Shown: one piece after another, positions 1 through 64,000 of the stretch | How the letters are laid out: the number at the start of each line of letters is the position of its first letter | Numbering within the stretch: position 1 is the first letter of the stretch | Origin: Dehalococcoidia bacterium | GTDB lineage: Bacteria; Chloroflexota; Dehalococcoidia; UBA6926 | Reading direction: 5' to 3' | NCBI GenBank assembly: GCA_963666115.2 | Contig: CAXXET010000008.1 | Location: 176,118 to 240,117, forward strand | Length of the DNA stretch: 64,000 nucleotides | The notes under the pieces: model-generated | What the model saw: the letters and a program-made list of their open reading frames with translations, nothing else | Database searches by the model: none | What the model was told of the DNA's origin: nothing | Translations under genes and position numbers: made by a program

Positions 1-26
1 GCGGGGACGCCGCCGCGCAGAAGCGC

Positions 27-719
27 ATGGGACGTTATCACGTGAGACGGTCAGGCCGCATCCTCCCCGCCGCAGTTCTCATTGCGCTGGGCCTCCTCTT
101 TCTCGCCGGCAACCTCTGGTCGTTCGACCTCTGGTCAACGCTGTGGCCGCTCGTCCTGATCGCCCTCGGCGTGCTGTGGGTCATTCGCGGGCCGCTCTGG
201 CTCGGCCTGCTGATCCTCACCACGGGCGGCATCTTCCTGGCCGACGGCCTGGGCATGGACGTCAGCATGGGCACGTACTGGCCCCTGCTCATCGTCGCGC
301 TCGGCCTCGGCATCCTCCTGGAACGCACGAAATCAGGCCGCCGCCGCGCAAGCCCCCTCCCCGACGGGCAGGAGGTCCTGACCGACGACGAAAGCACGAT
401 CGAGGTATCCGCGACGTTCTCCTCCGCGAGCCGCTCTGTCCTCTCGCAGTCGTTCCGGGGAGGGACGGTTGCGGCGACGTTCGCCAACGTGGAGGTCGAT
501 ATGCGGCAGGCGCGCCTGCACGAAAACGGGGCGGACCTGCAGATTTCCGCAACGTTCGGCGGCGTGACCCTCCGCGTGCCGCGCGATTGGGTCATCCACC
601 AGGACGGCTCCGCAGTGCTGTCCGAGATAGACGACGTGCGGAGCAGCCACCCAACTGAAGGCCCGCCCCTCCGCCTGCGAACGTCAACAACATTCGGCAA
701 CGTGACAATAGAAGACTAG
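27..719 (+). CDS. LiaF-like membrane protein (N-terminal TM segments, C-terminal DUF2154-like domain)
   Basis: Hydrophobic N-terminus with WPLVLIALG/WPLLIVALG; C-terminal FRGGTVAATF..VDMRQA..FGGVTLRVPRDW. Confidence 0.75.
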   Translation: MGRYHVRRSGRILPAAVLIALGLLFLAGNLWSFDLWSTLWPLVLIALGVLWVIRGPLWLGLLILTTGGIFLADGLGMDVSMGTYWPLLIVALGLGILLERTKSGRRRASPLPDGQEVLTDDESTIEVSATFSSASRSVLSQSFRGGTVAATFANVEVDMRQARLHENGADLQISATFGGVTLRVPRDWVIHQDGSAVLSEIDDVRSSHPTEGPPLRLRTSTTFGNVTIED

Positions 720-724
720 GCGCC

Positions 725-753
725 GTTCACCGTGAGCTTGTCGAAGGGTGAAC
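725..753. repeat. REP-like palindrome (GTGAGCTTGTCGAAGG type)
   Basis: GTTCACC..GGTGAAC arms; related cores at about 42447 and 52550. Confidence 0.6.
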
Positions 754-768
754 AGAAAGGGAGGAATA

Positions 769-1500
769 ATGGGCACGAATAGGGCAGGGACGGGTGGCAT
801 TCTGTGGGCGCAGGTCATCGCGATGATGGTGCTGGGCATGGTGTTCGCCCAGGCGCTCGGCTGGATATTCTCCGATGAGCCGTGGAGCAGATTCGTCAGC
901 ATCGGCCTGGTATTCGGCCTCTCAAGCATCGCGTCCGTCCGCAAACGCCACCTCGCAAGCCTGCTCATCTTCGGCGGCGGCATACTCTGGTTCCTCCAGA
1001 TCGTCCGCTTGGACTCCGCCGGCTGGATCGCCTTCGTCGGCTGGGCGCTGGTCGTGGCCGGACTCATCGTCTGGGTCTTCTTCAGCCACGGTCGCGTCGC
1101 CGCGTCTGACTCTGACGCTGAGTCCGAGGACGGGGAGAGCGTCATCGGCGGCGGCGTCACCGAGACGTCCGCAGACGAGATTCACCTGAGCGGCAAGGCA
1201 ACCAGCGCGCGCCGCATAGTAACGTCCCAGTCATTCCGGGGCGGCGAGGTCTCCGTCTCCCTCGGCACGTTGGAAATCGACCTCACATCCGCGCAGCTCG
1301 CCGAGGAAGGCGCATCCCTCGCGCTATCGTCGCAGATGGGCAACCTAACGCTGCGAGTCCCCGCCGATTGGACGCTCCAAATCGACGGCTCATTCAAAAT
1401 GGGCGCAGTCAACGATGACCGCCCCGAAAAGCCAACGGAAGGCCCCGAACTCCGCCTAAACGTAAACACCTCAATGGGCAACATCCACATCACAAACTAG
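769..1500 (+). CDS. LiaF-like membrane protein, tandem paralog
   Basis: Same SQSFRGG..IDL..LTLRVPADW..EGP.LRL motifs as 27..719; GGAGG SD before ATG 769. Confidence 0.75.
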   Translation: MGTNRAGTGGILWAQVIAMMVLGMVFAQALGWIFSDEPWSRFVSIGLVFGLSSIASVRKRHLASLLIFGGGILWFLQIVRLDSAGWIAFVGWALVVAGLIVWVFFSHGRVAASDSDAESEDGESVIGGGVTETSADEIHLSGKATSARRIVTSQSFRGGEVSVSLGTLEIDLTSAQLAEEGASLALSSQMGNLTLRVPADWTLQIDGSFKMGAVNDDRPEKPTEGPELRLNVNTSMGNIHITN

Positions 1501-2908
1501 GCGCCCGCCTATGCCACTCCGTAGCCCCCTGGTAAGCGTGCCCCACGTTAAAGGCAGTCTGCTCATCCCACACGTTGGCAACGATCTGCATCCCTGCCGG
1601 CAGCCCCCCCTGATCGAACCCGATCGGCACGCTCAACGCAGGCATCCCCGTCAAATTGAACGGGAAGAGGTTGCGCGTCCGCAGGAATGAGGCCTCCTCC
1701 TCCCCGTCGCCCACCTGCACCATGATCTGCCCAAGCCGCGCCGCCGTATAGGGAACAGTCGGCATGACAAGAACATCGTAACGCTTCAGTGCGCTTTGGA
1801 CCGATTCCTCCCACACCGCGCGCGCCCGTTGCGCGTTCACATAATCCATCGCGGGGATGGCATAGCCCGGGATCAGGCGGTCGAGAATAGCGTAGCCGTA
1901 CTCCCCGCCCTTGCCCTCCCGTATCCACCGGTGATGGTAGGCGGCGGCCTCCGCCGGCAGGATGGTGGCGAACAGCGCCGGCAGCACGTCCGTGTGCTCC
2001 AGTTCGACGTCCTCCATCTCCATGCCGAGGCCGCGCAGGACATCGTACGCCTGCTCATTGAGCCGCGCCACCTCCGGCACAATCGGCTCCCAAAAGTAGC
2101 CGCGCACGATGCCGGCGCGCAAGCGGCCCACCTCCCCGTCCAGGTTCGCCGCGTAGTTCGGAACGGTGCGCCGCCCGGTCGTCTCATCCTTCGGGTCGTG
2201 CCCCGCGATCGCGCTCAACACGAGCGCGGCATCCTCCACGCTCCGGGCGAGCGGCCCAGCATGGTCGAGCGTCCACGCCAGCGGCACGACGCCGAACTTG
2301 CTGACCCGCCCAAACGACGGCTTGATCCCCGTGACCCCGTTGAAGTGCGACGGGTTGCGGATGGACGCGGCGGTGTCCGTGCCGAGCGCGGCATACGCGA
2401 GCCGTGCGGCGACGACAGCCCCTGAGCCCCCCGACGACCCGCCCGAGCTCCGCTCCAAATCCCACGGGTTGTGCGTCGCGCCGTAGTGCGTATTCTCAGT
2501 CGTGCCGCCGAACGCGAACTCGTCCATGTTGGCGCGGCCAATGATGATCGCCCCCGCCTGCCGCAGCTTGTGGACGGCGGTGGAATCCTCGTCCGGTATC
2601 CAGTCCGCCAGGATGCTGGAACCGGCGGACGAAGGAATCCCCCGCTCCGCAAACAGGTCCTTGACGGCGATAGGCACGCCGTGAAGCGGGCCGTGGTCGA
2701 CGCCCGCGTTCAGCAGGGCGTCAGCCGCTCGCGCCTGCGCCATCGCCCGCTCCGTGTGGACGGCCACGTACCCGTTCACCGTCGGCTCAACCCGCTCGAT
2801 GCGCTCAAGCAGCGCCCGCGTCACCTCCTCGCAGGTAACCTCCCGCGCGTGGATGCGCGCGGAAATCTCCGCAAGCGTCAGGGCTGTCAGGTCGGTAGCG
2901 GATGTCAT
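1490..2908 (-). CDS. amidase-signature family enzyme
   Basis: GPLHGVPIAVKD, GGSSGGSG, LGTDTAASIR (Lys-cisSer-Ser triad motifs). Confidence 0.9.
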   Translation of the reverse strand: MTSATDLTALTLAEISARIHAREVTCEEVTRALLERIERVEPTVNGYVAVHTERAMAQARAADALLNAGVDHGPLHGVPIAVKDLFAERGIPSSAGSSILADWIPDEDSTAVHKLRQAGAIIIGRANMDEFAFGGTTENTHYGATHNPWDLERSSGGSSGGSGAVVAARLAYAALGTDTAASIRNPSHFNGVTGIKPSFGRVSKFGVVPLAWTLDHAGPLARSVEDAALVLSAIAGHDPKDETTGRRTVPNYAANLDGEVGRLRAGIVRGYFWEPIVPEVARLNEQAYDVLRGLGMEMEDVELEHTDVLPALFATILPAEAAAYHHRWIREGKGGEYGYAILDRLIPGYAIPAMDYVNAQRARAVWEESVQSALKRYDVLVMPTVPYTAARLGQIMVQVGDGEEEASFLRTRNLFPFNLTGMPALSVPIGFDQGGLPAGMQIVANVWDEQTAFNVGHAYQGATEWHRRAPSL

Positions 2909-2939
2909 GTCGCGCGTCCGTTAAAGTCAGATAGCAAAA

Positions 2940-4367
2940 CTAGGGAGTCGTGTCCGCCGGCGGACGCCACGTGTGCCAATCGGTTTCCTGCTGGTAGGCG
3001 TGTCCGGCGCGAAGAACCGTCGCCTCATCGAATGGCCGCCCCGCAAGCTGCAGGCCGATGGGCAGCTCGTCGCCGCTGAACCCGCACGGCACGGACATCG
3101 CGGGAACGCCCAGCAGGTTGAACGCCCCCATGTTCCGCGTCAGCGCGCGTGTGAGTTGCAGTTCGCCGCTCCCGACGGCCACCGTCTCATACGCATGGCC
3201 GATCCTCGGCGCCGTGACGGGCGAAGTCGGCAGCGCGAGCACGTCGACCCTCCGCCACACGTCGCGCATCTTCTCGCGCAGGACCGACCGCAAGCGTTGG
3301 GCGTTCACATAATCGACCGCCGGAACCGTCGCCCCCTGCCGCAGACCGGCCAGCACGCGCGAATCGTAATCTCCAGGCCGCTCCCGCATCCACCGGTGGT
3401 GGTAGGCGGCGGCGTCCGCGAACAGGATGGCCGTCTGCATCGGCGCAACCTCGTCCGCAAGCGGAAACTCCACGTCGATAACCCGCGCCCCCTGCCCCGT
3501 GAGCACGTCGATTCCCGCCCGAACCGCGGCCTCCACCTCCGGATCGATCGGGTCCCAGAACGGCTCGCCGGGCACGCCGATGGTCAGGCCGTCGATGGGA
3601 TCGTTCAGCGTGGCGAGATAGTCCGGCACGGGGCGGTTGGCGGACGTGGGATCGAGCGGATCGTGCCCCGCGAGAACGTTGAGGGCGCGCGCGCAGTCCT
3701 CAGCCGTCCGCGCAATCGGCCCAACGTGATCCAGCGACCATGACAACGGCAGGCACCCGTAGCGGCTGACGCGGCCATACGTGGGCTTGATGCCCGTAAC
3801 GCCGCACAGCGTGGCGGGGATGCGAATGGAGCCGCCCGTGTCCGTGCCGATGGCCATGTACCCCATGCCCATGGCAACCGCCGCGCCGGAGCCGCCGCTT
3901 GACCCGCCCGGCACGTGCTCAGGATTCCAGGGGTTGCGCGTGTTGCCGTGATGCGGATTCTCCGTGGTCACGCCAAACGCGAACTCGTGGAGGTTCGTCT
4001 TGCCGATGATCACCGCGCCCGCCTGTCGCAGCTTGCGGACGACGGTCGCGTCAAAGTCAGGCGTCCAGTCGGCCAGTATCTTTGAGCCTGCCGTCGTCGT
4101 GATGCCGGCGGTGGTCAGGATGTCTTTGACAGCGACGGGCACGCCGTGAAGCGGCCCAAGCAGGTGCCCGGCGCGGAGCATGTGGTCCGCGGCCTCCGCC
4201 TCCTGCAAAGCCTGGTCCCGCAGGACGGTGACGAACGCGTTGATGGTGTCATCCGCGTGGGCGACGTGCTCCAGCACGTCCTCCAGCGCATGCGTGGCAG
4301 ACACCTCCTGCGAGTGGATGCGCCGCGCCATCTCCGTAAGGGAGAGCCCAACGCGCTCTTCATTCAT
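2940..4367 (-). CDS. amidase-signature family enzyme
   Basis: GPLHGVPVAVKD, GKTNLHE, PGGSSGGSG, GTDTGGSIRIPA. Confidence 0.9.
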   Translation of the reverse strand: MNEERVGLSLTEMARRIHSQEVSATHALEDVLEHVAHADDTINAFVTVLRDQALQEAEAADHMLRAGHLLGPLHGVPVAVKDILTTAGITTTAGSKILADWTPDFDATVVRKLRQAGAVIIGKTNLHEFAFGVTTENPHHGNTRNPWNPEHVPGGSSGGSGAAVAMGMGYMAIGTDTGGSIRIPATLCGVTGIKPTYGRVSRYGCLPLSWSLDHVGPIARTAEDCARALNVLAGHDPLDPTSANRPVPDYLATLNDPIDGLTIGVPGEPFWDPIDPEVEAAVRAGIDVLTGQGARVIDVEFPLADEVAPMQTAILFADAAAYHHRWMRERPGDYDSRVLAGLRQGATVPAVDYVNAQRLRSVLREKMRDVWRRVDVLALPTSPVTAPRIGHAYETVAVGSGELQLTRALTRNMGAFNLLGVPAMSVPCGFSGDELPIGLQLAGRPFDEATVLRAGHAYQQETDWHTWRPPADTTP

Positions 4368-4372
4368 GCCCG

Positions 4373-4576
4373 CTAGCTCCCGCCCGGCGAGGCATCGGGA
4401 TCGTAAACAACGGCAGGCTCAGTAAGCCCAAAATCCATCTCATCGAGCCGGCTCATAGCCTCCTGGTAAAAAGCAACCCGCCGCTCCAACCCGGGCAGCG
4501 ATTCCTCATCCACACTCACCCCCAAAAGCGCCAACTGCGCCTTAAGTTCCTCCGCCGTCGGTATTGGTCGCCCCAT
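4373..4576 (-). CDS. small GatC/AtzG-like amidase partner protein (67 aa)
   Basis: Short helical ORF ending LDEMDFGLTEPAVVY directly upstream of two amidases; start moved to ATG 4576. Confidence 0.55.
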   Translation of the reverse strand: MGRPIPTAEELKAQLALLGVSVDEESLPGLERRVAFYQEAMSRLDEMDFGLTEPAVVYDPDASPGGS

Positions 4577-4714
4577 GGGCCCACCCCCTATTCCAAAACA
4601 TCCACCGCCATAATACGCCATCGGAGAGGGTAGGTGAGCCGCATGGCATTCGGCTCGCCCTTGCTTTAGAATTGATCCCACCAACGAAATCACCGAGCGC
4701 TTGGGGAGTCAAGG

Positions 4715-6457
4715 ATGCACCAGCAGGGCGGCACTATCGAAAGTACCCTAAAGAGCATCGAGTCACATCAATTTGTTCTGCCCGCCATCCAACGGGAGTT
4801 TGTCTGGCAGCCTGAGCAGGTATGTGATCTGTTCGACAGCCTGATGCAGGGATTCCCGTTCGGCGAGTTCATGTACTGGAAAGTTGAGCCGCAGAACTCC
4901 AGCCAATACCGCTGGTACGACTTTGTGCGTCACTACCACGAGAAGGATAGCCCTCACTGCCCGGAGTTGGGCATCAGGCACAACGAAGCCCTGACAGCCG
5001 TGCTGGACGGGCAGCAGCGGCTGACCGCGTTCAACATCGGGCTCAAGGGCTCAATGGCAAAGAAGCTGCCGTACAAGTGGTGGGCAAGCCCTGATGCATT
5101 TCCCAAGCGGGTGCTGGCGCTTGACCTTCTATCGCCCACAGAGCCGGACGAAGACGGCAGGCGCTATCGATTCGAGTTCATTGACGAACGCCGCATTGGG
5201 ATGGAGGACGATCGGCTCTGGTTCCGTGTGTCCGAGATTCTCGGCCTTGACTCCGGGTCACCCATGCTCCAGTGGCTCCTTGACAAGGATCTGGATAATG
5301 ACAGGCTCCATCAAGCCTTTGGCACACTCGACCGTCTGCACCACGTTATTCGTAAAGACCCCGTCATCGCATGGTACGAGGAAACGAGCCAGGACATTGA
5401 GCGCGTTCTACAGATATTCATCAGGTGCAACAGCGGCGGCACCCCGCTTTCTTACTCCAATCTCCTGTTGAGCATCGCGGTTTCCCAGTGGGAAAAGCTG
5501 GACGCGCGGGCTGAGGTGCATGGACTCGTTGATGAACTCAACGGCATCAGGGACGGATTGCGATTCAATGCCGACTTCGTGCTGAAGGCCGGTCTGATGC
5601 TGACGGACATTGCCAGCGTGGGTTTCCGCGTGGAGAACTTCACGCACGAGAACATGGCCGCACTTGAGAAAAACTGGCAGCGACTCAGGACCGCCCTGCT
5701 CACAACGGCACAACTCATTGACCGCTTCGGATTTGACTCGCGCACTGTCCGCGCCATGAATGCGCTGCTGCCAATCGCCTACTACGTGTACCTGCGGCAA
5801 TTGCCCGAGAGTTTTGTGACGAGCGACCAATTCCTTGAAGATCGGCGAAGGATCAAGAACTGGCTCACTCGTTCAATCCTGAAGCAGTCAGGAATCTGGG
5901 GCGCTGCCGACGCTCTGTTGACCGCTCTCCGGGAAACTATCCGTAACCTTGGGGAGGCCGGTTTCCCTGCTCATGAAATCGGCCGGGTCATGGCACAGCG
6001 GGGCAGGGGGCTGGAATTCCAGGGCGAGGAGATTGACGACCTCGCGGATATGCGGATTTCCGACTCGCGGACGTTCCCGCTGCTTTCAATGCTGTTCCCA
6101 ACTCTTGGTACGCACGGCAGCACCGACATAGACCACGTCTTCCCCAAGAGCAGATTAACGACGACGCAGCTCAACAACATAGGCATCGAATCCGACACGG
6201 CGGAGCGCCTGCAAGACTGGCGTGACCGCCTAGCCAACCTGCAACTCCTCGACTCTACGGTGAACAACGAGAAGCGCGCCGTCATGCCGGCCGAGTGGCT
6301 CGATACCCACTGCCCCGACCCGCAGTCGCGCCAGGCTTACGTTGATCGTCACCTGTTGGGAGATGTCCCGCAAGAACTGCACGGGTTCGAGCAGTTCTAC
6401 GAATCCCGTCGCCAAGCCCTCCGAGACAGGCTCTCCCAACTGGTCAACACTGTTTAG
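4715..6457 (+). CDS. GmrSD-like restriction endonuclease (DUF262 + DUF1524)
   Basis: LPAIQREFVW, LDGQQR, FIRCNSGGTPLS; C-terminal DHVFP..NLQLL..N HNH-like motif. Confidence 0.85.
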   Translation: MHQQGGTIESTLKSIESHQFVLPAIQREFVWQPEQVCDLFDSLMQGFPFGEFMYWKVEPQNSSQYRWYDFVRHYHEKDSPHCPELGIRHNEALTAVLDGQQRLTAFNIGLKGSMAKKLPYKWWASPDAFPKRVLALDLLSPTEPDEDGRRYRFEFIDERRIGMEDDRLWFRVSEILGLDSGSPMLQWLLDKDLDNDRLHQAFGTLDRLHHVIRKDPVIAWYEETSQDIERVLQIFIRCNSGGTPLSYSNLLLSIAVSQWEKLDARAEVHGLVDELNGIRDGLRFNADFVLKAGLMLTDIASVGFRVENFTHENMAALEKNWQRLRTALLTTAQLIDRFGFDSRTVRAMNALLPIAYYVYLRQLPESFVTSDQFLEDRRRIKNWLTRSILKQSGIWGAADALLTALRETIRNLGEAGFPAHEIGRVMAQRGRGLEFQGEEIDDLADMRISDSRTFPLLSMLFPTLGTHGSTDIDHVFPKSRLTTTQLNNIGIESDTAERLQDWRDRLANLQLLDSTVNNEKRAVMPAEWLDTHCPDPQSRQAYVDRHLLGDVPQELHGFEQFYESRRQALRDRLSQLVNTV

Positions 6458-6469
6458 CCAGCAGCGCCG

Positions 6470-6505
6470 CCCTCACCCCAACCCTCTCCCACCGGGAGAA
6501 GGGGG
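6470..6505. repeat. CCCTCACCCCAACCCTCTCCC..GGGAGAAGGGG palindromic element / possible terminator
   Basis: Imperfect hairpin between convergent genes. Confidence 0.5.
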
Positions 6506-6507
6506 CG

Positions 6508-7233
6508 CTACCCCCCGCCGTCGCAGTGCACCAGGTGAGAACCGTCAGCGTTCGTATGCACCGCGTAGGATGCCTCCCCAAGCGTGAAGACGAATTTGTA
6601 CCCCGGCGTGATCACCTGGGCATAGCCAAACCCCTCTTGCGGGCATCCCAGGCTGGCATCCGGCCATGACACGCTTTCAGAGCTGATGAGGGTGAAATCG
6701 TCTTCATCAGCGTTGATCTCATTCGCCAATAGCTCACGCGCAGCAGCCGCTATCTCGCTTGGCGCCGCCTCGCCCTCTTGGTCAGCGCCACCCCCGACCT
6801 CCGGGTGGGCGCTCCAGGTTTCGAAGGGCTGTTGCGAGGCGTCCAGCCTGACGTCTGCCATCTCTCCCGGGGCGAGGTCCAGGGTGGGCGTTGGGCCGAG
6901 TTCGATGCCGTTGGAGAGGTGGACTTCGATGCGGACGCGGCGCAGGGTCCGGTTCGTCGTATTTTCCACCGTGCCCGTGAAGGCGTTGGCCGTCGCGTCG
7001 TAAGAGAGCATCAGCCGCGCGCCGGCGCGAACGACGTCATAGGTGTCCGTCAGGCCGTACTGTATGGCGGATTCTTCGCCGTCGCCCTCACCCGACTCCG
7101 ATTCGCCGTTATGTTCGCCGGATTCCCCGCCCTCGCCATGCTCCCCGGTCTCTTCGCTCCCAGGGGAACACGCCGCGAGCACGGCGACTGTCATGGCAAC
7201 CATCAGCAGCAGGGCGGCCAGCAAACTTTTCAT
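6508..7233 (-). CDS. lipoprotein of unknown function
   Basis: Signal peptide with LAAC lipobox, Glu/Gly-rich linker, C-terminal WPDASLGCP..AQVITPGY motif. Confidence 0.7.
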   Translation of the reverse strand: MKSLLAALLLMVAMTVAVLAACSPGSEETGEHGEGGESGEHNGESESGEGDGEESAIQYGLTDTYDVVRAGARLMLSYDATANAFTGTVENTTNRTLRRVRIEVHLSNGIELGPTPTLDLAPGEMADVRLDASQQPFETWSAHPEVGGGADQEGEAAPSEIAAAARELLANEINADEDDFTLISSESVSWPDASLGCPQEGFGYAQVITPGYKFVFTLGEASYAVHTNADGSHLVHCDGGG

Positions 7234-7315
7234 GGAGTACGCGAACCTCTCGTCATCTCAAGTAATCACGATAACGTCGGGGAGCGGGTAAAGGATAGGT
7301 GACGGGTGTATCCCA

Positions 7316-7354
7316 AAAGAATTGCCCCCCGATGGCGCCGCCATCGGGGGGCAA
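7316..7354 (-). terminator. intrinsic terminator after enoyl-CoA hydratase
   Basis: TTGCCCCCCGATGGCG/CGCCATCGGGGGGCAA stem followed by TTCTTTT on minus strand. Confidence 0.7.
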
Positions 7355-7383
7355 CAGATTCCCGTGGTTATCGAAAGGTCAGC

Positions 7384-8199
7384 TTACCCGCCAACCCACT
7401 GCGGCTTGCGCTTCTCCACGAACGCCCGCGGGCCCTCCGCCGTGTCCTTCGGCGACAGCTGCCGCAGCCGGTTGCTGTTCAGCGACTGGATCTGCAGCGC
7501 CTCCCGCGTGGGCAGGTGCAGCGTCCGCGTGATGTGCTCCTTCGCGACGCGCGTCGCGATCGGCGAGCACTCCGTCACGATCTCCGTCGCCATCGCGACG
7601 GCCGTGTCCATCAACTCCGCCTGCGGAACGACCTGGCTGACGAGGCCCATCCGGTAGCAGTCCGGAGCCTTGTAGCGCCGCCCGGTGATGATGAGTTCCA
7701 TCGCGAGGCCGATGGGGATGGCGCGAGACATGCGCGTCGTGCCGCTGATGGAGAGCAGGCCGCGCCGCGGCTCGAGCAGGCCCATCTCCGCGTTCTCGGA
7801 CATGATGCGGATGTCCGCCCACAGCGCCATCTCGGACCCGCCGCCGAACGCGTACCCGTTGATGGCCGCGATGACCGGCTTGAAGACCTCGATGCTCGGA
7901 TAGGAGTGCAGGCCCTCATTCGGCACCTGCGGCGGGGGCGGCGGCTCCTCGTTGGAGGCGTCCTGCTGCGACTGCCTGCGAAGATCGAGCCCCGTTGAGA
8001 AAGACCGCTCGCCGGCGCCCGTCAGGATGAGCACCCAAGCGTCCGGGTCGTCGCGGAACTCGCGGACGTAGTTGAGCATGGCGGCATTGCCGTCCAGGGT
8101 CAGAGAGTTCAGCGTCTCCGGCCTGTTCATCGTGATCAGCCGGACGTGCTCCGCCGGCGTCGTGTACATAATCTCGGGCTGCGCGTTTTCCTGGGTCAT
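7384..8199 (-). CDS. enoyl-CoA hydratase/isomerase (crotonase) family
   Basis: ITMNRPE, FSTGLDL, KPVIAAINGYAFGGGSE, AFVEKRKP. Confidence 0.9.
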   Translation of the reverse strand: MTQENAQPEIMYTTPAEHVRLITMNRPETLNSLTLDGNAAMLNYVREFRDDPDAWVLILTGAGERSFSTGLDLRRQSQQDASNEEPPPPPQVPNEGLHSYPSIEVFKPVIAAINGYAFGGGSEMALWADIRIMSENAEMGLLEPRRGLLSISGTTRMSRAIPIGLAMELIITGRRYKAPDCYRMGLVSQVVPQAELMDTAVAMATEIVTECSPIATRVAKEHITRTLHLPTREALQIQSLNSNRLRQLSPKDTAEGPRAFVEKRKPQWVGG

Positions 8200-8309
8200 C
8201 TCCTACCTCCCGCCAGTATTGTCCGTATGGCGCGCCACTTGCGCGCCCAAGCGCAAAAACTATAGCACGCCCAAGGCAACCCCGTCAGTTCTTGGAGGAG
8301 CGAAAGGAA

Positions 8310-8681
8310 TCAGCCCCCGTTGCTGAGAACGCCCTCAACCCTGTCAACAAACTGGGCGACCTGTTCGAGACTATCCCGGATGTCCCGGCTAGTGAACTGA
8401 CCCTCGTAGAAGTTCTCATGCAACCCGCCCGCCTCGTTGAAGAGGGTGCGGTAACTGTTATCGTCCGTCTCCTCCACGAGCAGACTCACCACGCCATACA
8501 GGCGGGCATGGCTGTTGTGGTCAAACCCGCGCCGGTCGGCGTAAGCCTTGACCATCTGCGAGGCCGCCCCCCATCCCTTCTCGGACGCCTGACGGAGATC
8601 CTCCGCCTCAAGTTCCACCCAAGCCTGGCCAAGAAACCGCCGGCTCTGCTCCTGGTACCCATTGCTGTCGTGATTCGTCAT
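8310..8681 (-). CDS. PaREP1-like (HEPN superfamily) protein, copy 1
   Basis: QASEKGWGAA, SH, LHENFYE motifs; TATACT-N6-ATG. Confidence 0.75.
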   Translation of the reverse strand: MTNHDSNGYQEQSRRFLGQAWVELEAEDLRQASEKGWGAASQMVKAYADRRGFDHNSHARLYGVVSLLVEETDDNSYRTLFNEAGGLHENFYEGQFTSRDIRDSLEQVAQFVDRVEGVLSNGG

Positions 8682-8733
8682 GGAGACAGTATACGACATG
8701 GGCAGACGGGCAGATTCGCCTCTGAGCGCGGCT

Positions 8734-9111
8734 CTATCCGCTGCCGTTCCGCCCGTTCAGCAAGCCCTCCACCTTATCAACGAATTGCGCGACGCTTTCC
8801 AGGCCGCCCTGCACATCCCGACCGGAGAGCTGTCCCTCATAGAAGTTAGTGTGGAGGCCGCCGGCGTCATGGAAAAGGACGCGGAAGCTGTCATCGTCCG
8901 TCTCGGCGACCAGGCGGCTGACAGCGCCAAAGAGGAGGCCGTGACTATCGTGATTCAGACCCCGCAGAACCGCGTAGGCCTTGACCATCTGGGAAGCAGC
9001 CCCCCACCCCTTCTCGGAGGCCTGGTGGAGGTCTTCGGCTTCCAACTCCACCCAAGCCTGGTCAAGAAACCGCCGCCCCTGCCGCTGGTACCCATTGCTA
9101 AAGCTAGTCAT
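8734..9111 (-). CDS. PaREP1-like protein, copy 2
   Basis: QASEKGWGAA..LHTNFYE; TATACT-N6-ATG. Confidence 0.75.
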   Translation of the reverse strand: MTSFSNGYQRQGRRFLDQAWVELEAEDLHQASEKGWGAASQMVKAYAVLRGLNHDSHGLLFGAVSRLVAETDDDSFRVLFHDAGGLHTNFYEGQLSGRDVQGGLESVAQFVDKVEGLLNGRNGSG

Positions 9112-9170
9112 AGGCACAGTATACGGGATGCGGAACACGCGGACGGGCAGATTCGCTTGTGAGCGTTGTG

Positions 9171-9551
9171 TTATCCGCTGCCGTTCCGCCCATTCAGCAG
9201 CCCCTCAACCTTGTCAACAAACTGCGCGATCTGCCCCAGCGTTGCCCGCAGCACTTCTTTATCCATGCCGCCTTCGTAATAGTTCACGTGGAGGCCGCTG
9301 GCAGTGCTGAAGAGAGTGCCGATGGACGTGTCCCCCGTTTCGCGCGCGAGGGCGCTCGCAACGCTGAAGAGGAAGCCATGCGTATCATGTCGGAGCCCGC
9401 GTTCCTCCGCCGCAGCCTTCACGAGTTGGGCCGCCGCCCCCCATCCCTTCTCGGAGGCCTGGTGCAGATCATCCGCCTCCAGTTCCACCCAAGCCTGATC
9501 GAGGAATACGCGCCCCTGCTGAGCATAAGTCATCCCATAACCATTCATCAT
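9171..9551 (-). CDS. PaREP1-like protein, copy 3
   Basis: QASEKGWGAA..LHVNYYE; TACACT-N6-ATG. Confidence 0.75.
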   Translation of the reverse strand: MMNGYGMTYAQQGRVFLDQAWVELEADDLHQASEKGWGAAAQLVKAAAEERGLRHDTHGFLFSVASALARETGDTSIGTLFSTASGLHVNYYEGGMDKEVLRATLGQIAQFVDKVEGLLNGRNGSG

Positions 9552-9597
9552 CGAAACAGTGTACCTGAGTCTGCTCTACGTTCCCGGAGGCACGGCG

Positions 9598-9978
9598 TTA
9601 TCCGCTGCCGTTCCGACCGTTCAGCAGCCCCTCGATCCTCTCAACAAGCAGCTCGATGTCCTGCAGCGCGGCGCGGATGTCCTCCGCGCTGATCCCCCCT
9701 TCATAGTAGTTGACGTGGAGTCCGCTCGCGATCTGAAACCCGCGGCGAATGACGCCGTCGCCGTCGTCCTCGCCGATGATGCCGGTCGCGCGAAACAGCA
9801 GCCCATGAGTGTCATGCGGGATGCCGCGCTCATCCGCCGCAGCCTTCACCAGTAGCGCCGCCGCGCCCCACCCCTTCTCCGCCGCCTGCGACAGATCCCC
9901 CCGCGCAAGCTCATCAAAAGCCTGCGACAGGTAAACCCGCCCCTGCTCCGCATAGGTCACGCCGTAGCCATTCATCAT
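9598..9978 (-). CDS. PaREP1-like protein, copy 4
   Basis: QAAEKGWGAA..LHVNYYE; TATACT-N6-ATG. Confidence 0.75.
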   Translation of the reverse strand: MMNGYGVTYAEQGRVYLSQAFDELARGDLSQAAEKGWGAAALLVKAAADERGIPHDTHGLLFRATGIIGEDDGDGVIRRGFQIASGLHVNYYEGGISAEDIRAALQDIELLVERIEGLLNGRNGSG

Positions 9979-10082
9979 GCAAGCAGTATACAGGGGTGGA
10001 ATGGCTGTAAAGAAAACCCTTCAGCAGTTCAGGAGTGAAGGTGAAAGGGCTTGGCGTCAGTCTGCGGAAAGAGAGCGGACTA

Positions 10083-10310
10083 CTAAGAGTTCTGGCTGGC
10101 CTGTTTTTCTGCCCGTTCATCAATCAGATCAAGAACGGCGGGAACGAGGTCTCTCGGCACCGCAACCCACGTCATATCGGGGTCCAAATCGACAGCCTCG
10201 ATATCCGCAGCCAGAGCGTCTTCATCGTCGAGAAGCCCGTTGTGGTGGTCGAGCACCTTTTGGACGCGCTCCGCGTCCCAGCCGGGGGGATAGACGTTCG
10301 GGTCCTTCAT
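10083..10310 (-). CDS. putative antitoxin (YPPGWD..RV family)
   Basis: Overlaps the toxin-like gene stop; paralogs at 24218 and 24435. Confidence 0.55.
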   Translation of the reverse strand: MKDPNVYPPGWDAERVQKVLDHHNGLLDDEDALAADIEAVDLDPDMTWVAVPRDLVPAVLDLIDERAEKQASQNS

Positions 10311-10591
10311 CGGCCTCTCCTTCTCATTCGGCGTCTATAAGATGCGAGCGGGCTGCCTCTCAGTTCATATGCAGTGATGACGAACGTCTCATCTGCGGGG
10401 TGCCTGCGAGCATAGATGACGCGCAAAATGCGACCGGCAAAGGTCGGGCCGGTAGCGATGCGCGACCCTTCACGGCTGCGCAGGTTGTCCCTTGCCGTCT
10501 GAAGAACCTCCTCCACTTCATCTTCCGTGACGCCATGATCCAGTATATGCGGTTGGCCGGTTTCAGGGTTGACGTGGAATCTGATGGGCAC
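10307..10591 (-). CDS. BrnT/DUF4258-like toxin
   Basis: HILDHGVTEDEVEEVL..G.T..GRILRVIY..FVITAY pattern. Confidence 0.65.
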   Translation of the reverse strand: MPIRFHVNPETGQPHILDHGVTEDEVEEVLQTARDNLRSREGSRIATGPTFAGRILRVIYARRHPADETFVITAYELRGSPLASYRRRMRRRGR

Positions 10592-10872
10592 TGAGGCGAC
10601 TCATTTCAATACGGCATCCCGTACCACCCCAACAGCCGGATAGTGAAAGAAAGGTTTTAGTCTTGCGTTCTTTTGTTGCGATTTAAAGACAGCAACAGGT
10701 CTCGTTGCGCCGAAGCGCGCAGCGATCTATGGTGCCCTGCCCCTGGTCCGACCGGGGTTCCGCCACCCTTGGAAGGGCGGTTCATGCCACTCAGACACCG
10801 GACGTCAACGCAGGAGAATCGCTGACCGACCTGGGTGCAATGCGCCCCGCCAAAGCGGAGCGATTAGCTCCC

Positions 10873-12387
<1,515 letters not shown>

Positions 12388-12471
12388 ATTGAACGGAAGA
12401 CCTCTGCCTTCCTTTTCACTATCCAACTGTTAAGGCTCTCGCACCCCTCCCGAAAGAAGGGCGCAACGCTC

Positions 12472-12500
12472 AGAATATGCCCCCCCACCAACCCTGTCAA
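12472..12500 (-). promoter_or_regulatory. sigma70 promoter of 16S gene
   Basis: TTGACA-N17-TATTCT on minus strand about 90 nt upstream of 16S. Confidence 0.8.
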
Positions 12501-12541
12501 CCCCAACCAACCCGTCAACCACGCGGCGCACAGCCACGCGA

Positions 12542-13012
12542 CTACACGGCGCCGCGTAGTGGAGTGAACAAGCTCGCGCTGCCCCCAATTGCCAGCGCGG
12601 CGGCAAACAGGCGGGCATCCGCAGTAAGCAGAAGGTACCCGCGTGACACCGCCTCCAGTAGTGCGCTGTCGGTTAGGCCGAACCTCTCGAATTCCTCCCG
12701 TCGCGCCGCGGTTTGGCTGGCAATGACAATCTCCTCTCCCTGGTCGATCACGCGGCGCAGCAGCGCCAAAAGGCGAGAGCGATCCGGCTGGCCATGCTGT
12801 GCAAGAAGGTTGCCTGCCTCCGTCAAGGTATTCGGCGTGACCACGATGGGCTCGTGCCCCGAAATGATCCCCCTCAACTCCTCGAAGTCGTCCGGCGCAT
12901 AGCCGGAGAGCCGCCGGTGCGTGAGGATAAGATTCCGGTCAAATCGGCCAACGATCAGGAGGACAAGCAGATTCGAATCGATGAGTATTCTGTTCGCGGC
13001 GGGTATGCTCAT
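12542..13012 (-). CDS. PIN-domain protein
   Basis: ILIDSNLLVL, TPNTLTE, GLTDSA, LLTAD..L acidic PIN motifs. Confidence 0.8.
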   Translation of the reverse strand: MSIPAANRILIDSNLLVLLIVGRFDRNLILTHRRLSGYAPDDFEELRGIISGHEPIVVTPNTLTEAGNLLAQHGQPDRSRLLALLRRVIDQGEEIVIASQTAARREEFERFGLTDSALLEAVSRGYLLLTADARLFAAALAIGGSASLFTPLRGAV

Positions 13013-13308
13013 TCGGCCTCGGGGAAGTCAAGCAGGGCGCGGTCCGTCACCCGCAGCACCCGGCTGCTCCCGTCATCGATGGTGACCATCTTGAACGTGC
13101 GCGGATGGCGCGTCTTCATCAGCGAATCGACCCACGGCCCGTCCTGCTCCCACGGACGCGCAAAGCCGATAGTAATCATCCACCGCCCTGTATCGGGATT
13201 GTGGACGACCTCTTCAAGCCCAACGTTGGCAATCTCCTCGTCCTCGAAGAGAGTCACAATCTCCGCGCGGGCAATCTCGACGGCTTTCTTCACGTGCAGT
13301 TGCGGCAT
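13009..13308 (-). CDS. small PIN-associated hypothetical protein
   Basis: AV.IA..E...LF..E.I.NVGLEEVVH..GRW.ITIGF.RPW..R..K.VTIDD; paralog of next gene. Confidence 0.65.
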   Translation of the reverse strand: MPQLHVKKAVEIARAEIVTLFEDEEIANVGLEEVVHNPDTGRWMITIGFARPWEQDGPWVDSLMKTRHPRTFKMVTIDDGSSRVLRVTDRALLDFPEAE

Positions 13309-13312
13309 CGTT

Positions 13313-13606
13313 TCACCTGAACATGCGCGGCGTCGCGCGCTCGGCAAGCCCGATAACTTGCCGGCTCTCATCATCGATTGTCACGAGCTTATACGTCCTG
13401 GGATGCTCGGAAGTATCGTAAGGGCTGTGGCGCGGAGGCCTGAAAGCCCAGGGCCGCTTGAATCCGATGGTAATCTTCCATCTGCCAGCCTCCGGATCGT
13501 GGACGACCTCCTCCAGGCCGACGTTCTCAATCCCCTCAACGTCAAAGAGGCCCCGTACCTCCCGCTTGGCGATGTCCACCGCCGCCCTAACCTCAAGATT
13601 AGCCAT
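13313..13606 (-). CDS. small PIN-associated hypothetical protein, paralog
   Basis: Same motif set as 13009..13308. Confidence 0.65.
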   Translation of the reverse strand: MANLEVRAAVDIAKREVRGLFDVEGIENVGLEEVVHDPEAGRWKITIGFKRPWAFRPPRHSPYDTSEHPRTYKLVTIDDESRQVIGLAERATPRMFR

Positions 13607-13696
13607 GCCCGCCTCGCCACTCCCTCCCAACACACAACCATTCTATAGCAGAGTGTCAGTTGCCCTCACCCGCCCCCCATGTATACTGTCCCCACC

Positions 13697-14080
13697 ATGA
13701 ACGGATACGGCAGAACATACGCAGAGCAGGGCCGCATCTACCTTGCGCAGGCTTATGAGGAGCTTGAGCGGGGCGACCTCCCGCAGACCGCGGAGAAAGG
13801 CTGGGGCGCAGCGTCTCAGCTCGTCAAAGCCGCCGCCGATGAGCGAGGCCTGCCCCATCACTCCCACGGCTTCCTCTTCCGCGCCGTCGGAGTCCTCGGT
13901 GAAGAGCAGGGCGGCGATGTTATCCGGCAAGGCTTCTTCTCCGCGCACGGCCTCCACGGCAACTACTACGAAGGCGGAAGCCCCGAAGCCGACATCCGAG
14001 CCGCCCTAAAAGACGTAGAATCCCTAGTTGAAACAATCGAGGGAATGCTGAACGGGCGCAATGGAGCGACAACTCCCTAG
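13697..14080 (+). CDS. PaREP1-like protein, copy 5
   Basis: QTAEKGWGAA..HHSH..LHGNYYE; TATACT at 13682. Confidence 0.75.
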   Translation: MNGYGRTYAEQGRIYLAQAYEELERGDLPQTAEKGWGAASQLVKAAADERGLPHHSHGFLFRAVGVLGEEQGGDVIRQGFFSAHGLHGNYYEGGSPEADIRAALKDVESLVETIEGMLNGRNGATTP

Positions 14081-14196
14081 CCTGGCCCTCACCGCCCCGT
14101 ACACAACCCTCGCCGCGTAAGTAGTAAACAGTGTAGGCTTGGCGGCGAGAACGAGAGGCACGCTCTGATTCCAGATGCGTGCCGGGGCTCAAACAC

Positions 14197-14556
14197 ATGA
14201 AGCTCACCAAAATAGCAGCCTGGGCAGCCCACCTCTGGGCTTGGGCCGTCGGCCTCTGGATGACCTTCGGCCCCTTCTACAGCGATGGCGCGACGCTGGT
14301 CGAACAGAACGGCGCATACGTTCTCCTGATACTGCTCTTCCCCATTCTGATGTCCGGCATCGCGCTCCTGGCCATCCGCTTCATCGATGCCGGACGGGTA
14401 GCGCGCAAAGCGCTCCTGTGGACAATAGCCCTGGTTCTCGTGGCCCTCTGCATAGCGACCTATATCTCCCTCTGCATATTCTATCTCCCAATGGTGATCG
14501 TACTGCTGGTTGTGGCCATACGCGAGGGAGGGCTTACGGCTGTTCGGTGGCGATGA
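14197..14556 (+). CDS. small integral membrane protein
   Basis: About four hydrophobic segments. Confidence 0.6.
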   Translation: MKLTKIAAWAAHLWAWAVGLWMTFGPFYSDGATLVEQNGAYVLLILLFPILMSGIALLAIRFIDAGRVARKALLWTIALVLVALCIATYISLCIFYLPMVIVLLVVAIREGGLTAVRWR

Positions 14557-14625
14557 GCGCCATCTCCGCCTCCGGGTCCGACACCCCAAACCGCGCCCCC
14601 GCCCCCCATGTATACTGTCCCCACC

Positions 14626-15009
14626 ATGAACGGCTACGGCAGGACATACGCTGAACAGGGGCGCATCTACCTTGCCCAGGCTTACGAAGAGCTTGAGCGC
14701 GGAGACCTCCCGCAGGCCGCGGAGAAAGGCTGGGGCGCAGCGTCTCAGCTCGTCAAAGCCGCCGCCGATGAGCGTGGCCTGCCGCATCACTCCCACGGGC
14801 TGCTTTTCCGGACTGTGGGGGTTCTTACCGAGGAATCCGGAGATGATGCCATTCGCCGGGGGTTTGACTCCGCCAGTTCCCTTCACGTCAACTACTATGA
14901 GGGCGGCGCAGCGAAGGTGAATATCCGCGCAAGCTTGCAGGACGTCGAGTCCCTCGTCGAAACAATCGAAACCATGCTAAACGGCCACAACGGCGCAACA
15001 ACTCCCTAG
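14626..15009 (+). CDS. PaREP1-like protein, copy 6
   Basis: 5' half and promoter nearly identical to copy 5. Confidence 0.75.
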   Translation: MNGYGRTYAEQGRIYLAQAYEELERGDLPQAAEKGWGAASQLVKAAADERGLPHHSHGLLFRTVGVLTEESGDDAIRRGFDSASSLHVNYYEGGAAKVNIRASLQDVESLVETIETMLNGHNGATTP

Positions 15010-15203
15010 CGCCCCCCGCCGCCTACCCCAACCAACCCGTCAACCACGCGGCGCACAGCCGCGCGAGACTACACTGCGCCGCCGGTGGTGACCTTCCAGC
15101 GACCTGCGTCCGGTTCACACGGAGTCAGGCGGTTCCTCGTCAAGCTGGAAAACGGTGAGGATTCCTTCCATCATGGAAGGATATGGCAACTGGGAGGTTG
15201 AGC

Positions 15204-15662
15204 ATGGACAAGACATGGAAAGTCGCCGGCATTACCGTTGTGATGGCTTTAGTCACGCTGACAATGACGGCATGTCAGGGCCCTCAGGGGCCAGCAGGTC
15301 CGGTTGGGCCTCAAGGACTAATTGGCCCGGTGGGACCCCAAGGAGCAGTAGGGCCAGTTGGACCCCAAGGACCAATAGGGCCGCAGGGTCCGGAAGGACA
15401 GCCTGGCTCACAGGTGACCGCACCGAGCGAAGAGATGCAGGAGCCCTATAGTGCAGAGATGTATGACGACTGCCGAGACGCTTTCGGCAGCATGAGCGCC
15501 ACCACCTTGAGGCTCCTCTTGGCATCCGGAGCGGACGAAGATGACTACCAATTTCTACTTGAAATGTCAGATTCAGACGTTCGTGGTGTGATGAAGCTGG
15601 GGTGCCTGGCTATTGCCTCAGGTGGTCGTGCACCCTTCGGCTCTTTTTGGGATGAAACGTAG
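15204..15662 (+). CDS. collagen-like (Gly-X-Y) lipoprotein
   Basis: GGAGG SD, signal peptide with MTAC lipobox, about 14 G-X-Y triplets ([12 protein letters not shown]...). Confidence 0.7.
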
Positions 15663-15781
15663 CTCATTTGGGGTTTGGATGGTAGAACCCAAGAGCGTCT
15701 CGATAGGGTTGGTGCCCTCCGCTTGTCCCCCTCCAGGGGTTCACATAGAATGGCGTGGACAGTAATGAGGGAGACACAGCC

Positions 15782-16120
15782 ATGAGCCGCGTCGTTGTAC
15801 TGCTGGAACCGACTTTCCTGCGTGACCGCGAGAACGGCGAGTACGCGGCGCGATTCCGCAGCCTCGGCCTCACCGCCTACGGCGATACCCGCGACGAGGC
15901 CCTGACGGCGCTAAAGGACTTCTTCGCCTTCTTCGTCCGCAAGCGTCGTGAAAACGGCACCCTTGAATGGTTCCTGGATAAAGCAGGCGTCGAGTGGTAC
16001 CCGGAAGACAAATACCCACACGACCCAAGCGTAATCGAGTATCTCGGCGAGGACAGCGAAGCCGCATCACGCTGGATTCGCGTCGACCCCACATCCCCAT
16101 ACACCACCCTCGCCGCATAA
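15782..16120 (+). CDS. HicB-like protein
   Basis: YAARF.SLGL.AYGDTRDEAL..LKD resembles the HicB N-terminal domain. Confidence 0.6.
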   Translation: MSRVVVLLEPTFLRDRENGEYAARFRSLGLTAYGDTRDEALTALKDFFAFFVRKRRENGTLEWFLDKAGVEWYPEDKYPHDPSVIEYLGEDSEAASRWIRVDPTSPYTTLAA

Positions 16121-16124
16121 GTAG

Positions 16125-16409
16125 GTGAACATTCCGGGAGACGTTCCGGCGCATTACGTCATTGAGGCGTATGCCAGGCTCGGATTCGCATTGGAGCAGG
16201 GCGGATTCGCCCAACTCAGCTTTCGGAATGATGAGGGCATCCTCCTGTTCCACGCCATGCGGCGCGAAGGCATGATCAACGTGCCAATTGCGCTCGAAGA
16301 CATCGGGCTGGTTGAGACCATCAATGTCCTGCCACCCGGCTGGGGCCGTGAAACCTGGTTGGCCGCCCTGCTGGACGTGATGCAAGACCCCTACTACGCG
16401 CCACGATAG
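16125..16409 (+). CDS. hypothetical protein, possible partner of HicB-like gene
   Basis: GTG start 4 nt after the HicB-like stop. Confidence 0.45.
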   Translation: MNIPGDVPAHYVIEAYARLGFALEQGGFAQLSFRNDEGILLFHAMRREGMINVPIALEDIGLVETINVLPPGWGRETWLAALLDVMQDPYYAPR

Positions 16410-16431
16410 CGCACAGCCGTCCCCTCGCCTG

Positions 16432-17793
16432 TCAACGTGCCATATCTTGGACGTTCTCCTCCCCCTCCCCCTTCATCAACGCCATCTCTGCCTCCGGATC
16501 CGACACCCCGAACCGCGCCATCGCCGTCCGCCTCGAACGCAGCCCGTTCTTCACAAGCTCAATCTCCTGCCGCGCGACCTGCGCCTGGTCCTGCGGCAAA
16601 ATCGCCCCCCACTCGATCGACGTCCGGTACGGCGCCAGAGGCTCGCCCGTCATCTGCTCATGGATGCGAAGCGCGATCTCATTCCGCTTGCGGTACGCCG
16701 CCGCCCGGATAAGCCGCTTCCGCCGCAGCTTGTGCAGCAGCGGGTGGAGTTCCATCTCCAGTGCCACCCCGGACAGCCCCTGCCGGTTGTCCCCAAAGGC
16801 GATGCGCGGCGTCTCCGAGAGGTCGTGCAGCGCGCGGTAGATGGCGTTCACGTAGTCGATGTGCAGCTGCACCCCGCCCCCCTGCAGCAGGTCCAACAGG
16901 TACGCGCGCGCCCGGTCCGGCAGCTCCCACACCGCCCCGGGCTGTATGGCGATGTCCTGCGACTGATCGACGTTCTCCAGCACCGCGATGGGATTGCCGG
17001 AGAGTTCCAGGATCATGGAGAGCTGCGAGAGGGCGCGGTTCAGTTCCCGGATCGGCTCCATCATCGCGGGAATGTCGGACACCCCCCAGAACTGCTTGGG
17101 CGCGCGGATGTTGGGATACACCACGAACGGGATGAGCCCGTACGGGTTCGCCTCATCCCGCGCGAGCGTGTCCCCCGCGTACAACCGGAACCTCTTGTCG
17201 TCCCACACCTCCGTGATCGTGATGCGAGACTGCGCCCTGCCCCGCGCCGGCGGCCGGACGCCATGCAGCTCGCGCGCCTCCTCCGCGTCCAGCGTATAGC
17301 GCGAGGCCACGCGCCGGATGCGGTTCACGTCATCCCCCACCCACCAGCAGTGGAGTCCCTGCACGTCCGGCGCCGTGATGCGGATGCCGCCCCGCCCATC
17401 GTCCCACGTGATCTTGTACGCCCCGTCGCCCAGCACCGCGGTGTCGATCTCCGTGTCGAAATCGAGCTGGTCGAGCGAATTGACCTCCGCCATGTCCGCC
17501 AGCAGCCGCTCTGCCCCCCGCGCCCGCTCCTGCTCCTCCGGCGAGGCGTCCAGGGGCGGCACGGTGGAGCGCAGATCGGCCATCAGGTACGACGTGACCT
17601 TCTCGACGGACGCGCGCGCGTAGTTGAAGGTAAGCCGCCGCTCGCGCCCCCGCGTCCGCCCCGGCCAGTGCTCGCCCTCGTAGAACGCCAGGTTGCGCCG
17701 GTAGCGTTCCCGCCGCTCCGTGTCCCGCTTGTCCAGCGATGACGGAACGAAATCGTCGCGGCTCTCCGTCCGCCCGTTCAGCGATGTCGTCAT
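16432..17793 (-). CDS. phage portal protein (SPP1 gp6-like)
   Basis: FYEGEHW, FNYAR, AVLGDG, NPYGLIPFV..N, GVSDI, LSGVAL; ATG overlaps upstream stop (ATGA). Confidence 0.85.
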   Translation of the reverse strand: MTTSLNGRTESRDDFVPSSLDKRDTERRERYRRNLAFYEGEHWPGRTRGRERRLTFNYARASVEKVTSYLMADLRSTVPPLDASPEEQERARGAERLLADMAEVNSLDQLDFDTEIDTAVLGDGAYKITWDDGRGGIRITAPDVQGLHCWWVGDDVNRIRRVASRYTLDAEEARELHGVRPPARGRAQSRITITEVWDDKRFRLYAGDTLARDEANPYGLIPFVVYPNIRAPKQFWGVSDIPAMMEPIRELNRALSQLSMILELSGNPIAVLENVDQSQDIAIQPGAVWELPDRARAYLLDLLQGGGVQLHIDYVNAIYRALHDLSETPRIAFGDNRQGLSGVALEMELHPLLHKLRRKRLIRAAAYRKRNEIALRIHEQMTGEPLAPYRTSIEWGAILPQDQAQVARQEIELVKNGLRSRRTAMARFGVSDPEAEMALMKGEGEENVQDMAR

Positions 17794-18191
17794 GGCGCAG
17801 CCTCTCTCCTCTCGGCGTCTGCCTGCTCGTCGTCGCGCCGCGCGGATTCCAGCGCGCGAAAGACGGTGCGTCTCCCAACCTTGAATCTCTTGGCGATGGC
17901 GGGGACGGACAGCCCCTCCTCCAGTCGCGCCGCCGCGATGGCCTTGTCGCGTGACGCCAGCCGTTCGCGGCGCGTGACCGGCCCCTCGTCGTAGCGGCAG
18001 CGCGGATACGGGCAGTCCAGGGAGCTCGTGCACTCCTCGCCGCACCCCCGGTCCATGTACAGCGTGTCCTCCGGTAGCCTGTCCCCCCGTTTCCCGCTCC
18101 GACGCGCAAGCGGTATCTCCAGTTGATCCACGTTGTTCGGCCTGCGCGGGCGGGGCGGCCGGGCGCCCTGCCCGGACGATTCACGTGACAT
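17790..18191 (-). CDS. Cys-cluster plus HTH DNA-binding protein
   Basis: DRGC...C....DCPYPRCRYD then GLSVPAIAKRFKVGRRTVFRAL. Confidence 0.7.
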   Translation of the reverse strand: MSRESSGQGARPPRPRRPNNVDQLEIPLARRSGKRGDRLPEDTLYMDRGCGEECTSSLDCPYPRCRYDEGPVTRRERLASRDKAIAAARLEEGLSVPAIAKRFKVGRRTVFRALESARRDDEQADAERREAAP

Positions 18192-18240
18192 CCGATTGCC
18201 TCCTCCCGGCGCGAATTGGGCGAAAATCCTGGCGGAACGT

Positions 18241-19644
18241 CTAGCTGGTGGAACGGCTGCGTCCGACAGCCGTGCGAAGACCCCCTTCCTGCGCGCTCGC
18301 GTGCGCCGCCAGGGCCAGCGAAATCAGGTAATCGTCGCGGCCATCCCGCTCCGGCACGTAGAAGTTCATCGTGTGGTTCGCGTTGTGCTGCGCCTGCGCG
18401 TAGTGAATCTGGCGCCGCGCCGCCGCGGATTCCGATGACAGGTCGTCCGCGTACAGCCGCAGGCGCCCCGCGTTGACCATCGCAAGCAGCCCAAAGCCGA
18501 TCTTGGACTTCGAATGCTGCGTGAACGTGATGGGCTGCACGGCCTGTCCCACGCGGTGCTGGAGGGAGGCGACCATCGGCTCCCCGATGCCGGTCGCGTC
18601 CACGGCGACCCGCCGCACGCGCCACACGTTCTTCAGCAGGTCCGTCAACTGCTCCAGGAGCGCCCCGTGTGGAGTCCCGCGCCAGTAATAGTGCTGCACG
18701 ATGTGAACCTGCGGCTCGTCGAAGCCGTGGCCGGGGATGATCTCCGCGATCGTGAGAACCGTCTCGTCGCGCTGGACAACGCGGTCCGCGCCCCACTCCG
18801 TCTCGGTAATGGCCAGCGGCGCGCCGGCCAGATCGAGACCCGCCGCGTAGATCGCTCCGGGGCGCGGCGACTGCTGCCGGGGGTGGTCGCCGTGCAGTTG
18901 AACGACGTGCGCGCGGCTGAAGAGGCGGGTGTTCTCATCCACCGGCAGAAGCGCGTACTGCGTCCGGAACAGCGGATGCTCCTCGCCCAGCCGCTGCCGC
19001 TCCCCCTCCACGAAGGCCCCGTAGAGCCGGTTGTGCCGCGCAACCTCCTGCCAGTCGTAGCGGAAGTGCCGCCTCCGCCCCGCTCTGCCGTAGGCGCTCT
19101 GCGACGAGCCCACGCGCTCCGTGGCCTTCACCTGTTCCAGCAGGGAATCGCTGCGCCATGCCGTGCCGTACAGCACCGTCGTCGCGTTCTGCGCCGCGGC
19201 CATCGGGCGGAAATCGCGGTTGAACTTGTCCGGCAAAACGTCCTGCGCCTCGTCGATCTCCAGCAGGAGATCCGCCGTCTGCCCGACGACATTCGACGTC
19301 GGGTGCGCGCTGAGATACGTGGCGCGGCAGTGGCCGACCCGGAGAACGTGCCCCCTGTCCAGGCGGGATATGGTGCTCAGGCCGCTCTCCTCCAGCCGCT
19401 GCATGACCCGCTCGATGGAGATCAGCGCCTGCGGCTGAAAGGTGGGCGCCGCCTTGACCAGCGCGCCCCCCCGCGCCGCGTTCCGCAGCAGCAGCACCAT
19501 CTGGAGATACGCGGACAACTCGTTCTTCCCCGCCTGACGCGCCATCTCCACCGTGAACGTCAACCCCCGCCGGTTGAACACGGAGTCCAGCACGGCCCGC
19601 GCAACGTCCGCCTGGTACGGGCGCAGGCGGATGCCCGTCGTCAC
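18241..19644 (-). CDS. terminase large subunit
   Basis: LRPYQ, Walker A MARQAGKN, Walker B LLEIDEAQ, YGTA, nuclease GLDLAG / VDATGIG / RDDYLISLAL. Confidence 0.85.
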   Translation of the reverse strand: MTTGIRLRPYQADVARAVLDSVFNRRGLTFTVEMARQAGKNELSAYLQMVLLLRNAARGGALVKAAPTFQPQALISIERVMQRLEESGLSTISRLDRGHVLRVGHCRATYLSAHPTSNVVGQTADLLLEIDEAQDVLPDKFNRDFRPMAAAQNATTVLYGTAWRSDSLLEQVKATERVGSSQSAYGRAGRRRHFRYDWQEVARHNRLYGAFVEGERQRLGEEHPLFRTQYALLPVDENTRLFSRAHVVQLHGDHPRQQSPRPGAIYAAGLDLAGAPLAITETEWGADRVVQRDETVLTIAEIIPGHGFDEPQVHIVQHYYWRGTPHGALLEQLTDLLKNVWRVRRVAVDATGIGEPMVASLQHRVGQAVQPITFTQHSKSKIGFGLLAMVNAGRLRLYADDLSSESAAARRQIHYAQAQHNANHTMNFYVPERDGRDDYLISLALAAHASAQEGGLRTAVGRSRSTS

Positions 19645-19646
19645 GG

Positions 19647-19841
19647 CTACAACCCCGCCACGCGCATGATCGCCTGCAGCGCCACCGTCCCCACGATCAG
19701 CAGGAACAGGTTGTTGATCCGCCCCCGCAGGTCCTCCAGCTGCTGCTCGAGCGCCTGCATCTGTTGCCGCAGCAGCGCCTCGAATGCCGTGCTCGGCTCC
19801 GTGTCGAGCGCGGGTTTCTCATCGGTCCGATGATTCGCCAT
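19647..19841 (-). CDS. small coiled-coil protein with C-terminal TM helix
   Basis: AAGGAG SD; QQMQALEQQLEDLRGRIN then LFLLIVGTVAL. Confidence 0.6.
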   Translation of the reverse strand: MANHRTDEKPALDTEPSTAFEALLRQQMQALEQQLEDLRGRINNLFLLIVGTVALQAIMRVAGL

Positions 19842-19868
19842 TCCGTGTACTCTCCTTTAAGGTGTCGG

Positions 19869-20261
19869 CTAACTGGTGTTCTCTGGCGTCATAAAGTCGA
19901 AGTCCTCGTCCATGACCGGGAAGAGCTGCTCGCTAAGCCCCTCCATGGTGCCGGCGAGATTCTCCAGCAGTTCGTTCTCCGGCTTGGCCCCCAGCCGGTG
20001 CCGCGCCGCGAGTGTGTGAGACAGCGTGCTGATGGCTTTCATCAGGAGCGGAAGGTCGTCCGGCCTGTCCTCGAGGACGGTCAAAATCTTCGCCCGCAGA
20101 ACGGCAACCTCATCATCCAGGCCGTTCACGTTCTTGGCGCGCTTCGCGTACTCCTTCTCCCCGGCGGACATCGCGCGCTCATAGAAGTTGGCCTTTGCCC
20201 TCCGGCGCGGCGACACGGCCTGGGCGGGCGATTTCGCCGCGCTGTCGATTGTCTTGATCAT
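19869..20261 (-). CDS. terminase small subunit-like protein
   Basis: Upstream of TerL; basic N-terminus, NFY..., GLDDEVAVLRAKI helix pattern. Confidence 0.55.
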   Translation of the reverse strand: MIKTIDSAAKSPAQAVSPRRRAKANFYERAMSAGEKEYAKRAKNVNGLDDEVAVLRAKILTVLEDRPDDLPLLMKAISTLSHTLAARHRLGAKPENELLENLAGTMEGLSEQLFPVMDEDFDFMTPENTS

Positions 20262-20271
20262 CGGCGCTCCC

Positions 20272-20454
20272 CTACGCCCGCCCGCCGGACGGCGGCTCGC
20301 CCGGAACCTCGTCGAAAAACAGGGCAAGCACGTCCGGCGGCGTCTCGATGATCGCCTGCGCTAGACCCCAGATCAGCGCGAGCGCCGAAAGCTCGCTCAA
20401 CTCGGGCGACTCGGATTGCCGGATAGCCTTCAGAGTGGCCGACTGTGCCGTCAT
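20272..20454 (-). CDS. hypothetical 60-aa first gene of packaging operon
   Basis: GGAGG SD, downstream of predicted promoter, 10 nt from next start. Confidence 0.45.
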   Translation of the reverse strand: MTAQSATLKAIRQSESPELSELSALALIWGLAQAIIETPPDVLALFFDEVPGEPPSGGRA

Positions 20455-20514
20455 CCCATCCTCCCCCTGCCCCTGTGCGATTTCCCGCGTGGGCTCGTGT
20501 GTCGTTAGAACGGA

Positions 20515-20543
20515 AGAATAGAATATACGTTCTTATCCGTCAA
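20515..20543 (-). promoter_or_regulatory. sigma70 promoter with overlapping LexA-like box
   Basis: TTGACG-N17-TATTCT; AGAAC-GTAT-ATTCT at 20520..20533 (1 mismatch to AGAAC-N4-GTTCT). Confidence 0.65.
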
Positions 20544-20682
20544 TGCCTCGTGACACATCCGCGCGGCGCGGGACGGCCCTGCGCCGTCCGGTTGCCCCGA
20601 CTCGGATACACTGGTAGGAGGCGCGCATGGCGCGTCCGGACTTTCAGGACGGAAGCGAGGACAATCGACGGGTGAATTGCCG

Positions 20683-21267
20683 ATGAAAGCCGTGAGAACG
20701 GCGCTTGTGAGCATTGCGCTGGCCGCGTTGGCGCTGTCGGGAGCCTGCGCCGCTGTTGACGGCGTGTTCCGCCAGCCGCTGCCGTCCCCCGAAACGCTGA
20801 ACCTCCAGGCCTTCATGTTGGAGGGCGGCGGCGTCATGCCCGGCACGGATGTCGTCCGCGTCAACTGGAGCCCCCCGGACGACGATCTGGACATCGACTT
20901 CGTCGTCATCGAGTACTCGGAGAATGAAGACGGCCCGTGGGATGAGATCGCCGCGAAAGCCCCCGACGCCGGACACTACGAGCATGGCGCCATCTTTACC
21001 AGCGGCAGCTTCCACTATTACCGCGTATTCCTCGCGCGCGGTCAGGAAGAGACGCCCCCGACCGACCCGATAGCCGTCTGGATACCGGGGCAGGGAGCCC
21101 TTGACCGCGCCGGCCCCGGCCAGGTCCTCCCGGCCAATCGAACCCCGACGCCCGTCCCGGGATCGGACGCCCCCCCCACGCCCCTCCCCACCGTTTCCGG
21201 CGACAGCAACGCGCCGTTCATGGTCGTTCCTCCCACCCCAACGGCGCCGCCAACGCCCGTCGCCTGA
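20683..21267 (+). CDS. secreted or lipoprotein with FN3-like domain and Pro/Thr tail
   Basis: Signal peptide with SGAC; VRVNWSPP..YYRV; PTP repeats. Confidence 0.6.
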   Translation: MKAVRTALVSIALAALALSGACAAVDGVFRQPLPSPETLNLQAFMLEGGGVMPGTDVVRVNWSPPDDDLDIDFVVIEYSENEDGPWDEIAAKAPDAGHYEHGAIFTSGSFHYYRVFLARGQEETPPTDPIAVWIPGQGALDRAGPGQVLPANRTPTPVPGSDAPPTPLPTVSGDSNAPFMVVPPTPTAPPTPVA

Positions 21268-21290
21268 CGCGGAACGCTGACGCCTGCCCC

Positions 21291-21320
21291 TTGACGATGA
21301 ACGTGGCCAATTCCTAGAAT
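21291..21320 (+). promoter_or_regulatory. putative rex promoter
   Basis: TTGACG-N18-TAGAAT. Confidence 0.55.
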
Positions 21321-21396
21321 CTGAGCATCCTTCAAGCGTCGCCTGCCATGCGTTGGCGTGCCCGGCAGGCGGGGCGGGCGTATAGGTGGGGAGTGT

Positions 21397-22092
21397 ATGC
21401 CAACGGATATCCCGGCTGTGGTCGTGGACAGGCTGCCGCACTATTTGCGGACGCTGCGTCTCATGCTCGACGACGGGATCGAAGTGGTCAGTTCACGCGA
21501 ACTCGGCGAAGCCCTCGGAACGACGCCCGCGCAGATACGCAAGGACCTCAGCTACTTTGGACGATTCGGCAAGCAGGGGCGGGGCTACGATGTCTCAGCC
21601 CTGCTTGACGACCTGACCCGCATCCTGGGGCTGGAACGCTCCTGGCCGGTCGTGCTGGTCGGCGTCGGGCGGCTGGGCCGCGCGATCATCACCTATCCCG
21701 GGCTGACCCCGGAGGGGTTTCACGTGCGCGCCGCGTTCGATGCGGACCCGCGCCTCGTGGGCAGCAGCGTTGACAACGTCCCCGTGCGCCCCGTGCGCGA
21801 GATGGAGAGCTTCATCCGCAAAGAAGGAATCGAGATCGCGATCCTCGCAACACCCGGCGACGTAGCCCAGGACGTAATCGACAGATTAGTCGCCTGCGGC
21901 GTCCGCGGCATCCTAAACTACGCCCCCGTCACCCCCCACGTGCCAGGCGATATCACAGTCCGCACAATAGACCCCGTCCAGGCCCTCCAAACCATGACCT
22001 TCTACCTCCGAGAACCGGACGACGAAGAAGCCGCCAACAACCACCCCTCGACCAACCGCAACCGCAACAAACGCCGCAACGGCCGCCGCTAA
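21397..22092 (+). CDS. rex: redox-sensing transcriptional repressor Rex
   Basis: RLPHY, QIRKDLSYFG.FGKQGRGY, Rossmann VGVGRLG, GILNYAP. Confidence 0.95.
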   Translation: MPTDIPAVVVDRLPHYLRTLRLMLDDGIEVVSSRELGEALGTTPAQIRKDLSYFGRFGKQGRGYDVSALLDDLTRILGLERSWPVVLVGVGRLGRAIITYPGLTPEGFHVRAAFDADPRLVGSSVDNVPVRPVREMESFIRKEGIEIAILATPGDVAQDVIDRLVACGVRGILNYAPVTPHVPGDITVRTIDPVQALQTMTFYLREPDDEEAANNHPSTNRNRNKRRNGRR

Positions 22093-22242
22093 AGCCCCCC
22101 CGCCACCTAACACCCCACAATTGCGATCACCGCAGCTGATTGAGTATACTCGAACAAGTGTAGCCTACTGGGAGGGGAGTGAGATGGGTAGCATGTCTGA
22201 TACGACAGGCCCGCCGAACATCTTCTCCCAACAGCGATTCCC

Positions 22243-22677
22243 GTGATCCCGCCCTTCAATGCCTCCGGTTCCTTGCCTGTTGGTCTCCATGACACAACCA
22301 TGAATGAGATGCAAGAGACGCTCGGATTCACAGCGCGTCGGCGTGGCCTTGTCGACGGGTTGCAGCGGTACTTGGCCGCGTGGCGCCCATACGAGTTGTT
22401 GGATTTTGTCGTGGTTGACGGTAGCTTCGTGACATCCGAAGAGGAACCCGCCGACATCGACATGCTCTTGGTTCCCGTGCCCTTCGCGGCCTTACGTCCA
22501 AATGCAGAGGCCGCTTTTTCCAGGTTGGGGCTGGATCGAGAGGCGGTGCGCCATCAGTTTGGGTGCGATGTACTCCCGACTGACGTAGACGGGTCTCGCG
22601 ACTACCAGGGATGGCTGGCGTTCTTTACGATAGATAAGCAGGGCAACTCCAAGGGCGCGCTTAAACTTGAGGTCTGA
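22243..22677 (+). CDS. minimal nucleotidyltransferase (DUF6932-like)
   Basis: IPPF...G.LP.G.H; VDGSFVT..EP.DID pol-beta motif. Confidence 0.75.
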   Translation: MIPPFNASGSLPVGLHDTTMNEMQETLGFTARRRGLVDGLQRYLAAWRPYELLDFVVVDGSFVTSEEEPADIDMLLVPVPFAALRPNAEAAFSRLGLDREAVRHQFGCDVLPTDVDGSRDYQGWLAFFTIDKQGNSKGALKLEV

Positions 22678-22679
22678 CG

Positions 22680-23669
22680 ATGAGTACACGTGAAGGGCGG
22701 GAGCCCATTGATGCTGTTGTGACCTCCGAGCAAATTGCTCGCTTGGAGCAAGCCGTGTTCTCGTTGAAGGACTCCTCGACGATGCCCCCTGACGTAGCCG
22801 AAGCCATGGCGAGAACGCAGTACAACTACATCCAAGAGCTCAGGGCGGAGTTGGACGCCGCTCTTGGGTTCGGGCAGCCCGCGCCAGACCTTATTGTCTC
22901 GCTGGGAGGGCCGCAGGTTCACCTGGGCAGCGTGACGGCGCGCTCGGTGACAAAGGTGCTGGATGAGTTGCAGACCGCCGTGCGCAACGTGTTCACTTGG
23001 CTCGCGGACGGCGTGTCCCGTCCCCAGAGCCGCCCAAGGGAAACCGTGTCTCGCGCAACCGGACTCAAGCTTGTCGGAGTCGGTACGGGCAGCATTCGGC
23101 TATTCCTCAATTTGCCTGGACCGGACGAATCGGCGTCCGGCGGCAGCCGCGAAACCATGGAGAACGCGGTGCGAAGTCTGCTGGACGTTGCTGAATGGGC
23201 AAGCACGGAGCAGGATGCCTCAGCGCTCATGCAAGCCAAGCCGGATGTCAACCTTGCGCGCGTTCTGCTTGAGAACGCTCAACGAATCATTCCGGGGCAG
23301 GGCAGCGAATTTGATTACATGATCCTGTCAGGAAACCTGGTCGATGCTCGTGACGGCCTCTTCCTCACGCCGGCCGCTCACAGTCGCCTGAATGATGCGC
23401 GCTTGAAATTGCAGAATCGCGAACCCGCCGGCGTTACGGTGACTGGAACATTGCGCGCCATCGACAAGGACAAGCAGACCGTCAAGCTTCGTGCGAGTGG
23501 AAATAAGTCAGGAACGCTTTGGAAGATACCTGCGCATATGATGGAGCAGGTTTTCCAGTATCTGGCCTCCGACACCTTGGTGACTCTGGAAGGAGTTCAG
23601 GAGTACGGGGACAACGATAAGCCCCGCCCCCTCAAGATTCGCGACATCCATCCCGCCACGAATCGATAG
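22680..23669 (+). CDS. hypothetical partner protein, homologous to 53957..55069
   Basis: Starts 2 nt after NTase stop; shared SL.G..V..G.VT and GTLR..D motifs. Confidence 0.7.
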   Translation: MSTREGREPIDAVVTSEQIARLEQAVFSLKDSSTMPPDVAEAMARTQYNYIQELRAELDAALGFGQPAPDLIVSLGGPQVHLGSVTARSVTKVLDELQTAVRNVFTWLADGVSRPQSRPRETVSRATGLKLVGVGTGSIRLFLNLPGPDESASGGSRETMENAVRSLLDVAEWASTEQDASALMQAKPDVNLARVLLENAQRIIPGQGSEFDYMILSGNLVDARDGLFLTPAAHSRLNDARLKLQNREPAGVTVTGTLRAIDKDKQTVKLRASGNKSGTLWKIPAHMMEQVFQYLASDTLVTLEGVQEYGDNDKPRPLKIRDIHPATNR

Positions 23670-23785
23670 AGGGATCGCCTAAGTATCCGATCGCGGTGGC
23701 TGGCCCTGCCCCGGCCCCCCATGCCGCCCCCCGCCACCATCGCTATACTTGTTGCAAGCGACACCAATCCCCAGGAGACCACACC

Positions 23786-24151
23786 ATGGCAACAGTACGA
23801 GCAAAATACACAAACGGCGTCCTAACCCCCCTCGAACCCCTGGACCTCGAAGAAGGCAAAGAAGTAACACTCTCCATCGACAAAAGTGAATCGCCCAAGT
23901 CGTGGGCCTATGGAACAAAGGGCCAGCCAAAGGGAGCTGCCCACGAGTCCCCGTCGCCTGATGCCCAGACGACGGATGCTTCCACGTCCGATGAGACAAA
24001 GCCGCCTCTCACCGGGTTCGCTGCCATCCTCGCAAGCGCACGCGAACTGCATGAGACCATGCCGCCGGAGGAGCAGGACCGAGCCCCCAGAGACCTCGCC
24101 AAAAACCTGAAGCACTACCTCTACGGCCACCCAAAGGAAGAAGACGAGTAA
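23786..24151 (+). CDS. AF2212/DUF104-like antitoxin
   Basis: VRAKYTNGVL.PLEPLDLEEG.EV; C-terminal PRDLAKNLKHYLYG. Confidence 0.75.
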   Translation: MATVRAKYTNGVLTPLEPLDLEEGKEVTLSIDKSESPKSWAYGTKGQPKGAAHESPSPDAQTTDASTSDETKPPLTGFAAILASARELHETMPPEEQDRAPRDLAKNLKHYLYGHPKEEDE

Positions 24152-24153
24152 GA

Positions 24154-24177
24154 GTGATCTTCGCGGACGCGGGCTAA
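24154..24177 (+). pseudogene. VapC/PIN toxin N-terminal stub
   Basis: GTG ATC TTC GCG GAC GCG GGC TAA (VIFADAG*) immediately after the antitoxin. Confidence 0.5.
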
Positions 24178-24217
24178 CTACAGCTACAGAGACCTAACCA
24201 TGGCTGGCCGCCGCTAA

Positions 24218-24454
24218 CTACCCGCCCTCTTCCGCCGCCCGTGCCTCCGAATGCTCGGCAAGCAGCCTGTGGACGGCAGGGGCCAACTCGCGGGGAATGA
24301 CCATCACGATATTGTCGGGGTCATTGAACGCGGCCTCATCTTCGGCAGCCCATTCTTCGGCAGTCAAGCTGTCGTAGTACTTGATGAGCTCATCATACCG
24401 ACGATCAACCACGTATTTTGCAGGCTTGCGAGCCTCACTCACCGACGGCTTCAT
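24218..24454 (-). CDS. orphan antitoxin-like protein
   Basis: YYD...EEWAAEDEAA....M.IPREL.PAV..LLAEH shared with 24435 and 10083. Confidence 0.55.
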   Translation of the reverse strand: MKPSVSEARKPAKYVVDRRYDELIKYYDSLTAEEWAAEDEAAFNDPDNIVMVIPRELAPAVHRLLAEHSEARAAEEGG

Positions 24455-24662
24455 CTACTTTGTCCTCCGGATGCTCCGCCAAAAGCGCGCGCACCGCCGG
24501 CACAAGCTCCTTCGGTATAGCCATCCACGTCACCGTTGAATCCCAAAGCGCAGCCTCGTCCTCCGCAGCCCAGTCGTCCTCATCCATGCCGTCATGGTAT
24601 TCGACAACCTTGCGGACTCGTTCCGCGTCCCACCCAGGCGGGTAGTCATTCGGGTCATTCAT
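24435..24662 (-). CDS. orphan antitoxin-like protein (YPPGWDAERV)
   Basis: Clear paralog of 10083..10310; no toxin adjacent. Confidence 0.6.
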   Translation of the reverse strand: MNDPNDYPPGWDAERVRKVVEYHDGMDEDDWAAEDEAALWDSTVTWMAIPKELVPAVRALLAEHPEDKVDEAVGE

Positions 24663-24671
24663 CGGTGCGCG

Positions 24672-25139
24672 TTACGAATCCGATCGCGGCGCCTGCCCCT
24701 GCCCCGGCCCCCCCTGCCTACCCCGCCGCCGCGCCGCTATCCGCTCAGCAACACGTATCCGCGCCAAAGACCGCAGCAGCGCCGATTCCGCCCGCGCCAT
24801 ATCCAAATCAGGCGTCGCCGTCCGGTTCGCAAGCCGCTCCTGCGCCCGCCGCCGCGCCTCCTCGGCGCGTTCCATGTCGATGTCCTCCGCGTACTCCGCA
24901 GCGTCCGACAAAATAGTCACGCTGTCCGGCCCGATCTGCGCGAAGCCGCCGCTGATGACCAGCGCCGTCTCCTCCCCGGACGTCCGCGTCAGAACCTCGC
25001 CCGGCTGCAGCAGCGTCACAATCCGCGCGTGCCGCGGCAGCACGCCAAGCTGCCCCTCCTCGCCGGGCAGCACGACGATATCCACGTCGTCCTCGTAGGC
25101 GATCCTGTCTAGCGCAATGATTTGCAGGTGGGTCGGCAT
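24672..25139 (-). CDS. atpC: ATP synthase epsilon
   Basis: PGEEGQLGVLPRHA, SGGFA; last gene of atp operon. Confidence 0.95.
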   Translation of the reverse strand: MPTHLQIIALDRIAYEDDVDIVVLPGEEGQLGVLPRHARIVTLLQPGEVLTRTSGEETALVISGGFAQIGPDSVTILSDAAEYAEDIDMERAEEARRRAQERLANRTATPDLDMARAESALLRSLARIRVAERIAARRRGRQGGPGQGQAPRSDS

Positions 25140-25142
25140 GAT

Positions 25143-26549
<1,407 letters not shown>

Positions 26550-26553
26550 TCAT

Positions 26554-27240
26554 CTACCGTGCCAGGGCCGGCTCGGCCCCCTGTCCAAAGTAGCGATCCA
26601 CGTCAAACTCCCGAAGGCTCTCGATAATCTCATCCGCCTTCGAAATATCAAGATTCGCCGTCATGCCCGTCCGCAGCCCGATTGTCCGTATGCCCGCGCC
26701 CTTTGCGGCCTTGATCCCCGCCGGCGAGTCCTCGATGGCGACGGCGTCCGCCGGGTCAAGCCCCATCAACTCGGCCGCCTTGAGATAGATATCCGGCGCG
26801 GGCTTGGTTCGCCGCACGTCCGTGGAGCACACTGCGACGTCAAAGAAATCCGTCAGCCCCAGCTTCTCCAGCTTGATCGTCAGCCACTTGCGCCGCGACG
26901 CCGTCGCGATGCCGCGCGGGATGCCCCGCCGCTCCACCACGCCCAGCAGCTCCTCCGCCTCCGGCTTGATGAAGAGCTCGCTCTTCAACACGCCCTCGAT
27001 CACCGCCTCGTACCGGTCCTGGTAATGCTGCGCCGGTTCCGGCAAATTGTTCTCGCGCGTCAGCGCCTCCCACGTCCGTGTGGCCGTCGAGCCGATCCAC
27101 CGCTCGTACTCCGACGCCGACAACTGCGGCGCGCCGCACTCCTCAAGAATGACGTTCACCGACTTTAAATAAAGCGGCTCGCTGTCGATCAGCACGCCGT
27201 CGAAGTCAAAGATGATGCCCCGGGCCTGGAAGGCGCTCAT
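26554..27240 (-). CDS. HAD hydrolase (beta-PGM/CbbY-like)
   Basis: FDFDGVLIDSE, KPAPDIY, IEDS..G. Confidence 0.9.
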   Translation of the reverse strand: MSAFQARGIIFDFDGVLIDSEPLYLKSVNVILEECGAPQLSASEYERWIGSTATRTWEALTRENNLPEPAQHYQDRYEAVIEGVLKSELFIKPEAEELLGVVERRGIPRGIATASRRKWLTIKLEKLGLTDFFDVAVCSTDVRRTKPAPDIYLKAAELMGLDPADAVAIEDSPAGIKAAKGAGIRTIGLRTGMTANLDISKADEIIESLREFDVDRYFGQGAEPALAR

Positions 27241-27953
27241 GGTCGTTCGCCTCCCCCCAGCAGCCCCTCCACGTCAATCTCGCGCAGCGAATCCACGATG
27301 ACGTGCGCGTGCGATTGGTCGGCGTCCTCCATCCACGAATTGCGGACGGCAATCGTATACAGCCCCGCGTCCCGCGCCGCCGCGATGCCGCTCGGCGAAT
27401 CCTCGATGGCGAACGCATCCGCCGGTTCCACCCCAAGCGCCCGTGCCGCCTCCAGGTAAATCTCCGGGTGCGGCTTGTACTCGGAAACCATGTCGCCCGT
27501 CAGGATCGCGTCAAAGGCGTCGGAGATGCCCATGATCTCAAGCCGCGGAAATGCCCACGCCCGCCGTGAATTCGTCACCAGCGCGAACGGCGCGCCCATC
27601 CGGTGAACCGCCGCAATCAGTTCCATCGCCCCGTCCGCCGCCCGCAAATCCGTGGGAAACAGAGTCTGCGCCACCGCGTCCACGCGCCGCGTATACTCGT
27701 CCAGCGGGATTGCCAACGCCGGCCGCAGCGCGCTCACTTGCCGCCACCACCCCTCGTTCCCGAACCCCGCCATCGTCCGCGCCTCATCGTGCGCCAGGGC
27801 CTCCTGCCCCTCCTCCACGAGGAAGCGATTGATCGCCGAAACCAGCACCCTCTCCGTATCGCACAGCGTCCCGTCCAGGTCGGTAATGACCGCCCGCAGG
27901 CGCGTCGGCGCGTCCGCGAACCGGTTAACTGTTGCCGCCGCCGCGCTCGTCAT
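27237..27953 (-). CDS. HAD hydrolase (beta-PGM/CbbY-like)
   Basis: DLDGTLCDTE, KPHPEIY, IEDS..G. Confidence 0.9.
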   Translation of the reverse strand: MTSAAAATVNRFADAPTRLRAVITDLDGTLCDTERVLVSAINRFLVEEGQEALAHDEARTMAGFGNEGWWRQVSALRPALAIPLDEYTRRVDAVAQTLFPTDLRAADGAMELIAAVHRMGAPFALVTNSRRAWAFPRLEIMGISDAFDAILTGDMVSEYKPHPEIYLEAARALGVEPADAFAIEDSPSGIAAARDAGLYTIAVRNSWMEDADQSHAHVIVDSLREIDVEGLLGGGERP

Positions 27954-27955
27954 CG

Positions 27956-28834
27956 CTACGCCTTCTCCAGCGCGGCCACGCCGCCCACCAGGTCCAAAAG
28001 TTCCTTGGTGATCGTCTCCTGCCGCGCCTTGTTGTACTCCAGCGTCAGCGCGTCGATCATCTCCCCCGCCGCGTCCGTCGCCGCCCGCATCGCCACCATC
28101 CGCGCCGACTGCTCGGACGCCGCGTTCTCCAAAGCCGCCTGGTAGATCTGCGTCTCCACGTACCGGGGCAGCAAGCCCCCGAGCACCGTCGCCGCGTCCG
28201 GCTCGTACTCGTAGTCGCCCAGCGCCGCGCCCGCGCCGTTCTCAGACGCCGCAGGCGGCTCAACCGGCAGAAGCTGACGTATGACCGGCTCCTGCACGGC
28301 GGTATTCACGAAATTGGCATACGCCAGGTAGACGCGGTCAAGCCGCCCCTCCGCGTAGTCCTCCAGCACGACACGCGCGATGGGAGACGTATCGACAGGC
28401 TCCGGGAAATCGCCGAGGTTCAGGAACTCCGCGCGAATGTCCCGGCCCCGCCGCGAGAAGAAGTCGTTGCCCTTCTTGCCGACGGAAATCTGCGAGACGG
28501 GATGCTCCTGCTCCAGTCCGAAATTATACGCCGCGCGGTTCAGGTTCGCGTTCAGTCCGCCGCACAGCCCCCGGTCCGGCGTGAACAACACGAGGCCGAT
28601 GGTGTTCGGCTCCCGCACCTGCATCAGCGGATGAACGTCGTCCCCGCTGCCGCTCTGCCGCGCCACGATGTCCGTGATCAGATCGAGCAGCCGCGTGGAA
28701 TAGGGGCGCGACGCCATGACGCGCTGCTGCGCCCGCCGCATCTTCGCCGCCGCGATGAGCTCCATCGCGTTCGTGATGCGCTGCGTGCTCGTCACGCTGC
28801 GTATTCGCTGCCGGATCTGCCGTGTATTTGGCAC
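27956..28834 (-). CDS. atpG: ATP synthase gamma
   Basis: ITNAMELIAAAK, DRGLCG, RQETITKEL. Confidence 0.98.
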   Translation of the reverse strand: MPNTRQIRQRIRSVTSTQRITNAMELIAAAKMRRAQQRVMASRPYSTRLLDLITDIVARQSGSGDDVHPLMQVREPNTIGLVLFTPDRGLCGGLNANLNRAAYNFGLEQEHPVSQISVGKKGNDFFSRRGRDIRAEFLNLGDFPEPVDTSPIARVVLEDYAEGRLDRVYLAYANFVNTAVQEPVIRQLLPVEPPAASENGAGAALGDYEYEPDAATVLGGLLPRYVETQIYQAALENAASEQSARMVAMRAATDAAGEMIDALTLEYNKARQETITKELLDLVGGVAALEKA

Positions 28835-28871
28835 GACGCCCTATCCTCTCGCTGCTCGCCCCAATTCTCGC

Positions 28872-30383
28872 CTAGTAGGTTCCCGTCTCCTTGAACTCGT
28901 TCACCGCGTTCCGCAAAGCCCCCTCCGTCTCCTCGGCAAGGTCGCCCGACTCCCGGATCGTGTCCAGCACGCCGGAGTGCGACGCGTCGAGGAACGCGAG
29001 GAACGCCCGCTCGAACGACCCCACGCGCTCAACGGCCACGTCGTCCATCAGTCCCTGCGTCGCCGCAAACAGGACGGCCACCTCCTTCTCCACCGGCAAA
29101 GGCTCGTACTGCCCCTGCTTGAGGAGTTCCGTCAGGATCTGCCCGCGCTCCAGCTGACGCCGCGTCGCCGGGTCAAGGTCGCCGCTCCCGAACTGCGCGA
29201 ACGCCTGCAAATTGCGGAACTGCGCCAAATCAAGGCGCAGCCGTCCCGCCACGCGGCGAATGGCGCGCGTCTGCGCCGCCCCCCCCACGCGCGACACGGA
29301 CAAACCCGCGTTCACCGCCGGCCGGATGCCGGAGTTGAACAGGTCCGTCTCAAGATAAATCTGCCCGTCCGTAATCGAAATCACGTTCGTCGGGATGTAC
29401 GCGGACACGTCGCCCGCCTGCGTCTCGATGATCGGCAGCGCCGTCAGCGATCCCCCCCCGTTCTCGTCGCTCATCCGCGCCGCCCGCTCCAGCAGCCGGC
29501 TGTGCAGGTAGAAAACGTCGCCCGGGTACGCCTCGCGCCCTGGCGGGCGCCGCAGCAGCAGCGAAACCTCGCGGTACGCCCACGCGTGCTTGGAAAGATC
29601 GTCATAGACGATGAGCGCGTCCTTGCCCTCCTCCATGAACTGCTCGCCAATCGCGCACCCCGCGTACGGCGCAAGGTACTGCATCGCGGCGGAGTCCGAC
29701 GCGTTCGCCGTCACGATGACCGTGTGCTCCATCGCGCCGTTCTGCTCCAGCGTCGCCACAAGCTGCGCCACCTTGGACGCCTTCTGCCCGATGGCCACGT
29801 AGATGCAGATGAGGTCGCCGCCGCGTTGGTTGATGATCGTGTCGATGGCGATGGCCGTCTTGCCGGTCGAGCGGTCGCCGATGATCAACTCCCGCTGCCC
29901 GCGCCCGACGGGAATCATGGAGTCCACCGCCTTGATGCCCGTCTGGACAGGCTTGTTCACGGACTGCCGCGTCACCACGTTCGGCGCAACCCTCTCCAGC
30001 GGCCTGGACTGCGTGGTCTGGATTGGCCCCTTGCCGTCCACCGCCACGCCCAGCGCGTCCACCACGCGCCCCAGCATCCCGTCGCCAACGGGCACCTCGG
30101 CGATGCGCCCCGTCGTGCGGACCTCCGAGCCCTCCTGGATGCCGGCGTCCGAGCCGAGGATGACCGTGCCCACGGTCTCCTCTTCGAGGTTCAGCGCGAT
30201 GCCGATAGCCCCGGTGGCGAATTCGATCAACTCGCCGTAGCGCACCCCCGTCAGCCCGTGAACCGTCGCGATCCCGTCACCAACCTGGATGACGGAGCCA
30301 ACGTCCACGGTCTCAATCGAGACCCCAAAATCCTCAATTTGGCGCCGGATGATTGACGCAATATCCTGGCCGCGAACAGCCAT
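28872..30383 (-). CDS. atpA: ATP synthase alpha
   Basis: [29 protein letters not shown]. Confidence 0.99.
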
Positions 30384-30448
30384 CGTTCAGTCCCCTTGTC
30401 TCTACTTCCTTGTGCGTTCCAAGTCGTGCTTGCGCTCCGGTGGCCCGT

Positions 30449-30994
30449 CTATGACGACGCCGCGCTCTCCCGCAGCCACTCCCGCAGATTCCGGAGCCGC
30501 GCCCGCGTGCTGCCGTCCAAAACGCGGTCGCCCACACGCGCCACGAACCCGCCGATGATCTCCGGGTCCACGTCCACGGACAACCGCAAGTCGCGCCCAA
30601 CCTGCCGGTTCAGCAGCAGCCGCACCTGCTCCTGCAGGTCGTCGTCCATCTGCTCTGCGGAGGTCACGCTTGCCGCCACGATGCCCCGTTCCTCGTCCAG
30701 CATCCGCAGGTAGTCGTCCAGGATGCCCTGCGCCAGGTGCGAGCGGTTCCGCCGGATCAGGATCATGGCAAGGTTCCGCCCAAGCGGCGCAACGCTCCCA
30801 AGGTGCTGATCCAGCAGTTGCCGCTTGTTCTCCTGCGAGACGCGCGGCGATTCCACGAACGCTTGGACGTCCGGCAGCCCCAGGACGTCTGCGATCGTCT
30901 GCAGGTCGTCCCGCCACTGGTCGAGCGTGTCCTGGTCGCGCGCAATGTCGAACACCGCCTGCGCGTATCGCCGGGATGATCCGCCGGACGGCAT
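30449..30994 (-). CDS. atpH: ATP synthase delta
   Basis: RRYAQA, VDPEIIGG, DGS; operon position. Confidence 0.95.
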   Translation of the reverse strand: MPSGGSSRRYAQAVFDIARDQDTLDQWRDDLQTIADVLGLPDVQAFVESPRVSQENKRQLLDQHLGSVAPLGRNLAMILIRRNRSHLAQGILDDYLRMLDEERGIVAASVTSAEQMDDDLQEQVRLLLNRQVGRDLRLSVDVDPEIIGGFVARVGDRVLDGSTRARLRNLREWLRESAASS

Positions 30995-30997
30995 CGG

Positions 30998-31507
30998 TTA
31001 GGAGCCTCCGCCGTTCGTGATCTCTTCCGCCTCGCGCAACACCTCTTCAACGAGATTCCGGTGCGCGTCATGGTCCAGCGACTGGTTGATGATCCGCTCG
31101 GCGGCGATGATCGAGAGATCGATGATCTCCTGCCTCCCCCGCTCGATGATCTCAGCCGCCTCCCGCCGCAGTTCCTCCCGTGACCGCTCAGCAAGCGCCT
31201 CCGCATCCTGCCGCGCCTGCGCCAGCAGCTCCTCCGCCTGGCGCCGGCTCGTCTCCGTCGCCTGCTGGACGATCTGCTGCGCCCGGTCCCTGGCCTCCGC
31301 CAGCGCCTGCTGAACCTCCTCGCCGCTCCGCGCGGACTCCTCGCGCGCGCGCTCCGCCTCCGAGAGTGCCTCCCGGATGCGTTCCGCCCGCTGGTCGAGC
31401 ATCCGCGTCACCGGCTTGTACAGGATCAGCGACAGCAGCAGCAGGAAAATCCCGAAGTTGATGAACTGGCTGATCAGTCCGGGAATGTTGAATCCGATGG
31501 CTTCCAT
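30998..31507 (-). CDS. atpF: ATP synthase subunit b
   Basis: N-terminal TM (Q.INF..LYKP) plus coiled coil. Confidence 0.95.
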   Translation of the reverse strand: MEAIGFNIPGLISQFINFGIFLLLLSLILYKPVTRMLDQRAERIREALSEAERAREESARSGEEVQQALAEARDRAQQIVQQATETSRRQAEELLAQARQDAEALAERSREELRREAAEIIERGRQEIIDLSIIAAERIINQSLDHDAHRNLVEEVLREAEEITNGGGS

Positions 31508-31528
31508 CGACTCATGTCCCTTTCCGCT

Positions 31529-32030
<502 letters not shown>

Positions 32031-32032
32031 TC

Positions 32033-33145
32033 CTAGTGCGCCTCCTCCCCGTGACCCTCACTCCCGTGGTGCGTAACGGCAAGAATCCCGAAGATCAGCG
32101 TCAAAATCGCGAAGATGAACGCCTGAATGATACCGAAGAACACTTCCATGAAGAACACGCCCACCACGAACGTCAGCGGCACGAAGAACGACATCATCAG
32201 GATCAAAATCTCACCCGCGAACACGTTTCCGAACAGCCGGAACGTAAAGCTCAGCAGCCGCACAAGCTCCGAGATCAGGTCCACGAACCCCACGAAGATG
32301 TCGATCAGCCCGAACGGGATGTCCCCCTTCAAAAGCCGCCCAAAGTTGAAGAACTTGCCAAGATAGGCGAACAGCCCCAGGCTCGTCACCCCCCAGAACT
32401 CCACGAAGATGAAGCTCCACACCGCGATGGCGAACGGCGTGTTCACGTCCGTATTGGCGGGCCGCAGCATCGGCACCAGGTGCCCCGCGTTCAACTCGGG
32501 ATTGTTCGCGTGGAACTCCTCCCACTGGTCGCCGTAGATGTCGTACTTCGTCGTCGTCTTGCCGTCCAGCTCATACTCAAAGCCGCCAATGGGATAGTTG
32601 TTGTTGGCGTCCAGCACGTACAGGTGCAGGTCGGCCAGCTTCTTGTCCAGCTCCGCCCCGGAATACTTCTCCTCGTAGTGGTGAACCTCCTCCTCGGCGG
32701 ACACCACCGTGTAGATGGTGCCCGTGCCGGGGATGAAGCCCAGCAGGTTCGCCGCCGCAACGAACAGGAAGATGGTCGCCACGACCGGGAAGAACCGCCG
32801 CCCGTTCACCGCCCCCGCCGCGGACTGGCACAGGTTCAGCAGCCCCTCGACGACGGCCTCCGCCAGCGCCTGCATCCGTCCCGGCACGACGCTCATCTTG
32901 CGCGTGGCGATGTAGGCGAGGATGAGCACCGCGGCCATGCCGATCCACTGCTGGATCACCGTGGAGCGAACCGGGTAGCCGTCCTCAAAGCCGGGAATCG
33001 GCAGCGTGATCGGAATGGTGATAAACGGGTCGATCTGGAGGGGCGGAATCTCCAGCGGCCCCTTCAGGTACAGCAGCCCGAAGACGGTTAAAAGGAGCGC
33101 GGCGATGATGCTGAACAGCACACGAGGCCGCGCAAGCAGACTCAC
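32033..33145 (-). CDS. atpB: ATP synthase subunit a (long form)
   Basis: SFTFRLFGN.FAGE, IQAFIF.ILT. Confidence 0.95.
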   Translation of the reverse strand: MSLLARPRVLFSIIAALLLTVFGLLYLKGPLEIPPLQIDPFITIPITLPIPGFEDGYPVRSTVIQQWIGMAAVLILAYIATRKMSVVPGRMQALAEAVVEGLLNLCQSAAGAVNGRRFFPVVATIFLFVAAANLLGFIPGTGTIYTVVSAEEEVHHYEEKYSGAELDKKLADLHLYVLDANNNYPIGGFEYELDGKTTTKYDIYGDQWEEFHANNPELNAGHLVPMLRPANTDVNTPFAIAVWSFIFVEFWGVTSLGLFAYLGKFFNFGRLLKGDIPFGLIDIFVGFVDLISELVRLLSFTFRLFGNVFAGEILILMMSFFVPLTFVVGVFFMEVFFGIIQAFIFAILTLIFGILAVTHHGSEGHGEEAH

Positions 33146-33414
33146 TCGTCGTTATCCTTTCGCGTGGGACGCGGCGACAAAAGCGGCGCAGCCATCCGGT
33201 ACGCCCCCAAAGCCGCCGTAATCAACCCCAACCCCACTCCCAGTAGCGTGAATAGCGGCGTCACCCCAAGGCGGCCATCCAGCCAGACCCCGCCCAGCAC
33301 GCCCAGAAGGATGCAGGCGGCGACGTACCATCCGAGGCCAAGCAGCCGCGCTGCGACGTGCATGGCCCTGCTGCCGGTTAACCGCGACATGACACCGCTT
33401 GCGAAACGTACCAC
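33142..33414 (-). CDS. AtpZ/AtpI-like first gene of atp operon; start uncertain
   Basis: G.LGG.WLD..LG..P.F.LLG..LG pattern. Confidence 0.75.
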   Translation of the reverse strand: MVRFASGVMSRLTGSRAMHVAARLLGLGWYVAACILLGVLGGVWLDGRLGVTPLFTLLGVGLGLITAALGAYRMAAPLLSPRPTRKDNDE

Positions 33415-33459
33415 ACCCCCATAACCGCGTCAATCAGCAGGCGAGGGCAGGCCGGAGTC

Positions 33460-34092
33460 CTACTCCTTCCGCTGCTCGCCCTCGAGATCCATGTTGATCT
33501 CCTCAACCGCGTCGCTGAACGCCGACATCTTCCGCGCCTCCGCATCGGACACCCCGGACTCCCCGTCCCCCTCCAGGTTCAGCTCCTCCACGAAATCCCG
33601 GAACGCCGACAGCTTCCGAAGCTCCTCTTCGGTCACCTCCCGATGCCCGCCCCCTTCCGCGTCCCGCGCAAACACGTAGTCCCCCGTGTCCGAATTGATG
33701 AGCACCCCCGCCTCGTTCAGCACCTCGTCCGCCGCGTAGATGGGAACCTCCGCCCGCACCGCCAGCGCGACCGCGTCGCTCGGACGGCAATCAATCTCAA
33801 TGTCGTTCTCGCCGTGCCGCGCGACAATCGTCGCGAAAAACGTATCGTCCTTCAGGTCGGAGATGAGGATATGGCGAATCTCCCCGCCAAGCTGCGGGAT
33901 CACCGTATTCAAAAGATCGTGCGTCAGCGGGCGCGGCACGCGAACGTTCTGCATCCTGATCGCGATGGATTCGGCCTCCGCAGGGCCGATCCAGATGATC
34001 AGCCGCCGTTCCGCCTCTTTCTCCTTGAGAATCACGACGCGCTGATAGCTGTTGAGGCTCACGCCGATCCTGTCGATTGTCATCTCGATCAT
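33460..34092 (-). CDS. bifunctional nuclease (DUF151) family
   Basis: IWIG.AEA, RPLTHDL, DCRPSDAVALA. Confidence 0.9.
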   Translation of the reverse strand: MIEMTIDRIGVSLNSYQRVVILKEKEAERRLIIWIGPAEAESIAIRMQNVRVPRPLTHDLLNTVIPQLGGEIRHILISDLKDDTFFATIVARHGENDIEIDCRPSDAVALAVRAEVPIYAADEVLNEAGVLINSDTGDYVFARDAEGGGHREVTEEELRKLSAFRDFVEELNLEGDGESGVSDAEARKMSAFSDAVEEINMDLEGEQRKE

Positions 34093-34167
34093 GCGGCCCA
34101 CCTCCCTCCCTCCCCGGATTCCCAATTGTACGCCCCCAACCCAACACGGACAATCACAACCCCCTCC

Positions 34168-34192
34168 GTCATTCCGGCGAAGGCCGGAATCC
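34168..34192 (+). repeat. REP-like palindrome
   Basis: GTCATTCCGGCGAAGGCCGGAATCC. Confidence 0.85.
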
Positions 34193-34202
34193 ATCGCCCC
34201 CC

Positions 34203-36773
34203 TCACCCCGCCACCCTATACGTAGACCCCCCCTCCCCCTTCACCACGTCGATCCGCGTATCAAACTGGTTCCGTATATCGTCAATATGCGTGATGATCA
34301 AAATAAGCCCGTCGTGAAACACCGGATCGTTCCACAACGCCGAGATCGCCTCGATGAGCCGTTCCCGCCCCTCCGCGTCCTGGCTCCCGAAACCCTCGTC
34401 GATGAACAGCACCGGCACCTCCGACCCCGCCCGCCGCGCCAGCAGCTTGGACAGCGCGATCCGCAGCGCGAAGTTGATGCGGAACGCCTCCCCCCCGCTG
34501 TACATCTCATACGCCCGCGTCCCCTGGATGTCGGAGATGATCACCTCCAGCGTCTCCACCGTCGCGCCCGCCTGCGTCTGCCGCTGTGTCTCCAGCCGCA
34601 GCGTCATCGACCCGTTCGTCATCCGCCCCAGCAGATCGTTGGCGTCGTCCTCCAGTTCCGGCAGCGCCGTCTCGATGAGGAGCGCCTGCACCCCGCGCGG
34701 CCCAAACGCCACCGCAAGCTCATCGTGAATCGACGCGCGAGACCCCGACTCCCCCTCCTCCTCGCGCAGACGCCCCTTCTCCTCCCGCCGCTCCCCAAGC
34801 TGACGCAGAAGCGTCGCAACCCGAACCTCCTCCTGCTCCGCAGCGCGAATCTCCGATGACGCCGACTCCACAACGCCGGCGGCCTCCCCCGCCCGCGACA
34901 CCACATCATCCATCCCCGCCAAACCGCCCTCGAGTTCCGCCGCGCGCCCCTGCTGCGTCTCCAACGCGGCGATAGCGTTGCCTAGCCGCTCGCCCGCGTC
35001 GGCAAGCGCCGCCCTGTCCCTGTCCACACGCGCCGCGACGGCATCCAGTTCCCGCCGCTCCCCCTCCCAGTGCCGCAGGCCGTCCTCCCGCTCCTGCGCC
35101 GCGGCGTGCCCGTCCGCGTCATAGCCGAGTTCGTCGATTTGCGCCCGCACGTCGCGCAGCTCCTCGGATTCCTCCGGCAGTGCCGCAAGGCCGGCGCGTG
35201 CCTGTTCGAGGGCCGAGGCCGATTCCGGCAGACGCGCCGCCGCGTCCTCCGCCCGCTCCAGTTGCGCCCGGATCGAGCCCGCCTCCGCATCCACCCGCGA
35301 CGACTCCCCCCGCAGCGCCCCCTCCTCCCGCTCGATCTCCCCAACAAGCCCGTCATACGTCGCGCGAAGCGCCTTGCCGTCCGCTTCAATCCGCCCCATC
35401 TCCGACACAATCTCTGCCTTGCGTGTCTCGAAGTGGGCGCGGACGCGCTCCATCCCGTGCAGCCCCAACTCCGTGCCGCACACCGGGCACACCGCGTCCG
35501 AATCCCCGGTAACCACCGCCATCCGCGGCTCAAGCCCATCCCGTTCCGCCCGCAGCGCGCCCAGCGTCGCCCGCATCTCCCCAAGCCGACCGTTCGCGTC
35601 ATCCCGCTCAGCCCGCCGGCCCGCCAGCGCCTCCTCCCGACGCGCCAGCCCCGCCCGTTCCGCCGACACCGCCGTCAGCCGCTCCTGCAACACCGACGCC
35701 CCGTCCGCCTCCTTTAAAAGATCCGCGTGCTGACCGTCCCTAAGGGAAACCTCGTTCGCCAGTTGCGACCGCTGCTCGGCCACAATCTGCTCCAACCGCC
35801 CCCGCTCCGCGACGAGTTCCCCGTGCCGCCGAGCCCTACTGCCCATATCCGCCAGCATCGACCGCGCCGCCTCCAACTCCCCCCACCCAGCCTCGATATC
35901 CCCCCGCCGCCCCAGCATCGACTCCGCGCTTTCGACGGCCTCCCCCAGCTCATCCCGCCGCGCCCCCAGCCCGTCCGCCTCCTCTGATAGCTCCGTAATC
36001 CGAACCCGGACGCCGTCCAGTTCCCGCTGCCGGACCTCCAGTTCGACGACTCTGGCATTCAACTCGTCGCGCTGAACAGTCGCGGATTCCAGCCTCCCCC
36101 GCAGCCCGTCGAGGGCGGCGCCGATCTCCGACGCCTGCGAAGCAAGCCCCTCCTCTTGCTCAAGCTCGCGGTCGATCGCCGCAATCCGACCCCGCGCAAC
36201 CTCCTGCCGGTTGCGGTCGTCACGCGCCATCTCCCGCGCCCGCTGCGCGTACCCGTCATACACGGACAGGTTCAAAATCTCGCCCAAAATCCGCTTCCGC
36301 TCCGCCGGCCGCTGCGCCACGAACAGGTCGGCCCGCCCCTGCACCAGGAACGCCGAATTGATGAACGTGTCATAGTCCAGCCGGATCGTCTCAACCACCT
36401 TGCGCGTCGTCTCCCGCACCGTCGTCTCCGTCAGCGAACGCCACCCCCCGCCGTCCCGCATCTGGAAATCAAGCGTCGTATTCCCCCCGCTCCGGCGACG
36501 ACGGTGGCGACGCTCCACGCGGTAGTCCACCCCGTGCGACCGGAACTCCAACTGCACGCCCATGTCCGACATGCCCGCCGCCACGAGCTGGTCAGCCGAC
36601 GCCCCCGCCCGCGAACGCCCCCACAACGCCCACGTGATCGCATCCAACAGCGACGATTTACCCGCCCCGTTCGCCCCGGACAGGCACGCGATGCCCAGCC
36701 CCTCCAGGACAAGCGGCGCCTGCCGCCCCCGGTAAGGCATGAAGTTCTCAACGGCCAACGACAGCGGCAGCAT
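34203..36773 (-). CDS. sbcC: SbcC/Rad50 SMC-family ATPase
   Basis: GANGAGKS, CPVCG zinc hook, YSGGE, LFIDEGFG, IITH. Confidence 0.92.
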   Translation of the reverse strand: MLPLSLAVENFMPYRGRQAPLVLEGLGIACLSGANGAGKSSLLDAITWALWGRSRAGASADQLVAAGMSDMGVQLEFRSHGVDYRVERRHRRRRSGGNTTLDFQMRDGGGWRSLTETTVRETTRKVVETIRLDYDTFINSAFLVQGRADLFVAQRPAERKRILGEILNLSVYDGYAQRAREMARDDRNRQEVARGRIAAIDRELEQEEGLASQASEIGAALDGLRGRLESATVQRDELNARVVELEVRQRELDGVRVRITELSEEADGLGARRDELGEAVESAESMLGRRGDIEAGWGELEAARSMLADMGSRARRHGELVAERGRLEQIVAEQRSQLANEVSLRDGQHADLLKEADGASVLQERLTAVSAERAGLARREEALAGRRAERDDANGRLGEMRATLGALRAERDGLEPRMAVVTGDSDAVCPVCGTELGLHGMERVRAHFETRKAEIVSEMGRIEADGKALRATYDGLVGEIEREEGALRGESSRVDAEAGSIRAQLERAEDAAARLPESASALEQARAGLAALPEESEELRDVRAQIDELGYDADGHAAAQEREDGLRHWEGERRELDAVAARVDRDRAALADAGERLGNAIAALETQQGRAAELEGGLAGMDDVVSRAGEAAGVVESASSEIRAAEQEEVRVATLLRQLGERREEKGRLREEEGESGSRASIHDELAVAFGPRGVQALLIETALPELEDDANDLLGRMTNGSMTLRLETQRQTQAGATVETLEVIISDIQGTRAYEMYSGGEAFRINFALRIALSKLLARRAGSEVPVLFIDEGFGSQDAEGRERLIEAISALWNDPVFHDGLILIITHIDDIRNQFDTRIDVVKGEGGSTYRVAG

Positions 36774-36792
36774 CGTATAACCCCGCGCGCCC

Positions 36793-38133
36793 CTACGCCA
36801 CGACGACGGCCTGCCCGCCCCGCCCCGCGTGAACGATGTGCCGCGCCCCAATCCGCCGTATCATCGCGGTCATCTCATCAAACGTCGCGTGCCCGTTGTC
36901 ATACGCGGGAATACGAACGCTCCCCGCCGCCCCGACAGCCTCCACAACGTCCGACTCCCCCCCCGAAGCCCGCAAAATATACTCCCCCCCGTTCGCCCTC
37001 AGTTCCCCCGGCGAAACCAAAATAGACGCGCACCGCCGGCGCGCATCCTCCCGCCACTGCTGAGCCTCCCCATCCGCCGGGGGCATATCCAAAACCCGCA
37101 GCGTGCCGACCTCATCCAGCGCAGGAAACTGACGCCAAACGATCCCCAGGGCATGAATCATATGCGCGTCCCGCAGCGACAGCACAACCTTCCGCCCGGT
37201 CCTCTCCGCGATATAGATGAAAGTCAAAAACCGCTCAATATCCACCACGTCAAAATCCGCAACCACGAGCCCCCCCCGGCCCCGCACCGCATCCATGACA
37301 AGCCCAAAAACATCCCCCTCAGTCAAAACCGAACCCCCCGCCTCCGTTTCCACCCCCCCCACACTCAACGCCGAAACACCGCGCTCCCCATGCGCCCCCC
37401 CCACAATCAACGCCAAAAGCCCCAGTTCCGAAAACCCCTCCATAAACTCCTCCATCAAGCCAGGCTGCTGCCCATGAAACCGGACCCCCCCCACATACCC
37501 CACCCACCCATCCGACGTCTCAACCGCAAAAGCAGAAGCCCCAAGAACAGAATGATCAACAGGAAAATGCCGCACCCCCCGCCCATTCAGCGCCCGCTCT
37601 CGAAACTGAGGCATAGTGCGCGCCGACACGACCGCCTCCTGCATGAGCGCCGCGCTATGCCGGGGCGGCTGCCGCCACCAATCATGCACCTCAGAAAAAG
37701 TATCGAGTGGCTCTCCAACAGCACGCGCCGAATCATTCTGCGTAAGCAAAAACGTATAAGGACGCTGCCGCCAAGTCCGCGCCAGCGGACTCCCGGACAC
37801 CCCCCCGCCCAGCGAACTCTCAGACCGCCCCCCGGCCAGCGAGTACACATACTCATGATCACGCCCAGGCGGCGCAGCCTCCTGAGCCGCCTTAAGAATG
37901 GCAGCAGTAATCACACTAGCGTAGATAGGCGTCTCCCGCGCCAAATAAGGAATCCCCGCCGTGGACTCCCCATGAGCATGGCTAACCAAAACCCCATCGA
38001 TAGGCAGCCGAAGGCCATCGACCGCCGCCGCATCCCCACAATCAAACAAAAACGCCCCGAAGTCATCCTCAACCAACACCCGGACAGCGCCCCGCGCGTC
38101 CCTATGCCCCTCCGTCGTAATCCTAACTCCCAC
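36793..38133 (-). CDS. divergent metallo-beta-lactamase / RNase J-like protein, probably catalytically altered; start uncertain
   Basis: LFDCG, SHAHGEST, VDHSVLG, YVGGVRFHG, GHA; several metal ligands non-canonical. Confidence 0.6.
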   Translation of the reverse strand: MGVRITTEGHRDARGAVRVLVEDDFGAFLFDCGDAAAVDGLRLPIDGVLVSHAHGESTAGIPYLARETPIYASVITAAILKAAQEAAPPGRDHEYVYSLAGGRSESSLGGGVSGSPLARTWRQRPYTFLLTQNDSARAVGEPLDTFSEVHDWWRQPPRHSAALMQEAVVSARTMPQFRERALNGRGVRHFPVDHSVLGASAFAVETSDGWVGYVGGVRFHGQQPGLMEEFMEGFSELGLLALIVGGAHGERGVSALSVGGVETEAGGSVLTEGDVFGLVMDAVRGRGGLVVADFDVVDIERFLTFIYIAERTGRKVVLSLRDAHMIHALGIVWRQFPALDEVGTLRVLDMPPADGEAQQWREDARRRCASILVSPGELRANGGEYILRASGGESDVVEAVGAAGSVRIPAYDNGHATFDEMTAMIRRIGARHIVHAGRGGQAVVVA

Positions 38134-38149
38134 AGAATCCCCCCCCACC

Positions 38150-38222
38150 TTACATTCTGAGGGGCGCAGCCCCGAAGAATCAAAAGACGCCCCCCCCTTT
38201 CCCCGCAAAACCGGGAATCCAG
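38150..38222 (+). repeat. composite palindromic repeat (TTACATTCTGAGGGGCGCAGCCCCGAAGAATC plus second hairpin)
   Basis: Same 32-mer at 40001 and 41114. Confidence 0.85.
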
Positions 38223-38319
38223 CCCCCCCCTTGCATCACTAGGCGGATTTGGTGCGGCGTGCTGCGCGCCGTATACTTTGCCCCAACGCAAGCAAGAGCA
38301 CACGCGGGGAGGTCGACCG

Positions 38320-39992
38320 GTGAGCGGACACGTGCGCCTGATCCTTTTCGCCCTGCTAGCCCTCCTCCTCGCCGCAGCAACCGCCTGCGGTGCCGCTGAA
38401 GAAGACGAGTCCTACGACGATTCCTACGCCGCGCCCGCCCCCACCCCCATGGCCATCACCGGCTCCGACGCCTCATTCACCACGAATGACGACCGCCAGG
38501 TCGACGCAACGGCCGGCGAGGACCCCCGCCGCGTCCGTCGACGCCGCTGCATCCAACACCGACCTCGCCTCCGGCTACCCCCCCCGTCTCCGCCCAAAAC
38601 CGCCTCATCGTCCGCATCGTCGATATTGACCCTGGAGGTCGATGACGTCTCCGAGCGCATGGACGACGTTGCCGCCATCGCCGCCCGCCGCAGCGGCTGG
38701 GTCGTCGCCGAATCGCGCTACAGCAAAGCACGCCGGCAGCATCTCGATTCGCGTGCCCAGCGCCCAGCTCGACGCCGCCGTCCGTGACATCTCCGCCCTC
38801 GGCCTCGACGTTCCTCTCCCTCTCATCCACCAGCCAGGACGTGACCGAGGAGTACTTCGACCTGCAGGCGCGCATCGCCAATCTCAACGTCACCCGCGAC
38901 GCCCTCCGCGAGCTGCTCAAGCGCGAAGGAGAGCTTGAGGACATCCTGAAAGTGCAGCAGGAAATCACCCGCATCAGCGAGGAGATCGAAGTCCTGGAGG
39001 GCCGCAAGCGCTACCTGGAGCAGACCTCCGCAACCTCCCTCATCAACGTCTCCCTCTCCCTCGTCGCGGCGGAAATGGCCGTCAACGCCGGGCCTGACCT
39101 GCAGGGCGTCGAATGGCGCAACCTCGTCTTCCGCGCCACCTTCACCCCCCCGGATGACATCGAAGACTTTGAGTATTGGTGGGACTTTGGCGATGGCGCG
39201 AACTCCGGCGTCCGCACCGGCACGGCCCAAACCGAAACGCCCGGAGAGCGCATCACCGAGACCGTCCGCCACGCCTACGAATCCGCCGACGAATCCCCCT
39301 ACTTCGTCACGCTGACCCTGCGCGGCACGGGCGACGCGGGCGTCGTCGAAGCCGAGGACGCCATCAAGGTCATCGTCTCCCGCGTCCCCACCATCGTCGT
39401 CTCAACGGATTCCAGCGCCACGATCCGCGCGGGTGACGAGGTCACGCTGACCGGAACGTTCACCCGCCCGGTGGACGTGTCCAACCTCACCTATGAATGG
39501 AACTTCGGCGACGGTCTCGCCCCGCAGACGGGCAGCATCGACGACGGCCAAACGGAAGTCACCGTCACCCACGAATACTCCATCGACCGCTATGAGCCCT
39601 ACGCCGCCCAGTTCATCATCAGGGGCGAAACGTCCTTCGGCGCCCCGGTGGAATCCTCCTCCACAGTGCAGGTGTACGTGGAGCCGGGCTCGGACTGGGT
39701 CATCGGATTCCTCGACATCCCCGAAACCGCCCGCGCCGCCACCCGCGTCCTCAGCGTCATCGGCCAGGCCCTCGTCGTCGCCCTCATCTGGGTAGTCCTG
39801 CTAAGCCCGGTATGGGGCGTAATCGCCGCCCTAATCTGGTTCCTCCGCCGCCGAACCCCAATCGGAACCCCCTCCCGCCCAGCTTCCTGGCAAGAAACCG
39901 CCGAAGAAAATACCGAACCGGAAGAACCTGCCCCGGAGCCGGAAGCCCCCAGCGTCGACAACGAGGACAAGAACAACGAATCGCCGCGTTAG
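38320..39992 (+). CDS. DUF4349 + PKD-domain lipoprotein with apparent frameshifts at about 38520-38815
   Basis: ATAC lipobox; pieces in different frames (RLIVR, TLEVDD, ISIRVPS, DVTEEYFDL); two W.FGDG PKD motifs; C-terminal TM. Confidence 0.75.
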
Positions 39993-40000
39993 CCCCCCCA

Positions 40001-40214
40001 TTACATTCTGAGGGGCGCAGCCCCGAAGAATCCAAAAACGCCCCTAGCCGCCTAACCCCCCGATCCCCGTCGAAGCGCGCCCCCCTCCGTCATTCCCGCC
40101 CCCCCTCCGTCATTCCCGCGAAAGCGGGAATCTGAATCCCACAATGCCAACCAAACCCCGTACCGCCGCCCCCCCGGCCCACCCCAACCGTCATTCTGAG
40201 CGCAGCGAAGAATC
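40001..40214 (+). repeat. composite REP-like repeat cluster
   Basis: Several palindrome types; 40065..40171 similar to 42316..42402. Confidence 0.85.
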
Positions 40215-40248
40215 CACCGACGCCCCCAGGACACCATTCGCCGGGTGC

Positions 40249-40974
40249 TCAGATCCCAAGTGTCGCCTCCGCGAGAACATCCAAAACACGAGGTAGCGTT
40301 GCTATGGGAGATACTACGACCAAGTTGAGGATGAAAATTCCGATATAGAACCAAGTTACAACAATAGACCAGATCATGACCTTTCGGGCTAACGCGCCCA
40401 AATCCGCAGGAAGAGTATAGGAGGAGATTGCCCCATCAACGTCAAGCTGCCAAGGAAGCGCGACGGATTGCCATGTGTGTCGCAGATCTTTGATAAGCAT
40501 CCAATAGAGCCGACCGCCGACCAAAATGCTTATAAGAGCGGCGCCCAGATCAGGAGACGGATTGCTAAGACCGACCAAACTTAACGCATCAAAGGAAAAC
40601 GCGATCACTATGTCGGTAACGAAAAAGACTAGCAACATAGTGAAAGCAAGAAAGGGCCCCAGGACAGCTAGCGAAAACAGTGTGTAATATGTCGGACGCA
40701 ATAAGGTTTTTGCCTCCATTGAACCGTTAGCCACAAAGTAGACATATAGCCAGGGGATGAACATTCGAATGGAGGAGGATGCGCCCGCGGCCAGGCCTTT
40801 TTGAAAGCCGCCGGCCCGTGAGCGTAACAGCCAAGCAACAACAAGCGCACCGAAAGGCGCCCACAGAACCCCCAGTATCATCAGAAGGAGGGCTATGGCC
40901 AGGAAGAACAGCCCGGGTGCCAGCAAGTAGACGCCAATCATCTCCAGCCACGTCGTGACGCTGGAATACGTCAT
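40249..40974 (-). CDS. lower-GC multi-TM hypothetical protein
   Basis: Hydrophobic; F.PW.Y and LGP motifs shared with 41265..41897. Confidence 0.6.
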   Translation of the reverse strand: MTYSSVTTWLEMIGVYLLAPGLFFLAIALLLMILGVLWAPFGALVVAWLLRSRAGGFQKGLAAGASSSIRMFIPWLYVYFVANGSMEAKTLLRPTYYTLFSLAVLGPFLAFTMLLVFFVTDIVIAFSFDALSLVGLSNPSPDLGAALISILVGGRLYWMLIKDLRHTWQSVALPWQLDVDGAISSYTLPADLGALARKVMIWSIVVTWFYIGIFILNLVVVSPIATLPRVLDVLAEATLGI

Positions 40975-41113
40975 GCTCGGCTAGCCTCGCGCATGATAAC
41001 GCTGATCCCCACCCCTCCCAGCGAAGTCCCGGCGATGATGCTCACCCCCTGCCCCCACTCAATAGCCGCAAGCATAGCCCCATATACACAAGGCAGCAAC
41101 ACGCCCCCCCCCA

Positions 41114-41214
41114 TTACATTCTGAGGGGCGCAGCCCCGAAGAATCCAAAGCCCCAATTGTGCAACCAACCCCCGTAAGCGCCGCCCCCCTTTTCCAACGC
41201 GCGCGAGAATCCAG
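41114..41214 (+). repeat. composite palindromic repeat
   Basis: Matches organisation of 38150..38222. Confidence 0.85.
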
Positions 41215-41264
41215 CCCCCCAGTGTAGCCGAGGCATTGGGAACGGGCGTCGCTGGGAGTGTCCA

Positions 41265-41897
41265 TCACCCGAAGTCCGCAAGAAACAAGAAGAAGACGGC
41301 CGCCATGACCGCAAGCACAACAAGGCTCAAAACGCTAAGCGCGGCGGACAGTCTATATGGACTGAGCGATAGCAGCGACACGTCAAAAGAGATCCGTGCA
41401 TCATTCGTCATGGCGTCCCCGTAGGCGCTCAGAGATTCTGACAAAGAACTCCTCCATGACCTGAAGAAAGCCCACGCCACGGCGGGGGCTATCAGAAGAG
41501 ACAGTATCGCGATGATGCCGTCGGTGGAACCAACGGGATCAGCAAACAATGTGACGAGGCTGAAAAGTGTGACGCCAATCCAGAGAAAGGGAGGACCCAG
41601 GAACCACATCCCATGAATAACCCATTGTCGGGATGGACGCACAAATCCCGTGTTCAGCTCAATATATTCGTTCTGGTACATATGGACCCACGGCAAGAAT
41701 GGCTGACTGATTACCCGCAGAAGCTGGTATGTCACGCCGATGCGTAGCGCGCCGTTGAACACCCCGAATCTGCTTTGCAGGAGGGAGAGTGGGATTAAGC
41801 CCAGCCCTAGCAGAGCCGACGCGATCAGAAGGAGATGGAAAGCAAATGACACGTACATGAGTGCCGCCGGAACCATCCACCACTCAAATCCATCCAT
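41265..41897 (-). CDS. lower-GC multi-TM hypothetical protein
   Basis: AGGAG SD; FLPWV..Y and FLGP motifs. Confidence 0.6.
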   Translation of the reverse strand: MDGFEWWMVPAALMYVSFAFHLLLIASALLGLGLIPLSLLQSRFGVFNGALRIGVTYQLLRVISQPFLPWVHMYQNEYIELNTGFVRPSRQWVIHGMWFLGPPFLWIGVTLFSLVTLFADPVGSTDGIIAILSLLIAPAVAWAFFRSWRSSLSESLSAYGDAMTNDARISFDVSLLSLSPYRLSAALSVLSLVVLAVMAAVFFLFLADFG

Positions 41898-41922
41898 TGC
41901 TATGTCTCCTTAATCCCCCCCC

Positions 41923-42279
41923 TTAATACATAATCAACTCGCGCGGCACCAGCGTTTCCGCGCGAGGATCGACCGCCAGCGCAAACACTTCCAGCGTCAG
42001 CGCCCCCAGCAGCAGAGGCGAATTATCGTCTCCGAACGCGACGTATGTAATCAGACTCTGGTCGCCAATCGTGGCGACGGCGTACCCGATGTCGCGCTCG
42101 ATGCGCTGCCCGTTCGCGATCGTGAACTGCTGCCTGGCGACAGGCTCCACGCCGAGTTCTCGCAGCATCGGCGCAGGCAGCGTCGTCATGGACGCGCCCG
42201 TATCGACAAACGCGTCGATATCCATCCACCGCTCGCCATCGAGGTTCGCGATCCGCACCGGCCACGTAAACGTGCTCAT
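41923..42279 (-). CDS. retropepsin-like aspartyl protease
   Basis: VDTGA, ANG, LLGALTLE...AVDP. Confidence 0.85.
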   Translation of the reverse strand: MSTFTWPVRIANLDGERWMDIDAFVDTGASMTTLPAPMLRELGVEPVARQQFTIANGQRIERDIGYAVATIGDQSLITYVAFGDDNSPLLLGALTLEVFALAVDPRAETLVPRELIMY

Positions 42280-42313
42280 CCCAACCGCCTCCCCACCCAT
42301 TCTACCCCCCTCC

Positions 42314-42464
42314 GAGCCCCGTCGAAGCGTGCCCCACCTCCGTCATTCCCGCGCACGCGGGAATCTGAATCTCATAGTGCCAACCAAACCCCGTACCGCC
42401 GCCACACCCCCTCTTTTTTCCGCGAAAGCGGGAACCCAGATTCGCCCCCTGAGCCTGTCGAAGT
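42314..42464 (+). repeat. composite REP-like repeat cluster
   Basis: GTCATTCCCGCGCACGCGGGAATC, CCGCGAAAGCGGGAACCC, CTGAGCCTGTCGAAG. Confidence 0.8.
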
Positions 42465-42480
42465 CCCCCCCCCCCGCCCC

Positions 42481-42509
42481 TTGACCGTCGCCACACCTCA
42501 TGGTAATCT
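42481..42509 (+). promoter_or_regulatory. sigma70 promoter of NYN gene
   Basis: TTGACC-N17-TAATCT with extended TG. Confidence 0.7.
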
Positions 42510-42591
42510 CCCACCTACCACCCCTATCGCTTCGCCGGTAGGGTCGAGACCGTCCTCCGAGGCGGTCTCTGTCTTTATGGGGAGCGACCGA

Positions 42592-43221
42592 GTGATCACC
42601 AACGTCTACATCGACGGCTTCAACCTCTACTACCGCGCCCTCAAGGACACCCCGTTCAGGTGGCTCGACTTGCGGAAGCTCGCCGAGACCCTCTTTCCGC
42701 AGGACGACATCAACAAGGTCTCCTACTTCACCGCGCGGCTCGACCCGCGCCCCGGCAATCCCAATCAACCTCGGCGGCAGTTAGTGTACTTGAGGGCATT
42801 GGCCACACTGCCCGGATTCGAGACGCACTACGGCGTCTTCCGCTCCGGCGTCAAGCGACGCCCCCTGGCCGAGCCGGTCGCGGGGCTGCCTGCCAGCGTC
42901 CTGGTCAGGGACTCGGAGGAGAAGGGCTCGGACGTAAACCTCGCGACCCGTCTGCTGGTTGACGGCTTCAACGGGGAGTACGAACAGGCAATAGTCGTGT
43001 CCAACGACGCCGACTTCGCCGGGGCGATGCAATACGTGCGAGATGACTTGGGCCTGCGCGTAACCCTGGTCAACCCCGACACCCGCAACACCAGCCCCCG
43101 CCGGCTGACCGACGCAGCCACCTACGTCAAGCGACTCTGGAAAAGCCACCTGCGCCAAAGCCTGCTCCCCGACACCCTAACGGACAACGTCGGAACCATC
43201 ACCAAACCGGAAGGTTGGTAA
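42592..43221 (+). CDS. NYN-domain (PIN-fold) ribonuclease; alternative start ATG 42577
   Basis: VYIDGFNLYY, EEKGSDVNLA, VSNDADF. Confidence 0.88.
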   Translation: MITNVYIDGFNLYYRALKDTPFRWLDLRKLAETLFPQDDINKVSYFTARLDPRPGNPNQPRRQLVYLRALATLPGFETHYGVFRSGVKRRPLAEPVAGLPASVLVRDSEEKGSDVNLATRLLVDGFNGEYEQAIVVSNDADFAGAMQYVRDDLGLRVTLVNPDTRNTSPRRLTDAATYVKRLWKSHLRQSLLPDTLTDNVGTITKPEGW

Positions 43222-43245
43222 CCCCAACAAGAATCCCCCCCCCCA

Positions 43246-43749
43246 TCACCGAAAAGGCGCAACAGCAAGCGTAACAGCAATAGCCACTTGGATGACGGCG
43301 AAGATCAGCCACACGAGGCTGAAAACGATCCCCCCGCCGAATAGCATCGCCACCCCCCACGCAAACACCGCCGAACCCCCCGCCACAAAGCGCAATGACC
43401 GCGCCCGGCTCCGGTTCGCCGCCACGTGAACCGCCTGCCCGATCAGAAATCCCGCCACTGCCCACATGATCAAGCTGAAAAACCCGCCAAAGACCCCCGA
43501 AAGAACCGTGATCGCAATGGCCAGCAGCAGCCCCGCCCCCAGCCCCGCCCCAACCGCCGCCGCCAGCCGCGAACCCGCCACCTGCGCGATGGGATTCCGC
43601 TCCCACGTCACGCATGACGGGCAGATATGCCCCACCGCCGCCTGCACCATGCACTCCGGGCAGATCGGATCGTCGCACCGCGCGCACCGCAGCCCGGTCT
43701 CCCGGTCGCGGTGCCGCAGGCAGTAAACGGGTTCAAACGCCGCTGTCAT
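43246..43749 (-). CDS. B-box-like zinc-finger membrane protein
   Basis: C.RH..ET.L.C.RC..PICPECM..A.VG..CP.C then TM helices. Confidence 0.75.
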   Translation of the reverse strand: MTAAFEPVYCLRHRDRETGLRCARCDDPICPECMVQAAVGHICPSCVTWERNPIAQVAGSRLAAAVGAGLGAGLLLAIAITVLSGVFGGFFSLIMWAVAGFLIGQAVHVAANRSRARSLRFVAGGSAVFAWGVAMLFGGGIVFSLVWLIFAVIQVAIAVTLAVAPFR

Positions 43750-43897
43750 TGGCTCACAAGGCTTTCCACAAGGCAGTCACACGCCAGTGTACCCAAAGTG
43801 CGGCGTCCGGAGAGCCGTCGCGCCAAAGTGTCGCAGACTCATTGGCGATTGGGACTAGAATAGGGTAGGGCAGAGCGGCGGCCACACAGGAGGGCGT

Positions 43898-44808
43898 ATG
43901 GAACTCGGAATGATCGGCCTCGGGCGCATGGGCGGCAACATGACCAGGCGGCTCCTCCAAAAGGGGCATCGCGTCGTCGTCTTCGACTTCAGCCAGGAGG
44001 CCGTCGCCGCCGCCGCAGACGCGGGCGCCGTCCCCTCAACCTCCCTCGAAAACCTCGTCTCCCAACTCGCCGCCCCCCGCGCCGTCTGGGTCATGGTCCC
44101 CGCCGGCGACCCGACGGAGCAGACGATCAACGCCGTCCTCGACCTGCTCAGCCCCGGCGACGCCATCATCGACGGCGGCAACTCCAACTACCACGAAACC
44201 CAGCGCCGCGCCGCCGCCGTCGCCGGAAAGGGCGTCGCCATGCTCGATTGCGGCACCAGCGGCGGCATCTGGGGCCTCACGGAGGGCTACAGCCTCATGG
44301 TCGGCGGCGACGCCGGCGCCTACAAACGCCTAGAGCCCATATTCCAGGCGCTCGCCCCCTCCGAAACGCAGGGCGTCGGCCACGTCGGCCCCGCCGGCTC
44401 CGGCCACTACGTCAAGATGATCCACAACGGCATCGAATATGCCATGATGCAGGCGTTCGCGGAGGGCTTTGAAATCCTCAAGGCCAAGGAGGAGTTCGAC
44501 CTCGACCTCCACGCCGTCGGCCAAATCTGGCAGCACGGCAGCGTCGTCCGCTCATGGCTCCTCGATCTCGCCGTCTCCGCCCTCGAAAAAGACCCCGGCC
44601 TCGATGAAATCATGGGACACGTCTCCGATTCCGGCGAGGGGCGCTGGACGATACAGGAGGCCATAGACCTCGATGTGCCCGCCCACGTCATCACAACATC
44701 CCTCTTCACCCGGTTCCGCTCCCGCATGAGCAACACCTTTGCCGACCGCATGTTGGCCGCCCTCCGCAATGAGTTCGGCGGACACGCCGTCGTGAGGTCC
44801 GATTCCTG

Positions 44809-44809
<1 letters not shown>
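43898..44809 (+). CDS. gnd: 6-phosphogluconate dehydrogenase (short form)
   Basis: GLGRMG, DGGNS, GHYVKMIHNGIEY, DSGEGRWT. Confidence 0.95.
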
Positions 44810-46330
<1,521 letters not shown>

Positions 46331-46338
<8 letters not shown>

Positions 46339-47059
46339 GACGGAAATCGCCATCCTGCCGGACGCGGACGCCGTCGCGCGGACGGTCGCCGGCATCGTCG
46401 CCGCAATGTCCAATGCGGCGGACGGCGCGTTCTCCATTGCCCTTGCCGGCGGAGAGACGCCCCGCCTCCTCTATGAAACCCTTGCCCAGGAACCCTACAA
46501 GTCCGGCATCGACTGGGCAAAGTGGGACGTATGGTGGGGCGATGAGCGCTGCGTCCCCCCCACCGATGAGATGAGTAACTACGGCCTGGCCGCTGAGACC
46601 CTGCTGGACAAGGTCCCGATTCCCGCCGAACGCATCCACCGCATCCACGGAGAGGCAGGCTCGCAGGCCGCCGCCCTCTCCTACGAAAACGACATACGCG
46701 AGCGCTATCACGCCGAAATGCCGCAGTTCGACCTGGTCCTGCTCGGCATGGGCGAAGACGGCCACACAGCCGCCCTCTTCCCCGGCACCCACGCCCTCCA
46801 GGAAACCCGCCTTGCCGCTGTCCCTGGCGCCGCCCCCACCCCCCCGCATGACCGCGTAACCCTGTCCCTCCCTGCCATCAACGCCGCCCGCCGCGTCGTC
46901 TTCATCGTCGTCGGACGCGAAAAAGCCCACGCCCTCCGCGCGGTGCTCGCCGCAGACGAGGAGGACGCCCAGCAGCCCCCCGCCGCCCTCGTCCGCCCCA
47001 AAAGCGGCGCGGCGCAATTCGTCGTCGATGAGGACGCAGCGCGTATAGTCCTGACATGA
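46331..47059 (+). CDS. pgl: 6-phosphogluconolactonase
   Basis: LAGGETP, GDERCVP, LGMGEDGHTA. Confidence 0.93.
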
Positions 47060-48924
47060 CACTCAACGCACACGGCTACAAGAACATCGGCGATTACGGC
47101 CTCATTGGAGACCGCCACTCCGCCGCGCTCGTCGGCATCGACGGCTCCATTGATTGGTGCGCTTTCCCCCGTTTCGACTCCGCGAGCGTCTTCGCCGCCA
47201 TCCTCGACAGTGAAAAGGGAGGCCGCTTTGCCGTCACGCCGTCCGAACTCTACACCGGCGGCCAGCGCTACCTGAAAGACTCCAACGTCCTGGAAACGCA
47301 GTTCGTCACGCGCGATGGCGCATGTACGCTGACCGACTTCATGCCGTTCTTCCGCCGCCCGGACCGTTCATGGGTCGCGCACGGCTGTATCATCCGCGTG
47401 TTGCGCTGTACGTCCGGCACAATCCCCATGCGTATCGCCTATGAGCCCCGCCCGGACTACGGCCGCTCGTCAGAAACCCTGTGGGAGCGCAACGGCACGC
47501 TCGTCATCAGGGACGATGACTATGAGCTGATCCTCGAAACCACCCTGCCCCTGCAAATCAACGAATCCGGCGATGGCGCCTACGCGGAAGTCCTGCTCTC
47601 TGAGGGCATGGAAGCCGTGTTCGTCGTGCGCCACGTGTTGGAGGGCCACGAGGAGGCCATCCCCTCCGCCCTCGCCTCCTCCATTCCCCACGAACTCCTT
47701 GAACTCACCGACGCCTACTGGCGCAACCTCTCCATGAGCGTCAACTACACCGGCCCCTACCGCGATGTCGTCGTCCGCTCCTATCTCGTCCTCCACCTGC
47801 TCGTCTACGTCCCCACCGGCGCAATCGTCGCCGCCCCCACCACGTCCCTCCCGGAATGGATCGGCGGCAGCCGCAACTGGGACTACCGCTTTACGTGGCT
47901 CCGCGATGCCGCGTTCACCATCGATGCCCTCATGCACCTTGGCCACACGGAGGAGGCCGTCGAGTTCTTCGAATGGCTCGCGCAGGCGTGCGGCCTCAGC
48001 GACGATTCGCTCGAATGGGAATGGCATGGCCCTGAGGAGCATCTCCACATCCTCTACCGCATCGACGGTGAAACCGATCCGACGGAAGAGGAAATCCCCA
48101 ACCTCGAGGGCTACCGCAGCTCCGGCCCCGTCCGCATCGGCAACGGCGCATACGACCAGGTCCAGCAGGATGTCTACGGCGAACTGCTGGCCAGCGCCCA
48201 CCTGCTTGCCAGCCACGGCGAGGAGGTGACGGCGGCGCACTGGGATGTCGTCAAGACGCTCGCCAACCTCGCCGCGCAGGAATGGCGCGACCCGGACAGC
48301 GGCATCTGGGAGGTGCGCGGAGGGCCGTTCCATTTCGTCACGTCGAACGCCCTCTGCTGGGTTGCCCTTGACCGCGCCATCAAGCTTGGCGAAATGTACA
48401 TGCCCGACGACCCGGACCTTGCCCACTGGCGCGAGGAAGCCGAGACCATCAAGCGCGATGTCCTGGACAAGGGCTGGAGCGAGGATAAGAAGGCGTTCAT
48501 CCAGCACTACGAATCCGACGCCATGGACGCCGCCACCCTCCTCCTCCCCCTGCTCGGCTTCATCGACTTCGATGACCCGCGCTTCATCTCAACCCTTGAG
48601 CGAATCGAAATGGAACTCCGCGACGGCCCCTTCGTCAAACGCTACCGCACGGATGAGACGGACGATGGCGTCTTCGGCCCGGAGGGCGCCTTCACGTTGT
48701 GCAGCTTCTGGCTCGTGCAGGTGCTCAACCGCGTCGGCCGTCGCGCCGAAGCGACGCGCATGTTCACCGAACTCCTAACCTACGCCAACCACCTCGGCCT
48801 CTTCGCAGAAATGATCGACCCGCGCAGCGGCCTCGCCCTCGGCAACTTCCCCCAGGCCTTCACCCACATAGGCCTAATCCTGGCCGCCCTGGAATGCACC
48901 CCCCAAAACAACACCCCGGAATAG
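47056..48924 (+). CDS. glycoside hydrolase family 15 (trehalase/glucoamylase-like)
   Basis: AAPTTSLPE..GG.RNWDYRFTWLRD, GIWEVR, GNFPQAFTH. Confidence 0.92.
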   Translation: MTLNAHGYKNIGDYGLIGDRHSAALVGIDGSIDWCAFPRFDSASVFAAILDSEKGGRFAVTPSELYTGGQRYLKDSNVLETQFVTRDGACTLTDFMPFFRRPDRSWVAHGCIIRVLRCTSGTIPMRIAYEPRPDYGRSSETLWERNGTLVIRDDDYELILETTLPLQINESGDGAYAEVLLSEGMEAVFVVRHVLEGHEEAIPSALASSIPHELLELTDAYWRNLSMSVNYTGPYRDVVVRSYLVLHLLVYVPTGAIVAAPTTSLPEWIGGSRNWDYRFTWLRDAAFTIDALMHLGHTEEAVEFFEWLAQACGLSDDSLEWEWHGPEEHLHILYRIDGETDPTEEEIPNLEGYRSSGPVRIGNGAYDQVQQDVYGELLASAHLLASHGEEVTAAHWDVVKTLANLAAQEWRDPDSGIWEVRGGPFHFVTSNALCWVALDRAIKLGEMYMPDDPDLAHWREEAETIKRDVLDKGWSEDKKAFIQHYESDAMDAATLLLPLLGFIDFDDPRFISTLERIEMELRDGPFVKRYRTDETDDGVFGPEGAFTLCSFWLVQVLNRVGRRAEATRMFTELLTYANHLGLFAEMIDPRSGLALGNFPQAFTHIGLILAALECTPQNNTPE

Positions 48925-49006
48925 CGCAACCGCCGAAGGCTGCGTGCGCCCACAGCATCGCTATACCAAGATCGGCAGGCAACCACTAAATCGCTATACT
49001 GGCAAC

Positions 49007-49333
49007 ATGCGTACAACAATAACCATCGACGACGATGTCCTGGAAGCCGCCCGCTCTCTTGCCGAGCAAAACGGCTGCACCCTGGGCAAAGCCGTCTCAG
49101 AACTAGCCCGCAAAGGCGCAAACGGAGACACAATGCCCCTCTTCGACCCCAACAGCGACCGTCCTAGGTTCTACGTCCCGCCAGGCGCGCGTACAATCAC
49201 CGATGAAGACGTCAAGCGAGCCCTCGAAGATGTCCCGCTGGATGAGCCTCCGGCTCGGCCAGGATTCAAACCGCCGCATACGAAGACCATAACGATGGAA
49301 GAGGTAAAGCGCGCCCTGGAAGAGTTACCATAA
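49007..49333 (+). CDS. orphan VapB-like antitoxin with duplicated C-terminal motif
   Basis: MRTTITIDDDVLEAAR..LGKAVSELAR; TATACT-N6-ATG; TIT.E.VKRALE twice. Confidence 0.7.
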   Translation: MRTTITIDDDVLEAARSLAEQNGCTLGKAVSELARKGANGDTMPLFDPNSDRPRFYVPPGARTITDEDVKRALEDVPLDEPPARPGFKPPHTKTITMEEVKRALEELP

Positions 49334-49348
49334 TCCCCCCCCTAACCC

Positions 49349-50320
49349 TCACATCCCCCCCCGCGCCAAAACAATCCCCATCACCCCCACGTACAGCCCG
49401 ATAAGCACAACCCCCTCCACCCGCACGATCCGCCGGCTAGTCCACGCCACCACGAAAAGCGCCCCCGTCGCCGCCGCCAAAACCGGTATCTCGAAGAAGT
49501 ACAACTCGCGAGAGATCGGCAGCGTCGAAACCGCCGCCGTCAGCCCCAGCACCCCCAGCAAATTGAAGATGTTGGAACCCACCACGTTGGCAACCGCAAT
49601 CTCCCGCTCCCCCCGGTAAGCCGCCACCGCCGTCGTCACGATCTCCGGCAGGCTCGTCCCGATCGCGATAACCGTCAGCCCAATCGCCACCTCGCTAAGC
49701 CCAACCCGCCCCGCTATGCCCGTCGCCCCATGCACCGTCAACTCAGAACCCAGCGCCAGCGCCCCGATCCCCCCAAGCAAAAAGACAACTTCGCGCGCAA
49801 TGCCCGCCCTGCCCAGCGGCTCGCGGTCCCGCGTGAACTCCTCCCCCCCGTGAGGCACCTCCCGCTCGCGGTGCCGCGCCAGGGACAGGCCCACAAACGC
49901 GATGAGCCCCAAAAACAGCGCCGCCCCCATAACGTGCCCGATCACCCCCGTCAGCCCCGCCACGATGACGGCGACCGTGATGACCCCCAGCGCCGGCATC
50001 TCCCACCGCAAAAGGCTCGGATGCACGTCCATCGGCCGCACCAGCGCCGCGATCCCCAGCACCAGAAAGATGTTCGTGATATTCGACCCGAACACGTTCC
50101 CCACCGCCAGCCCGCCCGACCCCTCCAGCGCCGCCGCCATGCTCACCGACAACTCCGGCGACGACGTGCCCAGCGCCACAACCGTCGCCCCCACGATCAG
50201 CGGCGAGATGCCGAACGCCAAGGACAGCCGCGCCGCCGCCTTGACCAGCAGCCACCCCCCGGCCAGCAGCACAACAAGCCCCGCCCCCGTCACCCCCAGC
50301 TCGACAATCAGCGTCGTCAT
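49349..50320 (-). CDS. Ca2+/Na+ antiporter (YrbG family)
   Basis: Alpha repeats GTSSPE and GTSLPE; GSNI.N. Confidence 0.92.
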   Translation of the reverse strand: MTTLIVELGVTGAGLVVLLAGGWLLVKAAARLSLAFGISPLIVGATVVALGTSSPELSVSMAAALEGSGGLAVGNVFGSNITNIFLVLGIAALVRPMDVHPSLLRWEMPALGVITVAVIVAGLTGVIGHVMGAALFLGLIAFVGLSLARHREREVPHGGEEFTRDREPLGRAGIAREVVFLLGGIGALALGSELTVHGATGIAGRVGLSEVAIGLTVIAIGTSLPEIVTTAVAAYRGEREIAVANVVGSNIFNLLGVLGLTAAVSTLPISRELYFFEIPVLAAATGALFVVAWTSRRIVRVEGVVLIGLYVGVMGIVLARGGM

Positions 50321-51210
50321 TCCGTCCGCCCGTCCCCCGCCCCCGCCCGCGCCCGCTGCCGCGCCTCGCTATGGATCGCAAGGTACGCCCCCAGCAGCAA
50401 CAGCGCCCCGCCCGGCACAACCGTCCACGCCGGAACCTCCCCAAGCACGGGAATCGCCGCCGCCGCCGCGATAACCGGCTCAGCCCGCACCGCCAGCGTG
50501 ATGTTCACCGCCGGCCAATATCCCAGCGCCCAATTGATCAGCGAATGCCCGATCACCTGCGGCACAAGCGCCGCCACCGCCATCCAGAAATACGACTCAG
50601 CCGGTAGCCCCACCATCTGCTGCCCGCTCGCGATAGCCCCCGCCAGCAAAGCCACAGCCGCCGCCGCGTACACGATGGCGATATACGGCAGCGTTGGGAT
50701 GCTCCCCCGAACCCGCCGCCCCACCAGCAGGTAGCCCGCGACCGCCGCCGCCCCCGCAAGCGCCAGCGCATCCCCGTACAGGTGCCGCTCCCCCTCCGCC
50801 CAGTCCCCCGCCGCGATCACCACCCCGCCCCCAATGCTCACGATGACCGCCAGCGCAGTCAGCCACCCCAGCCGGTCCGACAGGTAGAAATGCCCCGCCA
50901 CCGCCACGAACACCGGCGTCGTCGTCACGAACAGCACGGAACTAGCCACCGACGTATGCGACAGCGACGTGATCCACAGCGCGAAGTGCGCCGCGAGGAA
51001 CAGCCCGGAGCCGATGAGCAGCAGCAGATCGGCCCGCCGCACCGCCCGGAACTGCCCGCGAACGGCCAGCGACGCCGCCCCCACGATGATCGCGGCAATC
51101 CCCATGCGGTACGCCGCCACCGTCAAAGGCGGCGCGTCCGCCAACCGGATAAAGATCGCCGCCAAAGACATGCAAAGCACCCCAACCCCAACCCCAACAA
51201 AAACCCGCAC
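50317..51210 (-). CDS. DMT/EamA transporter
   Basis: About 10 TM; A.YR, HF.LW..SL..TSVA, GHS..NWAL, EPV. Confidence 0.88.
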   Translation of the reverse strand: MRVFVGVGVGVLCMSLAAIFIRLADAPPLTVAAYRMGIAAIIVGAASLAVRGQFRAVRRADLLLLIGSGLFLAAHFALWITSLSHTSVASSVLFVTTTPVFVAVAGHFYLSDRLGWLTALAVIVSIGGGVVIAAGDWAEGERHLYGDALALAGAAAVAGYLLVGRRVRGSIPTLPYIAIVYAAAAVALLAGAIASGQQMVGLPAESYFWMAVAALVPQVIGHSLINWALGYWPAVNITLAVRAEPVIAAAAAIPVLGEVPAWTVVPGGALLLLGAYLAIHSEARQRARAGAGDGRTE

Positions 51211-51222
51211 TCGCCCCCCTCC

Positions 51223-51246
51223 GTCATTCCCGCGAAAGCGGGAATC
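51223..51246 (+). repeat. REP-like palindrome
   Basis: GTCATTCCCGCGAAAGCGGGAATC. Confidence 0.85.
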
Positions 51247-51321
51247 TCAATCTCATTGAGCAGTTCCGCCCCGCCGCGCTATCATCGTAAGGCAGGCACA
51301 ACACCAGAAAGCGAGTCACCC

Positions 51322-52014
51322 ATGAAGAAGTACCACATCAGCAAGGCCGAAGCCCTCGCCCTCATGATCGGCCCCATCCTCGCCCTCAGCTTCTTCCTGC
51401 TCGAGCCCGGCGGCGTCCTCATCGACCCCGTAGAGTCGACCGATCACATGGGCAAAATCACCGTCGTCGCCGAGAACAGCGCCCTGGCCCACGTCGTCGC
51501 GCTGGTCATCCCATTCGGCCTCGTGCTGACCCTCTACGGATTCGCCGGACTCTACAGGGTGTTTGAAAAGGACGATGTCATTGACGGCATCGCGCGCCTC
51601 GGCAGCGCCACCCTCATCATCGGCGGCGTCGGATGGATCATGGCGCAAGGCCTCACGCACGTCATAGCGAATACGGACCTGGGCTCGCAAACGGAGGTTG
51701 ACGCCGCGCTCGCCCTCAATGCCGTCGACTCCGGCGTCAGCCTCATCTCCGGCCTGGCCGTCTCGATCGGCCTCTTCGCCTTCAGCCTGGGCGTCGCGAT
51801 GGAAGAGCGCCCCGGCAGGCACAGGATTCTCGCCCTGGTGGTCACCGTCGTCTCGGTCGTCTCCGTCATCGCGCTCATCATCGGCTACACGCAAGCCGAC
51901 CAGACCATGGTCGCCATCGGCCGCGCCTGCTACTTCCCCTGGGTCATCTGGATGGTCATCCTCGGCGCCCGCCTCCTAAACCCGGACAGCCGCCGCGCCC
52001 CCCAACCCCGCTAA
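51322..52014 (+). CDS. multi-TM membrane protein
   Basis: About 6 hydrophobic helices; start reassigned to ATG 51322. Confidence 0.7.
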   Translation: MKKYHISKAEALALMIGPILALSFFLLEPGGVLIDPVESTDHMGKITVVAENSALAHVVALVIPFGLVLTLYGFAGLYRVFEKDDVIDGIARLGSATLIIGGVGWIMAQGLTHVIANTDLGSQTEVDAALALNAVDSGVSLISGLAVSIGLFAFSLGVAMEERPGRHRILALVVTVVSVVSVIALIIGYTQADQTMVAIGRACYFPWVIWMVILGARLLNPDSRRAPQPR

Positions 52015-52072
52015 CCGCCGATGCAGCGATAATCAGCCGATGTAGCGGTAATCACAGGAGGAAACAAAACCC

Positions 52073-52522
52073 ATGCCAGAAATGCAAGCCCCGCAACAAA
52101 TCACCCCCCAGAGCATCGACGACTACCTTGACGTCATGAGCAAAGCCGTCTTCCAGTCCGGCATCTCGTGGCGCGTCGTCGAAAGCAAGTGGTCCGGCAC
52201 AAGGGAGGCCTTCCACAACTTCGATGCAGAGCGCGTCGCCGATATGACCCCCGATGACGTCGACGCGCTCGCCGCGGACACAAGAATCATCCGCAACCGC
52301 AGAAAAATCGAGGCTATCATAACCAACGCCGGCCGAATGCTAGACCTCGAAAAAGAGCACGGCTCCTTCCAAACCTACCTACGCTCAAAGGAGGGCTACC
52401 CCGAGCTGGTCAAAGACCTAAGAAAAAACTTCAAATTCCTGGGCGACACAGGCGCCTACTACTTCCTCTACGTAGTAGGAGAAAAAGTCCCCCCCCACGA
52501 ACAAGTGATGGGCACCCGCTAA
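52073..52522 (+). CDS. DNA-3-methyladenine glycosylase I-like
   Basis: FQSGISW, F..FD, IIRNRRKIEAI..NA, FKFLG. Confidence 0.85.
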   Translation: MPEMQAPQQITPQSIDDYLDVMSKAVFQSGISWRVVESKWSGTREAFHNFDAERVADMTPDDVDALAADTRIIRNRRKIEAIITNAGRMLDLEKEHGSFQTYLRSKEGYPELVKDLRKNFKFLGDTGAYYFLYVVGEKVPPHEQVMGTR

Positions 52523-52548
52523 CCCATCTTGCGGCGTGGCCCCCCGCT

Positions 52549-52606
52549 CACCCTGAGCCTGTCGAAGGGCCGCCCCCCTCCGTCATTCCGGCGAAGGCCG
52601 GAATCC
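52549..52606 (+). repeat. two REP-like palindromes
   Basis: CCCTGAGCCTGTCGAAGGG and GTCATTCCGGCGAAGGCCGGAATCC. Confidence 0.8.
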
Positions 52607-52623
52607 ATCCGGTCCCCAGCTCC

Positions 52624-52872
52624 ATGTACATGGCGGGCACAGCGACGATTCTGCTCGTGTGGGGAGCAATCATCTCGCTGGGCTATTTCGCGGAGTACTC
52701 GTTCACCACGTTCCTTGAAGACGCGGTCGCCGACAGGCCGTGGGTCCGGGCGCCGCTATGGTTCGGACTGGTCGGGGTGGGCATGGTGGCCAGCGCGCTC
52801 ATCGGGAGTCGGGCCGGCCAAAAAACCGGCGCCACAGGCTGGGCAATCATCCGCCGGAGCGACGTCCTGTGA
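52624..52872 (+). CDS. short membrane protein, possibly truncated remnant
   Basis: Two TM segments; stop overlaps the regulator start. Confidence 0.4.
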   Translation: MYMAGTATILLVWGAIISLGYFAEYSFTTFLEDAVADRPWVRAPLWFGLVGVGMVASALIGSRAGQKTGATGWAIIRRSDVL

Positions 52873-53177
52873 CGACCAACGAACCCCTCGATCTTGACGA
52901 GACAATCCACCAACCGACGCGCCTGCGGATCATGACCCTGCTGGCCGCGCAGACGGCGGATGCCCGCGTCGCCTACGCCTTCGTCCAGAAAGAACTGGGC
53001 CTCACCGGCGGCAACCTGACGGCCCACCTCCGCAAGCTGGAGGACGCAGATTACATCGCCATGTCCGAGGAGTTCATCGAAGCCAAACCCCGCACCTGGA
53101 TCGAAGCGACAAACACCGGCCGCCAGGCCTACGCCCTCTACCTCAAAACCCTCCGCCAAACCCTAAACCTCAAATAA
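52869..53177 (+). CDS. winged-helix transcriptional regulator (HTH_34-like)
   Basis: IHQPTRLRIM, LT.GNL..HL.KLE, KPRTW..T..G. Confidence 0.85.
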   Translation: MTTNEPLDLDETIHQPTRLRIMTLLAAQTADARVAYAFVQKELGLTGGNLTAHLRKLEDADYIAMSEEFIEAKPRTWIEATNTGRQAYALYLKTLRQTLNLK

Positions 53178-53193
53178 GCCCCACCCCACCCAT

Positions 53194-53218
53194 GTCATTC
53201 TGAGCGCAGCGAAGAATC
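53194..53218 (+). repeat. GTCATTCTGAGCGCAGCGAAGAATC palindrome
   Basis: Also at 40190, 61518, 62294 and, as a variant, 62571. Confidence 0.85.
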
Positions 53219-53238
53219 TAAAGCCCCCCCCGCCCCCG

Positions 53239-53365
53239 TCAAACCAACGGATCTCGCGTCCGAAGCTCAGGAAAAAGCCTGAAGTCCCGATCCCGCGTGA
53301 GCAAAACCTCCACCCCATGCACAACGCAATCAGTCCACCAGCAGGTTCGTATCAACAGCTATCAA
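53239..53365 (-). pseudogene. internally deleted VapC/PIN toxin
   Basis: TTG-IAVDTNLLVD* directly followed by C-terminal CVVHGVEVLLTRDRDFRLFPELRTRDPLV*. Confidence 0.7.
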
Positions 53366-53535
53366 CTGCGATCCGATTCCCGGTAGCGCTCAGCTTCGTC
53401 GTAGATGATGTCGCGCAGCTCCTCCCAGGAGTACTTATCCAGCGGGTATTCCGCGTCAGGATCCCCGACACTCATATCCGGCAGGCGGTATGTATTCTTG
53501 ACCGGCTCATCCTGGATTTCAAGCGTCGTCTTCAT
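53362..53535 (-). CDS. VapB-like antitoxin (57 aa, probably internally deleted)
   Basis: MKTTLEIQDE..YRLPDMSVGDP..YSWEELRDIIY; TAGTAT-N6-ATG; overlaps toxin start. Confidence 0.6.
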   Translation of the reverse strand: MKTTLEIQDEPVKNTYRLPDMSVGDPDAEYPLDKYSWEELRDIIYDEAERYRESDRS

Positions 53536-53600
53536 CGCCCCATACTACCCACACCCGCCCACCCACACAAGCCACACAGCCTCTCAGCCCCCCACGCCAC

Positions 53601-53735
53601 CCCCGTCCAATTGCAACCCTACACCCCGTCCAATTGCAAGGTTAGGCAGCGTCCGATTGCAACCTTAACCATCGGCAAATTGCAAGGTTCCAGTGCGGCA
53701 GATTGCAACCTTCATCCCCGGCAAATTGCAAGGTT
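53601..53735. repeat. six-unit 23-bp-period repeat array with TTGCAA core
   Basis: TTGCAA at 53611, 53634, 53657, 53680, 53703, 53726. Confidence 0.85.
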
Positions 53736-53770
53736 GGCGTGACGGACATGAGCAGAGGCGGACGAAAAAC

Positions 53771-53847
53771 TGGTAGCGCGTACGGGATTCGAACCCGTGA
53801 TCTCCGCCTTGAGAGGGCGGTGTCCTTGGCCACTAGACGAACCCGCC
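53771..53847 (-). tRNA. tRNA-Glu(CTC) duplicate with one acceptor-stem mismatch (att-like copy)
   Basis: Identical to 55770..55846 except C5->G. Confidence 0.8.
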
Positions 53848-53956
53848 ACGCCCCGCCTCAAGATCAATCCCCCCGAGGTGCCAAGCTAAGGACAAGCCCA
53901 CCGGATGTGACAAGTTGAGAGGTCATGGGCGTTGCAAGTACGAGCCTGTGACCCTG

Positions 53957-55069
53957 CTACTCATCTAGGTCGATATCTTGGAGGGTAATGCGCTGATCCT
54001 TCTTTAGCCCCTTGACAATCACTTTCGAATCCCACATTGGGCGAACTATGTCGTTCATCATGCCCTCGGGCACCGTCACCTTTCTGACCCTCCCCTTATC
54101 GTTGACAATCTTGATTACGTTAGCGTTGGTGCCAGTGGCATCTGCAAATCGGAGCGTTCCCCGAACCTCCACATCCTTTCCGGGACTATCGTCTTCCCAT
54201 GCCTGCTCTATTGCTGGAGGCAAGGGGATATCCATCGCCGGCTTGGTAAAGGATACTTCCCGGGCCATGCCGCCTCTTTGAACTGTAAAGCCTACTTGGC
54301 GGACTCGATCGCCATCTGGCGCCAGCTTCTTGGCTAAACCCAGAAAGTTCCTCAAATAGGGCAATTCCGGGATGCGCTGCTCCAAGGTGTCAATACTGGA
54401 ACGATTGACCGACTCCAAAAGGTTCATGAATTCGTCAACAACAACCTCTACCTCGACCGGAAAAGCCTGTTGTCCCGAGGGACGCCCAACTTTCAAGGTG
54501 ACTGCAAAGCTCGCCGCCCTAGGTGCCGAAATGAGCACCGGGAAATCCTCCCGTACATCCTTTCGCGGGTTGCCCTCAATGAAGGGCCTTTTTCGTTGCC
54601 ACTCAACGATCCTCCCGATGAGTCGGGAAGTGTTTTCGATTCTGCCGATCAGTTCGTCTGACGTGACAAAACCATGCCCCACACCGTTCCCCGACAAACT
54701 CAACTGCAACTCGTCCTGCCCCAACTGAACCCCTCTCAATGCGAGGTGCCGCTGAAAGTTTACCTGTGCAATCAAGTCACGCAATTCCTCCGCAATTTCG
54801 TGCGGAGGTTCTTGAGCCAGGGCCTCCGCTGCAATCCGCTCAGCCAGGCGATACTCCTCGCATTGGAGCGCGAGGTACCCCGCGCTTCGGTGAAGAATGG
54901 AATAGGTCGGCTCGATGGGCTCCTGCAACTCCTCGATCGCAGACATTTCGAGCCGCAAGGCTTGCCTGGCCAACTCGGTAGCCCCTGCGGTGTTCCCCTG
55001 TAGGCGTTGAACCATGGCCGATTCCGCCAGATCCATGGCCTTGCTGTGAAGATCATTGGTGTTGCTCAT
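53957..55069 (-). CDS. hypothetical: helical/TPR-like N-terminus plus domain homologous to 22680..23669
   Basis: LHSKAMDLAE..SILHRSA..AEELR; SLSG..V..G.VT; GTLR..D. Confidence 0.7.
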   Translation of the reverse strand: MSNTNDLHSKAMDLAESAMVQRLQGNTAGATELARQALRLEMSAIEELQEPIEPTYSILHRSAGYLALQCEEYRLAERIAAEALAQEPPHEIAEELRDLIAQVNFQRHLALRGVQLGQDELQLSLSGNGVGHGFVTSDELIGRIENTSRLIGRIVEWQRKRPFIEGNPRKDVREDFPVLISAPRAASFAVTLKVGRPSGQQAFPVEVEVVVDEFMNLLESVNRSSIDTLEQRIPELPYLRNFLGLAKKLAPDGDRVRQVGFTVQRGGMAREVSFTKPAMDIPLPPAIEQAWEDDSPGKDVEVRGTLRFADATGTNANVIKIVNDKGRVRKVTVPEGMMNDIVRPMWDSKVIVKGLKKDQRITLQDIDLDE

Positions 55070-55602
55070 GACTTCTGCACCTTACCACGCGGGCTACCAA
55101 ACTCTATCACGACGACGAAAACGGGGAGCGATCCGCTCGAAGGTTGCGTTTGCCGTAGCTTCTCCCGTACCCGCCTGTCTATGGCCCGTACAACGTCGTC
55201 GGCAGTCCCTTCAGCGCTGAGGATGCCGGACACCTCCAATCGTGCCCTGTTCTGGAATGGGGGGGCGTCTTCGTCGTACCCCAACCAATAGTCGATTCCG
55301 GTTCCTTTGACAGCGCGCTCAATGACCGTGTAGTCGGTAGCATCCTTGATCAGCATCATGGCGATAGCGATGGCGCCGAATTCGGTCGCTTCTTGGTGAT
55401 CCGCCCAGGCTCTGCGTGCCTGGTCGCCAGCGGGCGGCCAAGCCAGAGGGTACGAGCCGGCGATTTGGCCGTCAATCCTGAGATGAGTCCCTTGGTCGTG
55501 GCCTTGTAGTTCCAGACACACCGCCGCTGCCTGGGCGAACGCGCTGCCCAACTCCGGTGTGACACCAGGAAGCCCGCCGCCCAGTTCATTCAAGTCGAGC
55601 AT
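55066..55602 (-). CDS. putative PD-(D/E)XK-fold nuclease
   Basis: EATEFGA..KGTGIDYWL..ARLEVSGI..K..Q; start set at MLDLNEL; ATGA overlap with partner. Confidence 0.6.
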   Translation of the reverse strand: MLDLNELGGGLPGVTPELGSAFAQAAAVCLELQGHDQGTHLRIDGQIAGSYPLAWPPAGDQARRAWADHQEATEFGAIAIAMMLIKDATDYTVIERAVKGTGIDYWLGYDEDAPPFQNRARLEVSGILSAEGTADDVVRAIDRRVREKLRQTQPSSGSLPVFVVVIEFGSPRGKVQKS

Positions 55603-55769
55603 CTGTTGGTTCTCGTGGCTGTTTGAGTCGCGACGTTCCGACAAGGACGCCCTAGCCATCTTACAGTGATCGTGATGATCGTTACAGGAGCTATGCGTCA
55701 ACTGCTGTCGCCCAAGGAACCCTGGAGCGCCGGATAGGCCCAAGAGCGTTCATTCTGCCGGTGAGCAAC

Positions 55770-55846
55770 TGGTAGCGCGTACGGGATTCGAACCCGTGAT
55801 CTCCGCCTTGAGAGGGCGGTGTCCTTGGCCACTAGACGAACGCGCC
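55770..55846 (-). tRNA. tRNA-Glu(CTC)
   Basis: GGCGCGTTCGTCTAGTGG..CCGCC-CTCTCAA-GGCGG..GTTCGAATC..ACCA. Confidence 0.95.
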
Positions 55847-55920
55847 ACAAAAACCAACGTACCCACAGTCTACCCCCCGCCCGCCCCAATCGCCAATCAC
55901 CGCCCTGCCCCCCCCCCACA

Positions 55921-56805
55921 TCACACCACACCCGCCGCCCCCCGCACCTTCTCCATCAACGCCTCCGCCGGCGTCGAAACCGCCCGCCCCCGCAGCGTGA
56001 TCAACCCCGCCTGGTCAACAGGCATCATGTGCCCCAGGTGCACGATCCCCAGCGTCTCCTCGTCCCCCGCCTCCGCCACCACGCGCGGAATCACCGAAAT
56101 CCCGTACCCGTCCCCCACGTACCGCTTGATCAAATCCAGCGAATCCGCCTCCATGATGATGTCGAAATCCAGCCCCTTCCGCCGAAACTCCGCCTCCACC
56201 GCAGACCGCGTATACGTCCCCGGCCCCATCGTGATCAGCGGATACGGCGCAATCTGCTCGAACGACGTCAACGGCAGCTCCCCCAGCAGCGGATGACCCA
56301 GCGGCGTGATCAACAGCCGCTCATACGGAAACAGCGGACGGAACTCCAGCGCCGGGTCCGGGTCCACACCCGGCACGATGCCGAAATCCACCTCCCCCTG
56401 CGACACCATCTCGATCACCTCCGACCGCAGCCGCGACCGCAGCCGCAGGTGAACCGCCGGATGATCGTCGCGAAAATCCTCCACCGCCCCCAGCAGGAAA
56501 TGCGACATCAGGTTCGCCGTCGCCGCCACCGTCACCGGCCCCTCCGACTGCGCCTGCTGCGTGCTCGTCGCCAGCCCCTCGATTCCCTCGACGAGCGGCA
56601 GCGCCAGCTCAAGCAGCTTCTCCCCCGCCAGCGTCAGCCGGATGGGACGACGAATCCGATCGAACAGCGGCGTCCCAAGCTCCCGCTCCAGCTTGCGGAC
56701 ATGCGTCGATATCGTCGGCTGCCCCACGTCCAGCAATTCCGCCGCCCGCGAAAAGCTGCGCAGGCGCGCCGCGACGGAGAAGCTGCGTAGCTCCCGAACG
56801 TCCAT
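55921..56805 (-). CDS. LysR-family regulator (CysB/Cbl-like)
   Basis: SFSRAAE.L..QP.IS.....LE.ELG..LFDR HTH; substrate-binding domain. Confidence 0.92.
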   Translation of the reverse strand: MDVRELRSFSVAARLRSFSRAAELLDVGQPTISTHVRKLERELGTPLFDRIRRPIRLTLAGEKLLELALPLVEGIEGLATSTQQAQSEGPVTVAATANLMSHFLLGAVEDFRDDHPAVHLRLRSRLRSEVIEMVSQGEVDFGIVPGVDPDPALEFRPLFPYERLLITPLGHPLLGELPLTSFEQIAPYPLITMGPGTYTRSAVEAEFRRKGLDFDIIMEADSLDLIKRYVGDGYGISVIPRVVAEAGDEETLGIVHLGHMMPVDQAGLITLRGRAVSTPAEALMEKVRGAAGVV

Positions 56806-56960
56806 CAGACCTCCTCTCTCCACGACAGCCCCATTGTAGCATCACGAAAACAAATACTAACTATCGCTGAATATCCCTTGATGCAATGCTGAGCCGCTGT
56901 CACGATGGATACAGACGAAAACAGGAAACAGCGAACACCCTAATAGGAGGGAGGCCACAA

Positions 56961-57104
56961 ATGACCCAGACCAACCAGCCGACCCGGCCCGTACAGACCA
57001 CCGGCCTCATTCGCGAGACCGCAACCGGCAAGGTTGCGACCGAGGCCAGGGCAGACGTAGAGCGCATCGTCGCGCTAAACGCCAACCTACTCGCAGCGGC
57101 CTAA
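56961..57104 (+). CDS. 47-aa small protein divergent from LysR
   Basis: AGGAGGGAGG SD and downstream terminator. Confidence 0.6.
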   Translation: MTQTNQPTRPVQTTGLIRETATGKVATEARADVERIVALNANLLAAA

Positions 57105-57152
57105 ACGCCGCCCCAAAACCGAAATCCCACCACCACACACCTCCTCCCCGGG

Positions 57153-57189
57153 AGAAGCTCCGCGCCCCAAGCGGAGCTTCTTTCTTTTT
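57153..57189 (+). terminator. intrinsic terminator
   Basis: AGAAGCTCCGC/GCGGAGCTTCT stem plus TTCTTTTT. Confidence 0.8.
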
Positions 57190-57195
57190 GGAGGC

Positions 57196-57396
57196 CATCC
57201 CGTCATGGCGGCCATTCCGTCATGAAAGCCATTCCGTCATTCCGGCGAAGGCCGGAATCCACCCCCCCCCATCCGCCCCCCCGTCCGTCATTCCCCATCT
57301 TCATTCCGTCATTCCGGCGAAGGCCGGAATCCATCGGGTGCCCCTCCCTCCATCATTCCCGCCCTTCATTCGTCGTTCCCCCGAACGCGGGAACCC
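57196..57396 (+). repeat. REP-like palindrome cluster overlapping hisS 3' end
   Basis: Full copies at about 57236 and 57308; degenerate copy at about 57372..57396. Confidence 0.8.
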
Positions 57397-58676
57397 ACCG
57401 CCCCCCCACTCAACAAAACCTCCCCCTGCTCCCCCGTCCCCATATCCCTCAACGCCCCCATCCCCCGCGCCACCTCATCATCCCCGATGATCAACGCATA
57501 CCGCGCCTTCGCCGCCCCCGCCGCCCGCAGCTGCGCCCGCAAACTCCGCCTCCCCGTCGACATCGACACGCTCACACCCTCGCGACGCAGCTCCCCCGCC
57601 AGCCGCAGCGCGTGAACGTGCGCCGCATCCCCCAGGTACACGATGTACAGATCAGGCCGAGGCGTCAGCCCCGACGGGGGCGTCAAACCCGCCTCCCGCA
57701 AGTTCATGATGATCCGCTCGATGCCGGACCCAAACCCCACGCCCGGCGTCGGCGGCCCCCCCAGCTGCTCGATCAGCCCGTCGTAGCGCCCCCCTGCCCC
57801 CAGCGCCGTCTGCGACCCCTCGACAGCCGGATGAATCTCGAAAACCGTCCGCGTGTAATAGTCCAGCCCGCGCACCAGCCGCGGCGTCACCTCATACGGA
57901 ATCCCCCACAACTCCAGCAGCTCGCGCACCCGCGCAAAATGCTCCGCGCAATCCCCGCACAGCCCCTCCGCCGGCGTCGGCGCGCCCGCCATCACCGGCT
58001 GGCACCGCTCCTCCTTGCAGTCCAGCAGCCGCAGCGCGTTCTTCTCGAACCGCGTGTGGCAGTCCGCGCACGTGTCGTCCAGCCGCGTCGAATAGTACTC
58101 CCGGAGCGACGCAAGGAACTCCCGCCGGCAGCAATCACCGTCGCCGATGGAGTTCACGTGCAGCGTCAACCCCGTCAGCCCCAGCTCCTGGAAAAAACTC
58201 CACAGCACGTGGATGACCTCCGCGTCGATCTCCGGACTCGCGTCCCCGATGGCCTCCACCCCAAACTGGTGATGCTGGCGCAGACGCCCCGACTGTGGCC
58301 GCTCATACCGAAAAATCGGCGTGATATAGAACGCGCGCACAGGCTGGGGCAGGGTATGCATCCCGTGCTGGATGTACGCCCGGCACACCGGCGCCGTCCC
58401 CTCCGGCCGCAGCGTCAGCAGATCGTCGCCCCGGTCCGTGAACGTGTACATCTCCTTCTCGACGATGTCCGTCCCCTCGCCCACCGTCCGCGCGAACAGC
58501 GCCGTCTCCTCGAACACAGGCGTATCGATCCGACGGAACCCGAACCGCTGCGCGACGTCCTGCGCCGTCGACCGCACCCAGTCCCAATACGGCTGATCGT
58601 CCGGCAGCGCGTCGTTCGTGCCCCGAACCGTCTGGAACCGACGCCGATCAGTCTCACCCGCCATCACATTGCCCAT
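57366..58676 (-). CDS. hisS: histidyl-tRNA synthetase
   Basis: DIVEKEMY, LRPEGTA, FRYERPQ.GR, VRGLDYY, GGRYD. Confidence 0.97.
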   Translation of the reverse strand: MGNVMAGETDRRRFQTVRGTNDALPDDQPYWDWVRSTAQDVAQRFGFRRIDTPVFEETALFARTVGEGTDIVEKEMYTFTDRGDDLLTLRPEGTAPVCRAYIQHGMHTLPQPVRAFYITPIFRYERPQSGRLRQHHQFGVEAIGDASPEIDAEVIHVLWSFFQELGLTGLTLHVNSIGDGDCCRREFLASLREYYSTRLDDTCADCHTRFEKNALRLLDCKEERCQPVMAGAPTPAEGLCGDCAEHFARVRELLELWGIPYEVTPRLVRGLDYYTRTVFEIHPAVEGSQTALGAGGRYDGLIEQLGGPPTPGVGFGSGIERIIMNLREAGLTPPSGLTPRPDLYIVYLGDAAHVHALRLAGELRREGVSVSMSTGRRSLRAQLRAAGAAKARYALIIGDDEVARGMGALRDMGTGEQGEVLLSGGAVGSRVRGNDE

Positions 58677-58750
58677 TGGCGGAATGTGCCAGTCACCGCC
58701 AATAAAAACCAAACCACACTGTGCCTCACAATACAGGCCGATGATTAAAA

Positions 58751-59665
58751 TCAAACGCCGGCGATTTGGTAGCCGCCGTCGATCGGCAGCACGTGGCCTG
58801 TGATCCCGCTCGACAGATCGCTCAGCAGGAACAGCGCCGCCTTGGCTACTTCGTCGTGCGTGATATTGCGCTGCAACGGCGACCGTTCCGCCTGGATGCG
58901 CTTCATATCAACGTACCCGTGGATAGCCCGCGACGACAGCGTATCGAGCGGCCCCGGCGAAAGCGCGTTCACGCGGATGCCGCGCGGCCCCAGCTCATAC
59001 GCCAGCTGCCGCACCTCGTTCTCCAAAGCCGCCTTCGCCGTCCCCATGATGTTGTACCCGGGGAACACGCGGTCCGACGCCGAGAACGTCAGCGTCACGA
59101 TGGACGAACCCTCCGGCATCAACGGCGCGGCATACCGCGCGACGGGTATCAACGAATAAGCGCTAACCTCCAGCGCGATGCGGAACCCGTCGCGCCCCGT
59201 CTTCGAAAAATCCCCCCCCAAATCATCCCGATTAGCAAAGGCAATGCTATGAACCAAAAAATCAACCGAAGCCCCCGCCGCCGCAATCTGCGAAAACGCC
59301 CCCTCAACATTCTCATCCGCAGAAACATCGCACTCGATCAACGTAACAGACCCCGCCCCCGCCGCACCTCCGTCATTCCCGCCCTCGGACGACTGCGCCC
59401 CTCCTCCGTCACTGGAGCCGGTCCCCTCTCCGTCGGCTGGTCCCGTCCCCTCCCCTCCGTCGGAGCCCGCGCCCCCTCCGTCATTCCCGCGAAGGCGGGA
59501 ATCCACCAGCTTCCGTATCCCCTCGCCGAGCCGCTCGTTCTGATACGTCAAATAAAGGTTAGCCCCCGCCGAATGCAGCGCCTGAGCAATATGCCAGGCG
59601 ATGCTCCGGTGATTAGCCACCCCCAGCACCACAGCATTCTTCCCACCAAGCTCAATCGAATACAT
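58751..59665 (-). CDS. fabI: enoyl-ACP reductase with repeat-derived in-frame insertion
   Basis: GVAN.RSIAW, HSIAFA, SAYSL, YNIMGTAKAALE. Confidence 0.93.
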   Translation of the reverse strand: MYSIELGGKNAVVLGVANHRSIAWHIAQALHSAGANLYLTYQNERLGEGIRKLVDSRLRGNDGGGAGSDGGEGTGPADGEGTGSSDGGGAQSSEGGNDGGAAGAGSVTLIECDVSADENVEGAFSQIAAAGASVDFLVHSIAFANRDDLGGDFSKTGRDGFRIALEVSAYSLIPVARYAAPLMPEGSSIVTLTFSASDRVFPGYNIMGTAKAALENEVRQLAYELGPRGIRVNALSPGPLDTLSSRAIHGYVDMKRIQAERSPLQRNITHDEVAKAALFLLSDLSSGITGHVLPIDGGYQIAGV

Positions 59666-59714
59666 AGCCCCCCCATTGTAGCGCGTGAACCCGTCCCCCG
59701 CCGCCCCCACCTCG

Positions 59715-59739
59715 GTCATTCTGGCGTAGGCCAGAATCC
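59715..59739 (+). repeat. REP-like palindrome variant
   Basis: GTCATTCTGGCGTAGGCCAGAATCC; compensatory stem change relative to consensus. Confidence 0.75.
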
Positions 59740-59789
59740 ATCCCGTGGCCCGTAGGGTCACAACCCCCGTCTCGGTGTAAAATCAACCC

Positions 59790-60149
59790 ATGGGCATGTT
59801 CAACGTCCCGATAAAGATCTCAAACCCGAGCGGCGGTGACGAGGCGGAATTCCACGCCCTCGTCGACACCGGCGCATTCCTCACGATGGCCCCCGAGCCC
59901 GCGTTGCGCCGCCTCGGACTAACCCCAAACAGGACAGTAGAATTCGAGCTTGCCGACGGCAGCATAGTAGCCCACGGCGTAGGCGAAGCAAGGGCCGCCA
60001 TCAACGGCGACAGCGTTACAACACAGATCGTCTTCGGCCCGGATGGTGTTGAACCGGTCATAGGCGCCCACACCCTCAAAGGCCTCCAACTAGCCGTAGA
60101 CCCCGTCAACGAACTCCTAATCCCCGTCCCCCACCGCCCCCGCCTCTAA
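59790..60149 (+). CDS. retropepsin-like aspartyl protease
   Basis: LVDTGA, LADG, IGAHTL; TAAAAT-N6-ATG. Confidence 0.85.
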   Translation: MGMFNVPIKISNPSGGDEAEFHALVDTGAFLTMAPEPALRRLGLTPNRTVEFELADGSIVAHGVGEARAAINGDSVTTQIVFGPDGVEPVIGAHTLKGLQLAVDPVNELLIPVPHRPRL

Positions 60150-60178
60150 CCCCCCGCCCCGTCCCGCGAACCCAACCC

Positions 60179-61477
60179 CTACCCCCCACCCCGCCCCGCC
60201 GCCTCCCCCACGTCCCGCGCAAAACTCCCACGCAGCGCCAGCGCGATCGCGAACATCACCGCCACGCCCCCGCCGAACCCCACCGCCGCCGGCGCCCCCA
60301 GCCACTCCGCCAGCGCCCCCACCTGCAGGCCCCCCAGCGGAATCAGGCTGTACGTCAGGCTGAACACCCCCATCACACGCCCCCGCAGCTCCTCCGGCAC
60401 CGCGCTCTGCAGCAGCGTCAGGTTCGTGATTTGCGAGAGTGAGTTGAACGTGCCGGACAGGAACAGCGCCCCCAGCGACAGCCACAAAAGCTCGCTGAAC
60501 GCGAACACCATGACCGCCGCGCCGAACAGCCCCGCGCACCCCAAAAGGATCACCAGCGGCCACCGCCCCTTCACCCAGAACGCCGCCAGCCCCGTCCCGA
60601 TCAGCCCCCCCGCCGCCGACGCCCCCAGCAGCAGGCCCATCCCCTCCACGCCCACCTCCAGGATGTCCCGCGCGAACACCGGCATCACCTGGATGTACGC
60701 CACCCCAAAGAAACTGTCCACGAACGTCAGCAGGATCAGGCACGCGAACAGGTTGCGCCGCGCGATGAACGTGACCCCCTCGAACAACTCCTTAAACACG
60801 TTCCCCGGCACCCGATCCACGCGCGGAATCCGCACGAAGAACAGCAGCAGCGTCCCCAGCCCGTACCCCAAGGTCACCGACCCAAACGTCGCCGCCGTCC
60901 CGATGCGCTCGATCAGAAACCCGCCCAGCCCCGGCCCGAACACCCGCGTCCCCTGCCACACCGACGAACTGAGCGCCAACGCGTTCATCAACAGCCGACG
61001 ATCCGGAATCAGCGCCGGCACAACCGCCGTCCGCGTCGGCTGGTCGATCCCCTGGATGATGCCGATGGCCGCCGACGCCGCCAGCAAATGCCACGGCACG
61101 AGGATATCCCCGATCGTCAACAGCATCAGGACCGTCACCGTGATCGTCACGCAGAACTGCGTCGTGATCAGCAGCGCCAGCCTGCTCACCCGGTCCGCCG
61201 CCACCCCGCCGATCAGGTTCACGCTGACCGTCCCAATCCCCATCACCGCCCCCAGGTACCCCAGGAACAGCTCCGAGTCCGTCAGCTCATACCCCTCCCA
61301 CGCGATCACCACGCGCAGGATCTGCCACCCCAGCACGAACGACACCGCGCTGAACCAGTAATTCCGAAAATTCGGAACGGCCAAAGACCCAAGCGGCGAC
61401 GTAACGGCGCGATGCTGCTGCTCAGCCTCCGCCTCCCCCCGCTCCGCCCCCGTCCCCCCCGGTCGCAATGATGACAT
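60179..61477 (-). CDS. MFS transporter
   Basis: About 12 TM; GGVAADR.SR, LRGRVMG. Confidence 0.9.
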   Translation of the reverse strand: MSSLRPGGTGAERGEAEAEQQHRAVTSPLGSLAVPNFRNYWFSAVSFVLGWQILRVVIAWEGYELTDSELFLGYLGAVMGIGTVSVNLIGGVAADRVSRLALLITTQFCVTITVTVLMLLTIGDILVPWHLLAASAAIGIIQGIDQPTRTAVVPALIPDRRLLMNALALSSSVWQGTRVFGPGLGGFLIERIGTAATFGSVTLGYGLGTLLLFFVRIPRVDRVPGNVFKELFEGVTFIARRNLFACLILLTFVDSFFGVAYIQVMPVFARDILEVGVEGMGLLLGASAAGGLIGTGLAAFWVKGRWPLVILLGCAGLFGAAVMVFAFSELLWLSLGALFLSGTFNSLSQITNLTLLQSAVPEELRGRVMGVFSLTYSLIPLGGLQVGALAEWLGAPAAVGFGGGVAVMFAIALALRGSFARDVGEAAGRGGG

Positions 61478-61558
61478 CCAAAAAACCCCACCCCGATGGT
61501 ACACCCGCGCAACATATGTCATTCTGAGCGCAGCGAAGAATCACCCCAGGGAGGACCC

Positions 61559-61888
61559 GTGCCCGCATTCGACGACTTCACAGGAACCGTCCGGGGGACG
61601 CCCGTCGTCACCCGCGTCATGGAAAGCATGATGATCGAAGCCGCCCAGGCCCTGCGAGACATCTGCCGCGCCTTCAAGGAAACCGGCGAGCCCATGGGCG
61701 GCCACCACCTCCCCGCCGGCGGCTACATGGGCGAAATGATCGTCCGAGCCCTAATAGAGGCCGACCTAATCGAAGAAGTCGAAGGCCGCGAAAGAGGCTT
61801 CATGCGACGCTACAAACCCACAAAAAAGGGCGAAAGAACCTACACCAAACTAAACAAGGAAAACGCCTTCTCCCGCCGCCCCACCTAA
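61559..61888 (+). CDS. hypothetical, winged-helix-like
   Basis: GGAGG SD before GTG; L..ADLIE....Y.PT.KG motif. Confidence 0.55.
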   Translation: MPAFDDFTGTVRGTPVVTRVMESMMIEAAQALRDICRAFKETGEPMGGHHLPAGGYMGEMIVRALIEADLIEEVEGRERGFMRRYKPTKKGERTYTKLNKENAFSRRPT

Positions 61889-61913
61889 ACCGATCCGCGT
61901 GTACAATTGCCGC

Positions 61914-62270
61914 ATGGGAGCATTCAAGACAACCCTGCGCATCTCTGACGATGCCGGCCGGAACGGGCACGAATTCGAGGCGCTTGTGGACACGGGTGCC
62001 GCCTACTCTATGCTGCCCGAATCCACCCTGCGGCGAATCGGCATAGAACCCTCCGATACCATGGCCGTCCAATACGGCGATGGCAGGATAGACCGGCGTC
62101 CCATCGGCCAGGCTCAGGCGCGCGTCGACGGACGAAGTGTAGTCACGATAGTCATCTTCGGCCCCGATAACGCCCCGCCGCTCCTCGGCGCATACACCCT
62201 CCAGGGCCTCCGCCTAATGGTAGACTCCCCCAACGAGCGCCTAATCCCCCTCCCCCTGGCCACCGTCTAA
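61914..62270 (+). CDS. retropepsin-like aspartyl protease
   Basis: LVDTGA, LLGAYTL; TACAAT-N6-ATG. Confidence 0.85.
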   Translation: MGAFKTTLRISDDAGRNGHEFEALVDTGAAYSMLPESTLRRIGIEPSDTMAVQYGDGRIDRRPIGQAQARVDGRSVVTIVIFGPDNAPPLLGAYTLQGLRLMVDSPNERLIPLPLATV

Positions 62271-62293
62271 CCAACGCGCCCCCAACCCCCCAT

Positions 62294-62407
62294 GTCATTC
62301 TGAGCGCAGCGAAGAATCCAAAGCCTCAATTGCGCACCCTCCGTCATTCCGGCGAAGGCCGGAATCCACCGGCCGCCCCTCCGTCATTCCCGCGAAAGCG
62401 GGAACCC
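62294..62407 (+). repeat. REP-like palindrome cluster (three types)
   Basis: Copies at 62294, 62343, 62383. Confidence 0.85.
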
Positions 62408-62440
62408 AGCCCACCGCCGTCGGCGAACCTTAAAAAAAAC

Positions 62441-62517
62441 TGGTCGGGGCGCCCGGATTTGAACCGGGGACCTCCGCGTCCCGAACGCGGCGCGCTGCCA
62501 AACTGCGCTACGCCCCG
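62441..62517 (-). tRNA. tRNA-Pro(CGG)
   Basis: CGGGGCGTAGCGCAG..CCGCG-TTCGGGA-CGCGG..GTTCAAATC..ACCA. Confidence 0.95.
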
Positions 62518-62672
62518 ACCGACAACCAACACGCGGGCAACAACCCACCCGCTCCCCCACAGTATACAATGTCATTCTGAGCGTAGCGAAGAATCCAAAG
62601 CCCCAATTCCCCAACCAACCCCAATAACGCCACCCCCCCCACAGAGAGGGCGAGCCAGGGCAGAGGAGCCCG

Positions 62673-63464
62673 TTAACCCGACAAAATCGCCTCAGCAACA
62701 GGCCCAAGCGCCCGCCGAACCTCCGCATCCAACTCATCCTGCGGATAATGCACAGGCTGCTTGGCCGCCCCCGGCCCACGCCCAGGCCACCGCTTGGCGA
62801 GTGCTTTGGCAAGCTGGGGGAATGCCTTGATCGCATAAAGCCTGGACCGGCTGTCTTCGTCCGTCCGATTGAACCAGTCCCTGAGTGCATTGCGAAGCTT
62901 CAGAGACCTCAATGCAGACCGATTGTGGATTTCCCGAACATTGCTCACGCTAGAGCCGAATGTATCCTGCGCGTCTTTGATCTCTTGTTCCTGCAGCCAG
63001 AGACCACGCGCGAACACATCCCTTTCAATGCGCGCAGGGTCTGTTTCCCGCAGGGGTATAAGCTCTTTCCAGTTAGGTTCTGTCTGGCCTGAATTCCTGA
63101 TGCCTAGTCGGCACTTGATTCCCAGTGCCTCCCAGAGAAGTTTATTCTCCGCTGCCTCTAGGTGGGTAGATTCGAGTATGTGCGATGTTGCTAATGCCCG
63201 ACCCAAAGCCCACCGTCTGATGAATGCCAGCTCCGCTTGAGACTCCGCGTGGACGGAAGTGACAAGATCAAGCGCTTTATCCAGCATGTCATCTATTTCG
63301 CGATCTAGAGCGGTGGCGGCAGGCCGATGCTCCTCCGCGCCAAAACGTGACCGGCGCGTTGTTTGCACCGGGTTCGTCAGTTCACCGGAATCGGACTGTG
63401 ACCAAAGCAAGACGGGCATCAGTGGCTGCTCTCCTCGTACATCCGCATCATATGCGCCGAGCAT
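62673..63464 (-). CDS. hypothetical protein (lower GC); start uncertain, possibly ATG 63419
   Basis: 263-aa ORF with protein-like composition, coupled to upstream ORF. Confidence 0.55.
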   Translation of the reverse strand: MLGAYDADVRGEQPLMPVLLWSQSDSGELTNPVQTTRRSRFGAEEHRPAATALDREIDDMLDKALDLVTSVHAESQAELAFIRRWALGRALATSHILESTHLEAAENKLLWEALGIKCRLGIRNSGQTEPNWKELIPLRETDPARIERDVFARGLWLQEQEIKDAQDTFGSSVSNVREIHNRSALRSLKLRNALRDWFNRTDEDSRSRLYAIKAFPQLAKALAKRWPGRGPGAAKQPVHYPQDELDAEVRRALGPVAEAILSG

Positions 63465-64000
63465 TTCCGGAAATCCTCCGCGAATGACATGTACGGCACC
63501 TCAGAGTGTTTCCCGCCCGACTTTTCCAGCAGTTCCATCAATTCCATGAATCGCTCCCACATTCCACCATCAACACCAGGTGGTTCCCCTGCGAACAAGC
63601 CATCGAGGCGAGTTCTGTCGTAGTCGTTCCAGGCTGGCTCCAGCGCCCACTGAATGAGCGCTTCGCACGTGATCTCCAGGAGAAACGCGTTGCGCCCTTG
63701 ATTCCTATCGTCGGGGTCCGCTGTAGATAATTCCCTGTGCGTCGCGTAGTTGGATGGGAACTGCAATTCCAGCACGCCATCGACGTCAATGAGTTGCCAG
63801 CGCGGCAAATCCTCCACCTCCATCTGCCTCAGCATAAAGGGCAATGCATCTTGATTCGGCGGGTCGGCCTCGATGTACAAGGTATGTGAGGCAGATGCAG
63901 GATCGATGCTCTCGTCAACTGCGCGCAGATCCGCGTTGAGTACGTGCCGCCCCGGCGTTACCGCGATGTGGATTGCGTCGCCATCTGGCGGGGGCATGTT
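63419..64000 (-). CDS. hypothetical protein, probably 5'-truncated by window edge
   Basis: Open frame to the window edge; lower GC. Confidence 0.55.
   Translation of the reverse strand, partial: NMPPPDGDAIHIAVTPGRHVLNADLRAVDESIDPASASHTLYIEADPPNQDALPFMLRQMEVEDLPRWQLIDVDGVLELQFPSNYATHRELSTADPDDRNQGRNAFLLEITCEALIQWALEPAWNDYDRTRLDGLFAGEPPGVDGGMWERFMELMELLEKSGGKHSEVPYMSFAEDFRKCSAHMMRMYEESSH

What the first reader, a model, noticed from the sequence alone, without database searches (positions are those of the whole stretch)
16432..20543. Stand-alone terminase-portal operon with a LexA-like box: candidate domesticated, SOS-inducible DNA-packaging (GTA-like) system
Seen: six co-oriented genes (60-aa ORF, TerS-like, coiled-coil/TM protein, TerL with intact Walker A/B and nuclease motifs, Cys-HTH, portal), host-like GC, located between rex/atp and 16S. 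No integrase, capsid, tail, lysis or replication gene is in the window. The promoter is TTGACG-N17-TATTCT, with AGAAC-GTAT-ATTCT overlapping the spacer and -10. Known: GAAC-N4-GTTC is the Gram-positive-type LexA box, also reported for Dehalococcoides. Inference: a host-controlled packaging motor, with head genes elsewhere or with a non-virion role. A relic of the portal 3' end at 14552 differs almost only synonymously, consistent with purifying selection.
Basis: partly seen in the sequence, partly recalled or inferred. Interest (0 to 1): 0.85.

Follow-up and report, generated by a model that had tools for sequence, protein, structure and literature searches.

The report
Domesticated phage head-packaging system, Dehalococcoidia
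The terminase-portal operon is one of three scattered but co-regulated pieces of an old, host-kept phage remnant that probably still builds small DNA-filled particles, much like a gene transfer agent, in a bacterial class where none has been described.

Summary
On the minus strand at 16432-20543 lie orf60, a 130-aa helical "TerS-like" protein, a 64-aa coiled-coil/TM protein, TerL, a Cys-rich HTH protein and an SPP1-type portal, behind TTGACG-N17-TATTCT.

The organism is a Dehalococcoidia MAG. The operon sits next to rex in every same-genus genome examined, and TerL was found once in each of 21 of 21.

The missing head genes exist elsewhere in the genome. HK97-type capsid, SU10-type adaptor, a gp27/VgrG-like tail hub and a 67-aa protein lie about 46 kb away. 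A scaffold gene lies on another contig. All are conserved in 21 of 21 genus genomes. In distant Dehalococcoidia the same genes form one compact cluster of about 8 kb.

Median dN/dS is 0.08-0.21, against 0.04-0.06 for rpoB and rex. No integrase is linked.

The operon and capsid promoters share an architecture found nowhere else in this genome, and it recurs across the class. Its operator resembles the LexA box but is not canonical, and LexA binding is unproven.

Best reading: a domesticated, GTA-like particle system. Particles, packaged DNA and SOS control remain untested.

The parts
20550..20558 (-). Conserved upstream promoter element ATGTGTCAC (about -50)
   Evidence: The same TGTG(N)CA(C) block precedes the -35 in the genus operon, capsid and scaffold promoters. 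A GACA block sits there class-wide. It also occurs at a few other promoter-like sites in the genome, so it is not specific to the system.
20515..20543 (-). Promoter TTGACG-N17-TATTCT
   Evidence: Read. It is the only sigma-70-like site in 16000-20800. It is conserved in 16 of 17 genus loci. It scores 56.7 bits with a genus matrix trained without G000.
20520..20533 (-). Operator-like box AGAAC-GTAT-ATTCT, overlapping the spacer and the -10
   Evidence: It matches the Gram-positive-type LexA box at 11 of 12 positions. This exact pattern occurs once in the 2.07-Mb genome. The GAAC half is invariant in the genus and in 32 of 51 distant loci.
20272..20454 (-). orf60, 60 aa, unknown function
   Evidence: ORF. 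Conserved at 48-71% identity in the genus at the same place. No Pfam or PHROG match.
19869..20261 (-). 130-aa basic/helical protein directly upstream of TerL ('TerS-like' by position only)
   Evidence: Conserved next to TerL across the class. The AF2 model has five helices at pLDDT 69. No Pfam, PHROG, PDB-sequence or Foldseek match.
19647..19841 (-). 64-aa coiled-coil protein with a C-terminal hydrophobic helix
   Evidence: ORF. At 71-88% identity in the genus, and longer (109 aa) in other genus members. Not found between terS and terL in G039.
18241..19644 (-). Large terminase (TerL), 467 aa
   Evidence: phrog_5909 1.7e-8. Terminase_6C 21 bits, just under the cut-off. The profile hits solved TerL nuclease domains at E about 0.01. 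Walker A/B and acidic nuclease residues are invariant. One match in each of 21 of 21 genus genomes. dN/dS 0.10.
17790..18191 (-). Cys-rich HTH_23 DNA-binding protein, 133 aa; candidate regulator
   Evidence: HTH_23 29.7 bits. It precedes the portal wherever both were found in the 21 distant loci printed (L044, L073, L082, L101) and heads the structural module when the system is split (L073, L082). dN/dS 0.21.
16432..17793 (-). Portal protein, 453 aa
   Evidence: SPP1_portal 1.4e-13; phrog_64 1.9e-26. At 83-91% identity in the genus and 46-63% across the class. dN/dS 0.087.
14553..14603 (-). 51-nt relic of the portal 3' end beside a PaREP1-family gene
   Evidence: 86% identity to 16475-16525. 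It encodes the same 14 residues. Similar short portal-end relics occur in G004, G007 and G009.

Best explanation
The operon is the packaging and portal module of a phage-derived particle system that the host lineage has kept and that no longer behaves as a virus.

**Layout in this genome.** There are three loci.
1. terS-like, TerL, HTH and portal, in the window.
2. Capsid, adaptor, tail hub and a 67-aa protein at G000:C8:145613-149324.
3. A scaffold gene at G000:C7, about 135.5-136.0 kb.

**Proposed mechanism.**
- *Shown:* the three loci carry related promoters. The first two also carry an operator-like site, GAAC-N4-(G/A)T(T/G)C, across the spacer and the -10.
- *Inferred:* a repressor bound there, either LexA or a dedicated HTH protein, keeps the genes silent. 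On release, scaffold and capsid build a procapsid on the portal. TerL, helped by the small basic protein, pumps in DNA and cuts it with its nuclease domain. Adaptor and hub then close the portal as a very short tail.
- *Inferred:* because the genes are scattered and there are no replication or integration genes, the DNA packaged would be largely host DNA. The particles would therefore act like a gene transfer agent.
For: **Fixed position and copy number.**
- TerL was found once in each of 21 of 21 same-genus genomes.
- The order rex, lipoprotein, then divergently orf60-terS-terL-hth-portal is seen in all genus loci fetched: 9 of 9 and 16 of 16. In one search the portal is missing only where the contig ends, and the 64-aa protein was not detected in L039.

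**The other head genes.**
- Capsid 21 of 21. Portal 20 of 21. Scaffold 21 of 21.
- The scaffold follows the same host phosphoesterase gene in 18 of 21.

**The same genes form one compact cluster elsewhere.** This is seen in distant genomes and in IMG/VR contigs. Of 71 contigs, 54 have the capsid, 53 the portal, 43 the adaptor and 33 the hub.

**Family and fold assignments.**
- Capsid: PF05065 38.6 bits; phrog_212 1.8e-70.
- Adaptor: PF24175 42.9 bits.
- Hub: model pLDDT 87; best Foldseek matches are baseplate and spike hub proteins of contractile injection systems, Mu gp44 and VgrG, with TM 0.73 to Mu gp44 (1wru).

**Selection.**
- Median dN/dS: TerL 0.10, portal 0.087, capsid 0.078, adaptor 0.088, hub 0.15.
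- Comparators: rex 0.062, rpoB 0.038.
- dS is similar across all genes, 0.49-0.73.

**Regulation.**
- A genus promoter matrix trained without G000 hits only two places in the 2.07-Mb genome: the operon (56.7 bits) and the capsid (30.4 bits).
- The class-wide motif is present upstream of terS in 32 of 51 loci, against 2 of 51 on the opposite strand.
- Where the system is split, each module examined has its own copy (L073, L082).

**No mobility genes.** The only two tyrosine-recombinase matches lie on other contigs.

**Class distribution.** The portal is found in 81 of 121 genomes, mostly as a single match, and families are mostly all-or-none.
Against: **Nothing experimental.** No particle, packaged DNA or transfer has been seen. 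No RNA data exist for this stretch.

**Phylogeny and distribution.**
- AU tests reject identical topologies for rpoB, TerL+portal and capsid+adaptor+hub. One or two strongly supported splits conflict with rpoB. Only one unlinked marker was used.
- The three nearest sister-genus genomes of the same family lack portal, capsid and scaffold, and two of them lack TerL. G022 has only a weak partial TerL match (E 2.8e-6). One of two other families in the order also lacks the system. So loss or gain by transfer into the genus ancestor cannot be told apart.
- Outside the genus, identity does not track rpoB (n = 6).

**Damaged or degraded copies.**
- The G019 portal has a TAA at about codon 31.
- The G004 capsid is in two pieces.
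- In G000 the left half of the capsid operator is degraded.

**Missing or unidentified parts.**
- TerS identity is unsupported.
- No tail fibre or lysis enzyme was identified.

**Motif gaps.**
- The motif scan found nothing in 4 of 4 compact IMG/VR loci examined.
- The scaffold promoter lacks the box.
Confidence: 0.6

Rival explanations
1. The particles are made, but their role is not gene transfer. They might release DNA or lyse cells for biofilm or for the host-symbiont relation. They might act as a killing particle, or as a decoy or defence against related phages. The machinery is as described; only the benefit differs.
For: - Purifying selection and fixed loci show use by the host but not which use.
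- Many genus members carry an extra 83-aa two-TM protein as the first gene of the operon, and a C-terminally anchored coiled-coil protein. That would fit controlled membrane damage.
- The genus includes sponge- and coral-derived MAGs, by record titles.
Against: - An intact TerL ATPase and nuclease, and an intact portal, are kept under strong constraint. That is costly unless DNA is packaged.
- No toxin or effector gene sits in the conserved set.
Confidence: 0.22
2. It is still a mobile virus-like element: an inducible prophage or a helper-dependent satellite of the capsid-forming PICI kind. It would be common in Dehalococcoidia and would merely look fixed.
For: - Virus-finding pipelines list 71 related contigs in IMG/VR.
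- G027 has three TerL matches.
- AU tests reject strict congruence with rpoB.
- Sister genera lack it.
Against: - No integrase lies on the contigs holding the loci.
- No replication gene is in the conserved set.
- The genes are split over three loci with conserved host neighbours in 18-21 of 21 genus genomes.
- There is one match per genome.
- dS equals that of neighbouring host genes.
- The longer IMG/VR loci printed are mostly the same 8-gene cluster, not larger phage genomes.
Confidence: 0.08
3. The operator is not a LexA site. A dedicated regulator binds it, most simply the Cys-rich HTH protein encoded in the system. Expression would then answer to a signal other than DNA damage.
For: - The class consensus TAGAAC-N4-GTGC-TA departs from GAAC-N4-GTTC in the same way in most of the 32 loci.
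- The genus sites are GAAC-N4-ATTC and G(T/C)AC-N4-GTTC.
- Flanks ATAAG/CTTAT differ from those of the lexA, recA and comM boxes.
- The HTH gene heads the structural module.
- The GTGC may simply be an extended -10 (TGn).
Against: - lexA operators of distant genomes share the left half, the spacer and GT with the system's operators. TAGAACATTAGTTTG is a lexA operator of G145 and TAGAACATTGGTTTG that of G147, while the G147 system operator is TAGAACATTAGTGCT.
- Perfect AGAAC-ATAT-GTTCT versions occur in 4 of 51 loci.
- The recA promoter of this genome has a GAAC-N4-GTAC box.
- Only 8 of 51 distant loci gave an HTH match, but most of those loci hold only terS-terL, so this does not bear on whether the HTH gene accompanies the portal.
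Confidence: 0.5
4. It is a decaying cryptic prophage remnant with no present function.
For: - The G019 portal nonsense codon and the split G004 capsid.
- Broken copies in several class members, with stops or splits in G029, G030, G065, G087, G088 and G129.
- The degraded operator half in G000.
Against: - dN/dS is 0.08-0.21 over dS of 0.5-1.4 in all nine genes.
- Catalytic residues are invariant.
- Open frames are intact in 19 of 21 other genus genomes for both portal and capsid.
Confidence: 0.03

Closest known systems
RcGTA-type gene transfer agents of Alphaproteobacteria (recalled, not from a call)
   Same: - Phage-derived head and packaging genes without replication or integration functions.
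- Vertical inheritance over a large clade, with purifying selection.
- Genes spread over several loci under common regulation.
   Different: - No sequence kinship was tested or claimed.
- This set is much smaller, about 8 genes and 8 kb when compact.
- It has no tail tube, tape measure or fibre genes.
- It has an SU10-type adaptor plus a gp27-like hub.
- It uses an SOS-box-like operator rather than CtrA/GafA control.
- Particle formation is unproven.
PBSX of Bacillus subtilis and VSH-1 of Brachyspira (recalled)
   Same: Defective phage-like elements that package host DNA and are induced by DNA damage. That matches the regulatory reading of the box.
   Different: - Those are single contiguous prophage-like regions with full tails and lysis genes.
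- Their taxonomic spread is narrow.
- Here the genes are dispersed, tail-poor and class-wide.
Capsid-forming phage-inducible chromosomal islands, cf-PICI (recalled)
   Same: Small elements encoding their own terminase, portal, capsid and connector, but lacking a full tail.
   Different: - cf-PICIs carry integrase, regulation and replication modules and move between sites.
- Here no integrase is linked and the loci are fixed and split.
Podophage SU10 (Kuravirus) head-tail interface, through Pfam PF24175 and PF17236
   Same: - The adaptor matches SU10_adaptor (42.9 bits).
- The capsid also matches SU10_MCP (25.6 bits).
- The gene order is portal, scaffold, capsid, adaptor, tail tip.
   Different: - The large tail-tip protein's best fold matches are gp27/Mu gp44/VgrG-type hubs, not a podophage nozzle, among the top 49 Foldseek rows.
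- The closest cultured-phage capsids are siphophage heads at about 41% identity.
- The closest TerL is 33%.
Gram-positive-type LexA (Cheo) box, also reported for Dehalococcoides (recalled: Fernandez de Henestrosa et al. 2002, not seen here)
   Same: - GAAC-N4-GTTC geometry with an A/T-rich spacer, overlapping the core promoter.
- Canonical copies sit at lexA and recA of this genome.
   Different: The system's sites deviate at one core position in nearly all lineages: ATTC, GTGC or GTAC in one half.

Membership tests
Gene transfer agent (functional class) | Phage-derived structural and packaging genes without replication, integration or lysogeny modules | tested here: met
   The conserved set is terS-like, TerL, HTH, portal, scaffold, capsid, adaptor, hub and p70. 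PF00589 matches lie only on contigs C4 and C6.
Gene transfer agent (functional class) | Vertical inheritance at fixed chromosomal sites | tested here: inconclusive
   Met within the genus by synteny. However, AU tests reject strict congruence with rpoB, sister genera lack the system, and the class level is unresolved.
Gene transfer agent (functional class) | Purifying selection on the genes | tested here: met
   Median dN/dS 0.078-0.21 for nine genes over 205-231 usable pairs each.
Gene transfer agent (functional class) | Particles that package random host DNA, less than the element's own length, and deliver it to cells | not testable with these tools
   No RNA run is listed. No virome or culture data are at hand.
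LexA (SOS) regulon | Operator matching GAAC-N4-GTTC | tested here: not met
   The operon has GAAC-GTAT-ATTC, 11 of 12. One-mismatch sites are at chance level in the window, 19 against 22 +/- 4.4. The class consensus is GAAC-N4-GTGC.
LexA (SOS) regulon | Site conserved in orthologous promoters and related to the genome's own lexA and recA operators | tested here: inconclusive
   Conserved in 16 of 17 genus operons. lexA has CGAACAGGGGTTCG. recA has CGAACGCTTGTTCA plus CGAACGCATGTACA. Distant lexA operators share 11-12 leading bases with system operators.
LexA (SOS) regulon | LexA binding and damage induction | not testable with these tools
   Needs EMSA and induction experiments.
Large terminase (TerL) | N-terminal Walker A/B ATPase and C-terminal RNaseH-like nuclease | tested here: met
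   Invariant Q37 G39 K40, E129 D131 E132, D271, D349 and D437 D438. phrog_5909 1.7e-8. The profile hits solved TerL nuclease domains at E 0.009-0.011. Pfam Terminase_6C is just under its cut-off, 21.0 against 22.6.
SPP1-type portal (PF05133) | Score above the Pfam gathering cut-off | tested here: met
   51.1 bits against 25.5; phrog_64 1.9e-26.
Small terminase (TerS) | Match to a TerS family or fold (DNA-binding domain plus oligomerisation core) | tested here: not met
   No Pfam or PHROG match. The PDB profile search gave nothing below E 0.15. The model has pLDDT 69 and no Foldseek match at E <= 0.001. Only position and conservation next to TerL support the label.
HK97-fold major capsid protein (PF05065) | Score above cut-off in the same genome | tested here: met
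   G000:C8:145613-146518, 38.6 bits against 24.2; phrog_212 1.8e-70.
Integrated prophage or PICI | Linked integrase or recombinase, and replication or repressor module | tested here: not met
   No PF00589 match on C8 or C7. The flanks are rex, a lipoprotein, PaREP1 genes, R-M genes and a phosphoesterase.

The most novel reading that the evidence does not exclude
This is an independent, ancient gene transfer agent lineage, possibly ancestral to much of the class Dehalococcoidia. It is built from a minimal set of about eight genes: small basic protein, TerL, portal, scaffold, capsid, adaptor, gp27-like hub and a 67-aa tip protein. It has no tail tube. Every transcription unit carries the same promoter with an SOS-box-derived operator, so DNA damage would switch on DNA export in slow-growing, often host-associated or subsurface bacteria. 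It would be the first GTA in Chloroflexota and the smallest known.
Probability: 0.35. Interest if true: 0.88.

Novelty: new variant of a known kind. Interest (0 to 1): 0.78.

Why it matters
Only a handful of independently domesticated gene transfer agents are known, and they shape how we think about gene exchange and about why cells keep viral machinery.

A class-wide system of about eight genes in Dehalococcoidia would bear on three things:
- It would add a new lineage in a phylum with almost no genetics. The class includes organohalide respirers, SAR202-like ocean bacteria and sponge symbionts.
- It would explain many short 'viral' contigs that virus-finding pipelines assign to these hosts.
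- It would offer a possible natural DNA-delivery vehicle for organisms that cannot yet be transformed.

The shared promoter and operator gives a directly testable regulatory handle.

Tried and rejected
- **RNA evidence.** The look-up of sequencing runs listed no RNA holder, only two DNA-type holders with 0.38 and 0.29 of the words.
- **TerS identification.** Pfam, PHROGs, a PDB profile search, an AF2 model and Foldseek all gave nothing.
- **TerL against PDB.** The single-sequence search gave no match at E <= 0.01. Only the profile gave weak nuclease-domain matches.
- **Class-trained promoter matrix on G000.** It did not recover the genus promoters, because the genus variant differs. Its one hit was at C6:563179 at 19.2 bits, upstream of no clear gene.
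- **Box upstream of the scaffold gene.** None was found within 500 nt. The scaffold promoter shares only the upstream element and the -35.
- **Compact IMG/VR loci.** The motif scan of four such loci (L157, L172, L205, L216) gave no hit with the filter used.
- **Rex operator reading of the box.** Considered and dropped. The Rex consensus I recall has the geometry GAA-N4-TTC, whereas the box reads GAA-N6-TTC. This rests on recall only.
- **Encapsulin reading of the 301-aa capsid.** Dropped. SrpI-like scored 18 bits, below its cut-off. The gene travels with portal, scaffold and adaptor.
- **Longer IMG/VR contigs at 35-36% TerL identity** (L212, L213, L217, L222). These lack the other genes and look like unrelated phages. 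They were not followed.
- **Literature.** Six searches were run:
  - 'gene transfer agent' with Dehalococcoidia, with Chloroflexi and with Chloroflexota.
  - Dehalococcoidia + terminase + portal + capsid.
  - Dehalococcoides + terminase + portal.
  - SAR202 + prophage + terminase.

  I saw only the listings and the starts of abstracts, and none described this system. No paper was opened. Supplements are closed, so prophage tables in genome papers could mention these genes without my seeing it.

Full report
**What is in the window**

Six co-oriented ORFs lie on the minus strand between 20454 and 16432.
- **Portal (16432-17793).** It scores 51.1 bits on SPP1_portal (cut-off 25.5) and 1.9e-26 on phrog_64.
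- **TerL (18241-19644).**
  - It matches PHROG terminase families (1.7e-8).
  - It falls just under the Pfam Terminase_6C cut-off (21.0 against 22.6).
  - A profile of 20 relatives hits solved TerL nuclease domains at E about 0.01.
  - The Walker A, Walker B and acidic nuclease residues are invariant down to 36% identity.
- **133-aa protein.** It has an HTH_23 domain behind four cysteines.
- **Protein upstream of TerL.**
  - It is most likely 130 aa, from the ATG at 20261.
  - It is basic at its N-terminus and helical.
  - It matches no family, no solved sequence and no fold.
  - Calling it TerS rests on position alone.

The promoter TTGACG-17-TATTCT (20543..20515) is the only sigma-70-like site the scanner reports in 16000-20800. 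One such site is what shuffles give. The box AGAAC-GTAT-ATTCT (20533..20520) is one mismatch from GAAC-N4-GTTC, and such sites are at chance level in the window: 19 against 22 +/- 4.4. So the sequence features are real, but their meaning has to come from comparison.

**Whose genome**

Record titles of relatives name Dehalococcoidia MAGs. Several genus members are sponge- or coral-derived. The window's genome has 2.07 Mb in 9 contigs and is 100% complete by markers.

**Fixed in the genus**
- TerL is found once in each of 21 of 21 same-genus genomes, at 69-81% identity.
- The arrangement is rex, lipoprotein, then divergently orf60, terS-like, coiled-coil protein, TerL, HTH and portal.
- It is seen in 9 of 9 genus loci fetched by handle and in 16 of 16 fetched by accession, which partly overlap the first set.
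  - In L041 the portal is missing because the contig ends.
  - In L039 the 64-aa protein was not detected.
- The portal is 83-91% identical across the genus, as conserved as Rex at 77-92%.

**The head genes are elsewhere**

*Capsid locus.* A Pfam capsid search of the window's own genome gave one match, at C8:145613-146518. That is 46 kb from TerL and outside the window. The locus reads as follows.
- Capsid: phrog_212 1.8e-70.
- A 201-aa SU10-type adaptor: PF24175, 42.9 bits.
- A 661-aa protein, and then a 67-aa protein.

*The 661-aa protein.* It folds with pLDDT 87. Its best Foldseek matches are the gp27 / Mu gp44 / VgrG / contractile-injection hub fold, with TM 0.73 to Mu gp44 (1wru). Seven-bladed propeller lectins match weakly. 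From the secondary structure I place the propeller in the N-terminal half and the hub in the C-terminal half. That placement is inference.

*Scaffold locus.* A coiled-coil scaffold homologue lies on another contig, C7 at about 135.5-136.0 kb.

*Conservation in the genus.*
- Capsid, adaptor and hub are present in 21 of 21 genus genomes. The capsid is 82-91% identical and lies 45-116 kb from TerL.
- The scaffold is present in 21 of 21. In 18 of 21 it follows the same host phosphoesterase gene.

*Exceptions.*
- The G004 capsid is in two pieces.
- The G019 portal has a TAA at about codon 31.
- The portal was not found in the fragmented G001.

**Ancestral layout**

In distant Dehalococcoidia the same genes are together.
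- G039 reads terS, TerL, an inserted surface-protein gene on the other strand, then HTH, portal, scaffold, capsid, three small genes (one with a LamG domain), adaptor, a small TM protein, hub and p70.
- Seventy-one IMG/VR contigs carry TerL relatives at 49% identity or less. Most of them are 5-18 kb.
  - Of the 71, 54 have the capsid and 53 the portal.
  - The adaptor is in 43 and the hub in 33.
  - The scaffold and terS are each in 29.
- In L157 all eight genes fit in about 7.7 kb.
- In many genomes terS-TerL stands alone and HTH-portal-scaffold-capsid lies elsewhere.
- No tail tube, tape measure, integrase or replication gene belongs to the conserved set.
- The only two tyrosine-recombinase matches in this genome are on other contigs.
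- The nearest cultured-phage relatives are remote: TerL 33%, capsid about 41%.

**Selection and descent**

*Selection.* I used Nei-Gojobori estimates over 205-231 usable pairs per gene. The median dN/dS values are below.

| Gene | Median dN/dS |
|---|---|
| TerL | 0.10 |
| Portal | 0.087 |
| Capsid | 0.078 |
| Adaptor | 0.088 |
| Hub | 0.15 |
| terS-like | 0.17 |
| HTH | 0.21 |
| rex | 0.062 |
| rpoB | 0.038 |
| Neighbouring lipoprotein | 0.23 |

Median dS is alike for all genes, at 0.49-0.73.

*Trees.* I built nucleotide trees of rpoB, TerL+portal and capsid+adaptor+hub for 20 genomes. G001 and G004 were left out for missing genes.
- The trees share the main clades.
- There is no strongly supported conflict between the two phage-like data sets.
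- One or two splits with support of 95 or more conflict with rpoB.
- AU tests reject each data set's fit to the other two topologies.
- I did not run the same test between housekeeping genes, so I cannot say whether this exceeds ordinary recombination.

*G000 itself.* Its phage-like genes are more diverged from the crown group than its rpoB is. The same holds for rex and the lipoprotein. That points to rpoB being the odd gene rather than to transfer of the loci.

*Class level.*
- The portal is found at E <= 1e-20 in 81 of 121 genomes (111 of them at least 90% complete and at most 5% contaminated), mostly as one match per genome.
- Most families are all-or-none. For example 7/7, 6/6 and 6/6, against 0/6, 0/5, 0/4 and 0/6.
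- There are some mixed families and some broken copies.

*Limits.*
- The three sister-genus genomes of the same family lack portal, capsid and scaffold. Two of them lack TerL as well, and G022 has only a weak partial TerL match (E 2.8e-6). One of two other families in the order also lacks the system.
- Outside the genus, identities do not track rpoB (n = 6).
- So descent within the genus is well supported. At class level, ancient inheritance with losses and occasional transfer cannot be separated.

**Regulation**

*Operon promoter.* It is conserved in 16 of 17 genus loci. The miss is G009. The consensus is GTGTGTCATGG-N3-ATTGACG-N5-GAAC-N4-ATTC-TATTCT.

*Capsid promoter.*
- In the genus it has the same plan: TGTG(C/A)CAC-N5-6, then TTGCNN, then AG(T/C)AC-N4-GTTCTTAT.
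- A loose pattern recovers it in 18 of 20 non-G000 genomes.
- In G000 restriction-modification genes were inserted upstream. The left half of the operator is degraded to GGGAC.

*Specificity.* A matrix trained on the genus without G000 finds only two sites above 12 bits in the whole genome: the operon (56.7 bits) and the capsid (30.4 bits).

*Scaffold promoter.* It shares the upstream element and the -35 but not the box.

*Across the class.*
- 32 of 51 distant loci carry GACA..TTGCNN-N3-TAGAAC-N4-GT(G/T/A)C-TATNAT upstream of terS on the coding strand.
- On the opposite strand the count is 2 of 51.
- Where the system is split, each module examined has its own copy: L073, L082, the G039 HTH-portal unit, and the G035 terS and scaffold units.
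- Four compact IMG/VR loci gave no hit with that filter.

**Is it LexA?**

*For.*
- This genome has lexA with CGAACAGGGGTTCG.
- recA has CGAACGCTTGTTCA next to CGAACGCATGTACA.
- Perfect AGAAC-ATAT-GTTCT versions occur in 4 of 51 distant loci, against 1 of 51 in a coding control.
- lexA operators of distant genomes share the left half, spacer and GT with system operators.
  - The lexA operators are TAGAACATTAGTTTG in G145 and TAGAACATTGGTTTG in G147.
  - The G147 system operator is TAGAACATTAGTGCT.

*Against.*
- Nearly all lineages deviate at one core position.
- GTGC directly before TATNAT may be nothing more than an extended -10.
- The flanks differ from genuine SOS boxes.
- A DNA-binding protein is encoded at the head of the structural module.

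I put LexA, or a LexA-like protein, at roughly even odds with a dedicated regulator.

**Conclusion**

The operon is the packaging and portal module of a dispersed, co-regulated, selectively maintained phage-derived particle system that is widespread in Dehalococcoidia. It works like a gene transfer agent as far as genomes can tell. Whether it is one depends on particles, packaged DNA and transfer, none of which could be tested here.

Six literature searches, seen as listings only, found no description of it. The names RcGTA, PBSX, VSH-1, cf-PICI, the SU10 biology and the 2002 Dehalococcoides LexA paper are recalled, not taken from a call.

Noticed in passing
window 13679-14080, 14608-15009; also about 8319-9993 (= G000:C8:184436-186110) and contigs C2, C4, C6: A PaREP1/PaREP8-family gene (PF05942, 7e-16) is present in at least 13 copies in this 2-Mb genome. 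Two copies sit in a 929-nt tandem unit just downstream of the portal, and four more lie in a row beyond the 16S gene. Each unit near the portal begins with a short relic of the portal 3' end. Similar relics occur in G004, G007 and G009, which suggests repeated recombination at the portal's end.
   Followed up: partly
L027:8769-9020 (genus member G008); absent from the window: In about 10 of 17 genus loci, the first gene after the promoter is an 83-aa protein with two predicted TM helices and a basic tail. This is holin-like by eye, with no Pfam match. G000 and six others lack it.
   Followed up: partly
G000:C8:142323-145350 and 150188-158143 (outside the window, around the capsid locus): Restriction-modification genes surround the capsid module in G000: a Dcm-type methylase, Vsr, an endonuclease-like ORF and several N6/N4 methylases. 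Their insertion has replaced the sequence upstream of the capsid promoter that other genus members share.
   Followed up: partly
G000 C4:429986 and 430412, C7:131363 and 219370, C6:563205: Five further sites read CCATGTG(A/C)CAC-N5-6-TTG(A/C)CN, the same upstream element and -35 as the three system promoters. Two pairs are near-identical repeats. No clear ORF follows them, so they may drive small RNAs or belong to a repeat family.
   Followed up: partly
G000:C6:545567: A canonical LexA box (CGAACGCGCGTTCG) sits inside a TTGACA-N17-TAGAGT promoter upstream of genes that look like speH/speE. In G035, homologues of these two genes are inserted between the portal and capsid of the phage-like cluster.
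   Followed up: no
window 15183-15662: A small lipoprotein-like ORF with a collagen triple-helix repeat (PF01391, 8.6e-8) lies between the PaREP1 units and the portal. It was found only once in the genome.
   Followed up: no
window 10876-12386: The 16S rRNA gene stands alone, with no 23S or 5S match in the 64-kb window.
   Followed up: no
window 15755-16409 and G000:C7:223879-224505: A two-gene pair (121 aa and 94 aa) converges on the portal's end and has a paralogous pair on contig C7. It looks like a toxin-antitoxin-type pair by size and arrangement. The only family hit is a weak DUF7387 match.
   Followed up: no
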